This document shows, piece by piece, positions 1-64,000 of a stretch of DNA of 64,000 bases. Below the pieces are notes generated by a model. The model ran no database searches, was not told the origin of the DNA, and saw only the letters and a list, made by a program, of their open reading frames with translations. The translations under genes were made by a program, and so were the position numbers. This DNA comes from Planctomycetota bacterium (lineage in GTDB: Bacteria; Planctomycetota; Phycisphaerae; SM23-33), in the NCBI GenBank assembly GCA_030635145.1, contig DAOVZK010000004.1, positions 34,497 through 98,496 on the forward strand. The letters run 5' to 3'. Numbering within the stretch: the first letter of the stretch is position 1; each line of letters begins with the position of its first letter.

Positions 1-107
1 TGCGCCAGCTTTGCGCCTCTGTGGAACATGGTTATCACATTGACTTTCCCGAAATCAACCAGCGTATCACCGAGGTCGAAGAAAATTGCCTTTATTCGTT
101 TCGCCAT
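1..107 (-). CDS. HAD-family hydrolase, N-terminal part (runs off the window start)
   Basis: Manual translation from ATG at 107 gives MAKRIKAIFFDLGDTLVDFG..., a HAD motif I-like FDLGDTL. Confidence 0.7.
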   Translation of the reverse strand, partial: MAKRIKAIFFDLGDTLVDFGKVNVITMFHRGAKLA

Positions 108-274
108 TGTCCTGTATTCTGTGTTCTGTAAAAATCCTCAAATCGTAAGCGTTTACGCTCTTTTTCCTGTTCATCAAATTACTATTTTTGACAAGATAAC
201 AGGAAAGCTTGCATCAGACCATACACAGATAGAGCATGTTTTGCAATAGTGGTGATTTTGGGCGGGGCGCAAAA

Positions 275-730
275 TTAGGCGCAGGCGACGTGTTTGAGAT
301 CGTTTAGCAAAAACGACTTGGGAATGATGGGCAACTCTATTTGCCGAATTTTACAGCTGTTGGTTGTCCAGCAAGTTTCGTTTTTGATCAGAATTACTCG
401 GGTGAGAACTTCGGGGTTGTTTTGCGACAGAAAATCGAGAATTTCCCAGCTCTTGTCTCCGGGGACGTCCATGAAGATTGTATCGAAGTCTTCGGCGCTG
501 ACGGATCTCAGGGTGGGGAGATTGTTTTTCGCCGGGTCGTCTAAAAAAAGGTTAAGGGCAGCCCGACTCGTAAGAGCCATTGTTGCGGCTGCCCCGCAAC
601 CAGTCAAGATTTCAGAAACCAGAATCCCGATCGTCATCGAGTCGTCAATTACCAGCACATTCTGGTCTGTGAGGTTTCTGTGATTTGCATTTTTTGTATT
701 TTTTTCACTTTTTTTACTAAGAGTCATCAT
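275..730 (-). CDS. Response regulator receiver-like domain protein
   Basis: VLVIDDS acidic pocket and FDTIFMD phospho-Asp region; C-terminal part is degenerate. Confidence 0.6.
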   Translation of the reverse strand: MMTLSKKSEKNTKNANHRNLTDQNVLVIDDSMTIGILVSEILTGCGAAATMALTSRAALNLFLDDPAKNNLPTLRSVSAEDFDTIFMDVPGDKSWEILDFLSQNNPEVLTRVILIKNETCWTTNSCKIRQIELPIIPKSFLLNDLKHVACA

Positions 731-767
731 TTTTCCGTCTCGCACATCAACAGGCGTTCTGTGTTTA

Positions 768-1319
768 TCACGCTGCCTGTCTGACGGTTTTATTTTTTCG
801 CAGCCGCTGCATCACCGATTTGTGACGCAAGCAGACAGCTGACTCGCTTATGTGGTACACCCCCGAGATTTCCTTGTACGTCATACGCTCGGCGTAGATC
901 ATAAGCAGCAGTTCGCGGTCCTGTTTGTTGATCTGCCGCAGAATTTTGCTGCAAAACTCGCGGGTCTCCAGCATTTTCAGCGCCTGATTCGAGGACGGGT
1001 CGGGTGTTTCGATGTCTACCCCTGCCATGTCGATGGTGCGGACGGTGCTGTCGGCACGGCGTAAGATGCCGTCTTTTCGCATTTCGTCGATGGCGAGGAA
1101 CATTGCCTTAGTTGAGGCGAAGCGGTCGAACGGCACACCGCGTGACGGGTCAAACACCCGCGCAGCAAGGGTCAGCCCCAAATACGCATAACTGTGAAGA
1201 TCGTCGAGTCCCACCCAATTGTACCGGCGGAACAGTCTTCGCGAAATCTGATCAGCCATCGCGACATGCTCTCTGGCGAGCATGAGATATTCGTTCGGAT
1301 TTTTATCTGGCGTTTGCAT
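768..1319 (-). CDS. Sigma-70 family factor, FliA/WhiG-like, short (regions 2 and 4)
   Basis: DDLHSYAYLGL..AARVFDPSRGVPF (region 2) and MTYKEISGVYHISESAVCLRH (region 4 HTH). Confidence 0.85.
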   Translation of the reverse strand: MQTPDKNPNEYLMLAREHVAMADQISRRLFRRYNWVGLDDLHSYAYLGLTLAARVFDPSRGVPFDRFASTKAMFLAIDEMRKDGILRRADSTVRTIDMAGVDIETPDPSSNQALKMLETREFCSKILRQINKQDRELLLMIYAERMTYKEISGVYHISESAVCLRHKSVMQRLRKNKTVRQAA

Positions 1320-1667
1320 GGTAGAACCATCCTGATTTTAAATTTGGCGAGCGCTCTGCGGCTCGCTTCCTTGATGATTGTCGAAGTGGGGAGCAACTAC
1401 TTGAGGGGATTACGGCAAAAAAAAATAAAAAACTGCTCAATGCCGAGAATCTTGCATAAGTCTTTTTGTTGGAACTAATTAGAAGCAGTGCCTGTGACCC
1501 ATTTGGGGCAAATAAGGCCCACCGGCTACAATTTTTTTCCGCCGCCTTGCTGCAATCCCCCCGGTTTTTGCCGAATATTCCCGAAGATCCACGAAATACA
1601 AATAAGCAACCCCGAGTTTTGGGGGTTGTTCTTTACACGGTGGGTATTGGGCGTTTAGGATACCGGC

Positions 1668-2633
1668 ATGGAAAACACATTGAAGAAAGAAACGCGAATG
1701 TCGCGCACCACGCAGCGGAAGTTTTTGGTACTGGTATTAGTTGGTATTTTGGGTGTTTGTGTGGGGGTCGCATGGTACATGACCGTTCGCATAGACGCAC
1801 CAACGCATCAGGGCACCGAAATAATGCAGGACATTCGGGTGCGTAAGCTGCTGTCGTTTTGGGGTGAGCAAAAGACATACCACCAGCACTACCTTGTCTA
1901 TCAGCGTGTGGGTGGTAAGCTCGTATTAGTCGGTTGGAGATTCAAGTATCGTGGGCTGAACTCTGACCCCCGAAAAGGGTTTGTCGGTGGGGACATAAGC
2001 TGGAAGGGTGGAACAACGAGAAGTTCATGGACACTGACTAACGGATTGGACAAGGGGACGTATGAAAGCAATTTCATGCGAGTGGTGGAAGGTAAGTATG
2101 TCCCGATAATGTTAGCATCGATTGAGCTTGACGGTGGCAACCTGCAGGTTCAGCAGAATCTTAAAGGACAGGAATTAAGCACGGTGAGCGAAATTCCCGA
2201 CAACTACATACCCGAAGGTACGCTATCGCTGGTGTATCGCGAAGTGGCTAATCGGAAGACTCACGCGAAATTCAAAATGATTTTCGACAATCTCGCTCCC
2301 GTCGGTGGTAAGCCCAGGTTTGGAGCAGTGGGTGTTCGCTACCTTCATCCCCCCAAGGACGACCCTGCCGGATCGGTTCTTGAGGTCAAGCATATCGTGC
2401 TGGGGTCGGTGGCAACGGATCAGGTGGTGCTGGACGCGGATGGTAACATTGTCGGGGAGAACGGTGAAGGTATGGTTGTCGCTCCGGTATCTGCGCAAGA
2501 ATTCGCCATGGTATTTCCCATACATGCGAGATCTTTAAATGGATTAGCGATGACGTATCCAAATATCACAAACCCCGATACCGTCCCAAAGGTAACTGTC
2601 GATGGGCAGGGCGATACCCCGGGCGGCGAATAG
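1668..2633 (+). CDS. Hypothetical protein with N-terminal membrane anchor
   Basis: 321 aa ORF with hydrophobic FLVLVLVGILGVCVGVAW segment. Confidence 0.7.
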   Translation: MENTLKKETRMSRTTQRKFLVLVLVGILGVCVGVAWYMTVRIDAPTHQGTEIMQDIRVRKLLSFWGEQKTYHQHYLVYQRVGGKLVLVGWRFKYRGLNSDPRKGFVGGDISWKGGTTRSSWTLTNGLDKGTYESNFMRVVEGKYVPIMLASIELDGGNLQVQQNLKGQELSTVSEIPDNYIPEGTLSLVYREVANRKTHAKFKMIFDNLAPVGGKPRFGAVGVRYLHPPKDDPAGSVLEVKHIVLGSVATDQVVLDADGNIVGENGEGMVVAPVSAQEFAMVFPIHARSLNGLAMTYPNITNPDTVPKVTVDGQGDTPGGE

Positions 2634-2658
2634 TGTGCCCGACGCCGATTGCGTGTAC

Positions 2659-3126
2659 CTAGCCTCTGGTGCTTGACGCTTTTTTCAAAAAATTTTCGAG
2701 CAGCTGTTCCTGGCGGGCGTGCATTTTTTTTGCTTTTGCGGGTGTCGTGTCGTCGTACCCGATAACATGCAACAGCCCATGCGTTACATACAGCAGCAGT
2801 TCTCGCTGCGCGGTATGAGCGTATTTTTTTGCTTCTCGGACGGCGACATCGCTGCAGACGATTAGCTCGGCGGTGAGATTTTCGCCCGGTTCGCCAAGGT
2901 CGAAGCTGATAACGTCGGTGGCCCCGCTGTGATTGAGAAATTTGCGGTTCATCCTGCTCATTTCGCGTGAAGCGACGACGGCGATGTCCACTTCGTCGAA
3001 TTCGACTTTTTCCGCGGCGGCGACAAAATCCACCAGCTGCGAAATTCGCTTTCGCGGTATTCGCATTGCCTTGCTGCGAGATACGATGGTCAGTAAAGTC
3101 TTGCGAGGGATTTTTTTATTGCTCAT
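2659..3126 (-). CDS. ybeY: rRNA maturation endoribonuclease YbeY
   Basis: ATDVISF and HGLLHVIGYDD motifs. Confidence 0.92.
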   Translation of the reverse strand: MSNKKIPRKTLLTIVSRSKAMRIPRKRISQLVDFVAAAEKVEFDEVDIAVVASREMSRMNRKFLNHSGATDVISFDLGEPGENLTAELIVCSDVAVREAKKYAHTAQRELLLYVTHGLLHVIGYDDTTPAKAKKMHARQEQLLENFLKKASSTRG

Positions 3127-3262
3127 GGCGGCAGGATATCCGGTCGGCTGTGATCATTCAAGCAAACCCCGAAAATTGCTCTGGGCTTTGGGCGATTTTT
3201 TGCTTCCCACTGCGACATTGGATAGTGCAAGCATCGCTGAAATCGTTTAGATTATTCGCATA

Positions 3263-4852
3263 ATGAAACAGTCATGCCAAAATTCCGAGAGCAACTCGCA
3301 TCCCAGCTGGGCCTTGCCGTACGAAACACTCGTTCCCGCTGATCGCTCGAAACGCAGGTTGGCGAGGGGGTTGCGAATAGCAGCGTACGTGCTATTTTTA
3401 GCGGCGATGATTATTCCGATCGTTCAGCTGGAATCGACGGTGCTTCGCAATCAGCGCAGGGCCCGCGGGTACGACACGAGGTTGCAGGAAAATCGCCTGA
3501 CGGAAAAGGACATTCGCAAGGGTCGCCCCAAGGCAACCAAGGGTGCGGTGAATCGGTGGCGGACAGCTGTCCATGAGTTTTGGGACGGGAAGAATATCTA
3601 CCTGTCGTCGGAGCAGAAAACAGACCAACTTGCAGCTGCGACGGCGGCTGGGAAAAAAGCGGATGAAGTCGGAAAAGTCGCCCTGCATCCGAACATGCCG
3701 TTCGTGGTGATTTTGCTGACGCCGTTTTTGTACCTTCCGATGTGGGCGGGGGGGCTTGTGTTTACGATAGTAAAAGTACTGGTCGTTCTTGTCGCACTCC
3801 TCGCCGCCGTCCGAGTGGTCGACCATCGCGAGCTGCGAATGCCCGACTGGATTGTGGGCCTTGGTATTGTGTGGTGGCTGACGGGAATGACGGGTGACAT
3901 CCAGCACGCCAATACCAACGGTTTTGTGCTGGGGGCGATTGTGTTTCATCTCTGGTTGTACCGCCGCGGAAAAGACCTGACAGCTGGGGTGTTACTCGCC
4001 CTGGCGATCTGCATAAAAATGACGCCGGCACTGTTCGTGCTGTACTGGATTTACCAGCGTAACTGGAAACTTTTGCGCAGCTGCCTCGGAGCGGGGATTT
4101 TATTCGCGGTGATCATCCCAGCTGTGCTCGTCGGGCCCTCGCGTTATCGCGAACTGACGACAACATGGTATCAGAACCTCATCAAACCCGGGCTGGTCAA
4201 AGGCGCGTGGTATCCCATCCACATAAACCAGAGTATCCCCGGTGTTGTCAGCAGATATTTGCTCGGCGGACAGCCGGGCGGTGATATTAACTGGAATCCG
4301 GATGACACCTCGTACGAAAACGTAAAAAATCACAAGTGGATCGCCGTGGCTTCGCTTGATCCGCAGGTAGTCAAGCGGATAATTCAGGGGCTGCAGGTTT
4401 GTGTCGTGGTTTTGATGGGCTGGGCGATAGGGTGGCGGAAACTTCCGCGGGATGATGGGCGACGGGGGCTGCACTACGCGATGGTGCTGGCGGGAATTCT
4501 GTTGTTGAACCAACGCAGCTGGGGGCATCATGCAGCCATACTCTTGCCGGGTTTTCTCGCCGTGTGGTATGCGGTTGCGTTTGGAAATTTCACGCGGCGG
4601 CGCAGGCTCGTCACGCTTATAATGATTATACTTTGCGGAGCGATATCGTGGTTGTCCACGGGCGAGTTGACCGTGCTGTACGGAAAGTTGGCCGGGATGG
4701 AAAAACCGCAGGCTAAGGAATTTGCAGATTATATCGTAGCGTACGGCACCAAGTTTACGGTTTTTCTGCTGCTGTTTATCACAGCTGCGGTGCTTGCTTT
4801 GGGGATGAAAAAGTCCGATCCGCCTTACTCTTCCCAGCGGCAGAAACTTTGA
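3263..4852 (+). CDS. GT87/DUF2029-type membrane glycosyltransferase
   Basis: Multi-TM; LALAICIKMTP, INQSIPG and SWGHH motifs typical of the GT-C alpha-1,2-mannosyltransferase-like family. Confidence 0.75.
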   Translation: MKQSCQNSESNSHPSWALPYETLVPADRSKRRLARGLRIAAYVLFLAAMIIPIVQLESTVLRNQRRARGYDTRLQENRLTEKDIRKGRPKATKGAVNRWRTAVHEFWDGKNIYLSSEQKTDQLAAATAAGKKADEVGKVALHPNMPFVVILLTPFLYLPMWAGGLVFTIVKVLVVLVALLAAVRVVDHRELRMPDWIVGLGIVWWLTGMTGDIQHANTNGFVLGAIVFHLWLYRRGKDLTAGVLLALAICIKMTPALFVLYWIYQRNWKLLRSCLGAGILFAVIIPAVLVGPSRYRELTTTWYQNLIKPGLVKGAWYPIHINQSIPGVVSRYLLGGQPGGDINWNPDDTSYENVKNHKWIAVASLDPQVVKRIIQGLQVCVVVLMGWAIGWRKLPRDDGRRGLHYAMVLAGILLLNQRSWGHHAAILLPGFLAVWYAVAFGNFTRRRRLVTLIMIILCGAISWLSTGELTVLYGKLAGMEKPQAKEFADYIVAYGTKFTVFLLLFITAAVLALGMKKSDPPYSSQRQKL

Positions 4853-4916
4853 TATTCCGCCCGATTTTGTGGCGTTTTTTCCACGCAGCTTGGCGGGGCT
4901 TGGGGTAAATCTGGGT

Positions 4917-4996
4917 AAAAAAAACGGTGCTGGAGGAGGGGAGTCCAGCACCGAAAACTCGGTTACCTTTTGGAGGATTGCATAACCGAGGAGCCT
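4917..4996 (-). ncRNA. Candidate ~80 nt small RNA with two CCUCC-loop hairpins and an intrinsic terminator
   Basis: Upstream TTGACG-17 bp-TATCAT promoter; hairpins CTCGGTTA/TAACCGAG and CGGTGCTGGA/TCCAGCACCG, followed by U8. Confidence 0.6.
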
Positions 4997-5002
4997 AACT
5001 CT

Positions 5003-5031
5003 ATGATAGCTATCAAGTTCGATTGCGTCAA
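5003..5031 (-). promoter_or_regulatory. Sigma70-type promoter for the candidate sRNA
   Basis: -35 TTGACG (5026-5031), 17 bp spacer, -10 TATCAT (5003-5008) on the minus strand. Confidence 0.6.
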
Positions 5032-5179
5032 TAAAAAACCAAATTTTTTTTGCCCCGATTTGGAGTAATTTTTACCACAGCCAGAATCAGGCTGAGTTGC
5101 TTAAGAATCGTCCTAGCAAGAGGTTAGGGCAGGATGTGTTAGGTTTTTTTGGGGAGGGCTGGGGGAAACTTATCGCAGC

Positions 5180-5207
5180 AAAAAGGCCATCACTGAGGAT
5201 GGCCTTT
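5180..5207 (-). terminator. Rho-independent terminator of rpmB
   Basis: AAAGGCCATC/GATGGCCTTT stem followed by a U-run on the minus strand. Confidence 0.75.
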
Positions 5208-5236
5208 AAGATATCTATTTTAAACCCGGCGAAGCC

Positions 5237-5497
5237 TTACGCTTCTGCTTCAGGGGTCCAGTTTCGTTTGACGGGTTTTTCGATCAGCCCATTGCGAATC
5301 GCCTTGGCTGAAACGTTAATACGCACAACTTTACCGTCTATGACAGCTCTTACACGCTGCATATTGGCCTTGAATTTGCGTTTGGTTCTACCGGTTGTCT
5401 TGACACCAACACCACCGAGACGCTTGGCCTTACCACGAGTTGTAATCGACCGGCCTGCTGATGTTTTCTTACCTGTTATTGGACATACACGCGACAT
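5237..5497 (-). CDS. rpmB: 50S ribosomal protein L28
   Basis: MSRVCPITGKK...RTKRKFKANMQRVR. Confidence 0.95.
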   Translation of the reverse strand: MSRVCPITGKKTSAGRSITTRGKAKRLGGVGVKTTGRTKRKFKANMQRVRAVIDGKVVRINVSAKAIRNGLIEKPVKRNWTPEAEA

Positions 5498-5597
5498 ATT
5501 TTAGCTCCTGTACTTTCACCCCGCAAACAAAGCGAGGGCGAAGTATTGTACACCTATCAAATTTAACTGCAAGTGCAATTTTACCTTTTTCGCTTAA

Positions 5598-5758
5598 AAA
5601 TCCGAAAGACGAAACCCTAAATCCTAAACAATATCGAATCTTTAAAATCCAAAATATTCAAAACAGAATTTCCGGATTTTCCAGCCGTTGCTGTTCTGAA
5701 TTTTGGTAATTTGAATTTCTTATTTGTTTCGATTTTCGCTATTCGGATTTCGTGTTTC
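5598..5758. repeat. AT-rich inverted-repeat intergenic element (AAATCC..AAAC family), copy 1
   Basis: Shares AAATCCTAAACAATATCGAAT exactly with the ~30052 copy; complementary TTTCG/ATTTG-rich right arm. Confidence 0.65.
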
Positions 5759-5763
5759 AGTAG

Positions 5764-7803
5764 TTAATCTTCCGCTTTTTCTTTTTTGTTGTTGGCGATG
5801 ATCTGCTGCTGCACGTTTCCGGGAACTGCTTCGTAGTGCGACAGTTCCATTGTGTAGCTTCCCTGTCCGCCGGTAACACTTCGCAGCTGGGAGTTATATT
5901 GCATAACTTCGGCCAGCGGTGCTTGTGCTTTTACGCAGACGATATTACCAGGCAGCGAGTCCTGCCCGAGAATTCTTCCGCGACGAGACGAAAGGTCGCT
6001 GGCGATGTCGCCGATGAAATTCGCCGGAACCGTAATTTCCATATCCACAAACGGTTCGAGCAGGGCGGGTTTTGCTTTTTGTACGGCATCGATAAACGCC
6101 CACTTACCGGCGGCACGGAAGGCAACTTCCTTCGAGTCGACCGGGTGATGCTTACCGTCGTAGACGCTGACGCGGATGTCCTGCATCGGATAACCCGCGA
6201 TGGCGCCGGTGCCGATTACATCAACAATGCCTTTTTCGATCGCCGGTAGGTACTGCCTCGGAATCGACTCGCCAAATAAAGCGTTGACAAATTCAAAACC
6301 GGCACCTGATTCGAGGGGTTCAACCCGCAGATAAACCTCACCGAACTGGCCCGCACCACCGGTCTGCTTTTTGTGACGGTGATGACCTTCGGCCTTGGCG
6401 GTGATTGTTTCCTTGTAGGGAATCTTCGGAGGCTTGGTGTCGACTTCAAGATTGAAGCGAATTTTCATTTTCGACAGAATCATTCGCAGGTGCAAATCGC
6501 CGATTCCGCTGATGACAGTTTCGTGAGTTTCAGCATCGCGAGAGGCCACGAATGTAGGGTCTTCGTCGGTGAGGCGGTGCAGGGCTTCGGAAATCTTCTG
6601 CTCGTCGCCACGCGATTTTGGAGTCGCCGCCAGCGAGAACATCGGGGTCGGAACGGGCGGCATTGCACGGTACATCTCACCAGCCGCATTGTGAAGCACG
6701 TCGCCGCAGGAAATATCTTCGACTTTCGCCAGTGCGATGATCTCGCCGGTGACGGCCAACTTTACTTCCTTGGTTTCTGCGCCTTGTACCTTGAATATGT
6801 GCCCGATCTTTGCGGATTTTTTGGTGTCACGCAGATGGTACGTGCTGTCTGATGCCACTTTACCCTGCAGCACGCGAATCCACGCCAACTTACCCACGAA
6901 CGGGTCGGTGGTAATCTTAAACGCCTGGCCGATGAAGGGTTTTTCCATGTCGGTTTCGACGGGGACTTCTTCGGCGTCTTCGTCTTTACTGTTCATTATC
7001 GGCAAACCGGGAACGCTACCCGGGGCGGGGAACAGACGGCAGATCGAGTCCATAAATTCCGCTACGCCCACGCCCTTAGTTGCCGACGTGAAGTAGACCG
7101 GGATGATTGATCCTTCGATCATAGCCGATGCGAAGGCGGCACCGAGTTTTTCGGCGGGAATTTCCTCACCACCGAGGTACGCTTCCATCATTTCCTCGTC
7201 GGACTCGATAATGCTTTCGACCAGCTGCGTGTGTGCGTCGGCAACGTCGCCGAAATCAGACTCACCGCTGTCGCTGAGGAAGCAATTGATGACGCTCGAA
7301 CCACTACCGGTCGGAAGGTTCATTGTCTTGCAGGCCGAGCCGAAAGTTTCGCTGAGATGGCCCATCAAGTCGGCGAGGTCGACATTGTCGGCACCGATTT
7401 TATTTACGACGAACACTATCGGCATTCCCAACTCCTGGGCCGCCTTGACCATTCGTCGCGTGTTGACTTCGATACCAGCCGCCGCCGACACAACCACAAC
7501 CGCCGTGTCCGCACCAGCCATCGACGTCAACGCGCCACCGATAAAGTCCGGGTAACCAGGGGTATCGATGATGTTGATCGTCTTGTCTGCGTTTTCGACA
7601 AACGCAAGGGCAGGGTCGATGGAGTGCTGACGCTGTTTTTCCAGATCGCTTGAATCGAGAATACTCGTTTTATCGTTAATCGAACCGAGGCGGGTCGTTA
7701 CCTTGGTGGCGAAAAGCATTGCCTCGCCAAGAGTGGTCTTTCCGGCACCACCGTGCCCTAAAAGTACAATGTTGCGAATATCCGCTGGTTTCGATGCTGG
7801 CAT
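5764..7803 (-). CDS. fusA: Elongation factor G-like protein (EF-G II paralog)
   Basis: GHGGAGKTT, DTPGYPDF, KKQTGGAGQFG and HPVDSKE motifs; GGAG RBS before ATG 7803. Confidence 0.9.
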   Translation of the reverse strand: MPASKPADIRNIVLLGHGGAGKTTLGEAMLFATKVTTRLGSINDKTSILDSSDLEKQRQHSIDPALAFVENADKTINIIDTPGYPDFIGGALTSMAGADTAVVVVSAAAGIEVNTRRMVKAAQELGMPIVFVVNKIGADNVDLADLMGHLSETFGSACKTMNLPTGSGSSVINCFLSDSGESDFGDVADAHTQLVESIIESDEEMMEAYLGGEEIPAEKLGAAFASAMIEGSIIPVYFTSATKGVGVAEFMDSICRLFPAPGSVPGLPIMNSKDEDAEEVPVETDMEKPFIGQAFKITTDPFVGKLAWIRVLQGKVASDSTYHLRDTKKSAKIGHIFKVQGAETKEVKLAVTGEIIALAKVEDISCGDVLHNAAGEMYRAMPPVPTPMFSLAATPKSRGDEQKISEALHRLTDEDPTFVASRDAETHETVISGIGDLHLRMILSKMKIRFNLEVDTKPPKIPYKETITAKAEGHHRHKKQTGGAGQFGEVYLRVEPLESGAGFEFVNALFGESIPRQYLPAIEKGIVDVIGTGAIAGYPMQDIRVSVYDGKHHPVDSKEVAFRAAGKWAFIDAVQKAKPALLEPFVDMEITVPANFIGDIASDLSSRRGRILGQDSLPGNIVCVKAQAPLAEVMQYNSQLRSVTGGQGSYTMELSHYEAVPGNVQQQIIANNKKEKAED

Positions 7804-8043
7804 TTCAGTCTCCAAATTAAACGATTGTGGGGCCTGTATATCGAGGTCCCTCTACTGTGAATCTTGTCTATGCATTCTCCAAAAATTTTCCACTATTGCA
7901 TGCAACGTTGCGAAGTACAGCTTTTCCCTCGGCGTTGCGGAACGGGTAATCATACGGGTTTTGAACGCAGTATCAAGAGAAAATCCGGTTTGGTTTGCGA
8001 CTTGTCCCATATGTGGTATACTCCCGGTGAGGCAGGATATTTG

Positions 8044-8291
8044 GTAAGCGTTCACCCCCTTTTTCCTGTTAATCAAAAATTTTTACCGAAGTTTATATTA
8101 AACAATCTTTTTTTGACAGGATTACAGGATTAACTATAAATTATTGAAAAAGAAAACCAGAATAACAGCCACCAACTGCAAACAACCTTACGAAGAACAC
8201 AAATTCCTATATAAATCAATCCTGATTAACAGGATTTTTTAACCTATATCCTATCCTGTTATCCTGTCAAAATTTTCACGTGAACTATTAC
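8044..8291. mobile_element. MITE-like element, copy 1 (ends GTAAGCGTTCAC...GTGAACTATTAC; internal TGACAGGAT/ATCCTGTCA inverted repeats)
   Basis: Long blocks are near-identical to 45808-46047. Confidence 0.65.
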
Positions 8292-8295
8292 GACA

Positions 8296-9549
8296 TTGGA
8301 AGCACCAAATCAACAACCCGACACGCAAATAAAAGTCCCGCTGGGGGCGAATGAGCCGATCCTTGCGCTGGGGGCAGAGCTAAAGTCCACCGTCTGCCTA
8401 CTCGAAGGAAACACCGCAACGATTTCCCCGGATGTCGGGCATCTTGCTGAGCCGTCGCATTACCGGCGGTTCGTTGGCGAAGTTCAGCGGTTAACGGAGC
8501 TTGCCACCCGCGATATCGGCGTTGTTGCGTACGATTCTCACCCCGAATACGCGGCGAGTCGCTATGGGCTGGCGAAATTTCCCGGCCGCCACCTGACTGC
8601 TGTCCAGCATCATCACGCCCATATCGCCGCCTGCATGGCCGAGAACGGTATCACCGGCAAAACCGTCGGCATTGCCTGCGACGGAACCGGATACGGAACC
8701 GACGGAACGATCTGGGGGTGCGAGGTGCTGCTCGCCGACGAAGCGTCGTTCCGGCGAGTGGGGCATTTGCGACAGTTTCGGCTTGTCGGTGGCGACTCAG
8801 CCGCCATCGAAACCTTCCGCCCAGCTTTGGGGCTGCTGACAGAAACGTTCGGTGCAGATTTCTTCGAATCTCCAAACGCTGCGAGCATAACCAGCAGAAT
8901 CGATCCCAAAACGCTGGAGATTACCAAAGCGCGATTGTTGGGTGGGGGCGGGCAGGGTGCCGGCGTTATCGCCGCCGGTGCTGCCGGTGCCGGTTCTGGT
9001 GTAAAGACGTCGAGCCTCGGGCGACTTTTCGACGCCGCCGCGTTTATTCTCGGAATCTGCGACCGAAACGACACCGAAGCCGCCGCACCAATCGCACTGC
9101 AATCCGCCGCCGAGCAATGCGAATCAGCCGACGCTTTTCCCTGGGAGCTTCACCAAACCGCGAACGGTACGACTGTGATGGATTTTGCACCGATGATCCG
9201 CGAAATGGCGACGAGTGCTGCTCGCGAAAACCCGCAAGTCTCGGCGATGCGGTTCCACAAAACAATCGCCGAAATGCTGACCGCCTGTGCGATCCAAACC
9301 TGCGCCGCCGCCGACGTCGGCCGCGTTGTGCTGTCCGGTGGATGCTTCGTGAACAAACTTTTGACGTCATTGCTCACAGATTTATTGCGCCAAGCCGGGC
9401 AAAAAGTGTATGTTCACAATAAGCTCTCACCCGGTGACGCCTGCGTGTCGCTCGGCCAGAGCATCGTCGCCGCCGGACGGCTGAGAAATTTGAACCACGG
9501 CCCGGTAGCACCGGTGGCGATAACCGGCAACGCCGGTGGTAATAAATAG
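8296..9549 (+). CDS. hypF: HypF carbamoyltransferase, C-terminal Kae1-like half only
   Basis: LALGAELKST, VQHHHAHI, DGTGYGTDGTIWG, TSSLGRLFD and LSGGCFVN motifs; lacks the acylphosphatase, Zn-finger and YrdC domains. Confidence 0.8.
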   Translation: MEAPNQQPDTQIKVPLGANEPILALGAELKSTVCLLEGNTATISPDVGHLAEPSHYRRFVGEVQRLTELATRDIGVVAYDSHPEYAASRYGLAKFPGRHLTAVQHHHAHIAACMAENGITGKTVGIACDGTGYGTDGTIWGCEVLLADEASFRRVGHLRQFRLVGGDSAAIETFRPALGLLTETFGADFFESPNAASITSRIDPKTLEITKARLLGGGGQGAGVIAAGAAGAGSGVKTSSLGRLFDAAAFILGICDRNDTEAAAPIALQSAAEQCESADAFPWELHQTANGTTVMDFAPMIREMATSAARENPQVSAMRFHKTIAEMLTACAIQTCAAADVGRVVLSGGCFVNKLLTSLLTDLLRQAGQKVYVHNKLSPGDACVSLGQSIVAAGRLRNLNHGPVAPVAITGNAGGNK

Positions 9550-9574
9550 ACGCAGATTAACACGGATTGTTCTC

Positions 9575-9790
9575 TGTCATCCTCGCGCATGCGGGGATCC
9601 AGCTCCTTTTCTTCCGCTGTCATTGCGAGGCGACCGAAGGGAGGCGCGGCAATCTATTGCCTCTGTCATCCTCCCGTACGGGGGGATCCAGTTCGTTTCT
9701 TGTTTGTCATCCTCGACCCCGATCGAGGATCCAGGGGATGTAGGACGACGCGAGGAATTTCCCTGGATTCCAGCTTTCGCTGGAATGACA
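9575..9790. repeat. Cluster of GTCAT(C/T)C...G(G/A)ATGAC palindromic REP-like repeats
   Basis: TGTCATCCTCGCGCATGCGGGGATCCAG ... CTGGATTCCAGCTTTCGCTGGAATGACA; related copies at 27497-27580 and 31170-31308. Confidence 0.75.
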
Positions 9791-9864
9791 CAGGGGAGAA
9801 ACAAGACATGCTTCTGCGAGCAGAAACATGGCACCCGGCTACTTGCTCTCCGACTTGCCCTTCT

Positions 9865-10083
9865 CTGAGCATTAAGTGAAGGTCGCTGAGTACTGAGTGA
9901 AGGTCGCTGAGCACTGAGTGAAGGTCGCTGAGTACTGAGTGAAGGTCTCTGAGCACTAAGTGAAGCTCGCTGAGCACTAAGTGAAGGTCGCTGAGCACTA
10001 AGTGAAGGTCGCTGAGCACTAAGTGAAGGTCGCTGAGCACTAAGTGAAGGTCGCTGAGCACTGAGTGAAGGTCTCTGAGCACT
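9865..10083. repeat. 21-bp tandem repeat, 10 full units plus a partial one (CTGAGCACTAAGTGAAGGTCG)
   Basis: Units counted directly; no spacers. Confidence 0.95.
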
Positions 10084-10240
10084 CAAACAAAGCCAAAATC
10101 TTCTGATAAAAGAGCCCTAATGCCCCTAAAAAGCTGTATTTACGGCATTTTCTCCCGAAAATAGCCCGCGAGCCGCGGTGGGTCGTCGCACGGCGGTGCG
10201 ACCGCAGCGATTATTGCCTCCGCGGTGGCATTATTAAAGA

Positions 10241-10450
10241 ACCCCGAAGGGGTGCTCAGAGTTTAGCCGGGGTGCGTAAGCCCCCGGTAAAAAAGCCTCC
10301 CAAAATAAACCAGCCCCGAAGGGGCGGCAGGTCGTAGCACGACAGGCAAATAATTCTGTCGCCCCTTCGGGGCTTATTTTCTAACAACATCGATCCGGGG
10401 GTTCCGCTTCGCTTCACCCCCGGCTAAATCCTTAACGCCCTTCCAGGGCT
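10241..10450. repeat. REP-like composite palindrome (AGCCCCGAAGGGGCG / CGCCCCTTCGGGGCT)
   Basis: Nested inverted repeats TTTAGCCGGGGTG...CACCCCCGGCTAAA and CCCCGAAGGGG. Confidence 0.7.
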
Positions 10451-10534
10451 TGCGGTCATCCTTGCGTTTTTTACTAACACCGCCTTAAGGCGGTGTCATT
10501 CCCTGCTGACTTGCTGCAATCATATTATCAGGCC

Positions 10535-10563
10535 TTGACAAAATATCAGTAAAACCATAGATT
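10535..10563 (+). promoter_or_regulatory. Sigma70-type promoter of the 10616-12496 gene pair
   Basis: TTGACA-17 bp-TAGATT. Confidence 0.6.
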
Positions 10564-10615
10564 CACCGTTGTATCGGGTGATTATGTCAATGCCAAATAG
10601 CGGGAAGGTCGGGAA

Positions 10616-11290
10616 ATGAAAAAAGCTGACATGGAGGCGCATCAATCGCTATATGAGAACTTGATAAAAAAAGCAATAGTGGCTGAATGCGAGGGTCTCT
10701 ATACTCAAACAGTTGAGTTGGCACTTGCTTCCTGGGATTATGTTGACGGAATGATCCAGTATGAGCGTAAGTATAAAAACAATGATTTCAGTAGCATTCG
10801 GGGCATAGATTTGATTCTCAAGTATGCGCCCTTGCTTCTGGATTTCCCAAACCTAGATAAGTTGGAAGGCCTCCTCAAGGCTTGCCGTCGAATTGAGAAA
10901 AATACCTCCGAGTGTCTTGCTGATAAACTTTCTGAGGCCAGATCACTTCTGCGTACTTCTCACCGTTTGTGGAATCACATCGAAAAGAATCCCGACACAA
11001 GACAGGACCAAATTAGAAAAAAACTGGGGGGACAACAAAAGCAATGGGATTCGATAGTGCAGAAATGGGAGCAAATGGGGTTGCTCCAACGTATACCAAA
11101 AAATGGCTCTTACCTATTATCTCTTTCCACAAGGCTTGGCCAATTGATTGTTGGCAAATGTTCGTCCTGTGGCGAAATTACAGAGGCTCCAAAAGCTATG
11201 TTGTTGGAAAAAATTACTTGCCCCCAATGCAATAACACCGCTTGGTTTGTTATCACTTCTACAAAAATTGATGCTAATACAAAGGGATAA
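10616..11290 (+). CDS. Hypothetical protein with possible winged-helix region and C-terminal Zn ribbon
   Basis: CSSC...CPQC pair at the C-terminus; AT-richer codon usage than flanking genes. Confidence 0.7.
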   Translation: MKKADMEAHQSLYENLIKKAIVAECEGLYTQTVELALASWDYVDGMIQYERKYKNNDFSSIRGIDLILKYAPLLLDFPNLDKLEGLLKACRRIEKNTSECLADKLSEARSLLRTSHRLWNHIEKNPDTRQDQIRKKLGGQQKQWDSIVQKWEQMGLLQRIPKNGSYLLSLSTRLGQLIVGKCSSCGEITEAPKAMLLEKITCPQCNNTAWFVITSTKIDANTKG

Positions 11291-11293
11291 TTT

Positions 11294-12496
11294 ATGACTT
11301 ATATATTAATGTTATTTATAGGATTGGTGGGGGGGGGACTCTGTGTATGGTTGTACATACAGGGAATACGTTTAAAGCTCAAAGAACAGAAACGGCAACA
11401 GGACAAACAAGTACAAAGAATTCAGGCTACCCTTCAAGGAATAAAAGCCAAGCAGCTGGAATTTGACCAGTTTGCAGCAAAAGTTGTCTCATACAATGAA
11501 TTGGCAAGTGAGAACAAAATCCTTAAACGTGATTTGCAAAATGTTGATGTGAACCTGCGGAAACTTCAACTCGATACTGAGTTGCAACGACAAACACAAG
11601 GGACACTAGATCAGCGGATCAAAGACTTGGGAAGTAGATATCTGAAGGAAAATGTCAAGTGGGTTGGCACCTCATTGACGCCAAATAATTTCGTCGCCTG
11701 CAAGCAACGTCTGCAGAAAGTCATCGAGCGGTGTCGTGCAATAGATTTTAGCGTTCCCACAGATGATGAGAGTGATTTGTTGGCAAGCCTGAAAGAGGAT
11801 TACGAAAAGATCGTTCGCGCTGCTTTTGAACGTGAAGAACAGATTCGCATAAAAGCTCAAATTCGTGAGGAGCGACGACTCCAGACCGCCATTAAAAGCG
11901 AGCTTGAACAATTGGATCGTGAGCGTGAGGCGATTAAAGTGGCACTGGAAAAAGCTCTTGCTGAAGCCAAGGATCAGCACAGTGAAGAAGTTGAGCGATT
12001 GAGGGCCAGATTAGCAGAGGCAGAAGCAAAATCACAGCGGGCAATCTCTCGTGCCCAGATCACCAAGGCTGGTTATGTGTATGTTATTACCAACATAGGG
12101 TCGTTTGGAGAAGATATATTCAAGGTAGGAATGACACGGAGGGATGATCCAACGATTCGAGTCAGAGAACTGGGTAGCGCATCTGTCCCGTTCCCGTTTG
12201 ACGTGCATATGATGATTTCCTGTGATGATGCCCCTAAGCTTGAGAACATCATACATCGGGAACTGCATAGGCTGCGAATTAATAAAGCTAACCCTCGCAA
12301 AGAGTTCTTCAAGACTGATATTGAAACGATCCGTCAGATTGTGGAAAAAAACCACGGTGAAGTGGAGTACGTTGCGGATCCAGAGGCCCTTGAGTATCGC
12401 CAAAGCCTCGAAATGTCAGCCGAAGATCAAGAGTTTATCGAAAGCGTATATGATGCGATAGAAGACGAAAGCGAAACCATAGTTGATGAGGGCTAA
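11294..12496 (+). CDS. DUF4041 / T5orf172 (GIY-YIG-like) domain protein with N-terminal TM helix and coiled coil
   Basis: AGYVYVITNIGSFGEDIFKVGMTRR, ELGSASVPFPFDVH and NPRKEFF motifs. Confidence 0.85.
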   Translation: MTYILMLFIGLVGGGLCVWLYIQGIRLKLKEQKRQQDKQVQRIQATLQGIKAKQLEFDQFAAKVVSYNELASENKILKRDLQNVDVNLRKLQLDTELQRQTQGTLDQRIKDLGSRYLKENVKWVGTSLTPNNFVACKQRLQKVIERCRAIDFSVPTDDESDLLASLKEDYEKIVRAAFEREEQIRIKAQIREERRLQTAIKSELEQLDREREAIKVALEKALAEAKDQHSEEVERLRARLAEAEAKSQRAISRAQITKAGYVYVITNIGSFGEDIFKVGMTRRDDPTIRVRELGSASVPFPFDVHMMISCDDAPKLENIIHRELHRLRINKANPRKEFFKTDIETIRQIVEKNHGEVEYVADPEALEYRQSLEMSAEDQEFIESVYDAIEDESETIVDEG

Positions 12497-12712
12497 GTAT
12501 CTAAACCGCAAGGCGGGTAGCGAGGATAAACCGTGGAACTTCTTTTCGCTTCGATAGATGGTGAGGAATGAGATTGCTCCTTGCGATCACACCCAGTATA
12601 ATGGCAGAACCGTGGCCATCCCTACGGGCTGACCATGCCACCCAGAAAAAGGTTATGCCACCCGAACAATTGAAAATCGTAAATTGAAAATAGGAAATAG
12701 GAAATTGAAAAT

Positions 12713-13021
12713 ATGTGCCTCGCTGTACCCGGAAAAATAATCGAAATTATTCACGCAAGTGACGCTAAGGAACCCACAGACTCGGCTACCGGTGCTACTG
12801 GTGCCTCCGGTGCCACCGGCGGCGTCGGGCCGTTGGGGGTGGTGGATTTTCAGGGCAGCAGGGTAGAGGCATCGCTGGCGATGACCCCAGGTGTCGGCGT
12901 TGGAGACTGGGTGCTCGTCCACGCCGGGTTTGCCATCGCGCAGCTGGACGACGAAGAAGCACAAGCAACATTTGAATCCATCGCAGAGGCGATGATTGAA
13001 CCGGAAAATCCTAAAAGCTAA
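12713..13021 (+). CDS. hypC: Hydrogenase maturation chaperone HypC
   Basis: MCLAVPGKI N-terminus and VGDWVLVHAGFAI. Confidence 0.95.
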   Translation: MCLAVPGKIIEIIHASDAKEPTDSATGATGASGATGGVGPLGVVDFQGSRVEASLAMTPGVGVGDWVLVHAGFAIAQLDDEEAQATFESIAEAMIEPENPKS

Positions 13022-13200
13022 TCTCTAAATACTAAACAAACACGAAATCCAAATGTTGAAATACGAAAAAAGAAAAACACACCTACGGCTGCAAAAAATT
13101 CCTGAAACCAAAAAATCTTGCATACTCTACTTGTAGTTTTGGATTTTGATTTTCCTATTTTGAATTTGTTTAGGGTTTAGAGGTTAGGATTTCGTATTTT
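13018..13200. repeat. AT-rich inverted-repeat element (AAATCC family), copy 2
   Basis: CTAAATACTAAACAAA ... TTTGTTTAGGGTTTAG arms. Confidence 0.55.
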
Positions 13201-13256
13201 AGAACTTGTGATCCTGTCAAAAAAAATTAGAAAAAGAGTGTTAATACTTATAAAAG

Positions 13257-15527
13257 ATGCAGAGTGATCTTCTTACCAATCTAAACGAATCGCAGCGTGA
13301 CGCGGTGCAGCATGTCGACGGGCCGCTGTTGGTGCTAGCCGGGGCGGGGTCGGGCAAAACGCGCGTAATTACGCGGCGGGTTGCGTATCTTGTGCAGCAG
13401 GGCATCCCCGCCCGCAACGTGCTTGCGATTACCTTCACCAACAAAGCTGCCGAGGAGATGCGCCAACGCGTCGCCGAGCTGAACACCCCTTACGGATCGA
13501 CGGTCTGCACTTTTCACGCGTTGTGTGCACGGTTGTTGCGGGAGTTTTCGCAGGAGGCGGGGTTGGCACAGAACTATTCGATTTACGACCGCAGCGATCA
13601 GCTGAAAGTCGCGAAAAAGGCGTTGGCGGAGCTGAATCTTCCCGGTGCGTATCTGACTCCCGGTAAGGCGCACGCGGCGATTTCCAACGCGAAGAATCAG
13701 CTGCAGACGGCGGGGCGATATGCCGAAGTTTCTGGCGATTTTTTCACGCGAAACATCGCCGAAGTCTACCGCCGCTACGAACAGATCCTCGCCGCCAGCA
13801 ACGCCGTCGATTTCGACGATCTGCTGATGCGGGTTGCGTTTTTGATTCGCGACTATCCCGACATCCGCAAATATCTCGCCGACCGCTATCGCTACGTGCT
13901 GATCGACGAGTATCAGGACACCAACCACGCGCAGTACATAATCGCCCACGCCATCGCGATGGATCACAAAAACATTTGTGCCACCGGCGACCCCGACCAG
14001 AGCATTTACGCGTGGCGTGGCGCGGACATCAACAACATCCTCGACTTCGAGAAGGACTATCCCAACGCGAAAGTCGTGCGGCTGGAAGAAAACTACCGCT
14101 CGGTTCAGCCGATATTAACGGCAGCCTCGAATCTCATATCCAACAACATTAACCGCAAAGATAAAAAGCTCATCGCCGTCCGCGAAGGCGGGTGCGACGT
14201 TAACGTAGTTACCGTTGACGACGAGCACGCCGAAGCCCGCGAGGTGGCACTGCGGATCGATAAGCATCGCCTTGACGGCGGAAGCTACGGGGACGTGGCC
14301 GTGTTTTATCGCGTCAACGGGATGTCGCGATTGCTGGAAGAAGCGTTCATCCGCGTGGGAATTCCGTATCGCATTGCTCGCGGTGTGGAGTTTTACAACC
14401 GCAAGGAAATCAAGGATATGCTCGCGTATCTCAAGCTGCTGGTCAACCCCACCGACGACCTGAGCTGCCTGCGCGTTATCAATACTCCCACTCGCGGGAT
14501 CGGGGCAACGACGGTCAAAAAACTGCTGGCCTACGGGGTTATGAACGGAATGAACTTGCTGGAAGCTGCGCGGAATGTCGAGAGCGTTGGGCTGTCGGCG
14601 GGGCCTGTGAAAAAGGTGCGAGCTTTTGGCGAGATGATAACCGAGCTTGCGGGAAATCTCGAACGCGACGTGCGATTTATTATGGAAGACGTTTTTCATC
14701 GCAGCGGGCTGGAAGAGTCGCTGTCGAAGTCGGACGAAGAGTCGCAGCAGGCGCGGTCGAACATTGAGGAGCTTATTTCGACGGCGGCGGAGTTTGACGA
14801 AAAAACCAACGACACCGACGACGGGATAAACGAATATCTGCACGGAATTTCGCTGGTGAGCGACGTCGACCACATGGCCGACAACACCGGGGCGGTGACT
14901 ATGATGACACTGCACGCCGCCAAGGGCCTCGAGTTTCCCGTGGTGTTTATCGTCGGGTGCGAACACGGAATGTTGCCGTTTTCGCGCGAGCCTGGCATGG
15001 GCGATTTGGACGAAGGCTGCGACAAACTCGAGGAAGAACGCCGCTTGATGTTTGTCGGCATGACGCGTACGGAGGATCAGTTGACGTTGAGTAACGTGCG
15101 TGTGCGAATGGTTCGCGGGCAGCGGTTACCGCAGAGCAGTTCGGCGTTTTTGCACGAAATCGGCGAGGACAATATCCAGCGTGACGACCGCACGACACGA
15201 CAAGTTCCGGAAAGGCGTAAGCGGCGTGGCGGATTTTTCAGCGATACCGTCGACCGTGACGAAATCGAAGACCGCAGCGACGAATTTTTCGAAGCCGCCG
15301 GTGGGCTATCACCAAGCGACGATCACGAAGACGCACCACCGCCCTCCGAGTATGAGCATCTTAAGGTCGGGTGCATGATTTCGCACGGGAAATACGGTGT
15401 CGGGAAGGTAGTGAAACTTTCGCGCGCCTGGCCCGACACGCGGGCGACGATTCTGTTTCACAGCTGCGGGCAAAAAACGATTGTGCTGGCGTATACGAAT
15501 GTTGAAATCGTCGATCCGCCGTTCTAG
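13257..15527 (+). CDS. pcrA: ATP-dependent DNA helicase PcrA/UvrD
   Basis: AGAGSGKT, DEYQD, GDPDQSIYAWRGA, TLHAAKGLEF and EERRL motifs. Confidence 0.95.
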   Translation: MQSDLLTNLNESQRDAVQHVDGPLLVLAGAGSGKTRVITRRVAYLVQQGIPARNVLAITFTNKAAEEMRQRVAELNTPYGSTVCTFHALCARLLREFSQEAGLAQNYSIYDRSDQLKVAKKALAELNLPGAYLTPGKAHAAISNAKNQLQTAGRYAEVSGDFFTRNIAEVYRRYEQILAASNAVDFDDLLMRVAFLIRDYPDIRKYLADRYRYVLIDEYQDTNHAQYIIAHAIAMDHKNICATGDPDQSIYAWRGADINNILDFEKDYPNAKVVRLEENYRSVQPILTAASNLISNNINRKDKKLIAVREGGCDVNVVTVDDEHAEAREVALRIDKHRLDGGSYGDVAVFYRVNGMSRLLEEAFIRVGIPYRIARGVEFYNRKEIKDMLAYLKLLVNPTDDLSCLRVINTPTRGIGATTVKKLLAYGVMNGMNLLEAARNVESVGLSAGPVKKVRAFGEMITELAGNLERDVRFIMEDVFHRSGLEESLSKSDEESQQARSNIEELISTAAEFDEKTNDTDDGINEYLHGISLVSDVDHMADNTGAVTMMTLHAAKGLEFPVVFIVGCEHGMLPFSREPGMGDLDEGCDKLEEERRLMFVGMTRTEDQLTLSNVRVRMVRGQRLPQSSSAFLHEIGEDNIQRDDRTTRQVPERRKRRGGFFSDTVDRDEIEDRSDEFFEAAGGLSPSDDHEDAPPPSEYEHLKVGCMISHGKYGVGKVVKLSRAWPDTRATILFHSCGQKTIVLAYTNVEIVDPPF

Positions 15528-15544
15528 GCGTCGTGTTTACGCGA

Positions 15545-16297
15545 TTACCCTTCGCCGCCGATTTTCCAATTTCCTTCGTTGTAGACGTTCATACGATTTC
15601 CACGTAGGAATCCGACGATGGTGATGTTGTGCTGTTTGCCCAGGTCGATCGCCAGTGACGTGACAGCCGACCGCGAAACCAACATCCCCAATCCCACCGC
15701 CGCCGCACGTTTTACGATTCCGCCCGTTAAGCGTCCCATCATGATCAGAAATTTGTCGCTAAGGGTTACGCCTTCGAGAAACGCCTTGCCGATGAGTTTG
15801 TCGAACGCGTTGTAGCGGGCGACGTCCTCGATAAACAGCATGGATTTTTGCCCGTCGGAAAGGGCGGTGGCGTGGACGCAGCCGGTTTGTCCCCAGAGGT
15901 GGCAGCTGTTTTGCAAATCGTCGGCCAACTGAAAAAGATAGCTCGCCGGTACCGCGCCGCTAGAAAGTTTGGCCGGTTGCTTACGGTTACCCGAGCTGAA
16001 ATTCCCACGGATCAGAATTTTTTCCGCCGCCGGTGGTGTTTGAATCGAAATGATATCCTGCGGGCTTTGCAGTTGCAGATTGCTGTCGGTCAGCAGCGTA
16101 CCGATTCCCAGTGCGTCGAGATTTTGCGGCAGGGCACAGACCGTTCGGGTAAAGGCACCATCGTTGACATTCAGTTCTAGCGAAACTTCGGTGACAATGG
16201 TGTCGTTTAGTTTCGCGGGTTCGGCGGGGCCGGTGGATTGAAACTGCTGCATCGGATACTGCGACGTGGTGTTGTTTTTTTGATTGTTTGGGTTCAT
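15545..16297 (-). CDS. fdhD: FdhD/NarQ-family formate dehydrogenase accessory sulfurtransferase (divergent)
   Basis: TGCVHA, EDVARYNAFDKLIG and SRSAVTSLAI motifs; GGAG RBS before ATG 16297. Confidence 0.8.
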   Translation of the reverse strand: MNPNNQKNNTTSQYPMQQFQSTGPAEPAKLNDTIVTEVSLELNVNDGAFTRTVCALPQNLDALGIGTLLTDSNLQLQSPQDIISIQTPPAAEKILIRGNFSSGNRKQPAKLSSGAVPASYLFQLADDLQNSCHLWGQTGCVHATALSDGQKSMLFIEDVARYNAFDKLIGKAFLEGVTLSDKFLIMMGRLTGGIVKRAAAVGLGMLVSRSAVTSLAIDLGKQHNITIVGFLRGNRMNVYNEGNWKIGGEG

Positions 16298-17012
16298 ATT
16301 TTTCTCCGGTGGAATGTTCTCATCTTTCGGCCGATTATTCAACTGTTTTGGTGCAACGATTGCTTGATTATGCGTGGGAGGTTGGTAGGATTGCGGAGTA
16401 TCTCTCGCGGACGCTTGGGAAATGGCGTCGGCGCGGCCGGCGGGGCTTGTGGATTTGCCGACGCCTGCGACCATAACCGTCAAAATCTCCGAAAAAGGTT
16501 TTGCGAAGATTTAACGTGATATAGCCCCCGTGATTTGAGCTTTTTTGGGTATTTTGAGTAATATTCCCGCAATATTCGAGCAATAATGGGGCATTTTTGC
16601 GTGCAGCGTCGGCTGGTTGCCCCCGGAATCGTTTTGGGATTGACCATTAGGGGAGTTTATGGTAACATTGCTCCCGCAAAGGATGGGTATGGTACGCCGG
16701 AGGGTGTGCTTGCTTGTCTGGAGAGGATTTCGCCCTTTGCCCTCGAAAAGAATCGCTTGCGATTCTGCTGTTTCGTGGAGGAATTTTGGAGGCGAATGAA
16801 AAACCGACCAGCCTCAGGGAGTATAGACTCGCGAGAGTTTGTATTGGCTGGTCTTTTTTTATGGGGAAGTTTTCGGGCGGTCACCAGTTACCAGTTTCCA
16901 GCGATAAAAAAACACCACAAAAGATCGCATAGATCGCAAAGGATGTCTTCCTTCGTATTCTCTGCGCTGCTTCGCGGTGTTTTTTATTTCTTACTGATAG
17001 CTTCTTGAAAAC

Positions 17013-18092
17013 CTATCGCTTTACGCGGGCGTTGCCGGCCCAGATGCTCCAGACCTGATCTTCGTCGGCGGGTTGGCCGTAATCGGTCAGCATCGTCGTG
17101 GCAAGTGCGCCGGTGGCCCAGCCGAACTGAGCCCACTTTTCCGAATCCCAGCCTTTGAGAATCGCGTACAGCATTCCGCCGACAAATCCGTCACCCCCAC
17201 CAATGCGGTCGAGCACGGTAATTTGGCGCGGTTCGACGACCTGCCATTCGTCACCGACAGCCATGATCGCGCCCCACATGTGCGAGTTTGCACTTTGGAC
17301 TTCTCGCAGGGTGGTGGCGAAGACGTCGGCGTTGGGGAACTTCTGCTTGGCGCGGTTGATCATTTCTTTGAACCCGTCGATTTTCGCGGCGAGTCCTTCA
17401 CCACCGGCCTCTGGGCCTTGCAGCCCAAGACACAGCTGAAAGTCTTCTTCGTTTCCGATGAGAATGTCGCTTGCGTTTGCGATTTCGAGGAAGATGTCGC
17501 TGAGTTCCTTCTCGCGATTGATCCAGAACGATGCGCGGTGATTCAGGTCGAACGAAATTCGCGTGCCGTGTTTTTTCGCGGCGCGGGCGATTTCGAGACA
17601 GAACTGTCCGGTTTCCGGCGACAAAGCAGCGATCAGCCCTGAAAGGTGCACGACCTGCACGCCTTCGGTATCGAAAATGCGTTCGAGGTCGAAGTCTTTT
17701 GCGTTGAGGGTTCGCCCGACTTCACCGGCGCGGTCGTTGCAAACCCGTGGGCCGCGAGAACCGTATCCGCTGTCGGCGAGGTTGAATTGGTGGCGATAAC
17801 CCCAGGGGTTTCCCTGCTGCACTTCGGGGCCTTCGTAGTCCATACCGCGCGAGTTGAGATCGTTTTTGATGAACCTGGCGATGGGGGAGTCTTTGACGAA
17901 AGTCGTCAGTACCTTTACCGGTAGCCCAAGATAGCTCGAGACGCTGGCGACGTTAGACTCGGCACTGGTGGCCTGGAGCTTAAACATGTCGCCGCAATGC
18001 ATCGGCTGACCGTTGGCGGGGGTAAGGCGAACGCCCATACTGGTGGGGATCAATAGCGAGTATTTATAATCTTTCTTAAGTTCAATGTTCAT
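17013..18092 (-). CDS. PfkB-family sugar kinase (2-keto-3-deoxygluconate kinase-like)
   Basis: SFDLNHR, GNEED and DRIGGGDGF motifs. Confidence 0.85.
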   Translation of the reverse strand: MNIELKKDYKYSLLIPTSMGVRLTPANGQPMHCGDMFKLQATSAESNVASVSSYLGLPVKVLTTFVKDSPIARFIKNDLNSRGMDYEGPEVQQGNPWGYRHQFNLADSGYGSRGPRVCNDRAGEVGRTLNAKDFDLERIFDTEGVQVVHLSGLIAALSPETGQFCLEIARAAKKHGTRISFDLNHRASFWINREKELSDIFLEIANASDILIGNEEDFQLCLGLQGPEAGGEGLAAKIDGFKEMINRAKQKFPNADVFATTLREVQSANSHMWGAIMAVGDEWQVVEPRQITVLDRIGGGDGFVGGMLYAILKGWDSEKWAQFGWATGALATTMLTDYGQPADEDQVWSIWAGNARVKR

Positions 18093-18149
18093 AATAAAAC
18101 CTTTTGATTTTCAAATTCCAATTTTCGCAATCCAAAATCCGAAACCGCA

Positions 18150-18971
18150 TCAGACGCCTGAAAAAGCGTTGAATCCACCGTCGACCGGAACCACAACGCC
18201 GGTGACGAATTTTGACGCATCCGAAATCAGCCATACCAGCGTCCCGATGAGTTCGTCGGGTGATCCGTAGCGGCCCATGGGTGTGTTGTCCATAATCTGC
18301 TTGCCGCGCGGGGTGGGGCTGCCGTCTTCGTTGGTCAGCAAAAAGCGGTTTTGCTCTGTGAGGAAGAACCCCGGTGCGATGGCGTTGACGCGGATGTCGG
18401 ATCCGTGGTTCTGGTTCATGTACACGCACAGCCATTCGGTGAAATTGCTGATGGCGGCTTTGGCGGCGCCGTAACCCACGACGCGTGTCAGTGGGCGGAA
18501 CGCAGCCATCGACGAGATGTTGATAATGACACCGTCACCGCGGTCGGCGATGTGTTTGCCGAATATCTGGCAGGGGAGCATGGTTCCGAGGCAGTTTAAG
18601 TCGAAGACCCAGCGGATGGCTTCGGGGTCGAGCTCGAAGAATGTCGATTCCGGGGGCACGCAGGTGGCTTCTTTCTTATTGCCGCCAGCTGCGTTTACCA
18701 GCACGTCGATGCGGCCGAGTTTTTCGATAGTCGCATCGAACGCCGCCTGGATGCTGTCTTTTTCCAGCACGTTTACTTTGACGGGCACGGCTGTGCCACC
18801 GGCGGCGGAGATTTCTTTGCACAGCGATTCGGCGCCTTGGATGTTGAAGTCGAGAACGGCAATTTTAGCACCGCGGGTTGCAAGTGCCTTGCTCATGTCT
18901 CCACCGAGAACACCAGCCCCGCCGGTTATCGCTACACATTTGTCTTTGACATCGAAAAGTACATCAGTCAT
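18150..18971 (-). CDS. SDR oxidoreductase (D-mannonate oxidoreductase-like)
   Basis: TGGAGVLG, NAAGGN, YGAAK and NAIAPGFF motifs. Confidence 0.85.
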   Translation of the reverse strand: MTDVLFDVKDKCVAITGGAGVLGGDMSKALATRGAKIAVLDFNIQGAESLCKEISAAGGTAVPVKVNVLEKDSIQAAFDATIEKLGRIDVLVNAAGGNKKEATCVPPESTFFELDPEAIRWVFDLNCLGTMLPCQIFGKHIADRGDGVIINISSMAAFRPLTRVVGYGAAKAAISNFTEWLCVYMNQNHGSDIRVNAIAPGFFLTEQNRFLLTNEDGSPTPRGKQIMDNTPMGRYGSPDELIGTLVWLISDASKFVTGVVVPVDGGFNAFSGV

Positions 18972-19629
18972 TTTTAATTCCTTCTTTGGGTTTTCTGGGG
19001 TCAAGCGGAACGAGTGGTTCTTCACGCTTGGATTTACGATCTCCACCAGTTAGCTGGAGGATAAACTGCATAAGTTCACGTCGCGTGACGTATTTTGGGA
19101 ACGAAATATTTTGCTGCTTGGCAATCTTGCGATAGGTGTCGGCGGCCCGGTCAAATTCCTGCTCAGGCATGAAATCCCAGATAACCGTCGTCATCCAGTC
19201 CGGGTCGTTGGTGTTGGGGGTATCGACCGGCATTAGGGTGTACCATTGCGGAAGTATCTTTTTCGTGTGGTCGACGAATTCATCCCGCTGGGGTTGTGGT
19301 ATTTCATCGAGATTACGCAGCTGGTGCGCTTCGGGCCAGATGGTTTTGCGGTATTCGGCGAGTTTTCGCGGATCGGTAATCGGCTCGGTCGGTTGTGCCG
19401 GTGCAGAAACTGTGTCTGGCGTCGTCAGGTCGGGACGCTGGCGAGACGGTACGGTTTTATCCGGGACAGCCTCGGCGGTGGGCTGCTCTTTTTCATCCGC
19501 GGGATGATGCCACCAACCCCAGTCAGGATACTCGGGCCATTTTTTCTGGAAGTTTTCGGTTCCGCAGCCGCCCAAAATCATCGTGGCAGCTAAGATCAGC
19601 AGCAGTGTTGTGAATTTTCCAGCTCTCAT
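18964..19629 (-). CDS. Hypothetical lipoprotein
   Basis: Signal peptide with lipobox LGGC. Confidence 0.6.
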   Translation of the reverse strand: MRAGKFTTLLLILAATMILGGCGTENFQKKWPEYPDWGWWHHPADEKEQPTAEAVPDKTVPSRQRPDLTTPDTVSAPAQPTEPITDPRKLAEYRKTIWPEAHQLRNLDEIPQPQRDEFVDHTKKILPQWYTLMPVDTPNTNDPDWMTTVIWDFMPEQEFDRAADTYRKIAKQQNISFPKYVTRRELMQFILQLTGGDRKSKREEPLVPLDPRKPKEGIKND

Positions 19630-19788
19630 CAATATGCTCCTGTTGTTATCGACCATTACTGCTTTTTACCGAGGGATTAACACGTCAAGGATTATAACCG
19701 CGTAGGGGTAGCAATACCACATCTCGCCATTATTAAATCTGATGGTTCGTCACCACAAAAATGATAGAGGAACCTTATCTTGTAATTT

Positions 19789-19979
19789 AATATCCAATAT
19801 CCAACACGGAATGTCCAGTTTTCAAGGACAGAGCATCGTTGCTGCTCTTTTTTTCTTTTTCGCCCTGAGGGCTAAACAATCCTTCGCAGATAAAAGATTA
19901 ATCAACAAATTCAGAGGAGAATATTCTTAATTTCTCTTTCCTTCATCAGTTGGATATTCCGTGTTGGATATTGGATATT
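19789..19979. repeat. Inverted-repeat element (AATATCCAATATCCAACACGGAAT ends), copy 1
   Basis: Right end reads TTCCGTGTTGGATATTGGATATT; second copy at 27442-27638. Confidence 0.8.
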
Positions 19980-20076
19980 CATTTTTACCTACAGATTCCG
20001 GTGAAGAACCTTTTTAATTTGGTTCATTCGGGATTTCCATGGATGAATCTCATAATCCAATATCCAGGGAAATAAT

Positions 20077-21537
20077 TTACGCCGTGTACGTGCTCGCCGT
20101 GATGTTTCCACCCGTGCCCGTCCAGTTCGTGTGGAAGAATTCGCCACGCGGTTTGTCCAGACGTTCGTAGGTGTGTGCACCGAAGTAGTCACGCTGTGCC
20201 TGCAGCAAGTTTGCCGGTAGGCGTTCGCTACGATAACCGTCATAGTATGCCAACGCACTGCTGAAGGCAGGGGTTGGGATGCCGACGGTAATGGCACGCT
20301 TGACGGTTTCGCGCCATGCGGGTTGGCAGTCTTCGATAACGGCGCGGAAGTAGTCGTCCAGCAGCAGATTTTCCAGCTGCGGGTTTTTGTCGAATGCGTC
20401 GCGGATTTTTCCGAGGAACTGCGAGCGAATAATGCATCCGCCACGCCACATCAGTGCGATTCCGCCGTAGTTGAGGTTCCATTTGTATTCCTTGGCAGCT
20501 TCTCGCATGAGCTGATAACCCTGTGCGTAGGAAACAACCTTCGATGCGTAGAGTGCTTTGCGGATATCGGCGACGACTTGTTTTTTGTCCCAGTCGCTGG
20601 TGTTGGCTTCGGGGCCGTTGAGAACCTTCGATGCTTTGACACGTTCGTCTTTCATCGCGCTTAAGCAGCGTGCGAAGACGGCCTCGCCGATAAGCGTCAA
20701 CGGTTGGCCGAGATCCAATGCGGTAATGCCCGTCCATTTACCGGTGCCTTTTTGCCCAGCTGTGTCGAGAATCACATCAACCATCGCCTTGCCCGTTTCG
20801 TCGTCGTCCTTGGCGAGGATGTCGCGGGTAATTTCGATGAGATAGCTGTCAAGTTCGCCTTCGTTCCATTCGGCGAACACTTCGCTCATTTCCTGCGGGG
20901 TCATTCCGAGTCCGCTCATCATCTGGTAGGCTTCGCAGATCAGCTGCATGTCGCCGTACTCGATGCCGTTGTGAATCATCTTAACGAAGTGACCCGCACC
21001 GCCTTCTCCGACCCAGTCGCAGCAAGGTTCGCCCGTATCAGACTTCGCCGAGACGCTCTGGAAAATTTCCTTCACGTGCTCCCATGCCGCCGGTGAACCA
21101 CCGGGCATGATGCTTGGCCCGCGACGTGCGCCTTCCTCGCCACCAGAAACGCCCGTTCCGATGAACAGCATGCCTTTGTCTTCGACGTATTTGCAGCGGC
21201 GGATGGTATCGTTGAAGTTGCTGTTGCCACCGTCGATGATAATGTCGCCTTCTTCGAGGTGGGGCAGTACGGCGTCGATGAACTTGTCGACTGCGTCACC
21301 GGCCTTTACCAGCAACATTACGCGGCGAGGCCGTTTCAGCGAGGCGACGAATTCTTCAATGCTGTGAGTACCGATGACGTTGGTGCCCTTAGCTTCGTTT
21401 TCCATAAATGCGTCGACTTTTGCGACGGTACGGTTGAACACGGCGATCGTAAAATCATGATCGTTCATGTTCAGCACGAGGTTTTGACCCATGACGGCGA
21501 GTCCGATAAGACCTAGGTCTGCTTTTGCTTCTGACAT
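20077..21537 (-). CDS. gnd: 6-phosphogluconate dehydrogenase (decarboxylating)
   Basis: [24 protein letters not shown] and [10 protein letters not shown] motifs. Confidence 0.97.
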
Positions 21538-22066
21538 TTTCAAGTATCTCCTTCGATTTTTCTGATCAGTGTGATCGTCTAATTGTCTAATTGTCTAATT
21601 GTTCAAACCCCGCGAAGATATTTCCGGAGTGGTATTCTCTCTACAATACACCGCAGGAAACGGGTAGTTTATGGGCGGTTGCGCTCTTTATCAAGCTGAA
21701 TTTGCGTATGACCACAAATGGGCCGATAGATTGCATGCGGGTTCAATTATTCAGGACGATTGTTCAACGAGCATTGGGCAAAATGTAGCGTTGATTTATC
21801 TGCGCCTTGTACGGCGTACACCCTAATTTATTGATTAAATGCGGCCGATAACCCACGAACCATCCTCGACGAATCCGGTCTCTGTTTCCACTCGGAGCGG
21901 TGAAATGACCTGAGATATTGTTTTTTGGGGATGTTCTGTACTTACCGGGGATGAACTTTGGGCAAAAAAGTTAATGTTTAACAGCTATGTAGTGTCGATA
22001 AAGATCAGGTGAGTGTGCGGGTCTGCGCCCGGATACTACGGTTGCATTGTAAACGAGATGAGAAAA

Positions 22067-22909
22067 ATGAATCTAAAACAACAAAAATGGTTTTGGATCA
22101 GTGTACTTCTGGTCGCTGCGATTATGTCGTCGTCGGGTTGTTATAACCCCGAGGCGGTGAGGGAGTTCCTGCAGGAACCTCGCATTCCTGTTGCTACTAT
22201 GAACTATCGCGTTTTTCCTCCGGACGTTCTGCTGATAAGTTCCGAGAATATGGTCGAGTTGAAACCCGAGCTTGGGCGAAGGGGGCTTACAGTTCCGGTT
22301 CGCCCGGACGGTAAGGTTAACCTTCCGCTGCTGGGCGAGGTGTTTGTGGCTGGTATGACCATCAAGGAAATCGAGCGTGCCTTGCTGCGTGCTGCGGCGA
22401 AGTATTATTCCGAGGCGACGTTGGCGGTTGACATTATCGGGTACAACTCGCAGAGCTATTACGTTTTCGGGCAGGTGCAGTCGCCTGGTCGACTTCGATG
22501 GACCGGCCGCGATACGCTGCTCGACGCGCTGTCTAAGACGATATACCTCGACACGGCCTGGCCGGAACGAATCATAATCGTTCGTGGTGATTCACCGCAG
22601 GACGGTGGGTATTATCCCGGTAAAAATACAATGAAGTACACGATGACCGGCAAGCGATACGAGCGGCAGGGTCGCCCGCGTAAGAAGATGGTCATCAACG
22701 TTTACGCGATGGTCAGAGAGGGCGACTTGTCGAACAATATTCTGCTCATGCCGAACGATATTGTTTACGTGCAACGTAATCCATTCGCGACTGTGGCGTT
22801 CTGGATGTCGCAGCTCAAGGCGCCTGTCAGCGAAGCCAGAGGTGCTATAACCGACTGGCGAGCAATTGTGGACAAAAATACCGACGATAGTGTGTGGGTA
22901 AGTAACTAA
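22067..22909 (+). CDS. Polysaccharide export outer-membrane lipoprotein (Wza-like)
   Basis: Lipobox SSGC; PVRPDGKVNLPLLGEV Poly_export motif; SLBB region. Confidence 0.85.
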   Translation: MNLKQQKWFWISVLLVAAIMSSSGCYNPEAVREFLQEPRIPVATMNYRVFPPDVLLISSENMVELKPELGRRGLTVPVRPDGKVNLPLLGEVFVAGMTIKEIERALLRAAAKYYSEATLAVDIIGYNSQSYYVFGQVQSPGRLRWTGRDTLLDALSKTIYLDTAWPERIIIVRGDSPQDGGYYPGKNTMKYTMTGKRYERQGRPRKKMVINVYAMVREGDLSNNILLMPNDIVYVQRNPFATVAFWMSQLKAPVSEARGAITDWRAIVDKNTDDSVWVSN

Positions 22910-22940
22910 TAACCAGACCGAGTCTATCGACCTTTAAAAT

Positions 22941-24572
22941 ATGCCTGAAACTGCAAAAAAAATTACACCACGCGACATAATGCGAATAATCTACGGAAGG
23001 CGGTACGTGTTCCTGATTTCGTCGGCGTTGTTTGCGATTTTGGTGTTTCAGGGTGCCCAGAAGGGGATATCGAAAAAATATACGGGCATGGCGAAGTTAG
23101 AGCGGCGGAGTGATATTACGGTTGATAACGAATCGTCGCGCGGGGCAGAGTCTTTTGCGACGCTCAAGCGTACGCTGGTTCAGGAACTCATCGGCCCGGG
23201 GGCACTTTCCGATCTTATCGATCATCTCAAACTCACAGCTGGTCTGCCTCGGGAAAATGGAATTCTTACTTCCAAGGGCCAACGCGAAAAGCACCGGATT
23301 ATCGAAAAGATCCGTGCCGGGTTAAGCGTAAAATTTGCGGTTCAATCTGAAACCGTGGACATAGTCGTTATTACATATACCGGCACTAATCAGCAGCAGG
23401 TTCCGGATGTGCCGAATTTTCTCGTCAAGCGATACATTGATTCTTCGCAGGAGGCGGTGAAAAAGCGATTAAAGGCCAGTCAGGATTATCTCACAAAGCG
23501 TCTTGGCGACACAAGCAAGGAACTCGCGAGGCTTGAGTCTCTTAAGACTGAATTTGAAGCCGAGAACGTCGGGATGACGGGCGATTCGCCAGCGTACCTT
23601 GCCGAGCAAAAACAAAAAGCCATGATGTTCCTTGAGATCGAAGAAGCCAAGCTCACCGACGCCCAAAAGAAACTCGCCCAACTCGAAGCCATCCAAGAAG
23701 GTGGTGATTCCACAGAGAAAATCTACGGGCCTAACCCGGCGGTCCAAAGACTCAGCACAGATTTGCGAGTTTATCAGGATGAGCTGGAAAGGTCGATTTC
23801 GTTGAGGCATATGACCGAAAAGCATCCCACGGTTATCGCTTTGCGTGCCAGCATTGCGATGGTTAAGAGACAGCTGCAAAAAACCAAACCGCAGATTCTC
23901 TTGCAGACGGTTTACAGCACGGCTGAGGGGTTAGAGTCGCTGCTAAGCCAACTCGCCGCCGCCCAGGCAGACGTCGAAGCACTTGCCAAACGCGTCGAGT
24001 ACCGAAAAATAACCGTAAACGAGCTCAAACGCCTGCTGGGTCAATATCCAGGGGTTCACAAGCGATATGTGGTTATCGAAACAGAGTACAAGGAAATCAA
24101 AGACCTCACCGACACCTACCGCCGCAAGCTTCGCGACGTGACCGACAAAATGCACGCCGAGGCAGAAGACCGCCGAACACTACTTACCCAGGTAAGAATG
24201 GCTGAGATGCAGTACATTCCCTCGTCGCCGAAACTGAAAATGCTTTTCGCATTTGCGATTATCGGCGGATTGGGCGTTGGCGGCGGATTGGCGTTTTTGT
24301 TGAGCATAATGGATCCGAAAATCAGCGACATCGACCCGCTGTCACAGGAATTTGACATGCCTGTTTTTGGAACGATAAGCGAACTTACAACTGTCGGGGT
24401 GCGAGCCAAACGCAAACTGCGTAAGATTATTCTGATTCCTACAATTTCCGTGGTGCTGTTTGTCGTGCTGGTAATTTCCGCGATTACCACATACTGGTGG
24501 TTGCTCATCCCCGACGAATACGCCATGTGGCAGGATGCACCTATAGGATATTTGTTTGAAAAATTGCTTTGA
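22941..24572 (+). CDS. Polysaccharide chain-length determinant (Wzc/GumC-like, no kinase domain)
   Basis: N-terminal TM, long coiled coil with TEKHPTV, PSSPK followed by TM. Confidence 0.8.
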   Translation: MPETAKKITPRDIMRIIYGRRYVFLISSALFAILVFQGAQKGISKKYTGMAKLERRSDITVDNESSRGAESFATLKRTLVQELIGPGALSDLIDHLKLTAGLPRENGILTSKGQREKHRIIEKIRAGLSVKFAVQSETVDIVVITYTGTNQQQVPDVPNFLVKRYIDSSQEAVKKRLKASQDYLTKRLGDTSKELARLESLKTEFEAENVGMTGDSPAYLAEQKQKAMMFLEIEEAKLTDAQKKLAQLEAIQEGGDSTEKIYGPNPAVQRLSTDLRVYQDELERSISLRHMTEKHPTVIALRASIAMVKRQLQKTKPQILLQTVYSTAEGLESLLSQLAAAQADVEALAKRVEYRKITVNELKRLLGQYPGVHKRYVVIETEYKEIKDLTDTYRRKLRDVTDKMHAEAEDRRTLLTQVRMAEMQYIPSSPKLKMLFAFAIIGGLGVGGGLAFLLSIMDPKISDIDPLSQEFDMPVFGTISELTTVGVRAKRKLRKIILIPTISVVLFVVLVISAITTYWWLLIPDEYAMWQDAPIGYLFEKLL

Positions 24573-24697
24573 TTAGGATACGACTCCGAATTTTGAACGG
24601 AATGATAACTGGATGTTTTAAATGGAGCGATAATTTGAAGTAGCGGAAACGTTATTTAAACGAAACGACAACCTAAAGAAACAGAAACGTTATTTAA

Positions 24698-26344
24698 ATG
24701 TACTTGGAATTTTACAAACTGAATGAACTACCTTTTTCGCTGACGAGCGAAGAGAAGTTTTTCTACGAAAGCCCCGTCCACGCCGAGGGTCTTGCGAATA
24801 TCATCTACGCCGTGCGAAATTCCAAAGGGTTTGTTGTGCTTGCGGGCGATCCGGGAACGGGTAAGACGTTTCTGCTGAACATGATGGCTAATCGTTTGGG
24901 TACTCATTCTATTGTCATTCCGATTTCCAGCTCACTGCGAAACGGATTGCAGCTGTTCAGGGATATCAGCACGCAACTTGGGATGCGGTTGGATAAAGAT
25001 ACCGACGAGGACACGCTGCGGTACGAAGTTGAGCGGCAGATCGTGAGGATGGCGAATCGCGGGCGACTTTTGGTGATAACAATCGACGAGGCACAGGAGC
25101 TGACGGAAGGTATACTGCAGGAGTTGCGTTCGCTGAGCGTGCTGGAGCAGTCCGGTAAGCATGCCGTTCAGATAGTGCTTGCCGGTGAACCGCAGCTGCT
25201 GGAAAAACTCAAGAGCGATCCCAAATGGGAGGGCATCCAGCAGAAGGTGGCTCTGTGCTACCAGCTGGGACATCTCTCGCAGGAAGACACGTCGGAGTAT
25301 ATCGATTTTCGACTGAACGTAGCTAGCGGCGAGGAAACGCAAGTTGATTTTGCACCCGACGCCCGCGAAGAAATCTTCAAATCCAGCGACGGTATCCCGC
25401 GAGTTGTTAACGTGCTTTGCGACAACGCGCTGCTGACGGGTTTTACGGAATCGACGCATACGATTGACGCGGGAATCGTAAAAACCGTCGTCGAAGATAT
25501 GGCATTTTGGGGTACGCCGTTTGCCGGTGGGGGCGATGGTGAGGGCGACGCAGTCCAGCCGGGCGTCAAATCAGCCAAGCCGCGAATGACTCCGCACGAA
25601 ATTCTCGCCGCTGCCCAGGAAATGCCCGTTTCGCAAAGCGCCACACCTGAGGTTTCCGTCACAGCTATCGACTCCAGGATAAAAGGTTCGGAACTGCTCG
25701 TCACGCAGCAGGATCGCGGTGGATACATTGCAGAAGAGTATCGTGCCTTGCGAACGAATCTGTTGGCAGTGGCTGATGACGAAAAATTCTGCTACGTCAT
25801 AACCTCCCCGGAACAGGGCGACGGAAAAACGCTGACGTCGATAAACCTTGCGATGGTGATGCTCGAACGTTTGGACTATCGTACGATTCTGGTCGATTGC
25901 GATTTGCGGCGGAACAACATGGCGTCGTATTTTGACGCCCCGGATTCGCCTGGTCTCGCGGAAGTTTTGCGCGGCTCGGCCAGCCTCAAAGAAGTAATCC
26001 AATCGACGCCGTATCCGAATTTGTTTTTCGTCCCAGCCGGTAAGGCAGCCCCCGCAGAAATCGGCGAACTCGTCGGTGGACCTGAAATGGTGGACGTAAT
26101 CGCCGAACTTCGCCGCAGCAACGACTACATCCTTATAGATACCCCGCCGATAAATCGATTCCCCGACGCCGGAATGATCGGTCTGGCAGCTGGGGATGCA
26201 CTAATCGTCGTACAGAAGGGAAAAACCCACACAGAGGCGGCCCGCAAGGCAGTACGGCTGCTGCACGCGGCGAACGTGCACGTCGGCGGGTTCATCTTCA
26301 CCAGTTGGAAACACACACTACCGCAAATGACCTATAATGTATGA
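24698..26344 (+). CDS. ExeA/PrsA-like AAA ATPase fused to a CpsD/CapB tyrosine-kinase-like domain
   Basis: MYLEFYKLNELPF, GDPGTGKT, DEAQ and GIPRVVN in the first domain; SPEQGDGKT, DCDLRR and DTPP in the second. Confidence 0.85.
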   Translation: MYLEFYKLNELPFSLTSEEKFFYESPVHAEGLANIIYAVRNSKGFVVLAGDPGTGKTFLLNMMANRLGTHSIVIPISSSLRNGLQLFRDISTQLGMRLDKDTDEDTLRYEVERQIVRMANRGRLLVITIDEAQELTEGILQELRSLSVLEQSGKHAVQIVLAGEPQLLEKLKSDPKWEGIQQKVALCYQLGHLSQEDTSEYIDFRLNVASGEETQVDFAPDAREEIFKSSDGIPRVVNVLCDNALLTGFTESTHTIDAGIVKTVVEDMAFWGTPFAGGGDGEGDAVQPGVKSAKPRMTPHEILAAAQEMPVSQSATPEVSVTAIDSRIKGSELLVTQQDRGGYIAEEYRALRTNLLAVADDEKFCYVITSPEQGDGKTLTSINLAMVMLERLDYRTILVDCDLRRNNMASYFDAPDSPGLAEVLRGSASLKEVIQSTPYPNLFFVPAGKAAPAEIGELVGGPEMVDVIAELRRSNDYILIDTPPINRFPDAGMIGLAAGDALIVVQKGKTHTEAARKAVRLLHAANVHVGGFIFTSWKHTLPQMTYNV

Positions 26345-27393
26345 GCCAGCAACCCCAACAATCCCCGCTCGACATTCGCCCCTGCAACATCGCTGATTGC
26401 GCAGAGTGGGATTCTTACGTCCGCTCGAAACCCGAGGCCACTGTCTTTCACACCGCCGCCTGGAACGAGAGCGTCCGCAAAGCATACGGGCACGAACCGC
26501 GGAATTTGGGGGCATGGGCGAATGGCAAGTTAGTCGGGGTCTTACCGCTGTTTGAAGTCAAAAGCGTTTTCGTCGGAAAGGTGCTGGTGTCGATTCCGTA
26601 CGCGACTTACGGTGGGGTGGTGGCCGACACTTCCGAAATCGCACAAGCGATTCTGACAGAAGCTCAAAACATCGCCAGGCAGCATGACATCGAATATCTC
26701 GAATTGCGAAACCGCGAACCGAGTGGTTTTGATTTGCCGGTAAATGATCGCTACGACACCTTCCGCCAGCAACTACCCGAAAATCCGCAGGATATTTTGC
26801 CGTCGCTGCCGAAAAAGGCCCGCGCCGCCGCCCGCCACGGACTCGAAGAGTTCACCGTCGATATCGACAGCAAATGGCTGGATACGATTTACGATTTGTA
26901 TTCGATTACGCTGCGGCGGTTGGGGTCGCCGAACTACAGCAGGAAATTTTTCCGCCAGCTGCAAACCCAATTCGGCGACGATTGCGTCTGTCTCGTTGTC
27001 TTAAAAGATGGCAAACCCGTGGCTGGTGTCGTCAGTTACGTTTTTCGCGATGAGCTGGTGGCGTATTTTTCCGGTTCGATCCCCGGAGCCTCCCGCACCA
27101 ACGCCAGCAACGTGATGTACCTCAAACTCATGGAGCATACGGTTGAGCGTGGGTTGCGATGGTTCGATTTTAATCGCACACGCCGCGACAACAACGGCCC
27201 GCATGCATTTAAGCGGCACCTCGGATTTACGCCCACACCGCTGTGCTACCAGACGTGGCTGAACAAAACTCAGGAGCTGCCTAACCTTTCGCCGAGCAAC
27301 CGCAAATTCGCGGCGGCTGGTAAGGTGTGGCGGAAAATGCCGCTGTGGTTTACGAAAGCGGCGGGCGGAAAAATTACAAAGTGGATTCCCTGA
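26341..27393 (+). CDS. FemAB-like GNAT protein, PEP-CTERM/XrtA-system associated
   Basis: LVSIPYATYGG, FDFNRT, PNLSPSNRKF and WRKMP motifs. Confidence 0.85.
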   Translation: MSQQPQQSPLDIRPCNIADCAEWDSYVRSKPEATVFHTAAWNESVRKAYGHEPRNLGAWANGKLVGVLPLFEVKSVFVGKVLVSIPYATYGGVVADTSEIAQAILTEAQNIARQHDIEYLELRNREPSGFDLPVNDRYDTFRQQLPENPQDILPSLPKKARAAARHGLEEFTVDIDSKWLDTIYDLYSITLRRLGSPNYSRKFFRQLQTQFGDDCVCLVVLKDGKPVAGVVSYVFRDELVAYFSGSIPGASRTNASNVMYLKLMEHTVERGLRWFDFNRTRRDNNGPHAFKRHLGFTPTPLCYQTWLNKTQELPNLSPSNRKFAAAGKVWRKMPLWFTKAAGGKITKWIP

Positions 27394-27441
27394 ACGAAGT
27401 TTTTAGGCAAGTAGGCTTTGTAATATTTAAAATTAAAACTG

Positions 27442-27638
27442 AATATCCAATATCCAACACGGAATTTCCAACCGATGAAGGAGGGAGCTTCTTTTCTGTC
27501 ATCCTCGCGAAAGCGGGGATCCAGGAAATGTAGAAACGATGTGGGAAAGCTCTGGATCCTCGATCGGGGTCGAGGATGACGAAGAGGCTCTTGCCTTGGA
27601 CATTGGAATTAAAAATTCCGTGTTGGATATTGGATATT
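27442..27638. repeat. Inverted-repeat element copy 2, with nested GTCATCC palindrome (27497-27580)
   Basis: Same ends as 19789-19979. Confidence 0.8.
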
Positions 27639-27701
27639 GAAATTTTTATATAATGATACGTGCGGTTCTTAGTCAACTTTTTGGAAGTGAGCCAAGCAAA
27701 T

Positions 27702-28907
27702 TTGAAAAAGTTACTATACATTTCGCATCGGTTGCCGTTTCCCCCCGACAAGGGCGAGCGGGTGCGTGCGTTTCAAGAGATTCGTGCTTTGAGCGAGCGG
27801 TTCGACGTTACCGTCGCTGCCCTGTGTCATAATGAATCTGACCGCCGGGCGGCTGGGGAATTGTCAAAGTGTTGCAGCAAGCTCATTACTGCTTCGATAA
27901 AGGGCAAACCGAGCTTGCTTCGGGCAGGTGCAGCAATGATGCTTGGCAAAAGTCTCAGCGAAGTTTTTTTCCACAGCAGTGAACTTATGCGAAAAATTCG
28001 CGCCGCCTCGAAAGATACCCCGTTTGATATTGTGGTGGGATATTCGTCTGTGATGCTGCCGTACGTGCTGCAGGCCGACGCCCTCGCGAGAGTGATGGAC
28101 ATTGTTGATGTAGACAGCGACAAGTGGGAGCAATACGCCGCAAAGGCGCGGTTCCCGATGAGCTGGTTGTATCGGCGCGAGGCGAAAAAAGTGCGCCGCC
28201 TGGAGCAAACGGCACTGAAAAAATGCAGCGCCGCCGTCGTTGTAACCCAGCGCGAAAAAAATATGCTGGGCGATTCGCAAAGCGCTGTGCATGTGATATT
28301 CAACGGGGTTGATTGCGATTATTTTTCACCGGATAGCGTTTCGCCTGCGGATATAGGCCCGCACGGATTAGTGTTTACCGGCACGATGGACTACAAGCCA
28401 AACGTCGACGCGGTCTGCTGGTTCGCCGCCGAAATTTTCCCCACGATTAAAGCGAAGATTCCCGATGCGACGTTTACGATTGTCGGGCGGAACCCCAAAC
28501 CCGCCGTGCAGCGATTGACGGAGGTCGAGGGCGTAACCGTTACCGGCACTGTTGCAGATGTCCGCGGATACCTCTCCGCCGATGGGGCCATCGCCGTGTG
28601 CCCCATGCGTCTTGGATGCGGGGTGCAGAACAAGGTACTCGAAGCGATGGCGATGCAGCGGGCGGTGGTTACGAGTCGCGAATCGGTCGGCGGATTAGAC
28701 GCCGTCGATGGTACGCATCTGGTGGTTGCCGATACCCCCGAAGACTGGACGCGAGAAATTCTGCGACTGTTTGCTGATGCAGCAGCTCGCGAGAAAATCG
28801 CCCGCGCCGCGCGCGAATTCGTCGCGCAAAATTACACGTGGGCAGGGCGGTTGGGGCCGTTGGTGAATTTATGCGATGAGCTTTCGCAGCAGGGGGGCGA
28901 GCGATGA
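27702..28907 (+). CDS. GT4 glycosyltransferase, PEP-CTERM system type (TIGR03087-like)
   Basis: HRLPFPPDKGE, DVDSDKW, FTGTMDYKPNVDA and NKVLEAMA motifs. Confidence 0.88.
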   Translation: MKKLLYISHRLPFPPDKGERVRAFQEIRALSERFDVTVAALCHNESDRRAAGELSKCCSKLITASIKGKPSLLRAGAAMMLGKSLSEVFFHSSELMRKIRAASKDTPFDIVVGYSSVMLPYVLQADALARVMDIVDVDSDKWEQYAAKARFPMSWLYRREAKKVRRLEQTALKKCSAAVVVTQREKNMLGDSQSAVHVIFNGVDCDYFSPDSVSPADIGPHGLVFTGTMDYKPNVDAVCWFAAEIFPTIKAKIPDATFTIVGRNPKPAVQRLTEVEGVTVTGTVADVRGYLSADGAIAVCPMRLGCGVQNKVLEAMAMQRAVVTSRESVGGLDAVDGTHLVVADTPEDWTREILRLFADAAAREKIARAAREFVAQNYTWAGRLGPLVNLCDELSQQGGER

Positions 28908-30046
28908 TCGAAGGTAAAACCATCCTGTGTTTCGCCAGCGGGTATGACGCACCACCGACCAGCAAGCATCACGTAATGCACCTGCTGGCCGAACGCAACA
29001 CCGTGCTATGGATAAATTATCACGCATCGCGAAAACCATCGGCCAGCGCGTCGGATATGGGATATGTCGCACAAAAATTGCGGGAGGTTTTTCGCGGCGT
29101 GCAAAATCCGCGAAAGAATCTTTACGTTCTCACTCCGCTAGTGCTTCCGCTGCCAGGTGCCGGATTCGCCAAGCGAATCAATCGTATGCTGCTGAAACGT
29201 CAGATTCGCAAAGTGCTGCGAAAAATTTCTGGCGGGGCATTGCAGATATGGTCGTTCGCACCGGATGTGGGATATCTTATAGATGCGTTTGCCCCCGAGA
29301 AGGTCGTTTACTATTGCGTGGACGATTTTGCGAACTTCACCGGTTACGATGCCCAGCAGGTTTTGCGCGATGAGCGAGAGCTTGCGGAAAAGTCGGACTT
29401 GGTTGTGACGACATCGCAGCAATTGCAGGACAGCAAGGCGGGGCTGAACCCGAACACCATTTGCGTTCCGCACGGTGTGGATTACGACCATTTCGCAATG
29501 GCTTGCACGGAAACTGTTCAAATTCCCGACGATTTGAAAGAAATTGCTAACCCCCGTGTCGGATTTTTCGGGCTGATCCGCGATTGGGTCGATCTCGATT
29601 TGCTCGCAGAAGTGGCACGCAAACGAAGCGACTGGAACATCGTGCTGCTGGGCGATTCGGACATCGATCTCGCACCGTATCGCGAAATTCCCAACATGCA
29701 TTTTCTCGGGAACCGACCCTACGCGGAACTGCCGAATTATTGTGCGGGATTCGATGTTGGAGTGATTCCGTTTGTGCTAAACGAGTTGACGGCGGCGGTG
29801 AATCCGATCAAGTTGCGGGAGTATCTCGCAGCTGGGCTTGAAGTTGTTTCGACGCCGCTACCGGAAGTGCAGAAATATTCTCCGCCCGTACGAATCGCCG
29901 CGACCGCGGATGAATTCGTAAAAATGATAGCCGCCGCGCTCGCCGCCGACCCGCAAATCGCAAAGCAATACGCCGACAATATGAAAAATGAAAAATGGGA
30001 ATCGAAACTCGAAAAAATTTCACATAGTCTAAATCCGAAACATTAA
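28904..30046 (+). CDS. GT4 glycosyltransferase (TuaH-like)
   Basis: YYCVDD, PHGVD and NPIKLREYLAAG motifs. Confidence 0.85.
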   Translation: MIEGKTILCFASGYDAPPTSKHHVMHLLAERNTVLWINYHASRKPSASASDMGYVAQKLREVFRGVQNPRKNLYVLTPLVLPLPGAGFAKRINRMLLKRQIRKVLRKISGGALQIWSFAPDVGYLIDAFAPEKVVYYCVDDFANFTGYDAQQVLRDERELAEKSDLVVTTSQQLQDSKAGLNPNTICVPHGVDYDHFAMACTETVQIPDDLKEIANPRVGFFGLIRDWVDLDLLAEVARKRSDWNIVLLGDSDIDLAPYREIPNMHFLGNRPYAELPNYCAGFDVGVIPFVLNELTAAVNPIKLREYLAAGLEVVSTPLPEVQKYSPPVRIAATADEFVKMIAAALAADPQIAKQYADNMKNEKWESKLEKISHSLNPKH

Positions 30047-30182
30047 ATCCGAAATCCTAAACAATATCGAATTTTCAAAATCCAAATTTTCAAAACAAAA
30101 ATGTCAGAATCATCAATTGTAATCATTTCAGATTTTGACTATTTGAATTTCGCATTTGTTTAGAAATTAGCATTTCGAGTTT
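30029..30182. repeat. AT-rich inverted-repeat element (AAATCC family), copy 3
   Basis: Shares AAATCCTAAACAATATCGAAT with copy 1. Confidence 0.65.
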
Positions 30183-30246
30183 GTTTTTATGTCTCGTGGC
30201 AAAAAAAACGGGAATTTTTGCAGCTTAATTACCGAATAGTATAGTA

Positions 30247-31155
30247 ATGGACAAGATGACTAAAATTGCGGCCGGTAGTCCCGGGGCGGAGATACCGTGT
30301 GTTGGCAGCCCCGAGGAAGTTCCCACGCTTGTTATCAAGCCCAAGCGTGGTTGGCTTGGCGTGGACTTTGGCGAGCTGATGCATTACCGCGAGCTGCTGT
30401 ACTTTTTGGTATGGCGTGACCTTAAGGCCCGCTACAAACAAACGGTTATCGGTGCGGGGTGGGCGATTTTGCAGCCCGTTATTTCGATGATTGTATTTTC
30501 GGCTATTTTCGGACGGCTGACCGGCATCAAGACCGAAGGCGTGCCGTATCCGGTTTGGGTTTATGCGGCGTTGCTGCCGTGGACGCTGTTTTCCAACTCC
30601 GTCAGCCAATCGTCCATCAGTCTCGTGTCGCAAACAAGCCTGTTTACGAAAATTTACTTCCCGCGTTTACTAATCCCGTCCTCTAGTGTGGGCGTGGCGG
30701 TGTTGGACTTCTGCATGGCATTTGTCGTGTACTTCGGCATTCTGAGCTACTACGTTTTCGGTAAAGGGTTATATTCCCTGCTGCCGGGGTTATCGATTCT
30801 TCTGCTGCCTGTGCTGATTTTTCTAATCGTAATCGCCGCCCTCGGTGTCGGATTTATCATGTCGTCACTCACGCTGAAATATCGCGACTTTCGATCGGTC
30901 ATTCCGTTTATGATGCAAACTTGGATGTTTATTAGCCCCGTCGTTTGGCCGTCATATCTTCTGGGCTTCACCAACAAGTGCCTCATGTCGATCAACCCGA
31001 TGTTTGGGCTGATCATGAGCTTTCAGGATGTTATGCTCGGACGGCCGATAGAGTGGCTGATGCTTGGCATCTCAGCGACGGTTTCGGTTTCGGTGTTTAT
31101 TTTCGGACTTTACTACTTCGGTCGCATGGAGCGGCGTTTTGCGGATATAGCTTAG
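30247..31155 (+). CDS. Polysaccharide ABC transporter permease (Wzm-like)
   Basis: RDLKARYKQTVIG, KIYFPR and ERRFAD motifs. Confidence 0.9.
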   Translation: MDKMTKIAAGSPGAEIPCVGSPEEVPTLVIKPKRGWLGVDFGELMHYRELLYFLVWRDLKARYKQTVIGAGWAILQPVISMIVFSAIFGRLTGIKTEGVPYPVWVYAALLPWTLFSNSVSQSSISLVSQTSLFTKIYFPRLLIPSSSVGVAVLDFCMAFVVYFGILSYYVFGKGLYSLLPGLSILLLPVLIFLIVIAALGVGFIMSSLTLKYRDFRSVIPFMMQTWMFISPVVWPSYLLGFTNKCLMSINPMFGLIMSFQDVMLGRPIEWLMLGISATVSVSVFIFGLYYFGRMERRFADIA

Positions 31156-31169
31156 TTTTTTTGATTAAT

Positions 31170-31308
31170 TGTCATTGCGAGGAGCGTAGCGACGCGGCAA
31201 CCCCTAGCAGGGGCGGCAATCGGCAATGCCAGAGTTAAGGGCGGTGTGACCGTAGCGATTATTATTGCCTCTGCTGCTAGCGGCGAGATTGCTTTGCTCG
31301 CAATGACA
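31170..31308. repeat. GTCATTGCGAG...CTCGCAATGAC palindromic repeat
   Basis: Terminal inverted repeat is directly visible; lies between wzm and wzt. Confidence 0.75.
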
Positions 31309-31339
31309 TAAAAACATGTTTTCAACAAAAAAATAAAAA

Positions 31340-32608
31340 ATGACAGAACCAGCAATACAAGTTAAGAATCTCGGAAAGCGATACAAGATCGGTGTTCGCA
31401 ACAAACCGGCGAATAATTTTCGCGAGGCCATGACGAATGCGATTATGGCACCGTGGCACAGACTTCACGCGCTCGGCGATAAGGTTACCTCGCAGGAGGA
31501 AATCTTCTGGGCCTTGGACGATGTGTCGTTTGAGATTGAACCGGGCGAAGTTGTTGGTGTTATGGGGCAGAACGGTGCGGGAAAAAGCACGCTGCTGAAG
31601 ATTCTGTCGCGAATTACCGAACCGACAACTGGCGAGATAAAAATCAACGGGCGCGTCGGAAGCCTGCTGGAAGTCGGCACCGGATTCCATCCCGATCTTA
31701 CCGGCCGCGAGAACGTGTTCCTCAACGGCGCGATCCTCGGAATGAAACGCGCCGAAATCATCGCGAAGTTCGACGAAATCGTTGCCTTCGCCGAGATCGA
31801 CCGCTTTTTGGATACGCCCGTAAAACGATATTCCAGCGGGATGCGCGTGCGACTTGGTTTTGCCGTCGCCGCCCACCTGAACCCCGAAATTCTCATCGTC
31901 GACGAAGTTCTAGCCGTCGGTGATGTGGCGTTCCAGAAAAAATGTCTTGGGAAAATGAACGACGTCGCCGGTGGCGGACGAACGGTGCTGTTCGTGTCGC
32001 ACAATATGTCGGCGGTGCGGCATTTGTGTACTCGCGGAATCTATCTCAACGCCGGAAAAGTAGCCTTCACAGGCGAAGTCAGCGACTGCATAGATCTGTA
32101 CCTCAAGCACGGTGACTCCGGCGTCGGAGACATCATCCGGCATGGCGTCTACAAGAGCAAACGCATTCAGGTAGATAAAATTCTGGTCAATGGCAATCAC
32201 GAAGACCGCGTTTTCTTTACGCAAGGTTCGAAGAAGGTCGAAGTAGAAATCTCCGGGGATGTTCTGGAGTCTGGGCAGGTCGCAATCGAGGTTCTTATTT
32301 CCGACGACGCCGGGCAGCCGGTTGGTTCGTTTTTACCGGCACATTATTCCGGCGGTGCACCGAAACTTGCCGCCGGGCCGTTCCACATAAGCTCCCAGAT
32401 CGAACTTCCCGACCTGATGCGCGGTGAATATCTCCTGAGCGTATTTCTTACCGAGCCAGGGAGAGCACATTTGTGGGAGTGTGAGCGTTGTGCGTGCCTG
32501 TTTTTCGAAGGCCGCCCCTGGGCGATCGAAGGCGGAACGCACTCTCGCGACCAGGCCCCGCACCACGGTTCGGTTGTACTCAACGGAAACGTCAACTATG
32601 GATCGTGA
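31340..32608 (+). CDS. Polysaccharide ABC transporter ATPase (Wzt-like, with C-terminal domain)
   Basis: GQNGAGKST, YSSGM and DEVLAVGD motifs. Confidence 0.92.
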   Translation: MTEPAIQVKNLGKRYKIGVRNKPANNFREAMTNAIMAPWHRLHALGDKVTSQEEIFWALDDVSFEIEPGEVVGVMGQNGAGKSTLLKILSRITEPTTGEIKINGRVGSLLEVGTGFHPDLTGRENVFLNGAILGMKRAEIIAKFDEIVAFAEIDRFLDTPVKRYSSGMRVRLGFAVAAHLNPEILIVDEVLAVGDVAFQKKCLGKMNDVAGGGRTVLFVSHNMSAVRHLCTRGIYLNAGKVAFTGEVSDCIDLYLKHGDSGVGDIIRHGVYKSKRIQVDKILVNGNHEDRVFFTQGSKKVEVEISGDVLESGQVAIEVLISDDAGQPVGSFLPAHYSGGAPKLAAGPFHISSQIELPDLMRGEYLLSVFLTEPGRAHLWECERCACLFFEGRPWAIEGGTHSRDQAPHHGSVVLNGNVNYGS

Positions 32609-33566
32609 CGATTCATCACCCTCCGACGAAATTCGCATCAGCGTAGTCATTCCCGCTTATAACGCCGCACGATTCATCACCGCCGCCGTCGACTCTATGC
32701 TCAACCAGACTCACCCCCCCGACGAAATCGTGGTCGTCGATGATGGCAGCATCGATAAGACTCCCGAAATTCTCGCGGGTTATGGCGACCGCATTCGTGT
32801 TGTGCGTCAGGACAACGCCGGTGAAGGCCCCGCCCGCAACACCGGCACCAAGGCAGCGAAATACGACTGGGTATACTACATAGACTCCGACGACGTCGCT
32901 ATACCGACGGCGCTTGCGGATCTGACGGCGGGGCTGCGAGCGAATCCTGACGCCGATATCGTCTACGGGGCATACATGCGATTTTATCCCGACGGTGAGG
33001 AGAAGGTTTTCAAAATGCCGCATCCACCCGTCGGGCGAAACCTGATCGCCGAAACGTTTTCCGATAGCTTTTTCATGGTCGGTTGCGCGTTGTTGCGTCG
33101 CAAGGCTGTCATCAAGGCGGGGATGTTCAACAATTATCTGTGCGCATCGGATTTTTACTGCTGGGGCAGAATGGCACCGGACTGCTGCTTCGCGTACGTC
33201 GATGCCGTTATTATGAAGTATCGCATGCACGACGAGCAGATATCCAAACGCACGATCAAAATGGCGTACTATCACTATAAGGCTCAACGCAGCCTGCTGA
33301 AACTTTACCGGCGCCGCAAAATTCACCTCCCACGCGAGGTTAAACGCTCGGAAATGGACGACCGCATTCGTTATCTTGCGATGCGAATGTACTGGCGGCG
33401 AGATGGGTATGCGACGTGCCTCGTTTTCTTGTGGGCGCTTTTGCTGTATCCGCTCGACCTGAAATTGTGGGGATATTTTTTCGTCAGCCTCATCCCCACA
33501 CCACTGCTGAAATGTATCGATAGGTTCCGCGAAAAACGCGCTAAAAAATGCGAGAAGAACGGATAA
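32598..33566 (+). CDS. GT2 glycosyltransferase
   Basis: SVVIPAYN, VVDDGS and DSDD motifs. Confidence 0.88.
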   Translation: MDRDDSSPSDEIRISVVIPAYNAARFITAAVDSMLNQTHPPDEIVVVDDGSIDKTPEILAGYGDRIRVVRQDNAGEGPARNTGTKAAKYDWVYYIDSDDVAIPTALADLTAGLRANPDADIVYGAYMRFYPDGEEKVFKMPHPPVGRNLIAETFSDSFFMVGCALLRRKAVIKAGMFNNYLCASDFYCWGRMAPDCCFAYVDAVIMKYRMHDEQISKRTIKMAYYHYKAQRSLLKLYRRRKIHLPREVKRSEMDDRIRYLAMRMYWRRDGYATCLVFLWALLLYPLDLKLWGYFFVSLIPTPLLKCIDRFREKRAKKCEKNG

Positions 33567-33571
33567 ACGAA

Positions 33572-34759
33572 ATGAAAGTTGAGCTTCAAGTTTCTGGTGA
33601 TCTCACTGCTGACGTCGTTCGCGGCGGAGAGAATCACGCACTTGAGCTTGCCAAGGCTCTTGCCGATCGCGGGTACGAAATTTCCCTGCTTTCTCGCAGC
33701 CGATGCGACGAAGTTACGCATACCGAAGTCTGCGGTTTTCCCACGACGATCTTGCCGCGAATAAAACCGCGAAAATTCTTCTGGCGGCTGGGGATGTACC
33801 CACAGCTGGGCCGGTTGGCGCAGCAAATCAAAGATTACGGGGCCGACAGCGATATCGTTATCAATTTTTCACCGTGGCTGACGTTGGCGTCGCGAATGGG
33901 GCGCCCGAACGTACCGAACTTTTACGTCGTTGCCGATTTGCTCGTGGCGGCGAAACGGTTTCAGGAAGGCAAGACGTTCGCATTTAGCGGCGGAAACTGG
34001 TTGAAGTTTGGATTAGACGCCTGGCTGGAGAAAAAAGCGTATCTCAATGCCTGCGATATGGCCTTTCCGCAGACGCACTGGATGCTCGAGGGATTAGTTA
34101 CCAGCGGAATCCCACGCGAAAAGCTGCAACAGGGATATGTCGGTGCTTGTCCGACGACCTGCAAAGGCGACCGCACCCGCGAGACCGTTCGTGACGAACT
34201 GAACATTCCGCCCGCCGCCGCCGTTGTGCTGTATATGGGTGCGATGACGCGGCGGAAAAATCCGGTGTTGCTTGCACGTGCGATGAAAAATGCGCCCGAG
34301 AATCTTTACGCGATTTTTGCAGGGGCAGGGGACTGCGAGAGCGAAGTTCGCGCCGCCTGCACCGAAGCGGGCGTTGATAACCGTGTGCGATTTACCGGCT
34401 GGACGCAAACACCTGCGGATTACTATCGGGCTGCGGATATTTTGTGCCACACCGCATTGTACGAGACGGCGGGGATGATCTTTACCGAGGCGATGATGCA
34501 TTCGCTCGCAGTCGTGGCTCCGCAACTTGATCCGCCGAACGTTTACGGTATCGGGTGCGAGGCGATTATAGACGGGCAAAGCGGATTGCTGTACGATGCG
34601 CTAGACCCGCAGGACCTCGCCGCGAAACTTTCGCAACTTGCTACGGATGCTGCGTTGCTGGACTCGATGAAACGCGAAATTCCCAAACGCCTCGATGTTT
34701 TCAGCTGGACGCGCTACTGCGATATCATCGAAACCGAAATCAAACGCTTCGCGAAGTAA
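33572..34759 (+). CDS. GT4 glycosyltransferase
   Basis: GGENH, RRKN and ETAGMIFTEAM (EX7E) motifs. Confidence 0.85.
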   Translation: MKVELQVSGDLTADVVRGGENHALELAKALADRGYEISLLSRSRCDEVTHTEVCGFPTTILPRIKPRKFFWRLGMYPQLGRLAQQIKDYGADSDIVINFSPWLTLASRMGRPNVPNFYVVADLLVAAKRFQEGKTFAFSGGNWLKFGLDAWLEKKAYLNACDMAFPQTHWMLEGLVTSGIPREKLQQGYVGACPTTCKGDRTRETVRDELNIPPAAAVVLYMGAMTRRKNPVLLARAMKNAPENLYAIFAGAGDCESEVRAACTEAGVDNRVRFTGWTQTPADYYRAADILCHTALYETAGMIFTEAMMHSLAVVAPQLDPPNVYGIGCEAIIDGQSGLLYDALDPQDLAAKLSQLATDAALLDSMKREIPKRLDVFSWTRYCDIIETEIKRFAK

Positions 34760-34765
34760 CAGCCT

Positions 34766-36058
34766 CTAGTCGCATCGTTGCCATTCGGGTGGGTCGTTCA
34801 GACGGTACAGCATTTCCCCGGCCTTGGGCACATAGAGCTTACCTTCGTCTTCCTTGCCTTCCCATTCGGCGATGTCGATATCGGCGGGGTCGCGGTAGCC
34901 CATGTTGATCCGTTCGCAAAGCTCCTTCGGAATTCCCGTCGCCAGCGTAACCTTCACTCGCGACTGCTCCACCCCGTCTACAAAAGTGCCGATTCCGCGA
35001 ACATGCGTGCTGTGGGCGAGAATGCCCCACGGATAGTCTTTGAATTTGTCCCATTGCTCGACGAAATACGGCAGCGAATGGTAGCCGATCTGCTCGATGA
35101 CCGCACCGTGCGCGACGGCAAGTTCGTTGATGTGCGGGGCGTAGATAATCAGCTCACCGCCGTCGGCGACGGCGCATTCCATTTTGTACATGCATTTTCC
35201 GCCCGTCCACATTTCGTCGTACATCAGCGGAGCGCGGGATAGAATCGAATCGTACGCGCGGTCGCAGTAGGTGATGTGCGTTTTGTCCGAAAGATCAGCC
35301 GCCGCTGACCAGCTTGCGCGAACCTCATCGAAATATAACCCCGCCAAGTCGCTACCTTTTACGACCATGCTCAAGGCGTACTTGTCCATGTCGATCATGT
35401 CCATAGCCTCGTGCAAAAGTGCGCGGACGGGGGTATCCTTCACGCCGATCATTTTTGGAATCGTGATTAGTGCGCCCAGCCAGTGGAAAAAGTTCAGCAG
35501 CTCCTCGCCGCAAATGCCGGGGAAGAAATATTTCGCACCCCCGGAAAATCCCACGACTTCGTGCGGGAATACCGGCCCGGCGATCATAACGATGTCGTAG
35601 TCGAAGATCATCCTGTTTACGGTGACGTCTATGTCGCGGGAGAAGCGGGCGTTTTCAGGCGCGAGATATTTTTTGATTTCCGCCGCCGAGAACGTGCCGA
35701 TTTTCTTCAACGCGTCGGGGTTCTTCCATTCGTGATTAAAAATTTTGCTGCCGGGCAGCACCTCGCTACGCTGCCCAGGCTCGATGCCGAGAAGTTTGTC
35801 GAGTGAGTCTTCGCTCAGGGCGGGGTGCGTGCCGAGGGCTACGAGAAAATCCAACGCCTTTGCCCTTGGTGCGATATTTTTGTGGAGTTCGCGAGCGACT
35901 TTCGGCAGGGGGCAGGTGCGGGTATGATCGGGAATGATCACCAGCACGCGTTTGCCCTCGGGAGCTATGCGTTCCGCGGCGGCTGCGATTATTTCTTCTA
36001 TTTGCCCATCCGACAGCACAGCATCTTTTTGTCCAAACCCGATTACACTCATCGCCAT
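34766..36058 (-). CDS. Lactate racemase (LarA) family nickel-pincer protein
   Basis: PDHTR, ALGTH and PHEVVGFSGGAKYFFPG motifs. Confidence 0.82.
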   Translation of the reverse strand: MAMSVIGFGQKDAVLSDGQIEEIIAAAAERIAPEGKRVLVIIPDHTRTCPLPKVARELHKNIAPRAKALDFLVALGTHPALSEDSLDKLLGIEPGQRSEVLPGSKIFNHEWKNPDALKKIGTFSAAEIKKYLAPENARFSRDIDVTVNRMIFDYDIVMIAGPVFPHEVVGFSGGAKYFFPGICGEELLNFFHWLGALITIPKMIGVKDTPVRALLHEAMDMIDMDKYALSMVVKGSDLAGLYFDEVRASWSAAADLSDKTHITYCDRAYDSILSRAPLMYDEMWTGGKCMYKMECAVADGGELIIYAPHINELAVAHGAVIEQIGYHSLPYFVEQWDKFKDYPWGILAHSTHVRGIGTFVDGVEQSRVKVTLATGIPKELCERINMGYRDPADIDIAEWEGKEDEGKLYVPKAGEMLYRLNDPPEWQRCD

Positions 36059-36342
36059 TCTCGCTTTCGTCAATAAACAATAATTGTCCAATAATTGTCG
36101 CACGCTTTTCCCGCATGCCGCTACATCGTTTCTTATACCCCCGCGAGAAACTCCGATCAATTGTTTTCCGGTTTTGCACCTTGAATATGCGTCCAAAGAC
36201 ATTGACGCTACCTGTGAGGGGCGCGATTTCTCGAAGAGTGCCGCCCCCTTCGGTGCATAAAAAGTGGGTTATGCAAACTATTGTAAGCAAAAAAAATCAA
36301 AGTCTTTGCATTCTGCCTACTGCAATATACAATTGGAGTACT

Positions 36343-37665
36343 ATGATGCGGATAATACTTATTTCAATGGGCTTTCTTTTGATGATGACTGGTTTTGTGT
36401 CGGCTGAAAGTGAAAGCAAAACGGTCAAGCTTTCTTTCACCAAAAGCAAAAGCGTGCTCCGGCTAAGTTGGCCCATGAAACTCGGGAGCGGCGGATACCT
36501 CTTCAATAGTTCCACAAAGATATACGGGCACGATTTTTCTCTCAAGACCCAGAAAAAAGGCAGAAGCCTCGCCGTAAACCTCACCTCGAACGATGGTTCA
36601 TTTAAGCTGAAGCCCAAGATATATGCACGTAAGCCGATTGCCTTTAACATCCCCGCCAAGCTTGGCGAAAAAAATGTAATGCTGCCGTTGATGATGTCAA
36701 ACATTTTCACATCCGGCAAGGGCAAGAGCGAGGTTTATGCTCGCTACTATCCCGGGTGGGCGATGGCAGGGAAGGTCGGCAAGACGAAAATTTACCTTAT
36801 CGATGCGAATGTCGACACGAAGTTCGACACAAACGGCCGCGACTATATCGCCATCGGTTCATCGTACGCGATAAAACTTTGCAAGCAGACCGTAATCAAC
36901 GGTAAGCTTTATGAGGTATCGATCACCAGCGACGGAAGCGAGCTTACGCTTGAAGATCTCAAATCCGAGAAGCTTTGCAAAGTCGCCCTCAAAGCCCCCA
37001 AAGGCCTCGCCCGCTGGGGAGTGCTTTCTCTCAGCAACAACGAGGGAACATACAACATCGCCGCCAAAAATTGCAACGTGCTACCGGCTGGTACCTATAA
37101 AATCAGCTATGGGATATACGGCAAGGGTACGAATTACCTGTATCTCAGAAGGACCCAAAATTTCGATCCGCAGCTGGAAATTCGCGCGGGTAATATCAAC
37201 ACGATAAATATCGGTGCGCCTTTTGTTCTGAAGTTTAAGGCGACACTTACCGGCAAAACGGTAAAGGTCGATGCCAACATATCGGTCGCCGGGTGTTACG
37301 GTGAATCTTATCGGTACAGGTCATCTGTTAGAGGCAGAGGTGTGCCGCCGTCGGTGGCGATTTACGCGGGCAAAAAACGAGTTAGTACCGGCAAAATGGG
37401 GTTTGGCTGAGGCGGGAGCCTTTGCGGATACTCAAGGCGAGCATCCAAAGTTACGAAAAAAAACGGTTCGGTTGTTGTAGTCAGAACTTATGCGGGTATC
37501 GGCCGCGTTAAGGGCAAGGTTGTTTTTAGCGATGAGTCGAGTTCCGTATCCAAAGAAACGGAAATTGTAGAATACAAGCCCGTAAAAGAAAAACCGAAAG
37601 ATAACCAGACCGGCGAAGCAGAAGATAAGTCAACCGATAAAGAAAAATCGGACGATAAAGAGTAA
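36343..37665 (+). CDS. Putative secreted selenoprotein A, 440 aa; UGA 37408-37410 read as Sec356, motif FG-U-GGSLC
   Basis: GGAG RBS and signal peptide; frame stays open 84 codons past the TGA to TAA 37663-37665, then a terminator; SECIS-like hairpin; paralog at 40980-42278 has TGA at the aligned site. Confidence 0.8.
37420..37450 (+). promoter_or_regulatory. SECIS-like hairpin for UGA 37408
   Basis: CTTT-gc-GGAT-a-CTC[AAGGC]GAG-c-ATCC-AAAG; loop starts 23 nt after the UGA. Confidence 0.55.
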
Positions 37666-37681
37666 ATGCAGATTACAATAC

Positions 37682-37717
37682 ATACCGGGCGTTTTAGCGA
37701 GCGTCCGGTATTTCTCT
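37682..37717 (+). terminator. Intrinsic terminator after the read-through stop of selenoprotein A
   Basis: ATACCGGGCG...CGTCCGGTAT stem followed by TTCTCT. Confidence 0.55.
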
Positions 37718-37779
37718 GCGCGAAATCCCATCTAAAGTCATTGACTAAAACATAATTGCAGACGAAAATAAGATTATCC

Positions 37780-37872
37780 GGAGGTGCCCGGTATCCTGGT
37801 GGTGCCCTTGGTCTTCAAAACCAATGAGGGGCTCAAAAAGTCCTTGGTGGGTTCGATTCCCATTCACCTCCG
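37780..37872 (+). tRNA. selC: tRNA-Sec (anticodon UCA)
   Basis: Acceptor GGAGGTG/CACCTCC with discriminator G; 6-bp D stem; anticodon arm TTGGT-CTTCAAA-ACCAA; long variable arm; GGTTCGATTCC T-loop; no encoded CCA. Confidence 0.93.
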
Positions 37873-37889
37873 TTTTAAGAAGGACGCTG

Positions 37890-38180
37890 ATGACGCAATG
37901 CGAGAACAATATCACCCCCACGCGGGCTGACGAGCGACGCAGTTTATTGCTGCCGCTTGCACTGCTGGTTGCCGGCGCGATATTGTTTGCCGTCGGCTTT
38001 TTCGCAGTCCCGTGGCGTAAGGGCAAACCTGACACCGAGTACGAGTTCAATCGCGCGGTAGTTACAAACAAGCTCCCCGACCTCAATGGTGGCAGCTCCA
38101 AGATGGGGCAGGACGGTAAAACCGCCAAACCATCAAAGGGCGATAAAAAAAACGACGACTTCTGCCCTACGTGAATTTAG
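37890..38180 (+). CDS. Small membrane protein with candidate C-terminal CxxU (…FCPT-U-I*)
   Basis: AGGA RBS; one TM helix; ends TGC CCT ACG TGA ATT TAG TAA; downstream hairpin at SECIS spacing. Confidence 0.6.
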
Positions 38181-38188
38181 TAAATTTC

Positions 38189-38207
38189 GGTTACGCGTGC
38201 CGTGACC
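38189..38207 (+). promoter_or_regulatory. SECIS-like hairpin for UGA 38172
   Basis: GGTTACG[CGTGC]CGTGACC; loop starts 21 nt after the UGA. Confidence 0.5.
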
Positions 38208-38214
38208 ACCAGTA

Positions 38215-38372
38215 CTCTGTCCCATGAATAATGTTGTGTAGATGCGCCGTGCCGATGAGGTAGATGCAAAGAAGAAAAAAGGTTGCATATTAGTGGATAT
38301 TCCGCCTTTTTTCTGATGCAGCATATGCCTTGTCGCCACAAGCAGGTACCAATCAAAATTCATGGGACAGAG
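38215..38372. mobile_element. MITE-like element with perfect 15-bp terminal inverted repeats
   Basis: CTCTGTCCCATGAAT (38215-38229) and ATTCATGGGACAGAG (38358-38372). Confidence 0.7.
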
Positions 38373-38431
38373 CCTAGACCCCCAGCTCTAGGTTGCAACT
38401 GATGTGGAGCAAAATTTAACGACGAAAGAAT

Positions 38432-39235
38432 ATGGCGAAAAAACTCAGCTATTTCCGACTCCGGCGAATCGTACAGTTTCTGGTTCTACCGGTCTGGATG
38501 CTGCCGATAGCTGCACTTCGCGGAATACCGGGGTGCGTTTTTCACTGCTACGCCTGCCCGCTGAGTTCCTTTGCCTGCCCCATCGGGCTTATTGCCACAT
38601 CAATGGCGATGGGATTGGTGCCGTTGATGGTGCTGGGCGTAATCTTTGTCGCCGCTGCCGCCGTCGGTAGTGCGATTTGTGGATGGTTGTGCCCGTTCGG
38701 GTTACTGCAGGATTTGTTCCATAAAATTCCGACGCCGAAATTCAAACTCCCCGCATGGACAGGAATCGGTAGATACATCACGCTCATCGCGTTGGTGATC
38801 GTAGGGCCGCTGCTTTGGGGCAAGTCGGTCGACAACTACGCTTTCATCTGCAACCTATGCCCGGCCGGTGCAATCGAAGCCGGCCTGCCTCGTATAATCG
38901 CCGGACAAGTCTCCGTCGAAAGGCTGCTGAGCGTCAAATATATTGCCGCCGCGGTAATCGTGGGGCTGATGCTTTTCACGTATCGCCCGTGGTGTCGAAT
39001 GCTCTGCCCGCTGGGCGGATTTTTCGCGCTATTCAATCGCGTGAGCGTTTTGTTCCTTCGCCTTAAAACCGACAAATGCAGCAACTGCAAAACCTGCATC
39101 GTTGACTGCCCCTGCGATATCGACGTCAAAAAGGCCATCAACACATCAAGCTGCATACGCTGCATGAAATGCACTCAATGCAAAGTAGTTTCCCCGACAA
39201 CCATATTCGAAAAATTCGGTAACGGCGGGGAGTAA
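38432..39235 (+). CDS. Membrane 4Fe-4S binding protein (NapH/MauN/YccM-like polyferredoxin)
   Basis: CYACP..CPIG, CGWLCPFG, CNLCPAG and WCRMLCPLG motifs; two CxxCxxC clusters. Confidence 0.88.
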   Translation: MAKKLSYFRLRRIVQFLVLPVWMLPIAALRGIPGCVFHCYACPLSSFACPIGLIATSMAMGLVPLMVLGVIFVAAAAVGSAICGWLCPFGLLQDLFHKIPTPKFKLPAWTGIGRYITLIALVIVGPLLWGKSVDNYAFICNLCPAGAIEAGLPRIIAGQVSVERLLSVKYIAAAVIVGLMLFTYRPWCRMLCPLGGFFALFNRVSVLFLRLKTDKCSNCKTCIVDCPCDIDVKKAINTSSCIRCMKCTQCKVVSPTTIFEKFGNGGE

Positions 39236-39263
39236 CCCGTCGGCCGAATCTTGGCGGGAATTC

Positions 39264-39518
39264 TCAACAGCAGCAACCGTTGCTGTCGCCACCGACTTTT
39301 TTCATTTGTGCCACGTAGAACATCCGCACAACCGCGCCACCGACACCCACCCCCAGCCAAGCCGCCTCGTCAAGTTGCTCTTGCGTAATACCCATCTCAC
39401 GCGATTTTTTGTAATGAACCTCAAAACACTCTTCACATCGCCCGAGAATTATCAATGCAAACGTCATCAGTTGCTTGGTTTTCGCATCAATTTGCCCATC
39501 CGCGGAGACGGCCTGCAT
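39264..39518 (-). CDS. Carboxymuconolactone decarboxylase/AhpD-like domain (CxxC), in frame with selD
   Basis: IDAKTKQL...RCEECFEVH...GITQEQLDEA. Confidence 0.8.
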   Translation of the reverse strand: MQAVSADGQIDAKTKQLMTFALIILGRCEECFEVHYKKSREMGITQEQLDEAAWLGVGVGGAVVRMFYVAQMKKVGGDSNGCCC

Positions 39519-39533
39519 GAATGCACCAAATTT

Positions 39534-40976
39534 TTACGCCGAATCTTTTGCCGAATCATCTACAGGCGAATTACCGCAAACGTCACTGCAGCACTCATCT
39601 TGCGATTCCGCCGGTTTTTCGCAGCACGCGTTTTGTGATGGGTGTTGGGGTTCTTTCTCCGCGGAACAGCAGCAGGGCTTGGAGGTTGCTTCCTGCTGAG
39701 GCGAAATTTGATTATTGCAAACAACCTCGATGAAACCGTCAGAGTCCTGCGTAATTTCACCGATCACCCAGGCATTGGTTCCGCTGTTTTTCAGGTCGGT
39801 TAAGGCGTCGGTAAGTTTGTCTTTCGGTATCCCCAGCAGCAGTCCGCCCGACGTCTGCGCGTCGAAGCCCAGATAATACGCACCATCTGACACGCCGTCT
39901 TCTCGCGAGATATCATCCGCGACGAACTCCATATTACGCTCAATCGCACCGGGGATAACATCATCCCCAAGCAATTCAATCGCACCGCTAAACGCCGGTA
40001 ATGCACTCGCGAAAATCTTCGCCGTCACCCCACTGGCTCTAACCATCGCGATGAGATGCCCGAACAATCCGAACCCCGTAACATCGGTGCAGGCTGATGC
40101 GTATTTGCTACCGACGACGGCGGCGGTGTTGTTAAGAGTCGTCATTGACTCGCAGCTTTCGGCAAGTCCGCACTGGTCAGCTCTGCCGATCTGGGATGCG
40201 AACGCCAACACGCCGCTGCCAAGTTTTTTCGTCAGTACCAGCACATCCCCAGTCTTAACCGAATCATGTTTGAGATATTTTTTCTCATCGACCAGCCCCG
40301 TTATGGCGAACCCGAGTTTGATTTCTTCGTCTTTAATGCTGTGCCCGCCGATTAACGCAACCCCCGCGGCGTTGAAAATTTCCTGCGCACCAGCCATCAA
40401 CTCATACATCAATTCCCCGTCGAGCGTTTCGACCGGGAACCCCAGAATGCTAAGGGCGGTTTTTGGTACACCTCCCATGGCGTAGATATCGCTGAGGCAG
40501 TTGGCGGCACAGATTTTACCCATCTGCCTTGCATCGTCCACACATGGTGTCATAACGTCGACGGTTTGCACAATGCATAGTCCGTCGGTCAGCCGATAAA
40601 CACCCGCATCGTCGGCGGCGGGTAGTCCGCAGATAACGTTCGGGTCATTGCTAACGGTCAGCCGTTTGAGGACGGCTTCGAGATCGGCGGGTGGAATTTT
40701 GCTCGCGCACCCGGCGTTATGAACCAGTTGCGTCAGGCGAATGTCTTTGATGTTTTTCGGTTCGGGGCGTTCACCGGCACACGGGCAAATCCCCTGATCT
40801 TTGAAAACATCGCACGGGCAGGGACGTTTGGGATCACATATGCAGTGCCCAAGTTTTCTCGACCGCTGCATAATTCGCCGGCGCTTAACCAGATCGACTT
40901 TCGACATCTTTTTCAAAATTTCCAATCCCTCTAGCACGGCCCCCTTCATCCCGGGGGGACGTGTTGAGGGTTGCAA
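39534..40976 (-). CDS. selD: Selenophosphate synthetase with N- and C-terminal Cys-rich extensions (Cys form)
   Basis: GCASKI, DDAGVY, QTVD, GGHSI, TDVTGFGLFGH and DAQTSGGLL motifs. Confidence 0.95.
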   Translation of the reverse strand: MQPSTRPPGMKGAVLEGLEILKKMSKVDLVKRRRIMQRSRKLGHCICDPKRPCPCDVFKDQGICPCAGERPEPKNIKDIRLTQLVHNAGCASKIPPADLEAVLKRLTVSNDPNVICGLPAADDAGVYRLTDGLCIVQTVDVMTPCVDDARQMGKICAANCLSDIYAMGGVPKTALSILGFPVETLDGELMYELMAGAQEIFNAAGVALIGGHSIKDEEIKLGFAITGLVDEKKYLKHDSVKTGDVLVLTKKLGSGVLAFASQIGRADQCGLAESCESMTTLNNTAAVVGSKYASACTDVTGFGLFGHLIAMVRASGVTAKIFASALPAFSGAIELLGDDVIPGAIERNMEFVADDISREDGVSDGAYYLGFDAQTSGGLLLGIPKDKLTDALTDLKNSGTNAWVIGEITQDSDGFIEVVCNNQISPQQEATSKPCCCSAEKEPQHPSQNACCEKPAESQDECCSDVCGNSPVDDSAKDSA

Positions 40977-40979
40977 ATG

Positions 40980-42278
40980 CTACTTCGTCCTGATTTTCGT
41001 ATCCTTGAGTTTAATTCCAAACGGCCCGGCGGCGACCTTCGGTTTGATCGTAAACACTCCGCTTAAATTCTTTGGCACACTCCACGTGTGCGAGCATGTA
41101 CCACCTCAACCATACTCAAACTTACCCGTGTGGACAAGTTTGCCTTGCTCGTCGAAAACTTCCACTTGAGGTTTGCTGCTGTACATCGAATTAACCATCG
41201 CCGACATCCCCGACACATCGGTTAGCTTGAAATTCATCGTAATCCGCCGGCCGCGAGCTTTGATTTTTATTTGCCCGGTTAGCGGAGCTCCGATAGCCAG
41301 CTCAAAAGTCTTACCAGCTGCTGCATTGAATTTCTTCGCCGTTTTCTGCCGCAAGTTCTGCTGATCAATGCTCAATACATCGCCCTTGGTTGGTTGGATC
41401 TGCGTAAACTGCATCACAGTGTATTTACCGGCGGGAATTTCCATTGGTTTGCTGGAACCATCAAGCATCAGTATGTAGTCTTTACCGATTAGACCGATCG
41501 ACCAGTTATCATGATCGATTTTGAGCGTGGCTGTCTTGGCGGTTGAGGGGGTCGCGACAATTTCCGACTTGTCGGGCGACAACGCCACGTCGTACCAAAC
41601 ACCATCAAGAAGTACCGGTGCACCGTAGAGGGATTTTTTCAATTGATTCGGCTGCTTGAAGTTTCCCTTTCCCGTATCAATCAGCAACGTATCTCCGATT
41701 GTAACTCCGCTATTTTTCTGATATCGCGACTTGCTACCGCAGTTCAGGTTGTTGTTACCATCGACAATACGCACCGGATAGGTTTTGTCGCCAAATTTGC
41801 AGGTACCTTCCAATGCGGTTCCAAGGTATGCAATGATGTATTTATGATCACTGCTTGTATAGATGTGTCCCGAAAGCATTACCGGTATGGATTTACCGTT
41901 ACGTTCTACTTGTAATGTTGCAGGTCCAAAGTTCAAGCGGGAAGGATTACCCTTCTCCCTTTTTTTCAGGGGGACTACTTGCTTGTCGTTAAATTTGCCC
42001 TTGCCGCTGAAGTCAAAACGGACTACGTCGAAGCCTTCGGTGTCGGGTGATTGCGAGTCGATTGCCACGCGGATATTCTTCCCCCGCAGCTTTGTGACGA
42101 GAGCTTTTTTGCTGACGGTACCGTCGCCTTCTTTTGGCTTGGTGAATTGGTGGGCAAACAACGATTGTTGCATTATCGCCTGGCCCTGAGTTGCGGGGAC
42201 TGGTTTGAGATCCCCTTGGGCGATAGTTGCAGTCAAAACAACCAGCAGTAAAATGAACAGACCTATTGACGTTTTCAT
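40980..42278 (-). CDS. Putative secreted selenoprotein B, 432 aa; UGA 41106-41108 read as Sec391, motif YG-U-GGTC
   Basis: Signal peptide; frame continues UGGTCSHTWSVPKNLSG...IRTK to TAG 40980-40982, just before the selD start; lies between selB and selD; SECIS-like hairpin. Confidence 0.85.
41075..41091 (-). promoter_or_regulatory. SECIS-like hairpin for UGA 41106
   Basis: GCACAC[GTGGA]GTGTGC; G-starting loop 20 nt after the UGA, matching the general bacterial SECIS pattern. Confidence 0.7.
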
Positions 42279-42385
42279 TTCGGCCCCTTTCTCGAGGTTG
42301 TATCTCGAAAAATGTTTAACGTATTATACAGGCAACAGATATGCAGCGTCAAAGGGGTTTTTGCGGAAAACACTGCGCCGATGGG

Positions 42386-44332
42386 TTATTCGTTTTCGAG
42401 AATTTCGCGGGCCAGTCGGCCGGGCCGGCGGCGGTTGGCGTTGCGGACGGTCCAATGCGTAACGTCGAAATAATCCAGCAGCGGCACGGCGTATTTTCTG
42501 CTGACACCGATGGCGTCGCGAAACTCAACTGTCTCGAAGAATTTCTGCCCGCGGAACAAATCGAGCACAACTTCGCGCGCCTTATCCACACCGCATTTGT
42601 GCATGTAGACGTTATCAGCTAACCGCACCGCCAAGCTGCGAGAACAAATCAGCTCCAGAACCTCGTCAATTTTTTGCTGCGGAGACTGCAGCTGCTCGGC
42701 AAGCTGATCGGGACGCGGTGGAGCACACAGAGATTTTTTTAATACGCTCAATACTTGTTCGTAAAGTTCTGCAATATCGCTCGGCAGCGAGAGATTAAAT
42801 TCGCAGTGCGAAATTTTCCCCGCCTCTTCGCTGATTTTTCCATCGGCGAGAAGTTTTTCGCAGCACTTGGCGAAAATCGCTTTGGGCAAGGCCGTCTGTG
42901 TAAGCAGGGCAGCTGTGTCGAGCCCCGGTAACTGCGGGTTGGCTGCGTGGAATTGTTCCAGTGCGTGCGTAATAGTTTCACATGCCTGCGAAAAATAATC
43001 CGCACCGGCAATTGAATCCCCAAGAACGATGGCGTCGCCATGCTGCGTAAGGTTTGCGATAATTCCCGCGATTTCATTGTCGGTAAGTTGCAGCATATCC
43101 GCCAGGCCGTCGGTGGTAACCATGCGATCCGAATATTTTAAATAGCGTTTTGCAAAGTTTGTAGCATATTCTGGGTGTTCGATGGCGTCGCTGAGTTGTT
43201 CAAGTTTTTCGATTACTTCAGGCCGGTTGCGGCGTAATTTGCGGTTGCTGCGATCCAGAAACACACCGCCACCCAACGTCGTAAAAATTCCGCCCATCTG
43301 CCCGCGAACAACGAATCGGTCACCCGGAATTACGGGCAGCTTGACAGCGGATCGAAACTGAACATATCCACGCCAGTTCGATTCCATAACACCGGATGAC
43401 AAGGGAACGATTTTGACCGGCACGTCTATGGTGCCGACATGCAGGCGGACTTCGGCATGGTCTTTGATAGGTTTTGCGATGCTCCCCAGCACGCGAAACG
43501 ACGCTTCGAACATCTCGGGTGTCGCTATTTTTCGTTCGCTGAGCAAGCTTCCGCGGGTGCAGTCTTCGGGGGGCGTGTTGGCGAGATTAATCGCCGTACA
43601 TTCGCCCGCCCGGGCTGTGTCGCAGAGCTGCCCGTAAACCTCAAGCCCGCGGACTCGCACTTTTTTTCCCGATGGCCAGGCGCAGAGGGCATCGCCAACG
43701 CTCACGCTACCGCTGCACGGAATTCCCGACGCGACGGTTCCGAACCCCTTGACGTGAAAACTTCGCTCGACCCACTGGCGGTAAAGTCCACCGGTGCTTC
43801 GCTCAGCGGTGGCGTCGACTTCGCGGTTCAGCTCGGTCAGAAAATTGTCGTACCCCTCGCCGGTAATATTGGAAACTTCGCAAACCGCCTTGCCCTCGAG
43901 AAACGTACCCTTAACGAACGACCGTATCTGCCCACCCAGTTCCATCCGCCGTTTTTCACTCACGAGGTCAACCTTAGTCATCACCACCAAACCAAACGTC
44001 ACTCCCATCAGCGTAAGAATATCCAGATGCTCGCGGGTTTGCGGCATGATGCCATCGTCGGCGGCGATAACGAGCATCAGCACATCCACACCGTGCGCAC
44101 CGGCAACCATGTTTCGGATGAACCCCACATGCCCGGGAACGTCCACAATGCCCACAATACGATCATCCGCCATTTTGCACGGGGCAAAACCCAGCTCGAT
44201 AGTCAGCCCGCGCGTTTGCTCTTCAGCGAGCGTATCGGTGTTGCACCCAGTGAGCATTTTCACCAGCGCCGTCTTGCCATGATCCACATGCCCAGCCGTC
44301 CCAAGCATCACGTTTTTACAACGTTGCGTCAT
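42386..44332 (-). CDS. selB: Selenocysteine-specific elongation factor SelB
   Basis: GTAGHVDHGKT, RGLTIELGF and DVPGH motifs; C-terminal winged helix FRDAIGVSRKYAVPLLDYFD. Confidence 0.96.
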   Translation of the reverse strand: MTQRCKNVMLGTAGHVDHGKTALVKMLTGCNTDTLAEEQTRGLTIELGFAPCKMADDRIVGIVDVPGHVGFIRNMVAGAHGVDVLMLVIAADDGIMPQTREHLDILTLMGVTFGLVVMTKVDLVSEKRRMELGGQIRSFVKGTFLEGKAVCEVSNITGEGYDNFLTELNREVDATAERSTGGLYRQWVERSFHVKGFGTVASGIPCSGSVSVGDALCAWPSGKKVRVRGLEVYGQLCDTARAGECTAINLANTPPEDCTRGSLLSERKIATPEMFEASFRVLGSIAKPIKDHAEVRLHVGTIDVPVKIVPLSSGVMESNWRGYVQFRSAVKLPVIPGDRFVVRGQMGGIFTTLGGGVFLDRSNRKLRRNRPEVIEKLEQLSDAIEHPEYATNFAKRYLKYSDRMVTTDGLADMLQLTDNEIAGIIANLTQHGDAIVLGDSIAGADYFSQACETITHALEQFHAANPQLPGLDTAALLTQTALPKAIFAKCCEKLLADGKISEEAGKISHCEFNLSLPSDIAELYEQVLSVLKKSLCAPPRPDQLAEQLQSPQQKIDEVLELICSRSLAVRLADNVYMHKCGVDKAREVVLDLFRGQKFFETVEFRDAIGVSRKYAVPLLDYFDVTHWTVRNANRRRPGRLAREILENE

Positions 44333-45747
44333 TGGGCTGCACCGATCATCGCAAAGGTTTTTGCAATGGCATCTATGTCGCCCGGAAGCAAGGTTCGCAC
44401 ATCGAGAATGACTTTCTCCTCGCTTATACGGCTGAAAATCGGCACCTCGCCCGTTCGCAACTCAGCCCCCAGCGAATCTGCCGACATCCCATCAACGCTA
44501 ACCCCCACGCCGAATCCGGGAAGCTTTTCCATCGGTAACGATCCGCTCCCGAGGAAACCTGCTGAGTCGATGACGGCGGCGGCGACTTTCCCCGAGGCCT
44601 TGCTGATAGCATCACACAACTGCTGCGCCGTTTGCTTAAGTTCGTCGGGCTTCAGCGAGAGCATCATGTAAAGCGGATGTTCGCGGTTGAGCTTTTCACG
44701 ATCACGAAAAAGCATCAATGTTCGCTCAAGCACCATAAGCGAGCTTTTGTCGGCCCGAAACGCACGATACAACGGGTGCTTACGACATTTGTTGATAAAC
44801 TTTTCCTTACCGACGAGAATTCCGCCTTGGGCGGCACCGATGAGTTTGTCGGCGCTGAAAAGTACGATATCGGCCCCGGTTTGCACGGAGTGCTGCACGG
44901 TCGGTTCGTGCGGAAGCCCGTAATCGGCAAGGTCGACAAGTGCCCCGGCCCCAAGGTCGTCGATCATCGGTAAGTCATGCTCGTGGGCAAGGGCGGTGAG
45001 TTCTTCGACGCCTACGCTGCTGGTAAATCCGACGATTCGATAGTTGCTGGGATGTGCGCGGAAGACGGCGGCGGTGTTTTCGGTGAGGGCTTTTTCGTAG
45101 TCGCGCAGATGCGTGCGGTTTGTCGATCCGACTTCGACGAGTTTGCAGCGTGAAAGCTCCATGACCTCCGGTAAGCGAAAGCTCCCGCCGATTTCGATCA
45201 GCTGCCCGCGCGAAACGATGACTTCTTTGTTGCTCGCCATCGCTGCCAACACCAACGTGGTTGCGGCGGCGTTGTTGTTGACCACGATCCCGGCCTCGGC
45301 GCCGGTTAGTTCGCAAAGCATGTTGTTAACTTTGGTGTCACGCTCGCATCGCTTGCCGGTTTTTTCGTCTATCGCAAGCGTTACGTAACCCTTAAGGTCG
45401 TTGATGATGTCGTCGACTACGCAGGTCGGCCAGACGGCACGGCCTAATCCGGTGTGCAGAATGATGCCGGTGGCATTTACGGCCCGTCGCAGATGCGGCC
45501 GCGTTCGCTCGCACAGATTTTGCTGCACGATACCCAAAATGAACTCGCTGCTGATGTGCTGCACTCCGCAGCGGCCGGTGCTGTCGTTGAGAATCTGCTG
45601 GCGCAGAGAATCGATAGCATCTCGCACGCAATTTACCACGAGCGTTCGCGGATGATCTTGCAGCCAAGCCGCCACGATATCAATTTTAATGAGATCATCT
45701 ATCGACGGAAGTTTTCGCAAAAGTTCTTGTTTGATCGCCGCTGCCAT
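44329..45747 (-). CDS. selA: L-seryl-tRNA(Sec) selenium transferase
   Basis: NATGIILHTGLGRA, VNNNAAA, SRGQLIEIGGSFR and FSADKL motifs; ATGA overlap with selB. Confidence 0.96.
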   Translation of the reverse strand: MAAAIKQELLRKLPSIDDLIKIDIVAAWLQDHPRTLVVNCVRDAIDSLRQQILNDSTGRCGVQHISSEFILGIVQQNLCERTRPHLRRAVNATGIILHTGLGRAVWPTCVVDDIINDLKGYVTLAIDEKTGKRCERDTKVNNMLCELTGAEAGIVVNNNAAATTLVLAAMASNKEVIVSRGQLIEIGGSFRLPEVMELSRCKLVEVGSTNRTHLRDYEKALTENTAAVFRAHPSNYRIVGFTSSVGVEELTALAHEHDLPMIDDLGAGALVDLADYGLPHEPTVQHSVQTGADIVLFSADKLIGAAQGGILVGKEKFINKCRKHPLYRAFRADKSSLMVLERTLMLFRDREKLNREHPLYMMLSLKPDELKQTAQQLCDAISKASGKVAAAVIDSAGFLGSGSLPMEKLPGFGVGVSVDGMSADSLGAELRTGEVPIFSRISEEKVILDVRTLLPGDIDAIAKTFAMIGAAQ

Positions 45748-45807
45748 ATCAGCCTCCCACAAGTAGCATTAATTTTTTCGACAAGATTACAGGATAGTTA
45801 TTTGTTT

Positions 45808-46047
45808 GTAAACGTTCACGCTCTTGTTCCTGTTAATCCAATTTTTTATTAAATTTTTTTGACAGGATCACAGGATTAACTACAAATTATTGAAAAAAGA
45901 AAACAAAAACTATTAACAGTAAACCCCGTCGCAATGGGACAGGGCTGAATTTAATCAGATGTACAACATTTTCAATTATGATTAACAGGATTTTTAAATC
46001 TATATCCTATCCTGTTATCCTGTCAAAATTTTCGCGTGAACGGGTAT
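45808..46047. mobile_element. MITE-like element, copy 2 of the 8044-8291 family
   Basis: Shared blocks such as TATATCCTATCCTGTTATCCTGTCAAAATTTTC. Confidence 0.65.
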
Positions 46048-46079
46048 ATTTATTTTGGATTTCGGAATTCTTCTAATTG

Positions 46080-46841
46080 CTAGCGGTCGGTTTCTGTAAA
46101 TACCCGTCGCACTTTCAAAAGCACATTTACGAAATCATCGCCTAGCCGATTTCGCGGGCGGGGTAGATCGACCTGGAATTCCGCAACCATTCGGCCTGCC
46201 GCCATGACGACGATGCGGTCGGCAAGGAAAACTGCTTCTTCGAGAGAGTGCGTGACGAACAGCACCGTTTGGTGATCCTCAAACCAAACGTCCAGTAGCT
46301 CACCCTGCAACCGGTGCCGCGTCGGTTCGTCTAAATTCGCAAACGGTTCGTCCATCAGCCAAATTCGCGAACCGGCACACAACGTACGTCCAAGCGCCAC
46401 ACGCTGCCGCATTCCGCCCGAAAGCTCATGCGGAAAACTCTTGGCGACCTTCTGTGGCAGCCCCACCCGCGAAAGTGCCTCCCTGGCAGCAGCGATTCGC
46501 TTGTGCCGTTTGGCACCTTGAATTTCCGGGCCAAGAGCGATATTGTCCAAAACCTTTCGCCACGGTAAGAGGTTTCCCTCTTGCGTCACCAGGCCAATAT
46601 CTGCTGCCCCATTTACGCGACTCGAGTCTACGACCACCTCGCCCGTCGTTGGTTTTTCAAGCCCCGCCGCCAACCGCAGCAACGTGGTTTTACCGCAACC
46701 CGACGCACCCAGCACGCATGTGAGCTGACCTTCGTGGGCTAGTAGATTGAAGTCGCGCACGGCCCACACATCACCTCGACCGGGGGTTGAGAAACACTTC
46801 CCGGCGTTGCTGAATCGAATTAGTTCACGTTTGTCGTTCAT
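46080..46841 (-). CDS. NitT/TauT-family ABC transporter ATPase
   Basis: GASGCGKT, LSGGMRQR and MDEPF motifs. Confidence 0.9.
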   Translation of the reverse strand: MNDKRELIRFSNAGKCFSTPGRGDVWAVRDFNLLAHEGQLTCVLGASGCGKTTLLRLAAGLEKPTTGEVVVDSSRVNGAADIGLVTQEGNLLPWRKVLDNIALGPEIQGAKRHKRIAAAREALSRVGLPQKVAKSFPHELSGGMRQRVALGRTLCAGSRIWLMDEPFANLDEPTRHRLQGELLDVWFEDHQTVLFVTHSLEEAVFLADRIVVMAAGRMVAEFQVDLPRPRNRLGDDFVNVLLKVRRVFTETDR

Positions 46842-46842
46842 A

Positions 46843-47685
46843 CTATCGTTCCTGTACCATCCATCGGGTACTGCGAAGCGAGGCCAGACGTAACACCGCA
46901 TCGAAACACAAGCCAATCAGGCCGATAACGATGATACTTGCGAAGGCGTATTCGTAGGAGGCTGTCTCGTGGGCGACGGCGATCATGTATCCAAGCCCGC
47001 CGCGCGTGCCGGGGAAAATTTCGGCTGCGATAATCACTCGCCAAGCAATTCCACCGGCAAGGCGCAGCCCCGTAAAAATCGCCGGACTCGCACTCGGGAG
47101 CACGATCTTTGTCAGCACGGCAAACTTTCCGGCACCTAAAACCGTCGCGGCCTCGATGTGACTTTGGCGAACATGCTGTGCCCCGGAAGCGGTGTTGAGC
47201 ACAATCGGAAAAAATGCGCCCATCCAGATGACGGCGATTATGGCGAATCGCAGCTGGTCGAGCACCCCGTGCTGCCATGCGTTTTGGCCGTAAACGGCAG
47301 TCGCCGGACTCGACAAACCGAAAACGATAATCGTAATCGGAATCCACGCAATCGGACTTATCGCCATCGCCACAGCAGTAACCGGAGCGAGAATTTCCCT
47401 GCCGGTTCGGCTGCGCCCTATAAGCAGCCCGACAGGGATGCCTGTAATTACAGCCAGCAGAAACCCGCACAACATGCGAAGCACGCTAACGGCAGCGCCG
47501 TCGGCGAGGGATGTCGAGTCCAGGCAGAGCGGCTCGCGAAACGGATGAATCAGAATCTGCACCACCGACCAGACGGACGGGACGACAACGCTGCCGGGGG
47601 CGGTGAAATACCACAGCAAAATCACGCCCATCGGAATCATCGCACCGAGGAGCATTTTTCGGATTGCTGTTCGGGGGGTTATCAT
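46843..47685 (-). CDS. NitT/TauT-family ABC transporter permease
   Basis: IEAATVLGA EAA loop; AWRVIIAAE. Confidence 0.9.
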   Translation of the reverse strand: MITPRTAIRKMLLGAMIPMGVILLWYFTAPGSVVVPSVWSVVQILIHPFREPLCLDSTSLADGAAVSVLRMLCGFLLAVITGIPVGLLIGRSRTGREILAPVTAVAMAISPIAWIPITIIVFGLSSPATAVYGQNAWQHGVLDQLRFAIIAVIWMGAFFPIVLNTASGAQHVRQSHIEAATVLGAGKFAVLTKIVLPSASPAIFTGLRLAGGIAWRVIIAAEIFPGTRGGLGYMIAVAHETASYEYAFASIIVIGLIGLCFDAVLRLASLRSTRWMVQER

Positions 47686-48839
47686 TTTTTGAGAGCACCG
47701 CTCGATTGCAACTCCTCGTAGGCCTGTTTGCACAGCTCAAGGCTGCAGATGTCCTTGATGAAGTTGTCAGGAGAGATGGTTGCGTATTTACCTTTAAACG
47801 TTCCGGTGTCCTGCATCAGGGTGACCCATGTTTTCATTCCCGATATCCAGCTGTCAGTCGGTTCGGCGAGGTATGAAATGGTCGGAACCGACATCACCTC
47901 GACTTCGCGTGGATTTTTCGTCCACCGGGAGGCGCAGTCGATAGCGGTGCCCTGATTATCCTGGATAAGCTTCGTGGCGAGTATGATGCACTTGAGTAAA
48001 GCTTTGACGGCGTCGGGATGGTCTTCGAGAGTTTTGACGGTGGCGCTGACGCAGCAGCATGGGTGGTCGACCCACTTGCCGTTCGGGGGCAGATCGCGCA
48101 GTTCGGCGACTACCTTACCGAGCTTCTTATGTACAGCTACTGCGACAGGGGGCTGATGCATTACGAAACCGTCGATGGCTTGACTTTCGAGAAGTGGTAG
48201 GGGGCTTTTTTCGCTCATCATGTTGATGAGGACCACGCGTGCGTTTTTGTCGGCGGGGTTTTGGGAAAATGGTATGCCCGCGGATTTCAGGGCACCGACA
48301 AAAACGAGTTTGGCGACGGCGGTGGGGGCTTTGTATCCGATTTTCAGTGGCCTTTTGCCGTTTTTGGCGGCTGCGACGAAGGAGTCCCAGTCGTTGATTT
48401 CGCTGCCGGTTCGCATAACAAGCATATCACCGTCGGTTTGCAGCGGACAGATGATCTTAAAGGGCTGACCTTTGTCGGCGAACTTGGCGACGGCTGCGAC
48501 ACCGCCCAAACCAATGTCGAGTTCGCCACGGGTCATGGCGGCGGGCATTCTGCTGCCACCACCAACTTTCACAAATCGCAGCAATGCAAGCTTCTTACCA
48601 TTTTCGATAAGTTCGTAAACTTCCCGCGGTTTGACTTCCTTAAGATAGGGCAGCGATGCTTTTTTGAAGCGCTCGCCCTCCAGGGCAGCTACGAAAAGGG
48701 CTAATTGATGGTCGTGCCCCACATGGCCGACCGTAAGCATAACGGGTGCGCTATCGGAGGGATCCTGAGGCTGCGACGATTTGTTACATCCTAAAACCGC
48801 GATCACAATAAACGAGAACAACAGCATCTTGCTTTTCAT
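47682..48839 (-). CDS. NitT/TauT-family ABC substrate-binding lipoprotein
   Basis: Lipobox VLGC; GHDHQLA and DHPCCC motifs. Confidence 0.85.
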   Translation of the reverse strand: MKSKMLLFSFIVIAVLGCNKSSQPQDPSDSAPVMLTVGHVGHDHQLALFVAALEGERFKKASLPYLKEVKPREVYELIENGKKLALLRFVKVGGGSRMPAAMTRGELDIGLGGVAAVAKFADKGQPFKIICPLQTDGDMLVMRTGSEINDWDSFVAAAKNGKRPLKIGYKAPTAVAKLVFVGALKSAGIPFSQNPADKNARVVLINMMSEKSPLPLLESQAIDGFVMHQPPVAVAVHKKLGKVVAELRDLPPNGKWVDHPCCCVSATVKTLEDHPDAVKALLKCIILATKLIQDNQGTAIDCASRWTKNPREVEVMSVPTISYLAEPTDSWISGMKTWVTLMQDTGTFKGKYATISPDNFIKDICSLELCKQAYEELQSSGALKK

Positions 48840-48870
48840 TTTCTTGCCCCTTTCTGGTGCATATGTTGTA

Positions 48871-48901
48871 AGAAAACCACGCCCAGAGGACGTGGTTTTC
48901 T
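48871..48901 (-). terminator. Intrinsic terminator (possibly bidirectional) after the symporter gene
   Basis: AGAAAACCACG/CGTGGTTTTCT stem. Confidence 0.7.
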
Positions 48902-48992
48902 ATGGTTTAATAAAAAGCCAGCAGCGAAACATAAGAAAACCGCATGACATCTCATTCGTAAAATGCTCTGATGTTCAGTCAGCTACTATTAA

Positions 48993-50675
48993 TTAATAGC
49001 CATGCACTTCTTTCGCAAGAAACTTTTTAATATGCTCAGGTGTCTTATTCTTGGTGATAAGAGACACGATGATATTTGCCGCGACAGCCAAAGGTGCGCC
49101 TATCCATGCAAAATACCAGGGGTTCACATACATATTCATGAATTCTTTTGCAGGAAGTACAACACCATATTTACCGCACACAAAGTAAAGCAGTGCGAGA
49201 ATCGCAACGCCTGAACCGACAATAACGCCTGCCCATGCTCCGGTGCGATTTGAACCGCTCCACCAGATGCCCAGCAGGAACAGCGGGAATATTGTACATC
49301 CGGCCAGTGAGAATGCCAACGCAACCAACTGTGCGATCAAAGCAAGATTTAGCAACGCCACAATAGCAACGCCAGCTGCCATCAGGATTGTACCCGTTCG
49401 TGCCATAAGCATCTGTTTTTGCTGGGAAGCTTCAGGGTTGATTACTTTGAAATACAAGTCGTGGGCAAATGCAGATGCTCCCGCGACAAGCAAACCCGAT
49501 ACTGTTGAAAACGCTGCGGACACAGCACCTGCCGCCAGAAGACCGACGATTATCGGCCAGACGTCTCCTAGCTGGGCCGCGTAAACAACGATAGCGTCCT
49601 TCGCAAGTTTTCCGCCTTCAGGATTCGAAGACAGGATCTTTGCGTATGAGGCGTATACCGGAGCACTCCAGTAAAGCAGGCAGATAAAGAACAAACCCCA
49701 TACGACGGACCAGCGAGCATCTTTTGCACGCGGAACAACATAGAATCGCTGAATAACGTGGGGCAGACCTGCGGTACCAATCATCAGCGAGAAGCAGAGA
49801 GCCAACCACTGGAAAGCACTCATGCCCGTTGCAGGATCCCACGGCATGGCATATTCCGGGGATGGTAGTATGGCAAAGTCCTGGCCCATACGGTTCACCA
49901 GACCTTTCACCGGCTCGAGACCGTTTACGATGTCTGATACAACTCCACCATTACTTATCTGCGGAATAAAAGCGCAGTATCCGAATTTCTGGGCAAGAAT
50001 GAATAAGGGGATCATGAATGAAATTATAATAATTACATACTGAATCTGCATGTTCTTGGTAACACCAAGCATGCCGGAAATCAGCGTATAGGTAAGTACT
50101 ACTGATGCCCCGATAATTACTGCCCACATGTAATCAATTCCAAGGATCCATTTGAACATCAGGCCGATACCGGCAAACTGACCCACGCAATAACAAAACG
50201 AAATGCAGATCGCCAAAGTCGCACCGACGGTGCGAAGACCTTTTGAATAATAACGGTCGCCGATAAAATCGCTGGCAGTGTATTTACCATAACGCCTTAC
50301 CTGACTGGCCATGAGAATGAGCAAAAGTACATATCCGCCCGTCCATCCCACAACGTATGACAACCCGTGATAACCGGAACCATACAGAATAGCAGCCATA
50401 CCCAGAAAAGAAGCCGCACTCATCCAGTTCGAAGCGATAGCCATCCCCGCCCCCACCGGTGAAATCTTTCTACCTGCAGCCCAGTAACTAGACGTGTCTT
50501 TTGCCCGGTTGAATATACCGACAAGAATAAAAATAGCCAATATTCCGATAAGCAGAATAGCTGGAAATAGTTTGAATTTTCCTTCAAGTTCTGTTGCAGA
50601 ACCTGCGGCAAATACGTTGCTGCTTAAGCCCAGCAAGATTACCGCAAGAACACTTATTTTAATTAACTTAGACAT
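48993..50675 (-). CDS. Sodium:solute symporter, ActP/VC_2705-like
   Basis: ASNWMSAASFLG, GTAGLPHV and AAFSTVSGLL motifs. Confidence 0.9.
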   Translation of the reverse strand: MSKLIKISVLAVILLGLSSNVFAAGSATELEGKFKLFPAILLIGILAIFILVGIFNRAKDTSSYWAAGRKISPVGAGMAIASNWMSAASFLGMAAILYGSGYHGLSYVVGWTGGYVLLLILMASQVRRYGKYTASDFIGDRYYSKGLRTVGATLAICISFCYCVGQFAGIGLMFKWILGIDYMWAVIIGASVVLTYTLISGMLGVTKNMQIQYVIIIISFMIPLFILAQKFGYCAFIPQISNGGVVSDIVNGLEPVKGLVNRMGQDFAILPSPEYAMPWDPATGMSAFQWLALCFSLMIGTAGLPHVIQRFYVVPRAKDARWSVVWGLFFICLLYWSAPVYASYAKILSSNPEGGKLAKDAIVVYAAQLGDVWPIIVGLLAAGAVSAAFSTVSGLLVAGASAFAHDLYFKVINPEASQQKQMLMARTGTILMAAGVAIVALLNLALIAQLVALAFSLAGCTIFPLFLLGIWWSGSNRTGAWAGVIVGSGVAILALLYFVCGKYGVVLPAKEFMNMYVNPWYFAWIGAPLAVAANIIVSLITKNKTPEHIKKFLAKEVHGY

Positions 50676-50693
50676 TAAACTCTCCTTATAGAA

Positions 50694-51440
50694 TTATTTT
50701 TCAGTAAAACCGTATTTAGCGTTAATTTTGTCGATCAGTATTGCATAGGTAAGACATAGCAAGACAAAGAGGATCAACAAAAACTGAGCTGTGTACCAGT
50801 AATGGAATGGAAATCCCAAAAACTTTGCTTCAGTCAAAGGTCCACGGTTATGAACTAAAAAAAGTTCCATAATTCCAGGCAAAGCAACTTTACTTTTATC
50901 GCTTAAAACCGCTGGGTTTTCTGATTTAAGAGAAGTCGGCAGCAGATCAATCATCAGCTTATCAAAGCCCGTATCAGCTAAACCGATGGAGGCGGCGACA
51001 ATTTTGGTGTCTGCTTTACCCCCATTGTAATTTGCAAGTACCGCTTTTTTATCGGCTGGTAGTAGAGAGTTTACTGAGTAGCAGAGTGCTTCTTTCAAAA
51101 TAACTTTGTCTTTATCGCTAACAGCGATATTTTTACCAAGCACAGACAAAACCGATCTGCTGAACTGTTTCTGTGCATCAGCATCTGCGTTTCCGCTTAC
51201 GACGCTTGGCCACACCTTTTGGAATGTTTTATAAGCCGGTTCCGGTGTTGCTTTGCATGTATATAAAAGCAAGAACTGGAACCCGAATACCGCGACAAGC
51301 CAAATGACTAGCATGACAGAGATCAATTTCATGTCGGCTCGTGCGTGCGGCGACTTGGGCCTAAAAAAGTTAACATCGTACTTGCTGGGGCCAGAAGATT
51401 GAGGGTCTTGCTGATCTTTTCCCTGTGCATCAGTCATCAC
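50694..51440 (-). CDS. DUF4212-type SSS small subunit with a large internal insertion
   Basis: LVIWLVAVFG N-terminal TM and LGFPFHYWYTAQFL...YAILIDKINAKYG C-terminal motif. Confidence 0.75.
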   Translation of the reverse strand: MMTDAQGKDQQDPQSSGPSKYDVNFFRPKSPHARADMKLISVMLVIWLVAVFGFQFLLLYTCKATPEPAYKTFQKVWPSVVSGNADADAQKQFSRSVLSVLGKNIAVSDKDKVILKEALCYSVNSLLPADKKAVLANYNGGKADTKIVAASIGLADTGFDKLMIDLLPTSLKSENPAVLSDKSKVALPGIMELFLVHNRGPLTEAKFLGFPFHYWYTAQFLLILFVLLCLTYAILIDKINAKYGFTEK

Positions 51441-51623
51441 GTGACTCCTTCAGCGGTTAAATTTTCGATATAAAAATCCGGATTGTCCGTCAATCCGGAT
51501 TAAGAGACAAATTTGCTACAAACAGAAACAGCCGCATCCTCTATGGAATAAGGTAGAAAGTATATGAAATACGCATTAATTTGACAAACACTTTATCTCA
51601 GGTATATCAGGTATTTTTTATGT

Positions 51624-51783
51624 TAGAGCATTGAAAAGTTGAGAGTTCGTGTTTTTGCGATGCGGATTTGTTCGTGGCAAGGAAGAAATATGAGGCATAT
51701 TACCTATATTCTGAAATGTTTCTGACGCCGCCACGGGCAAAGCAAGCCAGTAAAAAGCGAACTGTCAAGTTTGATATGCTCTA
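51624..51783. mobile_element. MITE-like element with imperfect TIRs (TAGAGCAT...ATGCTCTA)
   Basis: The right end supplies the TAG stop of the upstream gene; internal GCAAGG..GCATA..GACGC pattern resembles 38215-38372. Confidence 0.5.
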
Positions 51784-54702
51784 ACCTGTCCCAGTGAAAT
51801 CAAAGCTGATTCGTTTCTGGATATTGGTGATTTGTGCAAAGGTTTGTTTGAGCATAGTTTCTTCAATATGCGTCAATTCTTTCGGATTTATGTTGTTGTT
51901 CGGCTGGGAGTTCTGACCAAGCATCTGGGTCTGATGTTTAAATCGCATTTGCATCAGATAGTTATAGGAAACAACCGTCTCGTCGTAATCAGCCTTTTTG
52001 ACTATATTTTTCTCGTATAGTTTGTCAAGGCGGTCCAGTGTGTTTGTTTCGTACACTCCGTTGTTGAGCGCATAAAGCCTCGCGAAGTTTACTATCGGAA
52101 GCATTGATTCTTTGATATCAAACGTGTTGGGCTTGTCACCCGATGACTCGAGAACAATCTTGCCGAACATTCCGATAGGCGGTTTGTAATTCAGAGCATC
52201 CAGTGCGAAATGCTGGAAGAACGGCGCATTGTTGTTCAGTAAGTTGAAGATATGCTCACGCAATTCAACTGCCAAGCCTTCTTCACCAAAGACCGAGCGA
52301 AAATCAAAAAAGATATTGAACTCTCTAAAATCCTGCGGTGCAGCTTCTGCTATCCACTCCTTGAACTGTTCCTTCCAGCCGGCTAACGGCATGCACCACT
52401 TTGGATTATTCGCCATCACTTCGCCGTTGCAGTACTTGTAGCCGGTTTCATTCAGCCAGTCGCAGACTTTTCCACCCAGCTTCAGGAAATATTCCTGCAC
52501 GCTGCTGTTTTGCTCCGCCGAAACATCTTCATAGATAATTGCATTATCCTGATCGGTAAACAGTGTCTGCTCTTGTCTTCCCTCGCTGCCCAAAGCCATA
52601 AAGGAGAACCGAACCGGAGGTTCCCCCAGCTCATCGAGAGCAAACTGAATGTATTTTTCAACAATCGAATCCGAAACCGCAGTAATTATATGCATAATGC
52701 TCTTGGATTTTGCCCCGCTTTCAACCAGGCTTTTGACCAATTGCGGCTGCCTCTTATGTGTCTCTACTATCTTATCAACAGAGCTGGCTGAATGGATTTC
52801 ATGAAACATGAATGTTGAAGAATAGCGATGCAGCAAAAGAATATCACTGTTGCGGACAATACTGCGAACCCGGCCGGTATTGTTTTTAACAGCGAGGTGT
52901 TGTACGCCATGCTCCTGCATCATTAAAATGGCTTCAAAGACCAAAGTGCTGTCAGAAATTGTGAGCAAAGGTGAACTCATGATCGTGCAGGCCGGACTAT
53001 TAACATCGATAGCTTTGCCTACCGCACGCTCACGAAGATCATGATCTGTCACAATACCAACAACATCTCCTGCTTCAGCAGTTAATAGTAATGCACTGTA
53101 GTCCCGCTTTGCCATCATTTCAGCAGCATTAGAAATTGACTGATTCATATCACAAAATATCGGCTCAGAAAGAAAATGACTTATCGGCTCATTCAGATAA
53201 AGCAACGAAGACTGTAATTCGGCGATCAGGCTTTCTTGCTCTTTCTGGATGTTTTTTTGTTCGGTAATATCTTCCACAATACCGTCATAATACCGAAGAA
53301 TCCCATTTTTGTCTTTGAACTGCACTACGGACAGTAGCACTGCCGGCATAGAACCGTCTGTCTTTTGCAGCTGGACGACTTTGTTTTCTATCTTACCTTT
53401 ATCAGTCAGTTCATTGATGAAATTCTTGCGGTCCGCGTTATCATGAAAAAGATCCAGCAAGTTCACTTGGCTTAAATCTTCAGTTGCTTCAATACCCAGA
53501 ATCGACAATGCCGCCGGATTAGCTTGTATCAATCGACTATGCCTGCCTGTTGTTGCGCGGAAAACGCCGATGTTGATAGCATTTGTTAATTGTGCATATT
53601 GTTGTCGCTGCTGGCCAAGTTCGTCTTCGACCTGTTTGTGCTGGCTGATATCCTTGGCAACAATGATGCTGCCGTCTTTGCCTGCAACCGATATGTTTGA
53701 CATCGCCATAACCACATCAAACACTGTACCGTCTTTATGTTTGAGTCTGGCCTCGAACTGGGCGGGGACTGGCTGGCCGTTAACGAAGTTTTTTAAATAT
53801 TCCCCCTTCGTCTCATCTTCTTCCAAATGCTCAGGCAGAATATCATGGATATCCAGATCGGCAAACTCATCTTTTGTGTAACCCAGCATATCCTGCATAG
53901 TCTGATTGGAAAAGACACACTTACCGCCCAAAGTCATGATTGTACCTTCAGTCGACGCTTCAACCAAAGTACGATACTTTTCACGTGACTGATGCAAGTC
54001 AGCTTCGGCATGTAAACGCTGTCGCTCTATTCGGAAGCTCTGTTGCGTAATAAAAACAAGCAACATAAAAATAACTCCCGCAATCACAAGCGATATTACA
54101 ACCAGCTTTCGGGTCAGCCGTGCAATCTCGAGCTTAACATCTTCTATGTAGATCCCCGTGCCGATAATCCAGCCCCAAGGTTCAAATCCCTTTACATAAG
54201 AGAGCTTTGGCACATCTTTGTCGGGGTCATCCTTCCACTGCCACGTATAGTCCACGTATCCTTGATTATTCTGCTTTACGGTATCTACAAAAGCGACAAA
54301 GAGCTTTTTTCCCTGCCTGTCCTTATAATCAGAAAGGTTCTTGCCTTCCAATTCCGGCCGATAGGGATGCATTATCATTTTCGGTTCAAGGTCATTGATC
54401 CAGAAGTAATCTTTGCGTTCGGGGCCGTACCGCAAATGTCGGATTTCTGCAATAGCCTGTTTCTTCGCTTGGGCGCGCGTCATCGTTCCTTTTTGTTCTT
54501 CTTGGGCATACCTGTCCAGAATGCTCCAGGCAGAATCTGTCAGCTTGCGAATCATCTCCCGCTTGTGATCCAGACTATTCTTCTCAAACGTCGGAACAAG
54601 AACAGCAAAGAATGTAAAAATAAATAAACCGATAGCAAGAATCGTCGGAAAAATGATCTTCATGAAAAAAACATAACCTGCTTTTTTTTTGCTTTTCATC
54701 AT
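51781..54702 (-). CDS. Membrane sensor: sCache_2 + 2 PAS + CBS pair + DUF294 nucleotidyltransferase + DUF294_C
   Basis: DYFWIND..MIMHP (Cache); two PAS regions; VGIVTDHDLR (CBS); LGSEGRQEQTLFTDQDNA and IFFDFR (nucleotidyltransferase). Confidence 0.88.
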   Translation of the reverse strand: MMKSKKKAGYVFFMKIIFPTILAIGLFIFTFFAVLVPTFEKNSLDHKREMIRKLTDSAWSILDRYAQEEQKGTMTRAQAKKQAIAEIRHLRYGPERKDYFWINDLEPKMIMHPYRPELEGKNLSDYKDRQGKKLFVAFVDTVKQNNQGYVDYTWQWKDDPDKDVPKLSYVKGFEPWGWIIGTGIYIEDVKLEIARLTRKLVVISLVIAGVIFMLLVFITQQSFRIERQRLHAEADLHQSREKYRTLVEASTEGTIMTLGGKCVFSNQTMQDMLGYTKDEFADLDIHDILPEHLEEDETKGEYLKNFVNGQPVPAQFEARLKHKDGTVFDVVMAMSNISVAGKDGSIIVAKDISQHKQVEDELGQQRQQYAQLTNAINIGVFRATTGRHSRLIQANPAALSILGIEATEDLSQVNLLDLFHDNADRKNFINELTDKGKIENKVVQLQKTDGSMPAVLLSVVQFKDKNGILRYYDGIVEDITEQKNIQKEQESLIAELQSSLLYLNEPISHFLSEPIFCDMNQSISNAAEMMAKRDYSALLLTAEAGDVVGIVTDHDLRERAVGKAIDVNSPACTIMSSPLLTISDSTLVFEAILMMQEHGVQHLAVKNNTGRVRSIVRNSDILLLHRYSSTFMFHEIHSASSVDKIVETHKRQPQLVKSLVESGAKSKSIMHIITAVSDSIVEKYIQFALDELGEPPVRFSFMALGSEGRQEQTLFTDQDNAIIYEDVSAEQNSSVQEYFLKLGGKVCDWLNETGYKYCNGEVMANNPKWCMPLAGWKEQFKEWIAEAAPQDFREFNIFFDFRSVFGEEGLAVELREHIFNLLNNNAPFFQHFALDALNYKPPIGMFGKIVLESSGDKPNTFDIKESMLPIVNFARLYALNNGVYETNTLDRLDKLYEKNIVKKADYDETVVSYNYLMQMRFKHQTQMLGQNSQPNNNINPKELTHIEETMLKQTFAQITNIQKRISFDFTGTG

Positions 54703-54802
54703 TTGATATATTTCCTTTGCGTCTGCCTGTTTATTTTAATTAACGTCCTTCGGACGAATTTTGTCAACTCCACTTCAAAACGGTGTCAACAAAGACAAAT
54801 TC

Positions 54803-55537
54803 CTATACAGTTAAATCATCCAAACCGACCAACTTCAAAAACGGCAATAGATGTTCTTGGTTTATCGTAAGCCCCGGATCCATAAGCCTTGGGGGAATCT
54901 CTCCGTGAAAATCACTGCCCGAACAAACCAGCAAGTCATTCTGTTTTGCACTTTTGAGCAATAGATGTGTTTCTTGCTGGGAATAAGGCTTATAGTTCGC
55001 TTCGATTCCTGCCAATCCGTACTCTTTCAATTCTATTAATAGATCGTCAAACTGCTGCTGGGTTCTGTATAAATATAGAGGATGCGCCAGAAAAACGTGT
55101 CCGCCCGCATCATGAATTAGCGATATGGCGTCTTCAAATGGTATTAAACATGCAGCTTGAGATAATTCATGTCCGCCTAAACGGCATAATATGGATTTAA
55201 ATTTATCAAGCTTTGCGTAAAACCCCGGATGCAAATGTTTATAGTTTCGTTCAAGTTCATGATGGAGTTGTTTATGGTTACTGTCAAAACCATACCCCAG
55301 CAAATGATAAATATGCCCTTGTTTATTAGCCGACATTTCAACACCGTTAATACATGAAATTCCTCGTCGTCTGGTGGCACTTTCAAATCGTCCAAGCCCG
55401 TCGATGTTATCATGGTCTGTCAGGGCCGCGTATTTTACCCCAGCATAAGCCAATTGATCCGCCAATATCTCAGGCGAAAACATTCCATCACTGAAATTTG
55501 AATGCAGATGAAAATCTATTTTAACAGCATTGCTCAA
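54803..55537 (-). CDS. PHP-domain metal-dependent phosphoesterase
   Basis: DFHLHSNFSDG, ALTDHD, LAHP and GSDFHG motifs. Confidence 0.88.
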   Translation of the reverse strand: MSNAVKIDFHLHSNFSDGMFSPEILADQLAYAGVKYAALTDHDNIDGLGRFESATRRRGISCINGVEMSANKQGHIYHLLGYGFDSNHKQLHHELERNYKHLHPGFYAKLDKFKSILCRLGGHELSQAACLIPFEDAISLIHDAGGHVFLAHPLYLYRTQQQFDDLLIELKEYGLAGIEANYKPYSQQETHLLLKSAKQNDLLVCSGSDFHGEIPPRLMDPGLTINQEHLLPFLKLVGLDDLTV

Positions 55538-55805
55538 CGGTGACCTCTAATGAAATATTTAACTTAACTTTCGCCATTCTACCATTCTCGCAATTCCAAA
55601 TGCAAAAAGAAAAAAGAATTGTTGCCCTATGCCAAAATTGAGGTGCTAAACGAATGGGGGATACTTGATCATGACCCCTTCCCCGTGAATTAGAGCAGTT
55701 AACGATTAAGATGCGACGTGGGTTGGCGAGGACAAGGTTGCCAAGGACGCTGAAGCAGACATAGTAAGCTATGTCGATCAAGCGGACGCAGACAACGCTG
55801 CCGTG

Positions 55806-58800
55806 CTACGATCCGAGGCGTTTGTAATATTCTTGCAGGGCCTCGCGATACTCGGCGGGAAATTTACCCTTCATTGCGTCGCTGATGTCGTCGCGGATTT
55901 GTTTAGCCCCGCCCGCCGACGTGTCGCCGGTGACTTCCAGCTTTTTACCAAACGATTTCCTGGCATCCTGCAAATTCGATATAACACCGCGCCGCCGTCG
56001 CAACGCGTTTTGATATTCCCCACGCTCCAGATCGTTCCTTACGCGGTTCATCAGCAGGATGGCTCGCGAGAGTTTGAACTTCGCGTAATTTCCCGTCTTG
56101 AATCGCACCTGCAGCCGCTCTGCCCGATTTACGATGTTCGCCTGTTTACCCGCCAACGCCTTTAGTTTTTGCTGATCCTTCAGCCCCGCCGGCACAGAAC
56201 CCTCAAGCCCCTCGGCCCCGGATCCGCTGAGTTTTCCACCGCCCGTCGCTCCGCCCGGGGGGTCTGTTGAAACGTCGTTGATTTGCCCCTTCTGGAAAGG
56301 GTCGCTGCTTAATCGCGTCGGAGTTCGCCGCCCGCCTTTCCCGACAGCTTTGTCTTCGACGTGCTCGCCCGACGCCTTGCCGGTTCTGCCTTCACCGCTA
56401 CGCCCGCCGATTTCGCTCGTATTGGGCAGCTGATTACCAGTTACACCCTGTGCGTTCATATTCGAGATCGGCCCATCGACCGCATCCCAGCCGATGCCTT
56501 TGTTACCACTCATCGCCGCCTTTGACGTCGTGTCGTCCATCTCCTCGAAAAGGTCTTCCTCTTCCTCGAGCAAATCACCGACGAGGTCTTCTAACTCGGT
56601 GGGAAGTTCTGCGTTTTCGAAATTTTCCTGCAGCTCAGGCGATTCCATCTCCCACTTTTTGCGATCCGGTTCGTCGGGCAGCCACTTTTCGATATTGGCT
56701 GTCAACGTCTTAGCGTTTTCGACGCCGTTATTCTCGCAGGCGGTTGCAATTTCGACGCTTTGTTTCGCCAACGCATCCTTCGCCATCGTCACATCCGTCT
56801 TGATCGACAGCAGTTCCTTAAGCAACGACGGATTTGCGAAATCCTGCTCGGCGAGCTTGGCGAAGTCGGCGAATTTTTCGTTGAGGAATTTCTCCCACTT
56901 ATCCTCGAGGCTCGCAAGTTCGTGGAGCAATTTTTTATCGGCGTCAGTAAAATCGTCGAGCGATTTTTTGTTCAGCCGCTTCGCCGCCTCGATAATCCTC
57001 TGATGCTCGTCGATGAATTTCGCGAGATCATTTTTCAACGCCTCGCGTTTCGCTTGCATTGCATCTGGTGACAGGTCGGCGGCATCCTGAGAATTCAACG
57101 CGTCGGGTTTTTTCGCAACAAGCGTCGGCATGATGGCGAGCATATCCTGCAGGGCATTTATTATGCTGTTTTGCGTTGCCCCCAGCGCATCGCATGGTTT
57201 TAAAAAAAGTTGCGAAAGATCGGTTACCCCCGCGAGAGCGGCGGCTTGCTGGACAGCGGTGGGGGCTTCGTTTTCGGCGAGCAGTGCGATGGCGTGTTTA
57301 ATGTCGAGCAGATTGCCATCGAACGGAAATTCGCTCTTCAGTGAGCGGAGTTTTGCGAGAATCGACTTTTGCCCCGCTTCGATTTCCGACGCCGTGGTGA
57401 GCATATCTTTCAGCGTTTTACTGCGTGATGCGATTGCCGTATTCACGCGATGTTGTGACTGAATTTTCAGCAACCGCAGCAATTCGTACTGCAACTGGTT
57501 GTATCGATTTTGACGCGATTTTGCGATATCCGCTTTGCTGCGAATGGTGATGGTGTACTTTTTCGTCATCGCCGTTTGCGGGTCGCCGAATTTTTCGCCC
57601 GATCTATTATCCGTAACCGTCGCAAAATAGACTACGGTATCGCCCACCTTACGCCCGGTGGGTTTCCACGTGTACAACGTTGAAATTTTCTTCTTCCCGA
57701 CGGTGGAGGGATTAAAATTTTCGACCGGTTTTGCTTTTTGCCCCGGTGAAGCGATCCAAAGTTCCAGACGCGAAATTCCGTAGTCGTCGGTCGCACGAAT
57801 TTTCATCGGCAAAACGTCGGTGGGTGAAATTTCGACATTTCGTTTCGGGGCGGTGAACTGAATTTTCGGTGCTGCGTCGGGAATTGCGGAAATGGGATAA
57901 AATCCATCCCCCTGCGCGCCGTTTTCGGGAAGTTGCAGCAACAATCGCCCCGACTTGCTGAAAAACTTGAACCGCATTCCACCGTTGGCCTCGACGGGGA
58001 AATTGGAGATGAATTCTTCGCCATTAGCGTCAGCGGCGAGTGCTGCTTGGGTTCCGTCGGAAAATTCCACAATGCCTTTTGCAACCGGCGTCTCGAATGC
58101 AAGATTAATTTTCACTTGCGAACCGGCCGGTGCTTTTATCTCCGCCGATACCGGATCGAGTTCTGCGGTTTTAGGCTGCAGGCCGGTGTAATTGGGATAG
58201 GTGTACTCCGCGGTAAAAGTTTTGAGCGTCGGGTGAATTATAGCGACGGTGTACCACGGTTTGTCGGTCGGCCAGCGGGAATTTTTATTATTGGTCTTGT
58301 CATGAATTCTGACAAAATATTGAAGTGGCTCTCGCACGTTTTTGATGTGGTAAATGAAACGCAATGTATCGGGCGACTTGTGCGAATCGGCGAACATGGC
58401 CCGCGGATGTTTTTGGCCTTCAATGACGACTTCGGGAATCAGCAAGTTTTTCGAAAGCCCGTCGTCGGAAATTGTCACCGCGATGTCGAGCGACTCTTCG
58501 GGAAAAACCGATGCGTCACCGGGCGAAAGTTCGATAAGTTTGATGTCGTTGACTGCGGTTACATACGATGTTGGCGACAGTGCGGCCTGGAGGCCTCTGC
58601 TGAAAATCGCAGGCTGAACGGCGGCGAAAACCAGCAGGGCGATAATTGCCGCTCCCGCCACAATTAAACGGCGGACGAGTTTCTTTTTGGCAGGGCGGAT
58701 GCTTTGGGAAAGATCGACGCGGGTGGCGTGGCGGTTAGATTCGTTGATGGCGAATTGCACCAGGTCGCCGCTGACTTGCGATTGATCTTCGGATAGCAGC

Positions 58801-59144
58801 ACGGAGTTGATCAGGTCGTTGCCGATTTCCGGGCAGGAGCTTTCGATGAATCGCGCCGTCTGTGCTGGATTCTGTCGGCCGAGAATTGCACGCAATATAA
58901 CCCAACCCGCGCCGCCAGTAAGAAGCAACATTATAAATCCGAAGAGGCACCACCGCAACGCCGATGGGGGCTGATCGCTCCAATATCCAAACAGCGACAC
59001 GAGCAGCAATCCGCCCGCGAGAATTCCAAGGCTTCCGACAACCACCGATAGTACCGCCGTTGTCCAGCGGCGGCGCTGAATTTCCCGAATCTGCGTTAGC
59101 AGGGCGTCGGTTCCGCGGTACTGATGTTTTTTGCTGTTACCCAT
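55806..59144 (-). CDS. Large membrane-anchored coiled-coil protein (DUF4175-like)
   Basis: N-terminal TMs, Ig-like DAAPKI/ATDDYGI segments and C-terminal PAEYREALQEYY. Confidence 0.7.
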   Translation of the reverse strand: MGNSKKHQYRGTDALLTQIREIQRRRWTTAVLSVVVGSLGILAGGLLLVSLFGYWSDQPPSALRWCLFGFIMLLLTGGAGWVILRAILGRQNPAQTARFIESSCPEIGNDLINSVLLSEDQSQVSGDLVQFAINESNRHATRVDLSQSIRPAKKKLVRRLIVAGAAIIALLVFAAVQPAIFSRGLQAALSPTSYVTAVNDIKLIELSPGDASVFPEESLDIAVTISDDGLSKNLLIPEVVIEGQKHPRAMFADSHKSPDTLRFIYHIKNVREPLQYFVRIHDKTNNKNSRWPTDKPWYTVAIIHPTLKTFTAEYTYPNYTGLQPKTAELDPVSAEIKAPAGSQVKINLAFETPVAKGIVEFSDGTQAALAADANGEEFISNFPVEANGGMRFKFFSKSGRLLLQLPENGAQGDGFYPISAIPDAAPKIQFTAPKRNVEISPTDVLPMKIRATDDYGISRLELWIASPGQKAKPVENFNPSTVGKKKISTLYTWKPTGRKVGDTVVYFATVTDNRSGEKFGDPQTAMTKKYTITIRSKADIAKSRQNRYNQLQYELLRLLKIQSQHRVNTAIASRSKTLKDMLTTASEIEAGQKSILAKLRSLKSEFPFDGNLLDIKHAIALLAENEAPTAVQQAAALAGVTDLSQLFLKPCDALGATQNSIINALQDMLAIMPTLVAKKPDALNSQDAADLSPDAMQAKREALKNDLAKFIDEHQRIIEAAKRLNKKSLDDFTDADKKLLHELASLEDKWEKFLNEKFADFAKLAEQDFANPSLLKELLSIKTDVTMAKDALAKQSVEIATACENNGVENAKTLTANIEKWLPDEPDRKKWEMESPELQENFENAELPTELEDLVGDLLEEEEDLFEEMDDTTSKAAMSGNKGIGWDAVDGPISNMNAQGVTGNQLPNTSEIGGRSGEGRTGKASGEHVEDKAVGKGGRRTPTRLSSDPFQKGQINDVSTDPPGGATGGGKLSGSGAEGLEGSVPAGLKDQQKLKALAGKQANIVNRAERLQVRFKTGNYAKFKLSRAILLMNRVRNDLERGEYQNALRRRRGVISNLQDARKSFGKKLEVTGDTSAGGAKQIRDDISDAMKGKFPAEYREALQEYYKRLGS

Positions 59145-59249
59145 CGGTGTTGATTATAACAACGCGGCGGGGTCTTGCATATTGCAGGAAACCGTATTGC
59201 GCAAAAAAACCGCCTGCGTTCCATTTGGATTCGCAAGCGGTTTTAGTTT

Positions 59250-59317
59250 GTAGGCCGGGTCTTGACCCGGCGGCTTTTTGATAGCACTTCACCTTGCCGG
59301 GTCGAGACCCGGCCTAC
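59250..59317. repeat. GTAG-type REP doublet
   Basis: GTAGGCCGGGTCTTGACCCGGC ... GCCGGGTCGAGACCCGGCCTAC. Confidence 0.8.
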
Positions 59318-59347
59318 TAATGCTGAAAAAACGTCCGCAACTGATCT

Positions 59348-60682
59348 TTACTTTTTAACGCCGAAAGCTTCATTGTACCACATCTGCATTTCGTCGTCGC
59401 TGATGGCGGTGGTTCGGCCGGCTTCGTATTCTTCGTCCACGCGGTCGCGGATCGCCAGCAATCGGGCGTCGTCCTTGGGAACGTCGACCTGGAAGTTCGC
59501 TTCCAGCCAGTGTTTGATACCGGCGGCACCGGACTTGTCGGTAATCGCCACAACGATCGGGCGGCCGAGAATTTTTTGCGTATCGAACGCGGAATAAATT
59601 TCCTCGCTCTTGAGCAAACCGTCGGCATGAATCCCAGCCCGCGTCGTGTTGAAGTCTCGCCCGATGAACGGATAGTTCGTCGGCAGATCGAAACCGACTT
59701 CGTCGCTGAAATAGCGAGCGATTTCGGTGATGACTTTGTATTTCGGCTGCTTTTTCGAGGATTTGAGATCCGCAAGCTGTCCAGCCTCGATCACCATCGC
59801 CTCGAGCGGTGAGTTACCCGTTCGCTCGCCGATACCCATAAGGCTCGAGTTGCAGGCCGAGCATCCGTACAGCCACGCCGTCGTCGGATTTGCGATAACC
59901 TTGTGGAAATCGTTATGCCCGTGGAATTCCAGCAGCTCGCTGGGTACGCCCGCGTCGTGAATCATTCCGTGCACGAGCTTCGGAATCGATCGCGGTAAGG
60001 TTGCACGCGACCACGGAACACCGTAGCCCATCGTGTCGCAGAGCCGGATTTTGATATCGATGCCGCTTTCCTGTCGCAGCTTCATCAGCTCGATGGCGAA
60101 CGGCACGACAAAACCGTAGAAGTCTGCACGCGTGACGTCTTCAAAGTGGCATCGCGGGATGATGTTTTCGTCGAGGGCGGCGCGAACAACGTCTAAGTAC
60201 TGACCGAGCGCCTGGCGGCGATCTTTGTGCAGTTTCAGGAAAATGTGATAGTCGCTGCAGCTCGTTAAGATTCCGGTCTCGGGAAGTTTCATTTCCTTGA
60301 CGAGCTTGAAGTCGCTTTTGACGGCGCGGATCCAGCTGGTGATTTCGGGGAACCTGGCACCGACTTCGCGGCACTTGTCGACGGCTTCGCGGTCCTTTTT
60401 CGAGTAGAGGAAAAACTCGCTCTGCCGGATCAGCCCCGTGGAATTGTCCAGCTTGCTCATGAGCTTGTAGATGTCCACAATCTGCTGGACGGTATACGGC
60501 GGGCGAGCCTGCTGCCCGTCGCGGAACGTGGTGTCGGTGATCCAGAAATCCTTCGCTGGTTCAAGCGGAACATCGGCGTCCTCGAAAGTTATTTTCGGCA
60601 GCTCGACGTAGGGGAACATGTCCCGGTAGAGCTGGGGTTCGTCGATATTTTGTAGTTCGTAAGTTTTGGCCTGATCGGTCAT
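59348..60682 (-). CDS. DRE-TIM metallolyase, Re-citrate synthase-like
   Basis: EPQLYRDMFPY, ITDTTFRDGQQ, EFFLYSKKDR, TSWIRA, HGHNDF and GERTGN motifs, as in clostridial Re-citrate synthase. Confidence 0.8.
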   Translation of the reverse strand: MTDQAKTYELQNIDEPQLYRDMFPYVELPKITFEDADVPLEPAKDFWITDTTFRDGQQARPPYTVQQIVDIYKLMSKLDNSTGLIRQSEFFLYSKKDREAVDKCREVGARFPEITSWIRAVKSDFKLVKEMKLPETGILTSCSDYHIFLKLHKDRRQALGQYLDVVRAALDENIIPRCHFEDVTRADFYGFVVPFAIELMKLRQESGIDIKIRLCDTMGYGVPWSRATLPRSIPKLVHGMIHDAGVPSELLEFHGHNDFHKVIANPTTAWLYGCSACNSSLMGIGERTGNSPLEAMVIEAGQLADLKSSKKQPKYKVITEIARYFSDEVGFDLPTNYPFIGRDFNTTRAGIHADGLLKSEEIYSAFDTQKILGRPIVVAITDKSGAAGIKHWLEANFQVDVPKDDARLLAIRDRVDEEYEAGRTTAISDDEMQMWYNEAFGVKK

Positions 60683-60888
60683 TCTGATTTCATCCTTCTC
60701 TGTATCAGTTACGTTATATCTTAAGTTAAGCATCCCTTATGGACTCTTAGAGCCATTCCATTATAGGGAAATTCTCCGCAGTTGCAACCTGCTGGGGAAT
60801 ATCTTATGTGTCTGGCGGTGAAAATGACAGAATTCAAGATTGAGGCAATTGTCTCAAAGTATTGAAAACAAAAGAGATATGGCGGTTT

Positions 60889-61497
60889 TTAGAATTTTAC
60901 TTCGCCGCGTGCAAACATTTGGATTGCCTCGGGAAACGCCTCGCATTCCTGCTGAAACACCCGCGACGCCAAGTCGTCCGGGGTGTCTTCGGGGAGCACG
61001 GGGACGCTACGTTGCAGCACGATTGGGCCTTTGTCGTACTCGTTTGTGACAAAATGTACAGTACATCCGGATTCTGTCTCCCCAGCTGCGATGACCGCCT
61101 CGTGCACGTAATGCCCGAACATTCCCTGTCCGCCGAATTTCGGCAGCAGGGCAGGGTGGATGTTCATAACGCGGGATTCGTATTTCGGGGGGATTATCCA
61201 CATGCTCAGGAAGCCCGCCATTATCACAAGGTCGACGTCGGCGGCGTCCAGCAGTGCGGCGATTTTCTGCGAATATTCTTCCAGACGTTCCTCTCCGTAC
61301 TGCTTGTACTCCACGAGATGCACATCGAGCCCGGTGGCTTTGGAAACTTGGATACCCTTGCATTGGCGCGATGCGACAACGACGGCGACCTCGGCGTCGA
61401 GCGTACCGGCCTTGATTCTGTCGGTAATGTTCACCAGCGTCCGCCCCCCGCCCGACAGCAGTACACCGAGTCGCAATTTTTTTCCAGTATTGTTCAT
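60889..61497 (-). CDS. purN: Phosphoribosylglycinamide formyltransferase
   Basis: LSGGGRT, NIHPALLPKFGG, SGCTVHFV and YDKGPI motifs. Confidence 0.93.
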   Translation of the reverse strand: MNNTGKKLRLGVLLSGGGRTLVNITDRIKAGTLDAEVAVVVASRQCKGIQVSKATGLDVHLVEYKQYGEERLEEYSQKIAALLDAADVDLVIMAGFLSMWIIPPKYESRVMNIHPALLPKFGGQGMFGHYVHEAVIAAGETESGCTVHFVTNEYDKGPIVLQRSVPVLPEDTPDDLASRVFQQECEAFPEAIQMFARGEVKF

Positions 61498-61506
61498 TTT
61501 ATCGCA

Positions 61507-61575
61507 GTAGGGTCGGCCATTGCCGACCATTTTTAGTATACGGTCAATTTGTTGGTCGGCAATGGCCGACCCTAC
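61507..61575. repeat. GTAG-type REP doublet
   Basis: GTAGGGTCGGCCATTGCCGACCA ... TGGTCGGCAATGGCCGACCCTAC. Confidence 0.8.
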
Positions 61576-61578
61576 AAC

Positions 61579-64000
61579 TTACGCCTGTTGTTTAAGGGCG
61601 GCGGCGTCGCGGGCGGAAAGGTCGGGGTAGTCGCTGTCGGCTCCGACATCGGGGCGTCGCTTCCAGCTGCGTTCGCATCGCGGGTATTTTTCGCGCGTGT
61701 CGAGAACTTCAATGCCTACCATGTGGCCTTCGGGTGCCTCGCCGTCTTGCAATCTGGCGAACCCGACACCCAGCATGTCTTCCAGCTCAGGTAGATAGTC
61801 GTTGAGAAAGTTCGTGAGATTCGTTTTCTCGCTCGGGGCTGTCAACACAAGTTCCGTATCGAGCGGATTTTTCACGCCACCAGCGCGAATCGCTTCGAGC
61901 TTGATCAACGCCTCACCGCGGATATCCAATAACCGTTCCCACATCCATGCGGGACCCGGTTTGATGATCTCATCCGACGGAATGATATCGTCCGTTGCCG
62001 TCGGTGTCAGATCCTCGATCATGCGAATAACCTGCTCGTCGACCTCCGGTAACAGCGTAAGGTGCACCGACTCCGGAGCGTCGCTGTCCTTGTGCGGAAT
62101 ATGCTCCCACGCCTCTTCGCAAGTATGCGGAAGCACGGGCGCGAGCAATTTCACAAGCGTCAGCAGCAGTTCGCGAATGACGCCCTGCGTTGCCCGCCGC
62201 CGCGGAGAATTCGGTGCCTCACAATACAGCCGATCCTTGACGGCCGAAAGATACACGTTGCTGGCCTGCACGGTACAGAACTCGTAAATCAGCCGCATCG
62301 CACGGTGGAATTCATATTTATCGTAGGCTTCCCGAACGTCGCGAACGAGATATTGCAGCTGCATCTTCATCCACAGGTCGATGGAGTGCTGCGCCGGCTC
62401 GGCGGCGTCGGTTTTCGGGTTGTAGTCGTCGATCGAGCCCATGCAGAAGCGGATCGTGTTGCGAATTTTTCGATACGCATCCTCGGCCTGCGAGATAAGC
62501 GCCTCGCTGCAGCGGATGTCGTCCTGATAGTTTTGCGACGCGACCCACAGACGCAGGATATCGGCACCGCGTTTTTTCAGTTGGTCGCCGGGTTCGATGG
62601 TGTTGCCGAGCGACTTGCTCATTTTGTGGCCGTCTTCCGTTACGACAAATCCGTGTGTCAGGACAGTTTTGTACGGCGCGACACCGGCTGCTCCTAGGGC
62701 GGGCAGCAGCGACAGCTGGAACCATCCGCGGTGCTGGTCGGAACCTTCGAGATACATGTCGACGGGGATTTCGTCGATTAATCCGCGTGAGATCGCCACG
62801 GCAAACCAGCTCGAACCGCTTTCGAACCAGACGTCGAAAATATCGAAGCCTTTGCGAAGTTTGTCGATGGAAAAATCATCGGGATTCGAAACTTCCGGGT
62901 CGGCTGCCGGGTCGTAGTTCGCCAGCAACTTCTCGATGGGGTCGTTGTACCACGAGTCGGAGCCAAATTTTGCAAAAGTCTCACCAACTGCCCGTACGCT
63001 GGCGGCGGTGCAGAGCGGTTCGTCTTTTTCGTTGTAGAACGCCGGTATTGGCAAGCCCCACGCACGTTGTCGCGACAGGCACCAGTCGGGGCGCGTTTCG
63101 AGCATCCCGGCGATTCGATTTCTGCCCCAGCTGGGAATAAAATCCACTCCGCCGTTGGACTGATCTTTCGCACAGACATCCATCGCCATTTCGCGAAGGG
63201 TCTTACCGCTTTTTCGCAGCGGCCGATCGACACCGATAAACCATTGCTCGGTGGCACGAAAAATCGTCGGCGTCTTGCTCCGCCAATCGTGCGGATAACT
63301 GTGCGTTATCATTTCCGATGCCAGCAGTTCGCCACGCTCGCGCAGCAGCTCGATGACTTTCGGGTTGGCTTCCCACACGCTGAGACCCTGCATGAACTTC
63401 GGGGCAGTGTCGTCGTAGGTTCCGTCAGGTTTGACGGGACAGTAAATTTCGAGATCGTGTTTCAGGCCCGTGAAGTAGTCGTCCGTTCCGTGCCCCGGTG
63501 CCGTGTGCACCAGTCCCGTGCCGTCTTCCAGCGTGACATAGTCTGCACCGACGACGGGGCATTGCATTTGCGGGGTCAGCGGGTGGTTGTATTTGATTTC
63601 GGAATCGATGAGGGCCTGGCCCTTAAATTCGGCGACGATTTCGTGCGATTTGACGAACCCGGTTTTTTCACCATGGTTCTTTTCGACGGCCGCCAGCACA
63701 GCATCGCATCGCTCTTTCGCGACGATCCACCGCTGCGGACCGTCTGTAGTTTCAGCAGCGATTGTGACGTAGTCCATTTGCGGATGCACAGCTACGGCGC
63801 GGTTGGCGAGCAAAGTCCAGGGCGTGGTCGTCCAGACGATCAGCATCAGCTTGGTTTTGGTTTCGAGGACGTTTTTGACACCGTCGCAATTACCGGCGGT
63901 AACCTCGAAGCCGACGAAAACGCTGGGGTCTTGCCGGTCGTGATGTTCAAGTTCGGCATCGGCCAGTGCTGTGCGGTTGTCGATCGACCAGTGTACGGGT
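61579..64000 (-). CDS. ileS: Isoleucine--tRNA ligase (5' part outside the window)
   Basis: WTTTPWTL, DWCLSRQR, EGSDQHRGWF and KMSKS motifs; frame is open to the window end (PVHWSIDNRTALADAE). Confidence 0.95.
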   Translation of the reverse strand, partial: PVHWSIDNRTALADAELEHHDRQDPSVFVGFEVTAGNCDGVKNVLETKTKLMLIVWTTTPWTLLANRAVAVHPQMDYVTIAAETTDGPQRWIVAKERCDAVLAAVEKNHGEKTGFVKSHEIVAEFKGQALIDSEIKYNHPLTPQMQCPVVGADYVTLEDGTGLVHTAPGHGTDDYFTGLKHDLEIYCPVKPDGTYDDTAPKFMQGLSVWEANPKVIELLRERGELLASEMITHSYPHDWRSKTPTIFRATEQWFIGVDRPLRKSGKTLREMAMDVCAKDQSNGGVDFIPSWGRNRIAGMLETRPDWCLSRQRAWGLPIPAFYNEKDEPLCTAASVRAVGETFAKFGSDSWYNDPIEKLLANYDPAADPEVSNPDDFSIDKLRKGFDIFDVWFESGSSWFAVAISRGLIDEIPVDMYLEGSDQHRGWFQLSLLPALGAAGVAPYKTVLTHGFVVTEDGHKMSKSLGNTIEPGDQLKKRGADILRLWVASQNYQDDIRCSEALISQAEDAYRKIRNTIRFCMGSIDDYNPKTDAAEPAQHSIDLWMKMQLQYLVRDVREAYDKYEFHRAMRLIYEFCTVQASNVYLSAVKDRLYCEAPNSPRRRATQGVIRELLLTLVKLLAPVLPHTCEEAWEHIPHKDSDAPESVHLTLLPEVDEQVIRMIEDLTPTATDDIIPSDEIIKPGPAWMWERLLDIRGEALIKLEAIRAGGVKNPLDTELVLTAPSEKTNLTNFLNDYLPELEDMLGVGFARLQDGEAPEGHMVGIEVLDTREKYPRCERSWKRRPDVGADSDYPDLSARDAAALKQQA

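Follow-up and report, generated by a model that had tools for sequence, protein, structure and literature searches.

The locus and its genes

The window (the whole stretch of DNA that was analysed, 64,000 nucleotides long) carries selA, selB, selD and a tRNA-Sec within 8 kb, all of them scoring over curated cut-offs. Together with gene A (paralogue A) they make up one 10-kb locus, with the following features.

36343..37665, + strand: paralogue A coding sequence, 440 codons plus TAA, proposed Sec at codon 356 (translation with TGA as U; end-to-end alignment with homologues from other genomes)
36343..36405, + strand: predicted signal peptide MMRIILISMGFLLMMTGFVSA, cleavage before ESES (read from the sequence, without a prediction program)
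37408..37410, + strand: TGA read as Sec (U356); the column is TGA in 33 distinct homologues and invariant in the 28-row alignment A3
37408..37425, + strand: motif U-G-G-S-L-C, a putative selenenylsulfide pair; U, G, G and C invariant in A3
37411..37662, + strand: post-Sec coding stretch of 84 codons, conserved beta-strands and then a low-complexity acidic/lysine tail (conservation, pLDDT, codon usage)
37426..37446, + strand: SECIS-like hairpin GGAUACUC-AAGGC-GAGCAUCC, loop 37434-37438 (family covariation, folding energy)
37682..37711, + strand: terminator-like 13-bp hairpin 3' of the TAA (folding energy; not called by a consensus terminator scan)
37780..37872, + strand: tRNA-Sec, anticodon TCA (ARAGORN; Rfam RF01852, 69.3 bits against a gathering score of 47)
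38432..39235, + strand: NapH/MauN-like membrane ferredoxin, a conserved neighbour (NCBIfam matches below cut-off, E = 2.3e-13)
39264..39518, - strand: small AhpD-like CxxC protein with a Cys-Cys-Cys end and a regular TGA stop behind it (TIGR00778, 31.8 bits against a cut-off of 27.8)
39534..40976, - strand: selD (selenophosphate synthetase, Cys form) with Cys-rich N- and C-terminal extensions (TIGR00476, 321.3 bits against 125)
40981..42278, - strand: paralogue B, 431 codons, proposed Sec codon 41108-41106, motif U-G-G-T-C (UxxxC), TAG 40983-40981 (C-terminal-domain profile, 3.9e-55)
41075..41091, - strand: SECIS-like hairpin of paralogue B, GCACAC-GUGGA-GUGUGC (row winB of alignment A4)
42386..44332, - strand: selB (TIGR00475, 287 bits against 242)
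44329..45762, - strand: selA (TIGR00474, 524 bits against 268)

We observed that the upstream part of the gene A ORF (36343-37410) ends in KMGFG-TGA, and that past this TGA the frame stays open for 84 codons up to TAA 37663-37665. ATG 36343 is followed by a second ATG at 36346, and a GGAG lies ahead of both at 36335-36338. As homologues begin at the signal peptide, and as 36115-36202 overlaps a divergent LarA-like ORF, the start is likely to be 36343 or 36346 and not 36115. Close homologues carried the same signal peptide at the N-terminus in the alignment, and a similar hydrophobic N-terminal segment was seen in all aligned homologues (residues 1-22 of A were modelled with a pLDDT below 50).

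The preliminary description, which was made from sequence alone, had placed the start at ATG 36343, with a GGAG ribosome-binding site and a signal peptide, instead of 36115. This was supported, with 36346 equally allowed. It had also claimed that the open frame of 84 codons past the TGA ends at a TAA followed by a terminator-like hairpin, that gene A lies directly upstream of tRNA-Sec, and that the motif of A is one residue longer than that of paralogue B. All three claims held. The hairpin is strong, the region 37663-37725 folding at -23.3 kcal/mol (z = -4.08; 1 of 200 shuffles as stable); its T-run is weak, and a simple consensus terminator scan did not list it. The tRNA-Sec begins 114 nt downstream of the gene A TAA, and the motif of A is U356-G-G-S-L-C361 (UxxxxC) as against UxxxC in B.

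Paralogue B sits between selB and selD, and a signal peptide was also seen in its sequence. A tblastn search of the whole genome with A as query did not find it; it was detected by a motif scan and then confirmed with the C-terminal-domain profile. The 17 nt at 41074-41090, one base off its 6-bp hairpin, formed 5 of the pairs at -5.6 kcal/mol.

Two of the neighbours recur elsewhere. A homologue of the NapH/MauN-like ferredoxin adjoins tRNA-Sec in locus L043, and homologues of the AhpD-like protein that adjoin selD end in CCG-TAG (L045) and CCS-TAG (L026). The terminal TGA of the AhpD-like gene was considered as a Sec codon and rejected, since these homologues, of equal length, stop at TAG one residue past the conserved Cys-Cys. 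Elsewhere in this genome TGA acts as a regular stop codon; the GMP synthase domain, for one, ends at a TGA.

Conservation of the TGA and of the hairpin behind it

All 33 distinct members extracted from fetched Phycisphaerae loci had an in-frame TGA at one alignment column, within the motif G-U-G-G-x(1-2)-C, and none had Cys there. As it recurs at a single column in so many distinct homologues, the in-frame TGA of gene A is more than a chance occurrence. When we examined 41 related genomes, 11 had a match, and 9 genes from 8 genomes carried the TGA in G-U-G-G-x(1-2)-C-x-Y-S/T. A profile search over 401 genomes of the class gave matches in 62, with at least one in-frame TGA in 98 of the 120 matches. 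U, G, G and C were invariant across the 28 aligned C-terminal domains (alignment A3).

The family also tracked the Sec machinery: selA was present in 55 of the 62 family-positive genomes, compared to 88 of the remaining 339. In at least 31 of these 55 genomes a member and selA share a contig and lie no more than 20 kb apart. In 7 genomes besides the present one, tRNA-Sec lies about 30-140 nt downstream of a family gene. Two genomes had TGA-bearing members without clear Sec machinery: G091, with nothing over cut-off, and G159, where there is just a borderline tRNA-Sec and selB does not reach the cut-off. Three Phycisphaerae families (f4, f15 and f18) are without a member, yet 58 of their 59 genomes have selA, indicating that the protein family is not needed for the Sec trait in general.

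Among 1.84 billion representative proteins (clusters at 50% identity), 3956 matched the profile at E <= 1e-3, and 1833 at E <= 1e-10. As the proposed Sec codon is a TGA, gene callers cut the gene short. Of the best 150 matches, 120 end, at their own C-terminus, at profile position 171-173, just before the Sec column. Early ends (...GFG, DFG or GYG) were likewise seen in three of four close database homologues; the nearest ones to A (P0003-P0006) are 48-61% identical to it. Metagenome contigs were scanned for close relatives of A, and none was found.

We also read 26 full-length relatives from the database. Three have Cys at the U column (P0079, SCGGVC; P0081, GCGYSC; and P0098), two have Gly (P0017 and P0112), and others have Arg, Glu, Ser, Leu or Pro; in most of the non-Sec relatives the whole motif is lost. 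Cys forms are therefore rare, and the expectation that Sec and Cys should exchange at one column (a Sec/Cys pair) is met, but only thinly.

The preliminary description had taken an absence of coding signal or conservation past the TGA as grounds for refuting its reading, and had pointed to the codon bias of 37411-37662. No such absence was found. About 45 residues downstream of U are conserved in the homologue alignments, and in 21 homologue pairs the differences downstream of the TGA fell in the ratio 211:147:351 by codon position, most of them at the third. Codon usage was of the coding type in frame (+0.244 bits/codon, versus -0.587 and -1.390 out of frame), though this is low among coding windows (14th percentile), and 6.65% of the in-frame windows that follow true stops reach it. 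The AlphaFold2 model of A, with TGA translated as U, had a mean pLDDT of 83.5 and a pTM of 0.80. The pLDDT was about 76-95 for residues 350-400, with 78-95 over residues 350-395, and low thereafter; in the model of the C-terminal domain it was 91-96 around U, and U-G-G-S-L-C was placed in a loop between strands. In some family members an additional conserved module, helical in nature, lies over 100 residues downstream (A3).

In gene A, the AAGGC loop begins 23 nt after the TGA, and the stem has one A.C mismatch among its 8 positions. The hairpin starts 15 nt after the UGA, with two extra G:C pairs, and its 6-bp core 17 nt after; in paralogue B the core lies 14 nt after the UGA and the UGA-to-loop distance is 20 nt. 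The A hairpin alone folds at -5.9 kcal/mol (z = -2.96), and 2 of 200 shuffles folded equally well. The 53-nt region around it was not unusually stable (z = -1.44).

The family hairpin, present in 31 aligned sequences (alignment A4), has a 6-bp stem and a 5-nt loop whose third and fourth positions are a conserved GG (G29 without exception, G30 in 90% or more). The six core pairs (columns 21-26/32-37) form in 185 of 186 cells. Compensatory changes were found at three pairs (UA to CG in 6 sequences, UA to AU in 10, and GC to AU in A), with no one-sided changes. The covariation score was reached by none of 500 shuffles, and RNAalifold predicted the same hairpin. The third base of a Val codon, a synonymous position, covaries with the first base of a Tyr/His codon, which is a constraint at the RNA level. 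The hairpin is absent in three of four non-Sec paralogues; the non-Sec L049 still keeps it.

The loop position and the imperfect stem given for A in the preliminary description were therefore correct, as was its worry that the loop has no G in its first two positions; the GG conserved in the family stands at positions 3-4. Between the two folds it had raised, covariation supports GGAT/ATCC with AAGGC as the loop, and not GCCTT/AAGGC.

The bSECIS model (PMC13188914, section 5) calls for a loop of 3-9 nt, a stem of 4-16 bp and 16-37 nt from UGA to loop, with a G at one of the first two loop positions and an MFE of -7.5 kcal/mol or lower; according to the same review, some real bSECIS elements fail it. 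The rules of size and spacing are met (5-nt loop; 6 bp, or 8 positions in A; 23 nt in A and 20 nt in B). The loop-G and MFE rules are failed by A, with its AAGGC loop and -5.9 kcal/mol. Other members satisfy the loop-G rule through AGGGC, GUGGC, or GGC after an extra pair. The minimal SECIS of E. coli fdhF is a 17-nt stem-loop 11 nt after the UGA. The family element shares with the consensus bSECIS a small intracoding hairpin with a 17-nt core, a 5-nt loop with GG and a UGA-to-loop distance that falls within 16-37 nt. It differs from it in that the GG stands at loop positions 3-4, instead of the first two, in many members including A, and in that A is weaker than -7.5 kcal/mol.

Comparison with known families

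Paralogue A matched no family of Pfam or NCBIfam at E <= 1, and no Pfam or NCBIfam model matched paralogue B (NCBIfam: 0 families at E <= 0.001). About 119 selenoprotein families have been catalogued in prokaryotes (PMC13188914), and none of the 119 in Table 1 of that review (2026) fits; families defined only by cd/PTHR ids were outside this test. The open-access full-text literature that was searched held no description of such a family, the supplementary tables of selenoprotein surveys being outside the search. We consider it likely that this is a large, mostly Phycisphaerae (Planctomycetota) family that is absent from the current catalogues examined; it could appear in survey supplements.

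The name 'Selenoprotein A' in the preliminary description is a label only. Glycine-reductase selenoprotein A (GrdA, PF04723, motif CxxU) was rejected as an identity, as the protein has no Pfam match and its motif is UGGSLC. NF049953 ('hypothetical protein DG', motif GUxG, Desulfosediminicola; PMC12013277) has a G-U-x-G string that fits the G-U-G-G of the family. It was also rejected: nothing matched at the locus, and the best match in the genome lay elsewhere at E = 0.06, far below the 130-bit cut-off. The UGSC-containing family NF041046 has a similar short motif of the U-G-x-C type, and neither A (E <= 1) nor B (E <= 0.001) had an NCBIfam match. DUF1573 (PF07610), frequent in planctomycetes and Bacteroidota, is a domain of secreted proteins with a beta-sandwich fold. 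The motif of the DUF1573 'UGC' selenoproteins also begins with U-G, but is UGC as against UGGx(1-2)C. PF07610 did not match A at E <= 1, and was absent among the family matches of 13 full-length members.

The thioredoxin-fold selenoproteins with UxxC or CxxU (Prx-like, DsbA-like, Trx, Grx; PMC13188914, Table 1) have in common with the family an in-frame UGA decoded by SelB (in the family, as proposed), a hairpin just downstream, Sec near a conserved Cys, and truncation by gene callers. Unlike them, the family has no thioredoxin fold, a U-x3-C or U-x4-C spacing with two invariant Gly, a site that lies on a loop of the beta-sandwich at the C-terminus of a secreted, multi-domain protein, and only rare Cys forms.

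Foldseek searches of the PDB with the full model and the C-terminal domain gave no match at E <= 1e-3, and only generic Ig, FN3, MG and C2 sandwiches appeared. The best rows for the C-terminal domain included macroglobulin (MG) domains of complement C5 (probability up to 0.93, E >= 0.02), which recalls the MG/Ig-like domains of complement C3/C5 and alpha-2-macroglobulin. The one match to MG2 (PF01835), in the relative P0112, was weak and fell below the cut-off (17.7 bits against 32.8, E = 0.0046), and A itself had none. The family differs from the complement/alpha-2-macroglobulin proteins in having no thioester domain and no significant match to them, and to our knowledge Sec is not known in those proteins.

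Proposed decoding and rival readings

The conservation of the TGA and of the sequence downstream, the covarying hairpin, the machinery in the locus and the co-occurrence with selA over 401 genomes together support Sec decoding, as the preliminary description had proposed. The data show that the UGA is conserved, that the peptide encoded behind it is conserved and can fold, that the hairpin covaries, that a Sec machinery is present, and that the family is linked to it in the genome. No expression, translation or selenium-incorporation data exist; with this reservation, gene A very likely encodes a secreted 440-residue protein of a new, mostly Phycisphaerae family, with UGA 37408-37410 decoded as Sec.

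The UGA would be decoded by SelA, SelB, SelD and tRNA-Sec from the same 10-kb locus, and recoding would be directed by the short hairpin within the coding sequence. Members are predicted to have a signal peptide, in many cases EF-hand-like calcium loops, and several beta-sandwich domains, with U-G-G-x(1-2)-C in a loop of the last one. An extracytoplasmic location is indicated by the signal peptides in the sequences and by non-Sec relatives in which the domain follows a BlaR1-type M56 membrane sensor or a Ser/Thr kinase. We infer, from the motif alone, that Sec and the nearby Cys may form a reversible selenenylsulfide, and that the pair may act outside the cytoplasm, either as a redox-active site or by binding chalcogens or metals. 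Since members lie inside or beside sel genes, a tie of the family to selenium handling is also possible.

The rival that survives best accepts a real selenoprotein, and holds that the Sec/Cys pair binds a metal or chalcogen (e.g. selenium, sulfur, copper, mercury or nickel), instead of acting as a catalytic redox couple; the family would then serve the capture or delivery of selenium for the neighbouring SelD. We consider it less likely than not. In its favour are the position of paralogue B between selB and selD and the closeness of members to selA noted above (at least 31 of 55 genomes), the conserved NapH-like ferredoxin and AhpD-like protein with its C-terminal Cys-Cys, the Cys-rich extensions of SelD, and a fold that is a binding-type beta-sandwich and not a thioredoxin fold. 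However, the linkage may mean no more than that the Sec trait and its main client are inherited together, no binding site was modelled, and in many genomes several copies lie away from sel genes.

A bolder reading appears unlikely but is not excluded. It takes the family as the almost Sec-obligate, extracytoplasmic part of a self-contained Phycisphaerae 'selenium cassette', in which A and B would capture or reduce environmental selenium or chalcogens at the envelope and feed SelD, with the NapH-like ferredoxin and the AhpD-like protein with its Cys-Cys tail as partners. A and B may then be the only proteins for which this 2.4-Mb genome keeps its entire Sec machinery. Sec would be ancestral and the non-Sec paralogues decayed, with L049 among them still keeping the hairpin.

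That the TGA is an ordinary stop, giving a 355-residue secreted product with a chance or degenerating frame behind it, we regard as very unlikely. It can claim that gene callers end close database homologues there (3 of 4; 120 of the best 150), that the A hairpin is weak and breaks two bSECIS rules, that 6.65% of frames past true stops score as well on codon usage, and that no RNA or protein data exist. Against it, 33 genes from several Phycisphaerae families conserve the TGA column and some 45 residues beyond it, with third-position-biased changes, the downstream strands are integral to a confidently modelled last beta-sandwich, some members keep the helical module more than 100 residues downstream, and TGA forms track selA.

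Also very unlikely is a read-through of the TGA with insertion of a standard residue (Trp, Gly or Cys, through near-cognate or reassigned decoding), for which the Gly of P0017 and P0112 and the Arg, Glu, Ser, Leu or Pro of other relatives, mostly with the motif lost, can be cited, but against which stand the normal use of TGA as a stop in this genome (GMP synthase domain), the covarying SECIS-type hairpin flanking the site in a sel-gene locus, the near restriction of TGA forms to selA-positive genomes, and the Cys found in three cases where the motif is kept and U replaced.

Catalogued selenoproteins are almost all cytoplasmic and thiol-oxidoreductase-like, with many Cys homologues. If Sec decoding is correct, a large selenoprotein family would be added that is secreted, built of beta-sandwiches, almost always in the Sec and not the Cys form, and physically tied to the genes for Sec insertion. 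It would account for the retention of the Sec trait in many Phycisphaerae, provide a compact and well-defined form of SECIS to work on, and supply a concrete candidate protein for selenium or redox chemistry outside the cell in anoxic sediments. Essentially all database entries of the family are cut short, and recognising it would correct thousands of annotations in Planctomycetota genomes.

Other selenoproteins in this genome cannot be excluded, as a crude TGA-plus-hairpin screen, which gave 53 candidates, missed A itself owing to its stem mismatch. A Sec-type FdhA was looked for in the genome and not found. Eight of the screen candidates were chosen by ORF length or motif, and seven of these were rejected on Pfam inspection as ordinary stops or spurious frames. 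The eighth, L072, had no Pfam match and is a plausible ORF of 451 aa.

Gene A and the selenocysteine genes around it

We observed that the frame of gene A begins at ATG 36343 (with a second ATG at 36346, and GGAG upstream at 36335-36338), runs to ...KMGFG-TGA, with the TGA at 37408-37410, and then stays open for 84 codons to the TAA at 37663-37665. With the TGA read as selenocysteine (Sec, U), the product has 440 residues, and U356 lies inside G-U-G-G-S-L-C. The preliminary description had given this same start, GGAG, TGA context, open frame and stop, and had preferred 36343 to 36115; both points held, and 36115 is treated as a spurious start. The read-through feature is real, and the main claim of that description, that gene A is a genuine UGA read-through selenoprotein, also held and is very likely correct; the function is unproven. 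A 13-bp hairpin (37682-37711) lies 3' of the TAA, and the segment 37663-37725 folds with -23.3 kcal/mol (z = -4.08; 1 of 200 shuffles was as stable). The hairpin was absent from the output of a simple terminator scan, and its T-run is weak. Divergent from gene A is a LarA-like nickel-pincer racemase/epimerase homologue (34766-36202, minus strand; NF052594, 168 bits, below the cut-off), whose listed ORF start overlaps 36115.

The complete Sec machinery is present within the window, together with a second family member, paralogue B:

37780-37872 (+), tRNA-Sec (ARAGORN; Rfam RF01852, 69.3 bits vs 47)
39534-40976 (-), selD (TIGR00476, 321 bits)
42278-40981 (-), paralogue B (ATG 42278, TGA 41108-41106, TAG 40983-40981), motif E-Y-G-U-G-G-T-C-S-H-T
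42386-44332 (-), selB (TIGR00475, 287 bits)
about 44329-45762 (-), selA (TIGR00474, 524 bits)

Paralogue B, which had also been proposed earlier, was located and its TGA confirmed to be in frame. Because it sits between selB and selD and shares their strand, it looks like a member of a selA-selB-B-selD operon, and it has its own SECIS-like hairpin (41075-41091). The two paralogues are too diverged for a tblastn search with A to find B; a profile of the C-terminal domain matched both (A 1.5e-67, B 3.9e-55), and by profile search they are the only two family members in the source genome (2.38 Mb, 93% complete).

Just upstream of tRNA-Sec is a sigma-70-like match, TTGACT-17-GAAAAT (9/12; 37741-37769, plus strand), so that this gene may have its own promoter, on a consensus match only. 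The window SelD is a Cys form (…NAGCASK…) with Cys-rich extensions at both ends, HCICDPKRPCPCDVFKDQGICPC at the N-terminus and …KPCCCSAEK…NACCEK…DECCSDVCG… in the C-terminal tail, which is unusual for SelD.

Conservation of the Sec codon and of the frame beyond it

The read-through protein of gene A was searched against 41 related genomes and gave matches in 11; nine genes in 8 genomes carried one in-frame TGA within the motif G-U-G-G-x(1-2)-C-x-Y-S/T-x-R/S-V. When a profile was run against 401 genomes of the class, matches extended to 62 genomes, with at least one in-frame TGA in 98 of 120 matches and none in 22 (counted from the listing). From the labels of the matching contigs, the carriers are Phycisphaerae / Planctomycetota MAGs. 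Every one of the 33 distinct members taken from the fetched loci had U, and 28 aligned C-terminal domains showed no variation at U, G, G or C. Two spacings are seen among family members, UGGxxC (that of A) and UGGxC (that of B), in keeping with the earlier observation that the motif of A is one residue longer than that of B.

The region after the UGA is very likely protein-coding. Conservation past the TGA, one of the tests put forward in the preliminary description, was found, with 40-45 residues after U alignable across the family; over 41-45 codons after the TGA, differences fell at the three codon positions as 211:147:351 (21 homologue pairs, not independent). The second test, coding-type codon bias of 37411-37662, gave +0.244 bits/codon in frame, while the other two frames scored -0.587 and -1.390 (genome-trained score). 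This value ranks at the 14th percentile among true coding windows and is reached by 6.65% of frames after true stops, and we therefore take it as moderate support only. AlphaFold2 gave the full-length protein a mean pLDDT of 83.5 and pTM of 0.80 (residues 350-395 at 78-95), and the C-terminal domain a pLDDT of 86.5 (91-96 near U); in the model, the post-UGA strands are predicted to complete the last beta-sandwich. In some members a conserved helical module follows, over 100 residues beyond U. In four loci (L006, L025, L045, L046) and their relatives, 100-160 residues follow the Sec, comprising a low-complexity linker and this module, which resembles TPR or YfiO (weak Pfam matches); the real stop of such extended members is often a second TGA.

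The SECIS-like hairpin

Alignment of 31 distinct segments (TGA to +54) showed a family hairpin at columns 21-26/32-37, GUACUC-NNGGN-GAGUAC. Across its six pairs, 185 of 186 cells are paired. Three of the pairs show compensatory changes (UA to CG in 6, UA to AU in 10, GC to AU in A), and no one-sided changes were seen in this alignment. The covariation score of 0.243, for which the pair count took in a seventh, mostly unpaired pair, was reached by none of 500 shuffles and collapsed in slid controls; RNAalifold predicted the same helix. One covarying pair joins the synonymous third position of a Val codon to position one of a Tyr/His codon; here it is the RNA that is constrained, and not the protein. 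G29 of the loop never varies, and at least 90% of sequences have G30.

The gene A element, GGAUACUC-AAGGC-GAGCAUCC (37426-37446; -5.9 kcal/mol, z = -2.96), differs from the family hairpin by one A.C mismatch and two added G:C pairs. The family hairpin decides between the two alternative folds proposed in the preliminary description, and the fold it upholds is GGAT/ATCC. The published bacterial SECIS model (PMC13188914) accommodates the size of the loop, the length of the stem and the spacing from UGA to loop (23 nt for A, 20 nt for B); A fails the -7.5 kcal/mol threshold and the requirement for G in the first two loop positions, a lack that had been noted beforehand and held.

Four non-Sec paralogues, examined as DNA (L049, L050, L051 and L008), have lost both U and C without Cys substitution, and three of them have no hairpin at the corresponding place. 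The fourth, L049 (G202:C8), retains GUACAC-AAGGA-GUGUGC. A hairpin kept without U suggests a recent loss of Sec, and an ancestral Sec in that branch.

Database relatives, linkage with the Sec trait and possible function

The four nearest database homologues are 48-61% identical to A, and three of them terminate precisely at ...GFG, ...DFG or ...GYG. In a profile search of 1.84 billion representatives, 3956 proteins had E <= 1e-3 (1833 <= 1e-10; 81 <= 1e-30). Among the best 150, 120 have their own C-terminus at profile position 171-173 (counted from the listing); these are cut immediately before the U column. The U column was examined in 26 of the other 30: three have Cys (P0079, P0081, P0098), two full-length relatives retain the Cys and have Gly in place of U (P0017, …YG-G-GGTC…; P0112, …FG-G-GGIC…), and the remainder have lost the motif. 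Sec/Cys pairs thus exist and are unusually rare. The Gly in P0017 and P0112 is one base from TGA. Source names of the relatives read only 'hypothetical protein'.

Among the 401 genomes of the class, 143 had a selA match: 55 of 62 family-positive genomes as against 88 of 339 others. Among the seven selA-less family-positive genomes, three (G009, G409, G080) have TGA-less forms only, and two (G342, G090) have tRNA-Sec and selB over the cut-off; G159, with a borderline tRNA-Sec only, and G091, with nothing over the cut-off, count against the Sec reading. At least 31 of the 55 genomes carry a member and selA on one contig, no more than 20 kb apart (counted from coordinates). tRNA-Sec follows a family gene by about 30-140 nt in seven other genomes, all from the same taxonomic family (L003, L043-L048), and L026 repeats the full layout of A, tRNA-Sec, AhpD-like gene, selD and B. 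Three families within Phycisphaerae (f4, f15, f18) have selA in 58 of 59 genomes and no member, so that the family is not the universal reason for the Sec trait. Several Phycisphaerae genomes (G115:C10, G057:C54, G203:C160, G176, G216) each have three to four or more copies with a TGA, frequently grouped near selA on a single contig; some of these copies are short, their open frames spanning about 230-260 codons.

Gene A very probably belongs to a large family missing from the catalogues covered. Its motif or architecture is not among the 119 prokaryotic selenoprotein families listed with domain identifiers in a 2026 review (PMC13188914); nearly all of these rest on Pfam or NCBIfam models, and no such model matches at this locus. 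The sole catalogued family with a fitting motif string, NF049953 (GUxG; from Desulfosediminicola, PMC12013277), was tested and did not match. Planctomycetes are unmentioned in the relevant parts of the BSepDB (PMC13326102) and deep-Sep (PMC12013277) papers, and no description of the family was found in the full texts searched (supplements and some recent surveys were outside scope). The family is distinguished by its compact covarying SECIS and its unusual tie to Sec genes.

As judged by eye, the family protein has a signal peptide, and the AlphaFold2 model of A is all-beta and multi-domain. No Pfam or NCBIfam family matches A, and no NCBIfam family matches B; a PDB fold search gave nothing at E <= 1e-3, the best rows being generic Ig, FN3, MG and C2 sandwiches. 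The family alignment has a conserved D-x-N-x-D-G-x-x-T-Q-D-G-x-D-A motif, and 4 of 13 members have EF-hand-type loops (weak Pfam matches). In non-Sec relatives the domain is placed after a Ser/Thr kinase or a membrane sensor of the BlaR1-type M56 kind, as would suit an extracytoplasmic module. By inference, a selenenylsulfide could form in the glycine-rich U-G-G-x(1-2)-C loop, which would then be an envelope site that is redox-active or binds chalcogen or metal. Gene position hints at a connection with selenium handling without showing one, since the genes adjoin sel genes, a NapH-like ferredoxin and a Cys-Cys-tailed AhpD-like protein.

The small AhpD-like CxxC protein adjoins selD (window 39264-39518, minus strand; L045 3294-3548; L026 10493-10741), with a Cys-Cys(-x) tail directly before the stop in all three genomes. 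The TGA of the window copy was considered as a Sec codon and rejected: the homologues end with TAG, which makes it an ordinary stop. The NapH/MauN-like membrane polyferredoxin adjoins tRNA-Sec in two genomes (window 38432-39235, plus strand; L043 3-704), and might be an electron donor to an extracytoplasmic partner.

Follow-up and report, generated by a model that had tools for sequence, protein, structure and literature searches.

A planctomycete selenium gene island with putative exported selenoproteins of an Ig-like module family and a small membrane CxxU selenoprotein

The window, a 64,000-nucleotide stretch of Planctomycetota bacterium contig DAOVZK010000004.1, contains a cluster of selenocysteine (Sec) genes together with two genes that standard translation ends at TGA. 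This arrangement had been proposed in a preliminary description and is borne out here, with selA, selB and selD passing NCBIfam cut-offs and a tRNA-Sec found. The two selenoproteins of that description are both retained, but a third gene, at 37890-38180, had been overlooked. The features are:

36343..37665 (+), gene A (A subfamily), predicted exported selenoprotein, 440 aa, U356 in G-U-G-G-S-L-C
37408..37410 (+), Sec codon TGA of gene A
37426..37446 (+), SECIS-like hairpin of gene A, one mismatch, 5-nt loop 23 nt after TGA
37780..37872 (+), selC, tRNA-Sec, anticodon tca
37890..38180 (+), third putative selenoprotein (CPTU protein), 96 aa, probable start codon, ending C-P-T-U-I-stop (CxxU), TGA 38172-38174
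38189..38207 (+), SECIS-like hairpin of the CPTU gene, past the stop codon, loop 21 nt after TGA
38432..39235 (+), NapH/MauN-like membrane 4Fe-4S protein (Pfam Fer4_5), below the NapH cut-off (45 vs 213 bits)
39264..39518 (-), CMD/AhpD-like CxxC protein
39534..40949 (-), selD, Cys form, likely start 40907
40980..42278 (-), gene B, predicted exported selenoprotein, 432 aa, U391 in G-U-G-G-T-C; residues 331-432 form a Sec-bearing C-terminal Ig-like domain in the predicted structure
41075..41091 (-), SECIS-like hairpin of gene B, 6 bp, 5-nt loop 20 nt after TGA
41106..41108 (-), Sec codon TGA of gene B
42386..44332 (-), selB (TIGR00475)
44329..45747 (-), selA (TIGR00474)
46080..48839 (-), NitT/TauT-type ABC transporter: ATPase, permease and binding protein with H-P-C-C-C

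The transporter genes lie directly upstream of selA and are co-oriented with it. SelD carries a conserved, Cys-rich N-terminal extension, and in many relatives the CMD/AhpD-like protein is fused to SelD. The TGA after CCC in the CMD/AhpD-like gene is a true stop, the stops of its homologs being mixed. FdhA and SelD are Cys forms in this genome, and no TGA was found in its AhpC, Trx, FlpD, HdrA-like and NiFe matches; the Sec machinery seems to serve mainly gene A, gene B and the CPTU protein. Such clients would account for the retention of selABCD in some planctomycetes despite Cys-form FdhA and SelD.

Genes A and B each begin with a hydrophobic stretch. Under translation table 11, A ends after TGKMGFG and B after TGKFEYG; read-through adds G-G-S-L-C in the first (440 aa, with a charged, low-complexity tail) and G-G-T-C in the second (432 aa). 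BLASTP alone relates the two over just 89 residues (E 5e-5), and profile-profile comparison aligns A112-366 with B129-398 over 241 columns (probability 97.5, E 5.9e-12, 21% identity), leaving the first ~110 residues unaligned. The TGAs fall at the same aligned position, as first described. The suggested paralogy holds in that the genes are related, but they belong to distant subfamilies in separate clades, and at 21% identity a local duplication is rejected. The motif G-U-G-G-x(1-2)-C fits A and B, but across homologs it is better written [YF]-G-U-G-[GSF]-x-C. A Cys follows U by four residues in 101 of 119 Sec forms, and 13 of the 119 have no such Cys.

Comparison of homologous sequences indicates that SelA, SelB, SelC and SelD of this island almost certainly insert Sec at three UGAs, each with a short SECIS hairpin after it. 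The expectation that homologs keep TGA and conserve the sequence beyond it was upheld: 126 homologous sites comprise 119 TGA, 2 Cys and 5 other codons with no TAA or TAG, a tally that leans towards U, as it draws on a profile built from TGA forms and on 20 loci chosen from TGA-bearing matches. Full matches on DNA in 19 GTDB loci have TGA in 25 of 26 cases, and all 22 B-type matches there end 40-44 codons past it; A-type homologs with TGA occur at loci L002, L011 and L014. The frame past TGA stays open for 36 or more codons in 103 of 108 sequences, whereas the two shifted frames do so in 35 and 49; coding runs to a conserved end. Synonymous change is 14.4% within the hairpin and 47.5% beyond it. 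Both Cys forms use TGC, lack the hairpin, come from genomes without selA and selD, and are nested among the Sec forms.

A hairpin is present in 112 of the 119 Sec forms, at exactly 20 nt in 105. Its alignment is 98.8% paired with 17 compensatory cells (0/500 shuffles; slid controls 6-78%), and the case for it rests on this alignment since single-sequence folding after TGA is not significant (z -1.3 to +0.5). The bacterial SECIS model, in the available text of PMC13188914, places the apical loop 16-37 nt after UGA with a G early in the loop. The loops here, at 20-23 nt, lie inside this range, and covariation extends to the CPTU hairpin. The loop G takes the second position when the outermost loop bases pair (G-UGG-C) and the third when they do not.

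Sec-positive context had also been predicted for TGA forms, and this holds with one exception. Their genomes are selA-positive in 49 of 51 cases; G063 has selB and G361 a Sec-type SelD, but in G232, a 94%-complete MAG with an intact TGA form, selA, selB and selD were not found. Four findings had been named beforehand as counting against the proposal, namely TAA or TAG at the site, no conservation past it, TGA forms in Sec-negative genomes, and a match to a described family; only the third was encountered, once, in G232. Genuine termination at the TGAs, or their translation as Trp or Gly by a variant genetic code, is very improbable and already largely refuted: G232, the single-sequence folding and the 155 of 171 database proteins that end at the site (protein records, in which stop codons themselves are not visible) favour it, but TGA serves this genome as a normal stop (ending 216 of 915 long ORFs), and the absence of TAA/TAG, the coding signature with its conserved downstream end, the covarying hairpin, TGC in two genomes without selA and selD, and the same tail in non-Sec homologs all argue against it. 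The corrected gene models imply that database versions end 40 to 570 residues early.

The predicted structure (pLDDT 91.7) places U after strand 381-386 and before strand 395-400, with four further strands to follow; termination at TGA would cut the predicted Ig-like domain. Fold searches give an Ig/macroglobulin-like fold (Z 8-10). Sec sits in a ~100-residue Ig-like module that recurs in many architectures. Thirteen full-length homologs have neither Sec nor Cys, some of them fused to M56 peptidase or TPR proteins, which suggests that the Ig domain can work without a selenol. No Cys occupies the Sec position among the 171 database proteins. The deep-Sep families, according to the available text of PMC12013277, all have Cys homologs in many organisms, whereas here Cys occurs at only 2 of 126 sites.

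The view that this is not a recognised selenoprotein family is sustained by profile searches of Pfam, NCBIfam 20.0 and PDB, which gave nothing over cut-off (best E 0.006 in Pfam, for 1 of 25 members, and E 0.028 in PDB), and by a 119-family 2026 catalogue in which no row matches. Gene B has a weak DUF6436 row (E 0.18). No Trx-type Pfam or NCBIfam match to A, B or the CPTU protein passes E 0.1, and A and B are predicted to be all-beta, unlike thioredoxin-fold UxxC/CxxU selenoproteins. Gly-flanked Sec is shared with catalogued GUxG-type proteins (hypothetical protein DG NF049953, YeeE GUxSG and CTP-synthase-related GxUxG; PMC13188914 Table 1, as far as available), but neither the full proteins nor the Sec domain has an NCBIfam 20.0 match.

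Among the nearest described systems is MccSep of Geobacter, where, in the available account (10.1101/2025.11.18.688581), Sec lies on a G-U loop from an Ig-like domain and the protein reduces periplasmic polysulfide and selenite. MccSep/ExtKL (NF040886) shares with the present family, as far as that account goes, a periplasmic location (predicted here), a C-terminal Ig-like sandwich with a G-U loop, occurrence mostly in MAGs, and Cys forms nested among Sec forms. The Ig likeness is by description, the MccSep structure not being among the fold-search matches, and the NF040886 model gave no match. MccSep has five CxxCH heme motifs and A, B and the 171 homologs none; where the former has a heme-ligating Cys, a resolving Cys follows U by 4-5 residues here.

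The CPTU protein has one N-terminal membrane segment, and the positive residues before it suggest that C-P-T-U is carried on a tether outside the cytoplasm. Its in-frame UGA is kept in 25 of 25 loci, with no Cys homologs found, and in all 25 the Fer4_5 gene follows; in relatives the CPTU hairpin overlaps the Fer4_5 gene start. All 27 CPTU genomes have selA. These are 27 of 301 class genomes, against 63 with the Ig-module family, which indicates that the Fer4_5-CPTU donor is not universal.

We consider it about evenly balanced whether A, B and the CPTU protein work together as an extracytoplasmic selenol relay. Electrons from the membrane pool would enter at the NapH-like 4Fe-4S protein and pass to the CxxU tether, which would reduce the U-x3-C loops of the exported proteins, predicted to lie on a Gly-rich hairpin (U-G-G-x-C) of the last Ig-like sandwich. 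These loops would attack or retain an external compound of sulfur, selenium or a metal(loid). Where the islands are fuller, import of the product could run via a porin and the CCC-motif ABC transporter, with a methyltransferase and double-cubane reductases acting on it afterwards. Extracytoplasmic thiol-reducing chains run from DsbD or CcdA to ResA/TlpA. Those chains and NapH/MauN (TIGR02163) likewise set a membrane electron donor beside an outward CxxC-type shuttle, but the shuttle here would be a non-thioredoxin CxxU tail and the acceptors Ig folds. The relay is weakened by the 13 Sec forms without a resolving Cys; the generic sandwich fold, in which no match stands out, and the absence of the double-cubane enzyme from this genome also count against it. 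Elsewhere in the class sample this enzyme counts in its favour: 36 of 37 double-cubane genomes carry the Ig-module family, and the reductase occurs in 35 of 54 selA-positive genomes with the family and 1 of 56 without it, counts that overstate the co-occurrence as the genomes are kin.

A less favoured alternative is capture of a ligand, a soft metal or organometal(loid) that the exported Sec loops would bind and pass to the CCC-motif transporter, reduction being confined to the cytoplasm (double-cubane enzyme, methyltransferase) and CPTU/Fer4_5 just keeping the selenols reduced. The model is the SAO system, tied to double-cubane proteins (Haft and Gwadz; 10.1101/2022.07.06.499078, available text). 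As described there, SAO also groups several selenoproteins with an ABC importer that has a Cys-rich binding protein, its genes are seen truncated at UGA, and it is linked to NF040772 double-cubane reductases and an activase; but its Sec lies in a transporter or MerB-like lyase, whereas Sec here would belong to Ig modules of exported proteins and to a membrane CxxU protein, and the present island carries its own selABCD in a planctomycete host. Our binding protein matches SaoX (E 1.9e-8, 33.8/300 bits) and our permease SaoP (E 2.4e-34, 119/295 bits), both below cut-off, while SaoB, SaoL, SaoC and SaoT match none of 13 window proteins and 31 neighbourhood representatives. Capture is consistent with H-P-C-C-C in 9 of 9 binding proteins, with the porins, SAM methyltransferase, activase and double-cubane genes of recurring islands, and with several paralogs per genome and lectin/FnIII fusions that suit binding. 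Against this, among 29 unbiased loci of at least 6 kb only 3 have ABC genes close to the family, the recurring clusters showed no MerB-like lyase or efflux pump, and the frequent U-x3-C with a dedicated ferredoxin-coupled CxxU suits cycling.

Scavenging of scarce selenium, which the G-U-G-G loop would trap in a selenenyl adduct for delivery to the ABC transporter and SelD-CMD, is unlikely. It would fit the position of gene B between selB and selD, kept in many relatives, the presence of selA, selB or selD in 27 of 48 unbiased loci, and double-cubane proteins that track SelD; but it is circular in this genome, where six families tested gave no other Sec client, and the family is missing from 56 selA-positive class genomes. 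Foldseek ranks 1v8h first for the domain (E 1.3e-3, TM 0.42); this entry, which we take to be SoxZ, also favours scavenging, but the match is weak and tied with unrelated sandwiches. SoxZ is the partner of the GGCGG carrier SoxY; in SoxYZ-type carriers that arm is C-terminal, whereas the Sec loop here is internal. We regard as similarly doubtful an envelope or adhesin role, with the Ig module cross-linking surface proteins by Se-S/Se-Se bonds or acting as a redox-sensing surface domain. The all-beta multi-domain build with DxNxD-like loops and LamG/FnIII and multi-TM fusions, up to 8 matches per genome, the gene before both Cys forms, presumably ECF-sigma-like, and a weak match to S-layer Sap (E 0.028) agree with it, but a structural protein would not be expected to be so closely linked with sel genes, double-cubane enzymes and a ferredoxin-coupled CxxU protein.

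Returning to the relay, a broader and more tentative proposal is a self-contained cassette with its own Sec machinery, possibly forming a full selenol-based electron chain that crosses the membrane of anaerobic planctomycetes without heme or thioredoxin. The chain would start at the 4Fe-4S protein, pass through the CxxU tether and end in a mobile U-x3-C Ig module borne by many surface proteins; it would serve to reduce external compounds of sulfur, selenium or metal(loid)s and to supply double-cubane enzymes. If so, the Ig-module family (2,652 clusters at 50% identity) could rank among the larger bacterial selenoprotein superfamilies, hidden by its near lack of Cys homologs, and would hint at what double-cubane reductases naturally act on. 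The island provides testable partners for the unexplained link between these enzymes and selenium, and adds at least two uncatalogued putative selenoprotein families, the Ig-module family and the CPTU membrane protein, which by their sequences are spread through uncultured planctomycetes. A third candidate family comes from another lineage, where 7 loci (6 distinct) encode, after selD-CMD, a ResA/TlpA-like lipoprotein that ends G-U-G-K-stop with an 8-bp hairpin; its presence in place of the CPTU protein looks like a swap of outside reductants.

The island holds three selenoprotein genes, one more than the secreted pair reported in the preliminary description, whose arrangement of interleaved sel genes is confirmed: selA, selB and selD score over the NCBIfam cut-offs and ARAGORN recovers tRNA-Sec. 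The source genome is a 2.38 Mb MAG (93% complete), and the named relatives are MAGs of Phycisphaerae and other Planctomycetota. Judged from sequence, we regard this as a real, almost certainly recoded and uncatalogued multi-selenoprotein extracytoplasmic system of Planctomycetota with its own Sec machinery.

Features of the island and its flank (window coordinates)
34766-36202: LarA-like nickel-pincer racemase/epimerase gene, flanking the island in the source genome but in no related locus
36343, + strand: gene A, predicted exported protein; TGA at 37408, read-through product 440 aa
37780-37872: tRNA-Sec (ARAGORN)
37890-38180, + strand: CPTU gene, the third selenoprotein gene
38432-39235, + strand: Fer4_5 gene, NapH/MauN-like membrane 4Fe-4S protein
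39264-39518, - strand: CMD, AhpD-like CxxC protein
39534-40949: selD
42278, - strand: gene B, predicted exported protein; TGA at 41108, read-through product 432 aa

Genes A and B had been described as paralogs. Their homology spans about 240 columns, the TGA among them (probability 97.5, E 5.9e-12), but their 21% identity and placement in separate clades indicate old subfamilies.

Five lines of evidence (database protein ends, DNA sites, a hairpin, a structure model and taxonomic distribution) agree on a Sec reading of the UGA, and we consider Sec insertion at the island UGAs to be very nearly certain on these comparative grounds. Among 171 database proteins, 155 end at the TGA site, 13 run through it with non-Cys residues and three end otherwise. 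On DNA, TGA occupies the site in 25/26 full matches (19 GTDB loci; L019, a locus cut by a contig end, falls outside the 26), and all B-type matches (22/22) end 40-44 codons beyond it. Across 126 distinct sites from 95 loci we count 119 U, two C and five other residues or gaps, with TAA or TAG at none of the 126, a tally biased towards U, since the profile was derived from TGA-bearing members and 20 loci were chosen from among TGA hits. Homologs thus keep the TGA, and the sequence past it is conserved as coding: the frame stays open for at least 36 codons in 103/108 pattern-picked sites, compared with 35 and 49 when the frame is shifted. TGA serves as a normal stop in the source genome (216/915), which excludes another genetic code. 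When the Sec-domain profile was used to look for long Cys homologs among proteins, the window's own protein alone came back, weak evidence given the 7,999 candidates scored. Copies of the entire domain set that have neither Sec nor Cys (P0061, P0149, P0154, P0159 and P0166; L063 and L065) are fused behind an M56 peptidase or behind TPR/BNR-type proteins 1,300-1,400 aa long.

The hairpin 3' of the TGA has 6 bp and a 5-nt loop, is 98.8% paired in 27 sequences and covaries, with 17 compensatory cells on 4/6 pairs (shuffles 0/500; slid controls 6-78%). It is found at 112/119 Sec sites, at a distance of exactly 20 nt in 105, and agrees with the published bacterial SECIS model (PMC13188914). Synonymous change stands at 42% upstream and 47.5% past the hairpin but falls to 14.4% within it; folding the TGA regions as single sequences gave no significant result. 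Three Sec forms (L024, L032 and L033) carry S-Y-S-C in place of S-Y-S-W, by which the hairpin loop becomes GTGTC.

In the AlphaFold model of gene B (pLDDT 91.7), U391 lies on the loop of a hairpin in a C-terminal Ig-like sandwich (residues 331-432), four strands of which would be deleted by ending at the UGA. Fold searches, which covered chiefly this C-terminal part and hardly the N-terminal two thirds, returned generic Ig, macroglobulin and FnIII matches only. The Sec module, about 100 residues long, forms the C-terminal end of proteins about 200, 430 and 500+ residues in length and also precedes multi-TM or FnIII/LamG tails; its profile gathers 2,652 clusters at 50% identity, 344 of them at E 1e-30. 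The motif is [YF]-G-U-G-[GSF]-x-C, with Cys at +4 in 101/119 and no Cys in 13/119. A hydrophobic stretch opens 138/148 full-length members; export and an exposed U-x3-C loop are predicted.

The expectation that TGA forms are confined to Sec users largely held. In the class sample of 301 genomes the family occurs in 63 and selA in 110, and 49/51 genomes with a TGA form among the listed matches (20 further matches lie outside this listing) are selA-positive. Of the two remaining, G063 has selB, but G232, a 94%-complete MAG in which selA, selB and selD were all not found, departs from the pattern; its locus L131 (G232:C22:2650-2910) is an intact short TGA form with the hairpin. In the phylum sample 46/301 genomes match, and 38/42 matching genomes outside the class have selA. 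The other four are G361, which has a Sec-type SelD, G529, whose member has neither Sec nor Cys, and G369 and G514, which have Cys forms and neither selA nor selD. A FastTree of 110 sequences, rooted at its midpoint, places this Cys pair amid Sec forms (supports 0.55, 0.90 and 0.96), which suggests a Sec-to-Cys loss. Both Cys forms (L132 in G514, L133 in G369) lie directly behind an ECF-sigma-like gene, away from any sel gene.

The third selenoprotein gene, CPTU, is a membrane-anchored 96-aa ORF between selC and the 4Fe-4S gene that ends C-P-T-TGA-I-stop and matches no NCBIfam family. Homologs occur in 27/301 class genomes, all with selA (27/27). At all 25/25 sites read, TGA is followed by one or two further codons, a hairpin and, after it, a NapH-like Fer4_5 gene; L112 and L122, with no CPT site under the search pattern, fall outside the 25. 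This hairpin also covaries (96.6% paired, 5/6 pairs, shuffles 1/500; 10 sequences) and overlaps the Fer4_5 gene start in relatives, where the two genes abut. In the window they are parted by an insert of about 160 nt with a 31-nt imperfect inverted repeat around it (38215-38245 / 38342-38372), possibly a small mobile element.

Among 48 loci fetched regardless of context, some short or near-duplicate, 27 contain selA, selB or selD. The prevailing gene order is selA-selB-family(1-3)-selD-CMD, then selC. The neighbors that recur are a NitT/TauT ABC transporter whose binding protein carries H-P-C-C-C, porins from three families, a SAM methyltransferase, and double-cubane and related proteins along with their activase. 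Double-cubane reductases, absent from the source genome, occur in 35/54 selA+/family+ versus 1/56 selA+/family- genomes, which are kin and not independent. One lineage adds a ResA/TlpA-like lipoprotein (L014:6818-7834, +; likewise in L011, L012, L013, L036, L037 and L060) that terminates in G-T-x-[FY]-G-TGA-G-K-stop and carries an 8-bp hairpin, a candidate further selenoprotein family. Prepilin-type (DUF1559-like) genes beside selA end at TGA after Gly in L030:1741-2592 (-), with a SECIS-like hairpin (U-K-P-S-stop), and in L027:6392-7309 (-), without one. An exported protein without a family match (L022:15000-16292, +) has G-G-TGA-C-P-P near its N-terminus and adjoins four family paralogs and selD.

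Within six families tested in the source genome, FdhA and SelD use Cys, and the AhpC, Trx, FlpD, HdrA-like and NiFe matches showed no TGA (the NiFe match spans profile positions 1-77, short of the Sec site); among these families the island's three genes are therefore the only Sec clients detected. A Sec reading of the CMD stop (CCC-TGA, 39264) was rejected, as homologs end in TAG (10), TAA (7) or TGA (7) or are cut off (2). A dicodon scan of the genome for other read-through genes yielded no convincing candidate and is insensitive, because A and B themselves fall outside the top 70 of 259; C45:16170 proved to be two abutting genes.

The claim that the family is new agrees with the catalogs: Pfam, NCBIfam 20.0 and PDB sequence families give no match, and Table 1 of a 2026 review (119 families; PMC13188914), in its accessible part, has no row for it. 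Literature searches returned nothing on the family, the families of Haft and Tolstoy 2025 being compared as Table 1 rows and NCBIfam models. BSepDB looks for previously reported families only (PMC13326102), and deep-Sep states that families without Cys homologs may be missed (PMC12013277). The groundwater MAG candidates of Deng et al. 2026, known through the citing review, could include the family, which may have been mentioned before. The nearest precedent is MccSep, which bears Sec on a G-U loop extending from an Ig-like domain and reduces periplasmic polysulfide and selenite (10.1101/2025.11.18.688581), whereas A/B-type proteins lack a heme motif. SAO follows the same logic of a selenoprotein neighborhood with other proteins (10.1101/2022.07.06.499078). 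The system behaves like SAO neighborhoods and MccSep Sec-on-Ig, yet belongs to none tested.

We infer, at about even probability, a selenol relay outside the cytoplasm, in which the membrane 4Fe-4S protein would pass electrons to the CxxU tether (or a TlpA-like protein) and on to the Ig modules, whose target may be a compound of sulfur, selenium or a metal(loid). Counting against it are the 13 members without a resolving Cys, the smaller number of genomes with CPTU than with the family, and the existence of non-Sec, non-Cys homologs. SAO-like metal capture is possible, if unlikely; selenium scavenging is improbable, and envelope cross-linking or sensing equally so. A true stop at the TGA is scarcely credible.

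SelD carries a conserved Cys-rich N-terminal extension (H-C-x-C...P-C-P-C...C-x-C) that has no Pfam match and resembles ferredoxin-thioredoxin reductase; in many relatives SelD is fused to CMD.

Follow-up and report, generated by a model that had tools for sequence, protein, structure and literature searches.

A probable family of small membrane selenoproteins with a C-terminal Cys-x-x-Sec tail, encoded beside selC in Phycisphaerae-type planctomycetes

Described systems with selenocysteine near the C-terminus

Bacterial selenoproteins that carry selenocysteine (Sec) at or near the C-terminus have been described before, and the '-star' families, as listed in the family table of a 2026 review, are precedents for this arrangement (PMC13188914). 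The family SaoC is described with a UGA-UAG arrangement and a hairpin that has a 7-bp stem and a G-containing loop (10.1101/2022.07.06.499078), and both SaoC and KCU-star / DUF466 adjoin membrane transport proteins (10.1101/2022.07.06.499078; PMC13188914). SaoC (NF040734) and KCU-star / DUF466 (NF033934) resemble the small gene described below in that Sec lies at or beside the C-terminus and the hairpin lies past the true stop codon. The position of the SECIS element beyond the true stop follows from the placement of Sec at or next to the C-terminus.

There are also clear differences. SaoC ends in Cys-Sec-COOH (CU-COOH), whereas the protein considered here would end in CxxU plus one or two residues; most members of SaoC and KCU-star have Cys, whereas no Cys form of the small family was found; and the neighbour of the two known families is a transporter, whereas here it is a NapH-like Fe-S protein. 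The present protein further departs from SaoC and KCU-star in its signal-anchor-like single helix and its disordered tail, and it is matched by none of the NCBIfam models for SaoC (NF040734), KCU-star (NF033934) and UXX-star (NF041114 / NF041211).

Animal thioredoxin reductase offers a more distant parallel. It ends in a flexible C-terminal Gly-Cys-Sec-Gly sequence, whose Cys/Sec pair delivers to substrates the electrons it receives from a buried centre. A preliminary description of the locus had drawn this comparison, and it holds as an analogy, in that both would present a flexible C-terminal Cys/Sec redox pair. It does not carry over to the motif or to the architecture: the tail of thioredoxin reductase belongs to a large flavoenzyme, has adjacent Cys and Sec, and depends on a eukaryotic SECIS, whereas the CxxU tail here sits on a separate 96-residue membrane protein with no reductase domain.

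The downstream partner also has described relatives. With NapH, MauN, NosR and CcoG it shares PF12801, CxxxCP-type motifs where its helices end and a pair of 4Fe-4S motifs at the C-terminus; it differs from NapH and MauN in scoring far below their cut-offs, in an extra invariant CxxxCxxCPx6CP block and in its strict pairing with the small gene. The literature on selenoproteins of Phycisphaerae and Planctomycetes, on SECIS elements and on NapH/NosR yielded no description of the family, which the deep-Sep or BSepDB supplements might list, and the covered parts of the family table of the 2026 review contain nothing like the small selenoprotein (PMC13188914). The family is therefore presented here as a novel one within a type of bacterial selenoprotein, with C-terminal Sec and a hairpin past the stop, that already has precedents. 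Its unusual traits are that no Cys form was found, that it occupies a near-constant place behind selC, and that in most members its SECIS and the start of the partner gene overlap.

The selC locus and its small gene

The window, by which we mean the whole 64,000-nucleotide stretch that was analysed (contig DAOVZK010000004.1 of the Planctomycetota assembly GCA_030635145.1), holds selA, selB, selC and selD, that is, a complete selenocysteine gene set (Table 1). The three protein-coding members each score over their cut-offs (TIGR00474, 524.6 bits; TIGR00475, 287.7 bits; TIGR00476, 321.3 bits). Of the families that usually serve as clients of this machinery, Molybdopterin, AhpC-TSA and Thioredoxin have matches in this genome that are free of in-frame TGA, and a search for an Rdx protein came back empty; the Sec machinery needs clients of another kind.

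Table 1. Features of the selC locus, with positions numbered from the first nucleotide of the window
Feature	Position	Strand	Basis
selC (tRNA-Sec, anticodon TCA)	37780..37872	+	ARAGORN; Rfam RF01852, 69.3 bits (gathering score 47)
Small gene of the probable selenoprotein, 96 codons + stop	37890..38180	+	Translation, homologues
Candidate Sec UGA, residue 95	38172..38174	+	TGA at the aligned position in 22/22 loci
True stop TAG (38178-38180) + TAA (38181-38183)	38178..38183	+	Sequence
SECIS-like hairpin GGUUACG-CGUGC-CGUGACC, 3' untranslated	38189..38207	+	Fold, conserved position and pairing
MITE-like repeat of ~160 nt with inverted ends	38211..38372	.	Inverted arms 38215-38245 / 38342-38372
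Partner gene, polytopic Fer4_5 / NapH-like membrane protein	38432..39235	+	Pfam PF12801, 57.7 bits
AhpD/CMD-like small protein, CxxC, ends NGCCC	39264..39518	-	PF02627, 45.1 bits; TIGR00778
selD, Cys-rich N- and C-terminal extensions	39534..40976	-	TIGR00476, 321.3 bits, residues 79-385 of 479
selB	42386..44332	-	Above NCBIfam curated cut-off
selA	44329..45762	-	Above NCBIfam curated cut-off
Large (F/Y)G-U-GGxC candidate genes	36115..37665 and 40980..42278		UGAs at 37408 and 41106-41108

The small gene starts with an ATG 17 nt past the end of the tRNA-Sec gene and is oriented in the same direction. As a frame of 94 codons from 37890 it runs to TGC (38163) CCT ACG TGA (38172-38174), after which come ATT TAG TAA, five further bases and the hairpin, so that the ending given in the preliminary description is borne out by the sequence. 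Its tandem true stops are a feature of the window (TAG TAA) and not of the relatives, in which just one true stop ends the frame. The hairpin and the partner gene are separated by the MITE-like repeat, further copies of which occur in the same genome (C71, 88% over 159 nt; C18, 85% over 162 nt) and the insertion of which at this point is, in comparison with the relatives, confined to the window genome. The AhpD-like gene is convergent with the pair formed by the small gene and its partner; of the 21 other loci, 12 have a homologue of it, also convergent, and 10 have selD, counts that depend on how far the fetched DNA reaches.

The encoded protein carries a P-T-R-x-D-E-R motif in its N-terminal part, crosses the membrane, by prediction, with one helix at about residues 19-37, and continues through a disordered linker of about 55 residues rich in K, D and G to the tail D-F-C-P-T-U-I. 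These features recur throughout the family. The N-terminus is basic in all 18 aligned members and frequently contains the motif P-Q-P-P-I-D-x3-R-x-S-E; all 18 sequences have a single hydrophobic stretch, in line with the membrane anchor proposed earlier; and in these 18 members the tail after the helix is 51-86 residues long, 63-83% small, polar or charged, and ends in (D)(F)C-P-T. Summed over the 18 sequences, K and R number 60 on the N-terminal side of the helix and 37 on the C-terminal side, a modest signal that suggests a cytoplasmic N-terminus and a tail outside.

Known families gave little purchase on this protein. None of the Pfam and NCBIfam families matched it (for NCBIfam, 0 at E <= 0.1), the L033 protein obtained just three far-sub-threshold and unrelated NCBIfam matches, and a search of PDB sequences returned one chance match, to Tom20, at E = 0.043. 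In public annotations the proteins are unnamed and are terminated at CPT.

Relatives, the UGA codon and the hairpin

Detection of relatives depended strongly on the kind of search. A single-protein search of 60 relatives recovered the gene itself and none of the others (0/60), word-indexed protein searches recovered the query or already-known copies only, and a search of genome and metagenome contigs for related loci found none. An exhaustive HMMER search of 1.84 billion representatives, by contrast with these, yielded three relatives (P0004-P0006) at 38-47% identity, each of which terminates in (F/Y)CPT exactly at the called stop of the window protein. A profile built from the four proteins and searched against 92 genomes of the family reached two distant copies for which DNA was available, and in both CPT-TGA is followed by one or two codons, a stop and then a hairpin. 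The surroundings of true selC genes were read for CPT with a following TGA, TGG, TAA or TAG, and a richer profile, blind to the stop codon, was searched over 99 genomes of the order, where it found the small gene in 16, each at E <= 5e-11; a 17th genome (G033), whose copy has a divergent N-terminus, was recognised by reading. The members from these 17 order genomes all have C-x-T before the UGA (CPT in 15), the N-terminal motif and one hydrophobic helix, and one copy (G042) is frameshifted.

Within the class the gene has a narrow distribution. In a sample of 401 genomes only two GTDB families carry it (11/60 and 1/4), with 0/337 in the 22 other GTDB families, and a phylum-wide sample of 401 genomes gave chance-level matches only. 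A DNA pattern search produced 31 matches, 20 of them family members, which included seven new loci (one a duplicate); the remaining 11 are unrelated chance matches in other phyla. The pattern itself contains the TGA and the hairpin core, so these matches are not evidence for either. The set of 22 loci used below consists of the 16 stop-blind members plus six further distinct loci found by the pattern, and since the relatives are not independent of one another, counts over them overstate significance. Records with the gene are labelled as Phycisphaerae, Phycisphaerales, Phycisphaeraceae, Planctomycetaceae, Planctomycetota or planctomycete MAGs.

The triplet that follows C-x-T is TGA in all 16 members found without regard to the stop codon, and in 22/22 when the pattern-found loci are included. 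The preliminary description had asked whether the stop is always TGA and had named homologues ending CPT-TAA or CPT-TAG as the case that would speak against recoding; there are 0 such homologues among the 22 loci. The next in-frame stop in the same loci is TAG in 8, TGA in 9 and TAA in 5, and the Pro and Thr codons ahead of the UGA vary synonymously. This free variation of the second stop means that stops can drift here, yet the UGA stays fixed.

The short stretch beyond the UGA is regular as well. Exactly one or two sense codons separate the UGA from the true stop in 22/22 loci; the first of them encodes I, V, L or P in every case, with Val written as GTG in 11, GTA in 3 and GTC in 1, and the second, where present, encodes K, N, D or E. 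The other two frames past the UGA have no comparable regularity. To judge from this pattern, coding constraint extends past the UGA for one or two codons and the stretch looks translated, evidence that is thin in absolute terms because only one or two residues follow the UGA.

A homologue with Cys in place of Sec is the customary, though not a mechanistic, criterion for a selenoprotein. CPTC variants had been suggested as something to look for, and no Cys-aligned homologue (C-x-T-C) was found in the 99 order genomes, the 401 class genomes, the 401 phylum genomes or the protein databases, which leaves this classical line of support empty. TGA closes 406 of 1594 long frames in this genome, about a quarter of them, which rules out an alternative genetic code that reads TGA generally as sense.

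In the window, the hairpin consists of GGTTACG (38189-38195), the loop CGTGC (38196-38200) and CGTGACC (38201-38207), with seven base pairs that include one G.U; as had been proposed, it lies past the true stop and wholly in the 3' untranslated region. The stem begins 14 nt and the loop 21 nt from the UGA. The earlier claim that this spacing is the same in the two other UGA-containing genes of the locus is correct for the gene with its UGA at 41106-41108 (6-bp stem, loop from nt 21) and is not borne out for the gene with its UGA at 37408, whose best fold places the loop at nt 24-28 on an interrupted stem.

Taken alone, the window locus is unremarkable in this respect. The 60-nt fold has z = -0.59, with 55 of 200 shuffles folding as well. 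When hairpins with a stem of at least 7 bp and a loop 16-28 nt past the stop were counted behind the long frames of the genome, they followed 103/1160 TGA, 151/1482 TAA and 117/1069 TAG stops, and of hairpins with an NGTGN loop there are 262 in the genome, dozens of them with a TGA 11-18 nt upstream. The coincidence of hairpin and TGA at this one locus is thus within chance, at about 10% of stops, and any excess over chance comes only from comparison with relatives.

That comparison is informative. In the 22 sequences the hairpin stands 14-16 nt past the UGA with a 7-bp stem, and its 5-nt loop is CGUG(A/C) in 21/22. Pairing is held in 99.3% of 153 cells, against 10-51% in slid controls; pairs 2 and 6 have altered on both sides, pair 3 occurs as U.G in 10, C-G in 8 and U-A in 4, and the covariation score was reached by 0/500 shuffles. 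The question of whether the hairpin is conserved and covaries, raised in the preliminary description, can accordingly be answered in the affirmative, with the qualification that the stem is mostly near-invariant, two pairs never varying and three varying on one side only. An Rfam scan of the hairpin region found no matching family.

The hairpin has a second possible use. In 16-17 of the 21 other loci the partner gene (M-R-D/A-M) opens with two in-frame ATGs that fall within its arms, which places the partner start codons 21-25 nt past the UGA in most members, and because the arms contain these ATGs, part of the conservation of the hairpin may serve the partner start. In the window both ATGs have been lost and the partner starts 224 nt further on, behind the repeat, and the hairpin still retains its seven pairs, through a compensatory change in pair 6, and a CGUGC loop. 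At four further loci (L011, L043, L057 and L064) it is likewise kept though the partner begins elsewhere.

The distribution of the gene ties it to the selenocysteine machinery. True selC genes, defined by our own threshold of at least 67 bits and a length of 92-94 nt, are present in 36 of the 92 genomes of the family, and 13 of the 14 carriers of the small gene among these 92 have an intact selC. In 11 of these 13 the small gene immediately follows selC in the same orientation, with 15-263 nt between the two. The one carrier without an intact selC (G014, 87% complete) has a remnant-like 3' half upstream, near a contig end, and in two genomes (G111 and G033) the small gene and its partner stand as a pair away from selC.

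A second UGA-containing family, that of the large (F/Y)G-U-GGxC proteins, occurs in the same genomes, with homologues in 37 of the 92. A single in-frame TGA is present in most of its copies and absent from some, and in most copies that were read a hairpin of 6 bp with a 5-nt loop (G/A)UGG(A/C) follows 14 nt past the UGA. The two families have in common the clade, the neighbourhood of sel genes, a hairpin at 14 nt, a stem of 6-7 bp and a 5-nt loop that holds UG. They differ in that the larger protein is unrelated, about 430 residues long, and would carry an internal Sec with 40-85 residues after it, and in that it has TGA-less forms.

The Fe-S partner, a possible mechanism and competing readings

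The partner protein has about four helices as well as CxxxCP-type motifs, and its C-terminus carries two ferredoxin motifs of the form CxxCxxCxxxC. Its match to PF12801 (Fer4_5) is well over the cut-off (57.7 bits against 22), and its matches to the NapH/MauN models are below theirs (TIGR02163, 45 against 213.05 bits; NF007013, 49.9 against 234 bits). Among its 24 invariant Cys are those of CxxxCxxCPx6CP past helix 1, of CGWxCPFG where helix 2 ends, of CxxCPxG past helix 3, of WCxxLCPLG past helix 4 and of the two ferredoxin-type motifs. A search of PDB sequences found no solved relative, and the AlphaFold2 model has a mean pLDDT of 63.7.

The partnership that had been suggested between the small protein and this 4Fe-4S membrane protein is supported by genomic linkage. 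In 21/21 other loci, or 22/22 with the window, the small gene is followed immediately by a Fer4_5 homologue, and conversely a full-length partner orthologue (E <= 1e-118) occurs in 17 order genomes, 17/17 of them with the small gene directly upstream. Complex prediction for the two proteins gave 0.60 (runs of 0.66, 0.47 and 0.60), against 0.02 for the best control, with at least 74% of contacts common to the runs and a partner pLDDT of at least 55. Of 80 solved complexes 58 attain the mark applied to such predictions, as do 2 of 110 mismatched pairs; no more than 7 of the 80 attain it at 0.60 or under, a range into which both passing mismatches fall too, so the prediction lends weak support to a contact between the two proteins.

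Considered together, these observations make it very probable that the small gene represents a real and new selenoprotein family, the recoding part of this reading being well supported. From here we infer insertion of Sec, the topology of the product and its contact with the partner, as well as which way electrons flow and to what substrate, and with them a role as a redox arm for the Fe-S protein. In outline, the UGA at 38172 would receive Sec-tRNA delivered by SelB, which would bind the hairpin 14 nt past that codon (38189-38207); one hydrophobic residue would be added past Sec, and translation would terminate at the UAG. The product would be a 96-residue single-pass membrane protein with a short basic N-terminus, probably cytoplasmic, and a flexible charged tail of about 55 residues whose C-P-T-U-I end could form a selenylsulfide. 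The partner may pass electrons from its cytoplasmic ferredoxin-type clusters through the conserved Cys motifs to the Cys/Sec pair, cycling Cys-x-x-Sec between the selenylsulfide and the selenol/thiol forms, and the tail would then act as a tethered redox arm, or one that handles a metal or metalloid, at the membrane surface. The substrate might be an oxidant or a disulfide, or else a soft metal or selenium bound for SelD.

The overlap between hairpin and partner start allows a further step to be envisioned, in which the SECIS hairpin doubles as a gate for the partner gene and provides a selenium-sensing translational coupling, an idea that we regard as tentative and that is more probably wrong than right. 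A ribosome stopping at the UGA would leave the hairpin closed; one that inserts Sec would reach the true stop two to three codons on and enter the stem, and the opened stem would free the partner start codon for re-initiation. On this scheme, production of the Fe-S partner would require both a supply of selenium and completion of the selenoprotein.

Among the competing readings, the one that survives best leaves the selenoprotein in place and changes only its function, from electron transfer to the trafficking of selenium or metals. The tail would capture selenium, for instance as a selenotrisulfide-like adduct formed from selenite, or a soft metal, and the Fe-S partner would reduce it and set it free, and so feed SelD. 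The recurrent order selC, small gene, Fer4_5 gene, AhpD-like gene (12/21) and selD (10/21) speaks for such a function, as do the Cys-rich extensions that SelD carries outside the TIGR00476 core. CcoG and NosR, relatives of the partner, act on copper centres, and CxxU and CxxC tails are typical ligands of soft metals, both of which would fit as well. Against this, selenoprotein genes often adjoin sel genes simply through co-inheritance, two genomes (G111 and G033) have the pair apart from selC, and the cluster is without a transporter or a known selenium-binding family in Pfam and NCBIfam. We consider a trafficking role unlikely. In its boldest form this line of thought would join the pair, the AhpD-like protein and the Cys-rich SelD into a selenium-delivery module, a bold possibility and no firmer.

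A less probable reading, to which we give a low chance, is that the gene encodes an ordinary small membrane protein for which the UGA after CPT is simply the stop codon, the hairpin being an initiation or regulatory structure of the Fer4_5 gene. In its favour, the hairpin arms contain the partner's two in-frame ATGs at 16-17 of the 21 other loci; public annotations do close the unnamed proteins at CPT; the order, class and phylum samples hold no Cys form to anchor a Sec/Cys pair; and the hairpin of the window locus, judged by itself, does not exceed chance. What this reading leaves without explanation is that the supposed stop is fixed as TGA in 16/16 members of the unbiased set, whereas the next stop is any of the three codons, and that this next stop comes only one or two codons on, with a hydrophobic codon in between that varies synonymously, unlike a non-coding spacer. 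The hairpin also persists, with compensatory changes and an unchanged loop, in the window, where it contains no ATG and the partner begins 224 nt away, and it persists at L011, L043, L057 and L064, where the partner has its start elsewhere. Furthermore, the gene is confined to selC-bearing genomes (13 of 14 carriers in the family) and adjoins selC in 11 of those 13, and the spacing and shape of its hairpin match those of the hairpin of the other UGA-containing family. That the small gene is no gene at all, and merely a chance open frame past the tRNA, might have been concluded from the first searches, which came back empty (0/60 relatives; the query itself only), and from the lack of a Pfam family; it is refuted by the more than 20 homologues, which at 20-48% identity keep the N-terminal motif, the helix and the C-terminus.

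If the selenoprotein reading is correct, the small gene adds a family that gene callers and curated libraries have missed and that is known, as far as was found, in its Sec form only. Along with the second unrecognised UGA family, it may explain why these Phycisphaerae-type planctomycetes have retained the complete Sec machinery. It would also provide a clean natural example of a bacterial SECIS that lies wholly outside the coding region, and the overlap of that SECIS with the partner start in most members would, if it acts as envisioned above, amount to a new kind of selenium-dependent coupling that is directly testable. The locus points to an uncharacterised membrane redox pair, made up of a tethered Cys/Sec arm and a NapH-like Fe-S protein.

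Usual Sec clients and selD

The window's own genome (G000) carries a complete Sec machinery, which is explained by none of the usual clients Molybdopterin, AhpC-TSA, Thioredoxin or Rdx: in-frame TGA is absent from its matches to the first three families (contigs C29, C48, C71 and C82), and an Rdx protein was not found in this genome. The machinery includes selD, whose product has Cys, not Sec, at the active-site position. The TIGR00476 core occupies residues 79-385 of 479 in SelD and is flanked by an N-terminal extension with CxC and CPC motifs and a C-terminal extension with CCC and CC runs, as read from the sequence.

Features around the candidate membrane selenoprotein gene (window coordinates)
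Feature	Position	Strand	Remark
Large protein gene 1	36115..37665	+	in-frame TGA at 37408
Repeat with inverted ends, ~160 nt	38211-38372		arms 38215-38245 / 38342-38372
AhpD/CMD-like protein, 84 residues	39264..39518	-	
selD	39534..40976	-	TIGR00476 core
Large protein gene 2	40980..42278	-	in-frame TGA at 41106-41108

Surroundings and deviant copies of the small gene

Between the SECIS-like hairpin of the small gene (the candidate membrane selenoprotein with the CPTU tail) and its Fer4_5 partner gene lies a repeat that looks like an inserted MITE; it has inverted ends and further copies on contigs C71 (88%) and C18 (85%), with shorter pieces elsewhere. Beyond the partner gene, the AhpD/CMD-like protein contains CEEC, ends in NGCCC and shows weak similarity to models for AhpD-type (seleno)proteins; 12 of the 21 other loci have a homologue adjoining the small gene/Fer4_5 pair.

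Two relatives of the small gene depart from the common form. In genome G042 (L058 / L064, contig C12) the tail reads CPT-TGA-GTG-AAG-TAA and the N-terminal and helix part is out of frame with it; the cause is a frameshift or else an error in the assembly. The copy in G014 (L056 / L102, contig C258), a MAG that is 87% complete, ends C-D-T-U-V-K, and 5' of it (bases 1-220) there is just a stretch similar in sequence to the tRNA-Sec 3' half, with CTTTAAA in place of CTTCAAA in the anticodon-loop region. ARAGORN called no tRNA in this stretch, and selC scoring at least 67 bits was not found in the genome; the stretch could be a decayed selC, a contig-end assembly artefact, or something odder.

Two large paralogues with in-frame TGA

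The large proteins on either side of these genes are paralogues of ~430-516 residues, and in both the in-frame TGA falls within an (F/Y)G-U-GG-x-C motif. Neither Pfam nor NCBIfam gave a family match. Homologues occur in 37 of the 92 genomes of the taxonomic family, most with a single in-frame TGA and some with none, and most copies read carry the family's hairpin, GCACAC-NUGGN-GUGUGC, 14 nt 3' of the UGA. The large proteins seem to make up a second selenoprotein family, one that is larger and likewise unrecognised.

Follow-up and report, generated by a model that had tools for sequence, protein, structure and literature searches.

An exported candidate selenoprotein of an apparently undescribed family encoded within the sel locus of a Planctomycetota bacterium

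Results

A reading frame inside the sel gene run continues through an in-frame UGA

In the 64,000-nt stretch of DNA analysed here (the window), nucleotides 40980..42278 of the minus strand very probably form a single gene, gene X, in which UGA391 is read as selenocysteine (Sec) and whose product is an exported selenoprotein of 432 residues belonging to an apparently undescribed family (family A). Comparison with homologues shows UGA391 to be a conserved sense position, and the 41 codons that follow it to be evidently translated. The predicted features of the gene are:

40980..42278, minus strand: gene X, full selenoprotein gene of family A; 432 codons including UGA391, then TAG
41106..41108, minus strand: in-frame UGA, candidate codon for Sec391
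41094..41096, minus strand: codon for Cys395, the partner residue in U-G-G-T-C
40980..41105, minus strand: C-terminal extension of 41 codons plus TAG, which would provide the last strands of the C-terminal domain
42213..42278, minus strand: signal-peptide-like N-terminus of about 22 aa whose last residues, AQG, precede the conserved GDL.PV; cleavage site judged by eye
42323..42352, minus strand: promoter-like site TTGACG-18-TATAAT (11/12) in the selB-X spacer, a consensus match only

Re-reading of the frame confirmed the layout described in a first-pass annotation of this DNA: the ORF at 41106..42278 (minus strand) comprises 390 aa and ends with FEYG, followed by TGA at 41108-41106, and beyond this TGA there are 41 sense codons, encoding exactly the peptide given there, up to a TAG at 40982-40980. 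The longest selD ORF starts with a TTG at 40976, only three bases (40979-40977) beyond the TAG and 129 nt from the UGA, in agreement with a claimed gap of about 130 bp. The UxxxC motif that had been pointed out corresponds to U391-G-G-T-C395. In contrast, the label "Selenoprotein B", taken as GrdB of glycine reductase, could not be maintained, as no Pfam or NCBIfam family matched at E ≤ 0.01; against Pfam-A and NCBIfam release 20 the gene X protein hit 0 families. An open extension of 41 codons has a chance of (61/64)^41, i.e. about 0.14, and is not remarkable alone. The folding z-score reported below is modest as well, and the weight of the case rests on comparative evidence.

Gene X lies within a run of sel genes in the order selA-selB-X-selD; its place between selB and selD had been noted before. 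All of selA, selB, selC and selD are present within 8 kb (37780-45762 of the window):

44329..45762, minus strand: selA (TIGR00474, 524.5 bits)
42386..44332, minus strand: selB (TIGR00475, 287.7 bits; cut-off 242)
39534..40976, minus strand: selD, Cys-type, with Cys-rich N- and C-terminal extensions; longest ORF 480 aa
37780..37872, plus strand: tRNA-Sec (selC)

The TGA and the following tail are conserved among relatives

For comparison, 19 genome loci of relatives (Planctomycetota/Phycisphaerae) were used, 17 of which contain at least one gene bearing TGA at the column of UGA391; the remaining two carry a family A form lacking U (L018) or are cut by a contig end (L019). These 17 loci provide 22 TGA-bearing family A genes, to which the window gene adds the 23rd. 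The internal stop is TGA in 23/23 genes, while the terminal stop differs, being TAG in 13 (12 from the loci plus the window gene), TGA in five and TAA in five. The extension measures 41 codons in 18 of the 23 genes, and U is always found 40-44 codons ahead of the stop. Pairwise divergence over the three codon positions amounts to 0.43/0.34/0.55 in the tail as compared to 0.39/0.29/0.53 just upstream, i.e. by this measure the ~41-codon tail is evolving like coding sequence. The first-pass annotation had named missing conservation at the protein level downstream of the UGA as evidence against its own proposal; alignment of homologues across the UGA detected the tail in the 22 further TGA genes and also in 15 homologues lacking the TGA. 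Read-through with incorporation of Sec, as proposed there, thus draws support from the conserved tail and the invariant TGA as well as from compensatory changes in the hairpin and the adjacent Sec machinery, which are described below.

These data bear directly on the reading that the UGA is a true stop, which would yield a 390-aa product and leave the downstream conservation to a separate small ORF or to an RNA element, e.g. a regulatory hairpin of selD. Gene callers do end the protein at this position: 130 of 166 database matches have [YFW][GSA] as their last residues and 15 continue past this point, and in a set of 24 database homologues 23 end at the ..[EQ]YG column, the one remaining protein reading through with a conserved tail. 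A stable hairpin following the UGA would also fit a true stop. Nonetheless, we consider termination very improbable, as the stop codon at this column does not vary in the way that real terminal stops do, and as the tail has no start codon, stays in frame at constant length and exhibits a coding pattern by codon position. Moreover, head and tail are encoded as one protein in the 15 natural homologues without TGA, conservation runs about 90 nt beyond the hairpin, and the same arrangement occurs in genes that do not precede selD (locus L001, and the upstream tandem copies of family A in L003 and L004).

At E ≤ 1e-3, family A counts 754 cluster representatives, the majority stored in databases in truncated form. 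If UGA391 encodes Sec, some 150 of the 166 database entries examined would be missing the 41 C-terminal residues, and censuses of selenoproteins in Planctomycetota would be incomplete.

A hairpin with compensatory changes follows the UGA

The first-pass annotation had reported a perfect 6-bp hairpin, the loop of which starts 20 nt past the UGA, and this element is present as described:

41075..41091, minus strand: SECIS-like hairpin, 6-bp stem GCACAC/GUGUGC, loop GUGGA; starts 14 nt past the UGA

Folding of the UGA region, which had been suggested as a check, gave a mixed outcome: a stable hairpin was indeed predicted, but the z-score of the 76-nt segment was modest (-2.29) and was matched by 4/200 shuffles. 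Across the 23 genes, stem pairing is retained in 137/138 base-pair cells. Ten cells, located at two pairs, are altered on both sides: at one pair A-U is replaced by G-C in three genes, and at the other A-U is replaced by U-A, G-C or U-G in seven. The observed covariation score was reached by 0/500 shuffles, and pairing was lost in shifted registers. Changes in the stem alter amino acids jointly (His to Arg together with Val to Ala), and their coordination points to a constraint acting on the RNA.

According to the published consensus, bacterial SECIS elements carry a G in the first two loop positions. The loops of family A follow the pattern RUGGN, which contains UGG, and differ from this consensus in that G is not always found at the first two loop positions; a putative SECIS-like stem-loop with a G in its apical loop is nevertheless discernible. 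Because the hairpin is placed where a bacterial SECIS is expected, the adjacent SelB with its Sec-tRNA(Sec) would insert Sec at UGA391.

Family A co-occurs with SelB and has a paralogue that probably contains Sec

Among the relatives, family A was detected in 16 of 18 genomes with SelB above the cut-off and in 5 of 23 others. Of the latter five, one has a fragmented SelB (G014), one is 78% complete (G022), and three contain partial matches that fall short of the U column. A distant paralogue of gene X adjoins the tRNA-Sec gene in the window:

36346..37665, plus strand: candidate family B selenoprotein gene, 439 codons; UGA at 37408-37410, hairpin at 37426-37446, TAA at 37663-37665

Like that of gene X, its product carries a YG-U-GG..C motif and matched 0 families in Pfam-A and NCBIfam release 20. 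Eight further family B genes were found, each with one in-frame TGA and each in a relative that possesses SelB. Common to them are the motif [FY]G-U-GG-x(1,2)-C and a hairpin paired in 59/60 cells. Family B would decode Sec as family A does. Together, families A and B appear to represent two related, uncurated and apparently undescribed selenoprotein families.

A different decoding of the UGA, i.e. through an alternative code (TGA for Trp or Gly) or a near-cognate tRNA, has a negligible probability in our estimation. Such decoding could be suspected from two close homologues with W (TGG) or R at the U column, but it is hard to reconcile with the complete adjacent Sec machinery, the SECIS-like hairpin and the tracking of SelB by family A across relatives. 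In addition, no in-frame stops occurred in the Molybdopterin, AhpC-TSA, Thioredoxin and CMD matches of this genome, from which it follows that the standard code is used elsewhere, nor was an in-frame TGA found in 21 matches to molybdopterin enzymes from 41 genomes (this one and 40 relatives).

Other clients of the Sec machinery were sought in the same genomes. Crude screens of this 93%-complete genome detected no further selenoprotein candidates, which falls short of proving their absence. A first screen for coding potential was too strict and missed both window genes; a relaxed version (Cys within five residues) ranked them first and third of 51, the rest being unconvincing. A hairpin-based screen returned 97 matches, in which gene X was recovered, family B was missed owing to one stem mismatch, and the remainder was terminator-like noise. 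An AhpD-like ORF at 39264..39518 (minus strand) containing CEEC and ending CCC-TGA was considered and rejected as a selenoprotein, its post-TGA frame being antisense to a NapH-like gene and containing further TGAs. The usual client, a Sec-type formate dehydrogenase, was not found in this genome or in the 40 relatives, which suggests families A and B as the main clients. Therefore, the Sec machinery may be kept here for families A and B, which would appear to be the main reason for a bacterial lineage to retain it.

The position of gene X in the sel locus

Clustering of ORFs across the loci was contaminated by antisense ORFs of the GC-rich DNA, and only clusters backed by tblastn or Pfam were kept. 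Synteny selA-selB-X-selD with tRNA-Sec nearby is observed in most loci, and the window shares the placement of X between selB and selD with at least eight loci. A U-bearing family A gene is located directly upstream of selD in the window and ten loci (L003-L006, L008-L011, L013 and L017). In L009-L011, selD is followed by a TlpA-like gene that ends with ..KFG-U-GK and has a similar hairpin behind it.

This arrangement raises the question whether the UGA additionally serves as a selenium-sensing gate that couples the supply of Sec-tRNA to translation of selD or to mRNA stability. Besides the recurrent position ahead of selD, the constant distance of U from the stop and the three bases between the TAG and the TTG of the longest selD ORF would suit such a gate, as would the lack of a terminator-like site on the minus strand between UGA and selD. 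However, SelD matches in the other loci begin at residues 19-26 of the 480-aa ORF (tblastn). As the first 23 residues of the long ORF are unmatched in other loci, translation of selD probably begins at the ATG at 40907-40905, which would widen the gap after the TAG from 3 to about 72 nt. Gaps between family A genes and selD measure about 43-61 nt elsewhere, i.e. ordinary operon spacing, and family A genes are not confined to the vicinity of selD. We regard a gate of this kind as distinctly improbable.

The neighbourhood likewise invites a reading in which Sec decoding is the same but X acts as an exported or periplasmic carrier that captures selenium and feeds it to an NMT1-type ABC transporter and subsequently to SelD. 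This would explain why X is wedged inside the sel operon. In the window, an ABC transporter (ATPase, permease and NMT1-like binding protein) abuts selA, and components of it recur beside sel genes in L017, L001 and L004; furthermore, SelD has its Cys-rich extensions, and family B adjoins tRNA-Sec. All of this is evidence of neighbourhood, and selenoprotein genes can adjoin sel genes without acting on selenium, fdhA being a published example (PMC4807772). Moreover, family A and selB reside on different contigs in G035, G011, G029, G031 and G032, and L001 has a family A gene next to a family B gene, with no sel gene in the 12.6 kb covered there. A selenium carrier hence appears to us unlikely.

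Homologues without TGA and predicted properties of the protein

The partner Cys is present in 20 of the 23 U-form genes, the exceptions being L007, L012 and L017b. A further cysteine, Cys160, is almost invariant. Among the 15 homologues without TGA, only one (P0148) has Cys at the Sec column, while the others carry W, L, W, R, Q, G, R, G, V, P or I, or a gap. Cys-aligned homologues, a customary rather than mechanistic criterion for selenoproteins, are thus not a feature of family A, and this scarcity of Cys is unusual. That residues without redox activity can take the place of Sec makes a catalytic role less convincing. A tree of 20 U-form and 15 non-TGA sequences, in which family B and truncated database entries were omitted, contains seven changes between Sec and non-Sec labels, at least three of which are forced by well-supported branches; as the tree is unrooted, these changes carry no direction towards loss or gain. 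In one homologue without Sec, P0028 (803 aa), the family A module is joined to a Peptidase_M56 domain (E 6e-28), indicating that the module can function as a sensor or binding domain that faces outwards.

Secretion of the protein, as stated by the first-pass annotation, is consistent with a signal-like N-terminal segment in 93/98 family members (crude hydropathy test). In the window protein, the 11-residue Kyte-Doolittle maximum is 3.53 at residues 5-15 and the 19-residue maximum elsewhere is 0.89, which fits a protein exported by the Sec pathway with no further membrane segment. Pfam searches with 98 family A members returned sub-threshold matches only, to MG2 (PF01835) in 9/98 (best E 0.0075) and FlgD_ig in 6/98, and profile searches against the PDB gave E values of 0.39 (collagen adhesin chain), 0.019 (S-layer protein Sap) and 1.5. 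From such sub-threshold matches, the C-terminal domain is putatively an Ig/MG-like beta-sandwich.

Discussion

We propose that gene X encodes an exported beta-sandwich protein carrying a Sec/Cys loop (U-x3-C) for redox chemistry or for binding of chalcogen or metal. Following export, a loop of the C-terminal domain would display Sec391, which in the motif YG-U-GG-x-C-S-H-T-W usually precedes Cys395 by four residues. Outside the cytoplasm, this selenol/thiol pair could form a selenenylsulfide or bind a chalcogen or soft metal. We see an even chance that the role is redox-catalytic or that of a redox relay.

A more far-reaching scenario would combine several of the above elements: in Phycisphaerae and relatives that decode Sec, the Sec apparatus would be kept for the exported pair A and B encoded within the sel locus, which would capture or reduce selenium or another chalcogen for the transporter and SelD, the supply of Sec would gate selD by virtue of the Sec codon lying 41 codons ahead of it, and the Sec site would have arisen in a non-redox scaffold without a Cys intermediate. 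We offer this as speculation that is rather unlikely to hold in full; if true, it would describe a selenium module that is self-contained and regulates itself. Irrespective of this scenario, a Sec residue carried outside the cytoplasm by an Ig-like scaffold, together with a compact conserved SECIS, would provide a clean system for extracytoplasmic selenium chemistry and for SelB-SECIS recognition in a non-model phylum.

No published description of family A or B was found in the available portions of the literature, including PMC13188914, PMC12013277, PMC13326102 and PMC4807772; Haft & Tolstoy 2025 (mSystems 10:e0141724), BSepDB, the deep-Sep lists and Table S9 of PMC4807772 may bear on novelty. 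Like fdhF-type genes, gene X has an in-frame UGA, a close intragenic stem-loop and selA, selB, selC and selD in its vicinity. In the fdhF paradigm of E. coli, the in-frame UGA is followed shortly by a stem-loop within the coding sequence, and decoding depends on selA, selB, selC and selD. Gene X is distinguished from this paradigm by its unrelated protein family, its 6-bp hairpin with a RUGGN pentaloop and its location inside the sel operon.

Exported or periplasmic selenoproteins of the thiol-disulfide type include DsbA-, TlpA-, Prx- and thioredoxin-like proteins, a group to which the TlpA-like gene of L009-L011 would belong. Family A resembles them in its predicted extracytoplasmic location and in the proximity of Sec and Cys, which suggests selenenylsulfide chemistry. 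It differs in that there is no signal of a thioredoxin fold, Sec would lie in a loop of the putative Ig/MG-like beta-sandwich with U-x3-C spacing, and related members without Sec have no redox residue at this position. The C-terminal domain is similar to MG2, FlgD-Ig and CnaB beta-sandwiches at sub-threshold level, none exceeding a curated cut-off, and we know of no family of this type that carries Sec. The pairing of M56 with a family A module in P0028 recalls the BlaR1-type M56 sensors with their variable extracytoplasmic C-terminal domains, whereas the window protein is free-standing and has a signal peptide and Sec.

Finally, Haft & Gwadz (bioRxiv 10.1101/2022.07.06.499078) describe selenoprotein families that were found as C-terminally truncated database entries. 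Family A is likewise recognizable by its truncation pattern and neighbourhood. The families of Haft & Gwadz are reported to be anchored on Cys-aligned homologues, in contrast to family A with its single Cys in 15 homologues without TGA. Searches built on Cys/Sec pairs would therefore miss family A, which breaks the rule on which discovery pipelines rely, and similar families may be missed systematically.

The in-frame UGA of gene X

Gene X, the window's member of family A, very probably decodes its UGA as Sec and encodes an exported protein of 432 residues.

Features of the sel region
34766-36202 (-): LarA-like gene (nickel-pincer cofactor dependent racemase/epimerase family), adjoining family B
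36346..37665 (+): family B gene, directly upstream of tRNA-Sec; UGA at 37408-37410
37426-37446 (+): family B hairpin, one A/C mismatch in the window copy
37780-37872 (+): tRNA-Sec (ARAGORN and Rfam)
38432..39235 (+): NapH/MauN-like 4Fe-4S membrane protein, between selD and tRNA-Sec
39264..39518 (-): small AhpD-like (CMD family) ORF, directly after selD; CEEC motif, C-terminal CCC, then TGA
39534..40976 (-): selD, Cys-type (Pfam and NCBIfam)
40982-40980 (-): TAG ending the extension of X (41 sense codons)
41091-41075 (-): hairpin of X, stem GCACAC/GUGUGC, loop GUGGA, 14 nt past the UGA
41108-41106 (-): in-frame TGA of X
41106..42278 (-): X, ORF to the UGA, 390 residues, C-terminal end FEYG, then TGA
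42386..44332 (-): selB (Pfam and NCBIfam)
44329..45762 (-): selA (Pfam and NCBIfam)
46080-48839 (-): ABC transporter (ATPase, permease, NMT1-like binding protein), abutting selA

Re-reading of the sequence bore out what the first-pass annotation had described, i.e. an ORF ending FEYG-TGA, a 41-codon extension with the peptide quoted there, the TAG, the TTG of selD, and the hairpin with its stem, loop and position. The longest selD ORF opens with this TTG at 40976, 3 bases past the TAG of X. When the TGA is translated as U (Sec), X comprises 432 residues and carries the proposed UxxxC motif as U391-G-G-T-C395. By simple arithmetic the chance of a 41-codon open stretch is ~0.14, and the local fold past the UGA is only 2.3 sd better than shuffles. 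Taken alone, the open extension and the local fold of the window sequence are weak evidence for read-through.

Comparative analysis of the UGA

A word-indexed protein search with X yielded 25 proteins. When the 24 homologues were aligned, 23 proved to stop at a common ..YG column; the database protein P0018 alone reads through, its tail aligning with the extension of X in the window. An exhaustive search retrieved 754 representatives with E <= 1e-3, of which 199 also passed E <= 1e-30. When both searches were pooled, 130 of 166 retrieved sequences had the C-terminal end [YFW][GSA], ~15 more ended with other residues at apparently the same stopping place, and 15 read through.

Genomic DNA was then compared at 19 loci (L001-L019) from Planctomycetota/Phycisphaerae MAGs. 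At least one gene with TGA at the U column, i.e. the alignment column of the in-frame TGA, is present in 17 of these loci, amounting to 22 genes with tandem copies (L003, L004, L013, L017) counted; the gene in L018 lacks U, and L019 is truncated at a contig end. The site consensus reads YG-U-G-[GFS]-x-C-[SAP]-[HR]-[TS]-W-x-[VA]-P, its Cys being missing in three genes (L007, L012 and the tandem copy L017b). Together with X, the internal TGA is invariant (23/23 genes) and the terminal stop varies (TAG 13, TGA 5, TAA 5). The extension is 41 codons long in 18 of the 23 genes; in the other five it ranges over 40-44 codons. Pairwise divergence at codon positions 1/2/3 is 0.43/0.34/0.55 in the tail vs 0.39/0.29/0.53 in the 22 codons before the UGA. 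The region past the UGA, checked for protein-level conservation, is conserved in frame across all 23 genes. Invariant TGA, varying final stop, steady tail length and coding-like divergence together argue that the tail is translated in frame with the body of X.

Tandem duplication is frequent in family A. L003, L004, L013 and L017 hold 2-3 U-bearing copies, each with its own UGA and its own hairpin. Several adjacent family A profile matches were also seen on contigs G005:C22 and G031:C387 of relatives' genomes.

A covarying hairpin downstream of the UGA

The six base pairs of the family A hairpin are formed in 137 of 138 cells (23 genes), a single C/U in L015 being the only one-sided pair-breaking change. 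At pair 3, 20 genes have A-U and 3 have G-C; at pair 5, 16 have A-U, 5 U-A, 1 G-C and 1 U-G. The observed covariation was reached by 0 of 500 shuffles, and pairing is lost in shifted registers. Both arms are coding and the compensatory changes appear as coordinated amino-acid changes (SHTWSVP vs SRSWRAP), which would be hard to explain without RNA constraint. The Sec read-through interpretation originally proposed for X is thus supported by the invariant TGA column, the conserved tail and the covarying hairpin.

Further selenoprotein candidates

The ORF of the paralogous family B gene, 36115/36346..37410 (+), ends GKMGFG-TGA and continues past the TGA with GGSLCGYS.. for 84 more codons to TAA 37663-37665, giving the motif GFG-U-GGSLC. 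Its C-terminal region and the corresponding region of X align through the U position (BLASTP, E 4e-5), and the family A profile matches the window's family B protein with E 1.7e-8. Among the relatives, 7 genomes, each SelB-positive, hold eight further family B genes, every one with a single in-frame TGA; of these genomes, G001 lacks a family A match. Family B database entries end at U. The hairpin consensus GUACUC-AGGGC-GAGUAC is paired in 59 of 60 cells (10 genes), with 3 cells changed on both sides.

A candidate third selenoprotein, with Sec in the penultimate region and unrelated to families A and B, is a TlpA/AhpC-like thioredoxin-fold gene, which follows selD in L009-L011 (L009:9190-10203, L010 about 7820, L011 about 8636) and ends ..KFG-U-GK-stop. 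Its 3' untranslated region contains a 7-8-bp hairpin with loop UUGGUG, and comparison of the loci reveals a compensatory change in the hairpin, from G-C to A-U. No homologue was found in the window's genome by tblastn. All three gene families have one layout: the UGA is followed, after ~14-20 nt, by a short stem rich in GC, with GG in its loop. This is what a lineage-specific SECIS element would be expected to look like. The AhpD-like ORF 39264-39518 (-) was rejected as a read-through candidate, its frame past the TGA being antisense to the NapH-like gene.

Distribution of family A and SelB

SelB scored over the curated cut-off in 18 of 41 genomes (this genome and 40 relatives). Family A tracks SelB, with matches in 16 of the 18 SelB-positive genomes vs 5 of the 23 others, as an association among related, non-independent genomes and not a statistical test; the counts are of profile matches. 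Of these five, G014 has SelB in fragments, G022 (78% complete) has a full-length match, and the matches in G009, G016 and G039 are partial and stop short of the U column.

No in-frame stops interrupt the Molybdopterin, AhpC-TSA, Thioredoxin and CMD matches of this genome (93% complete), and Rdx was not found in it. The 21 molybdopterin enzyme matches found among the 41 genomes are likewise free of in-frame stops, so that the commonest bacterial selenoprotein is apparently lacking from this clade, as far as the searched genomes show. When the genome was screened for other candidates by two crude methods, only X and the family B gene stood out as credible. The uninterrupted families and these screens argue against a general reassignment of TGA, and family A/B is probably the lineage's main Sec client.

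The sel locus and neighbouring genes

Six loci (L004, L005, L009, L010, L013 and L017) repeat the gene order selA-selB-X-selD, in many cases with tRNA-Sec next, and partial sel-X arrangements, limited by contig ends, are found in L003, L006, L008, L011 and L016. The selB-X spacer contains a promoter-like site (TTGACG-18-TATAAT), and no minus-strand terminator-like site was found between the UGA of X and selD. Because the first 23 residues of the longest selD ORF have no match in other loci, selD probably starts with the ATG at 40907.

SelD (39534-40976 -) is extended at its N-terminus by a Cys-rich stretch (HCICDP..PCPC..CPC), and its C-terminal tail is likewise rich in Cys (CCC, CC, CC). The NapH/MauN-like gene occupies the equivalent position in L004. 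L017, L001 and L004 also have homologues of the ABC transporter components next to their sel genes; the transporter may import a selenium or sulfur compound. The best match of the LarA-like gene, a putative hexonate epimerase, was below cut-off.

Protein features and forms without Sec

No Pfam-A or NCBIfam release 20 model matched X, and the same holds for family B; X is for this reason ruled out as the 'selenoprotein B' of glycine reductase. An N-terminus resembling a signal peptide is present in 93 of 98 aligned family A members, and X has no membrane-like segment beyond it. The family is rich in beta-type patterns, and sub-threshold similarities (MG2 in 9/98 members, FlgD_ig in 6/98, a collagen adhesin chain, S-layer protein Sap) weakly point to an Ig/MG-like beta-sandwich. 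In P0028 (803 aa) a BlaR1-type M56 peptidase is joined to a Sec-less family A module, suggesting that the module can face outward as sensor or binding domain. In the 1300-1400 aa forms P0112, P0126, P0141 and P0163 the module is C-terminal, with no recognisable N-terminal domains.

In the U column, the fifteen homologues without TGA carry Cys only once; the others have W, L, W, R, Q, G, R, G, V, P, I or gaps. In an unrooted tree they are scattered among U-forms; 7 label changes are required, and well-supported branches force at least 3 of these. This scatter and the single Cys imply that Sec was lost or gained repeatedly and hardly ever swapped for Cys.

Discussion

Comparison across genes shows the UGA of X to be a sense codon, the tail to be translated and a conserved hairpin to lie at SECIS distance. 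SelB-GTP-Sec-tRNA(Sec) binds such a hairpin and brings Sec to the ribosome, competing with RF2. X would be exported via the Sec pathway, and Sec391 and Cys395 would sit in a loop of its final beta-sandwich domain; the two could be linked as a selenenylsulfide, or they could bind a chalcogen or soft metal. Given that X is a selenoprotein, we consider the chances of a redox-catalytic or relay role to be about even; such a role would agree with the thiol-redox genes nearby (the AhpD-like ORF in the window, the TlpA-like gene in L009-L011). Selenium capture or delivery is unlikely, and metal binding equally so. A purely catalytic reading is not secure, because relatives have non-redox residues in place of Sec.

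A full-text literature search found no description of families A and B, and no mention of them was found in passages from a 2026 review (PMC13188914), deep-Sep (PMC12013277), BSepDB (PMC13326102) and the Porphyra planctomycete paper (PMC4807772). They provisionally represent two related new selenoprotein families, since Haft & Tolstoy 2025 and supplementary family lists lie outside this comparison. In decoding, X looks like the canonical bacterial Sec system; what is unusual about families A and B is their predicted export, their location inside the sel operon, the near-absence of Cys homologues and their probable status as main Sec client.
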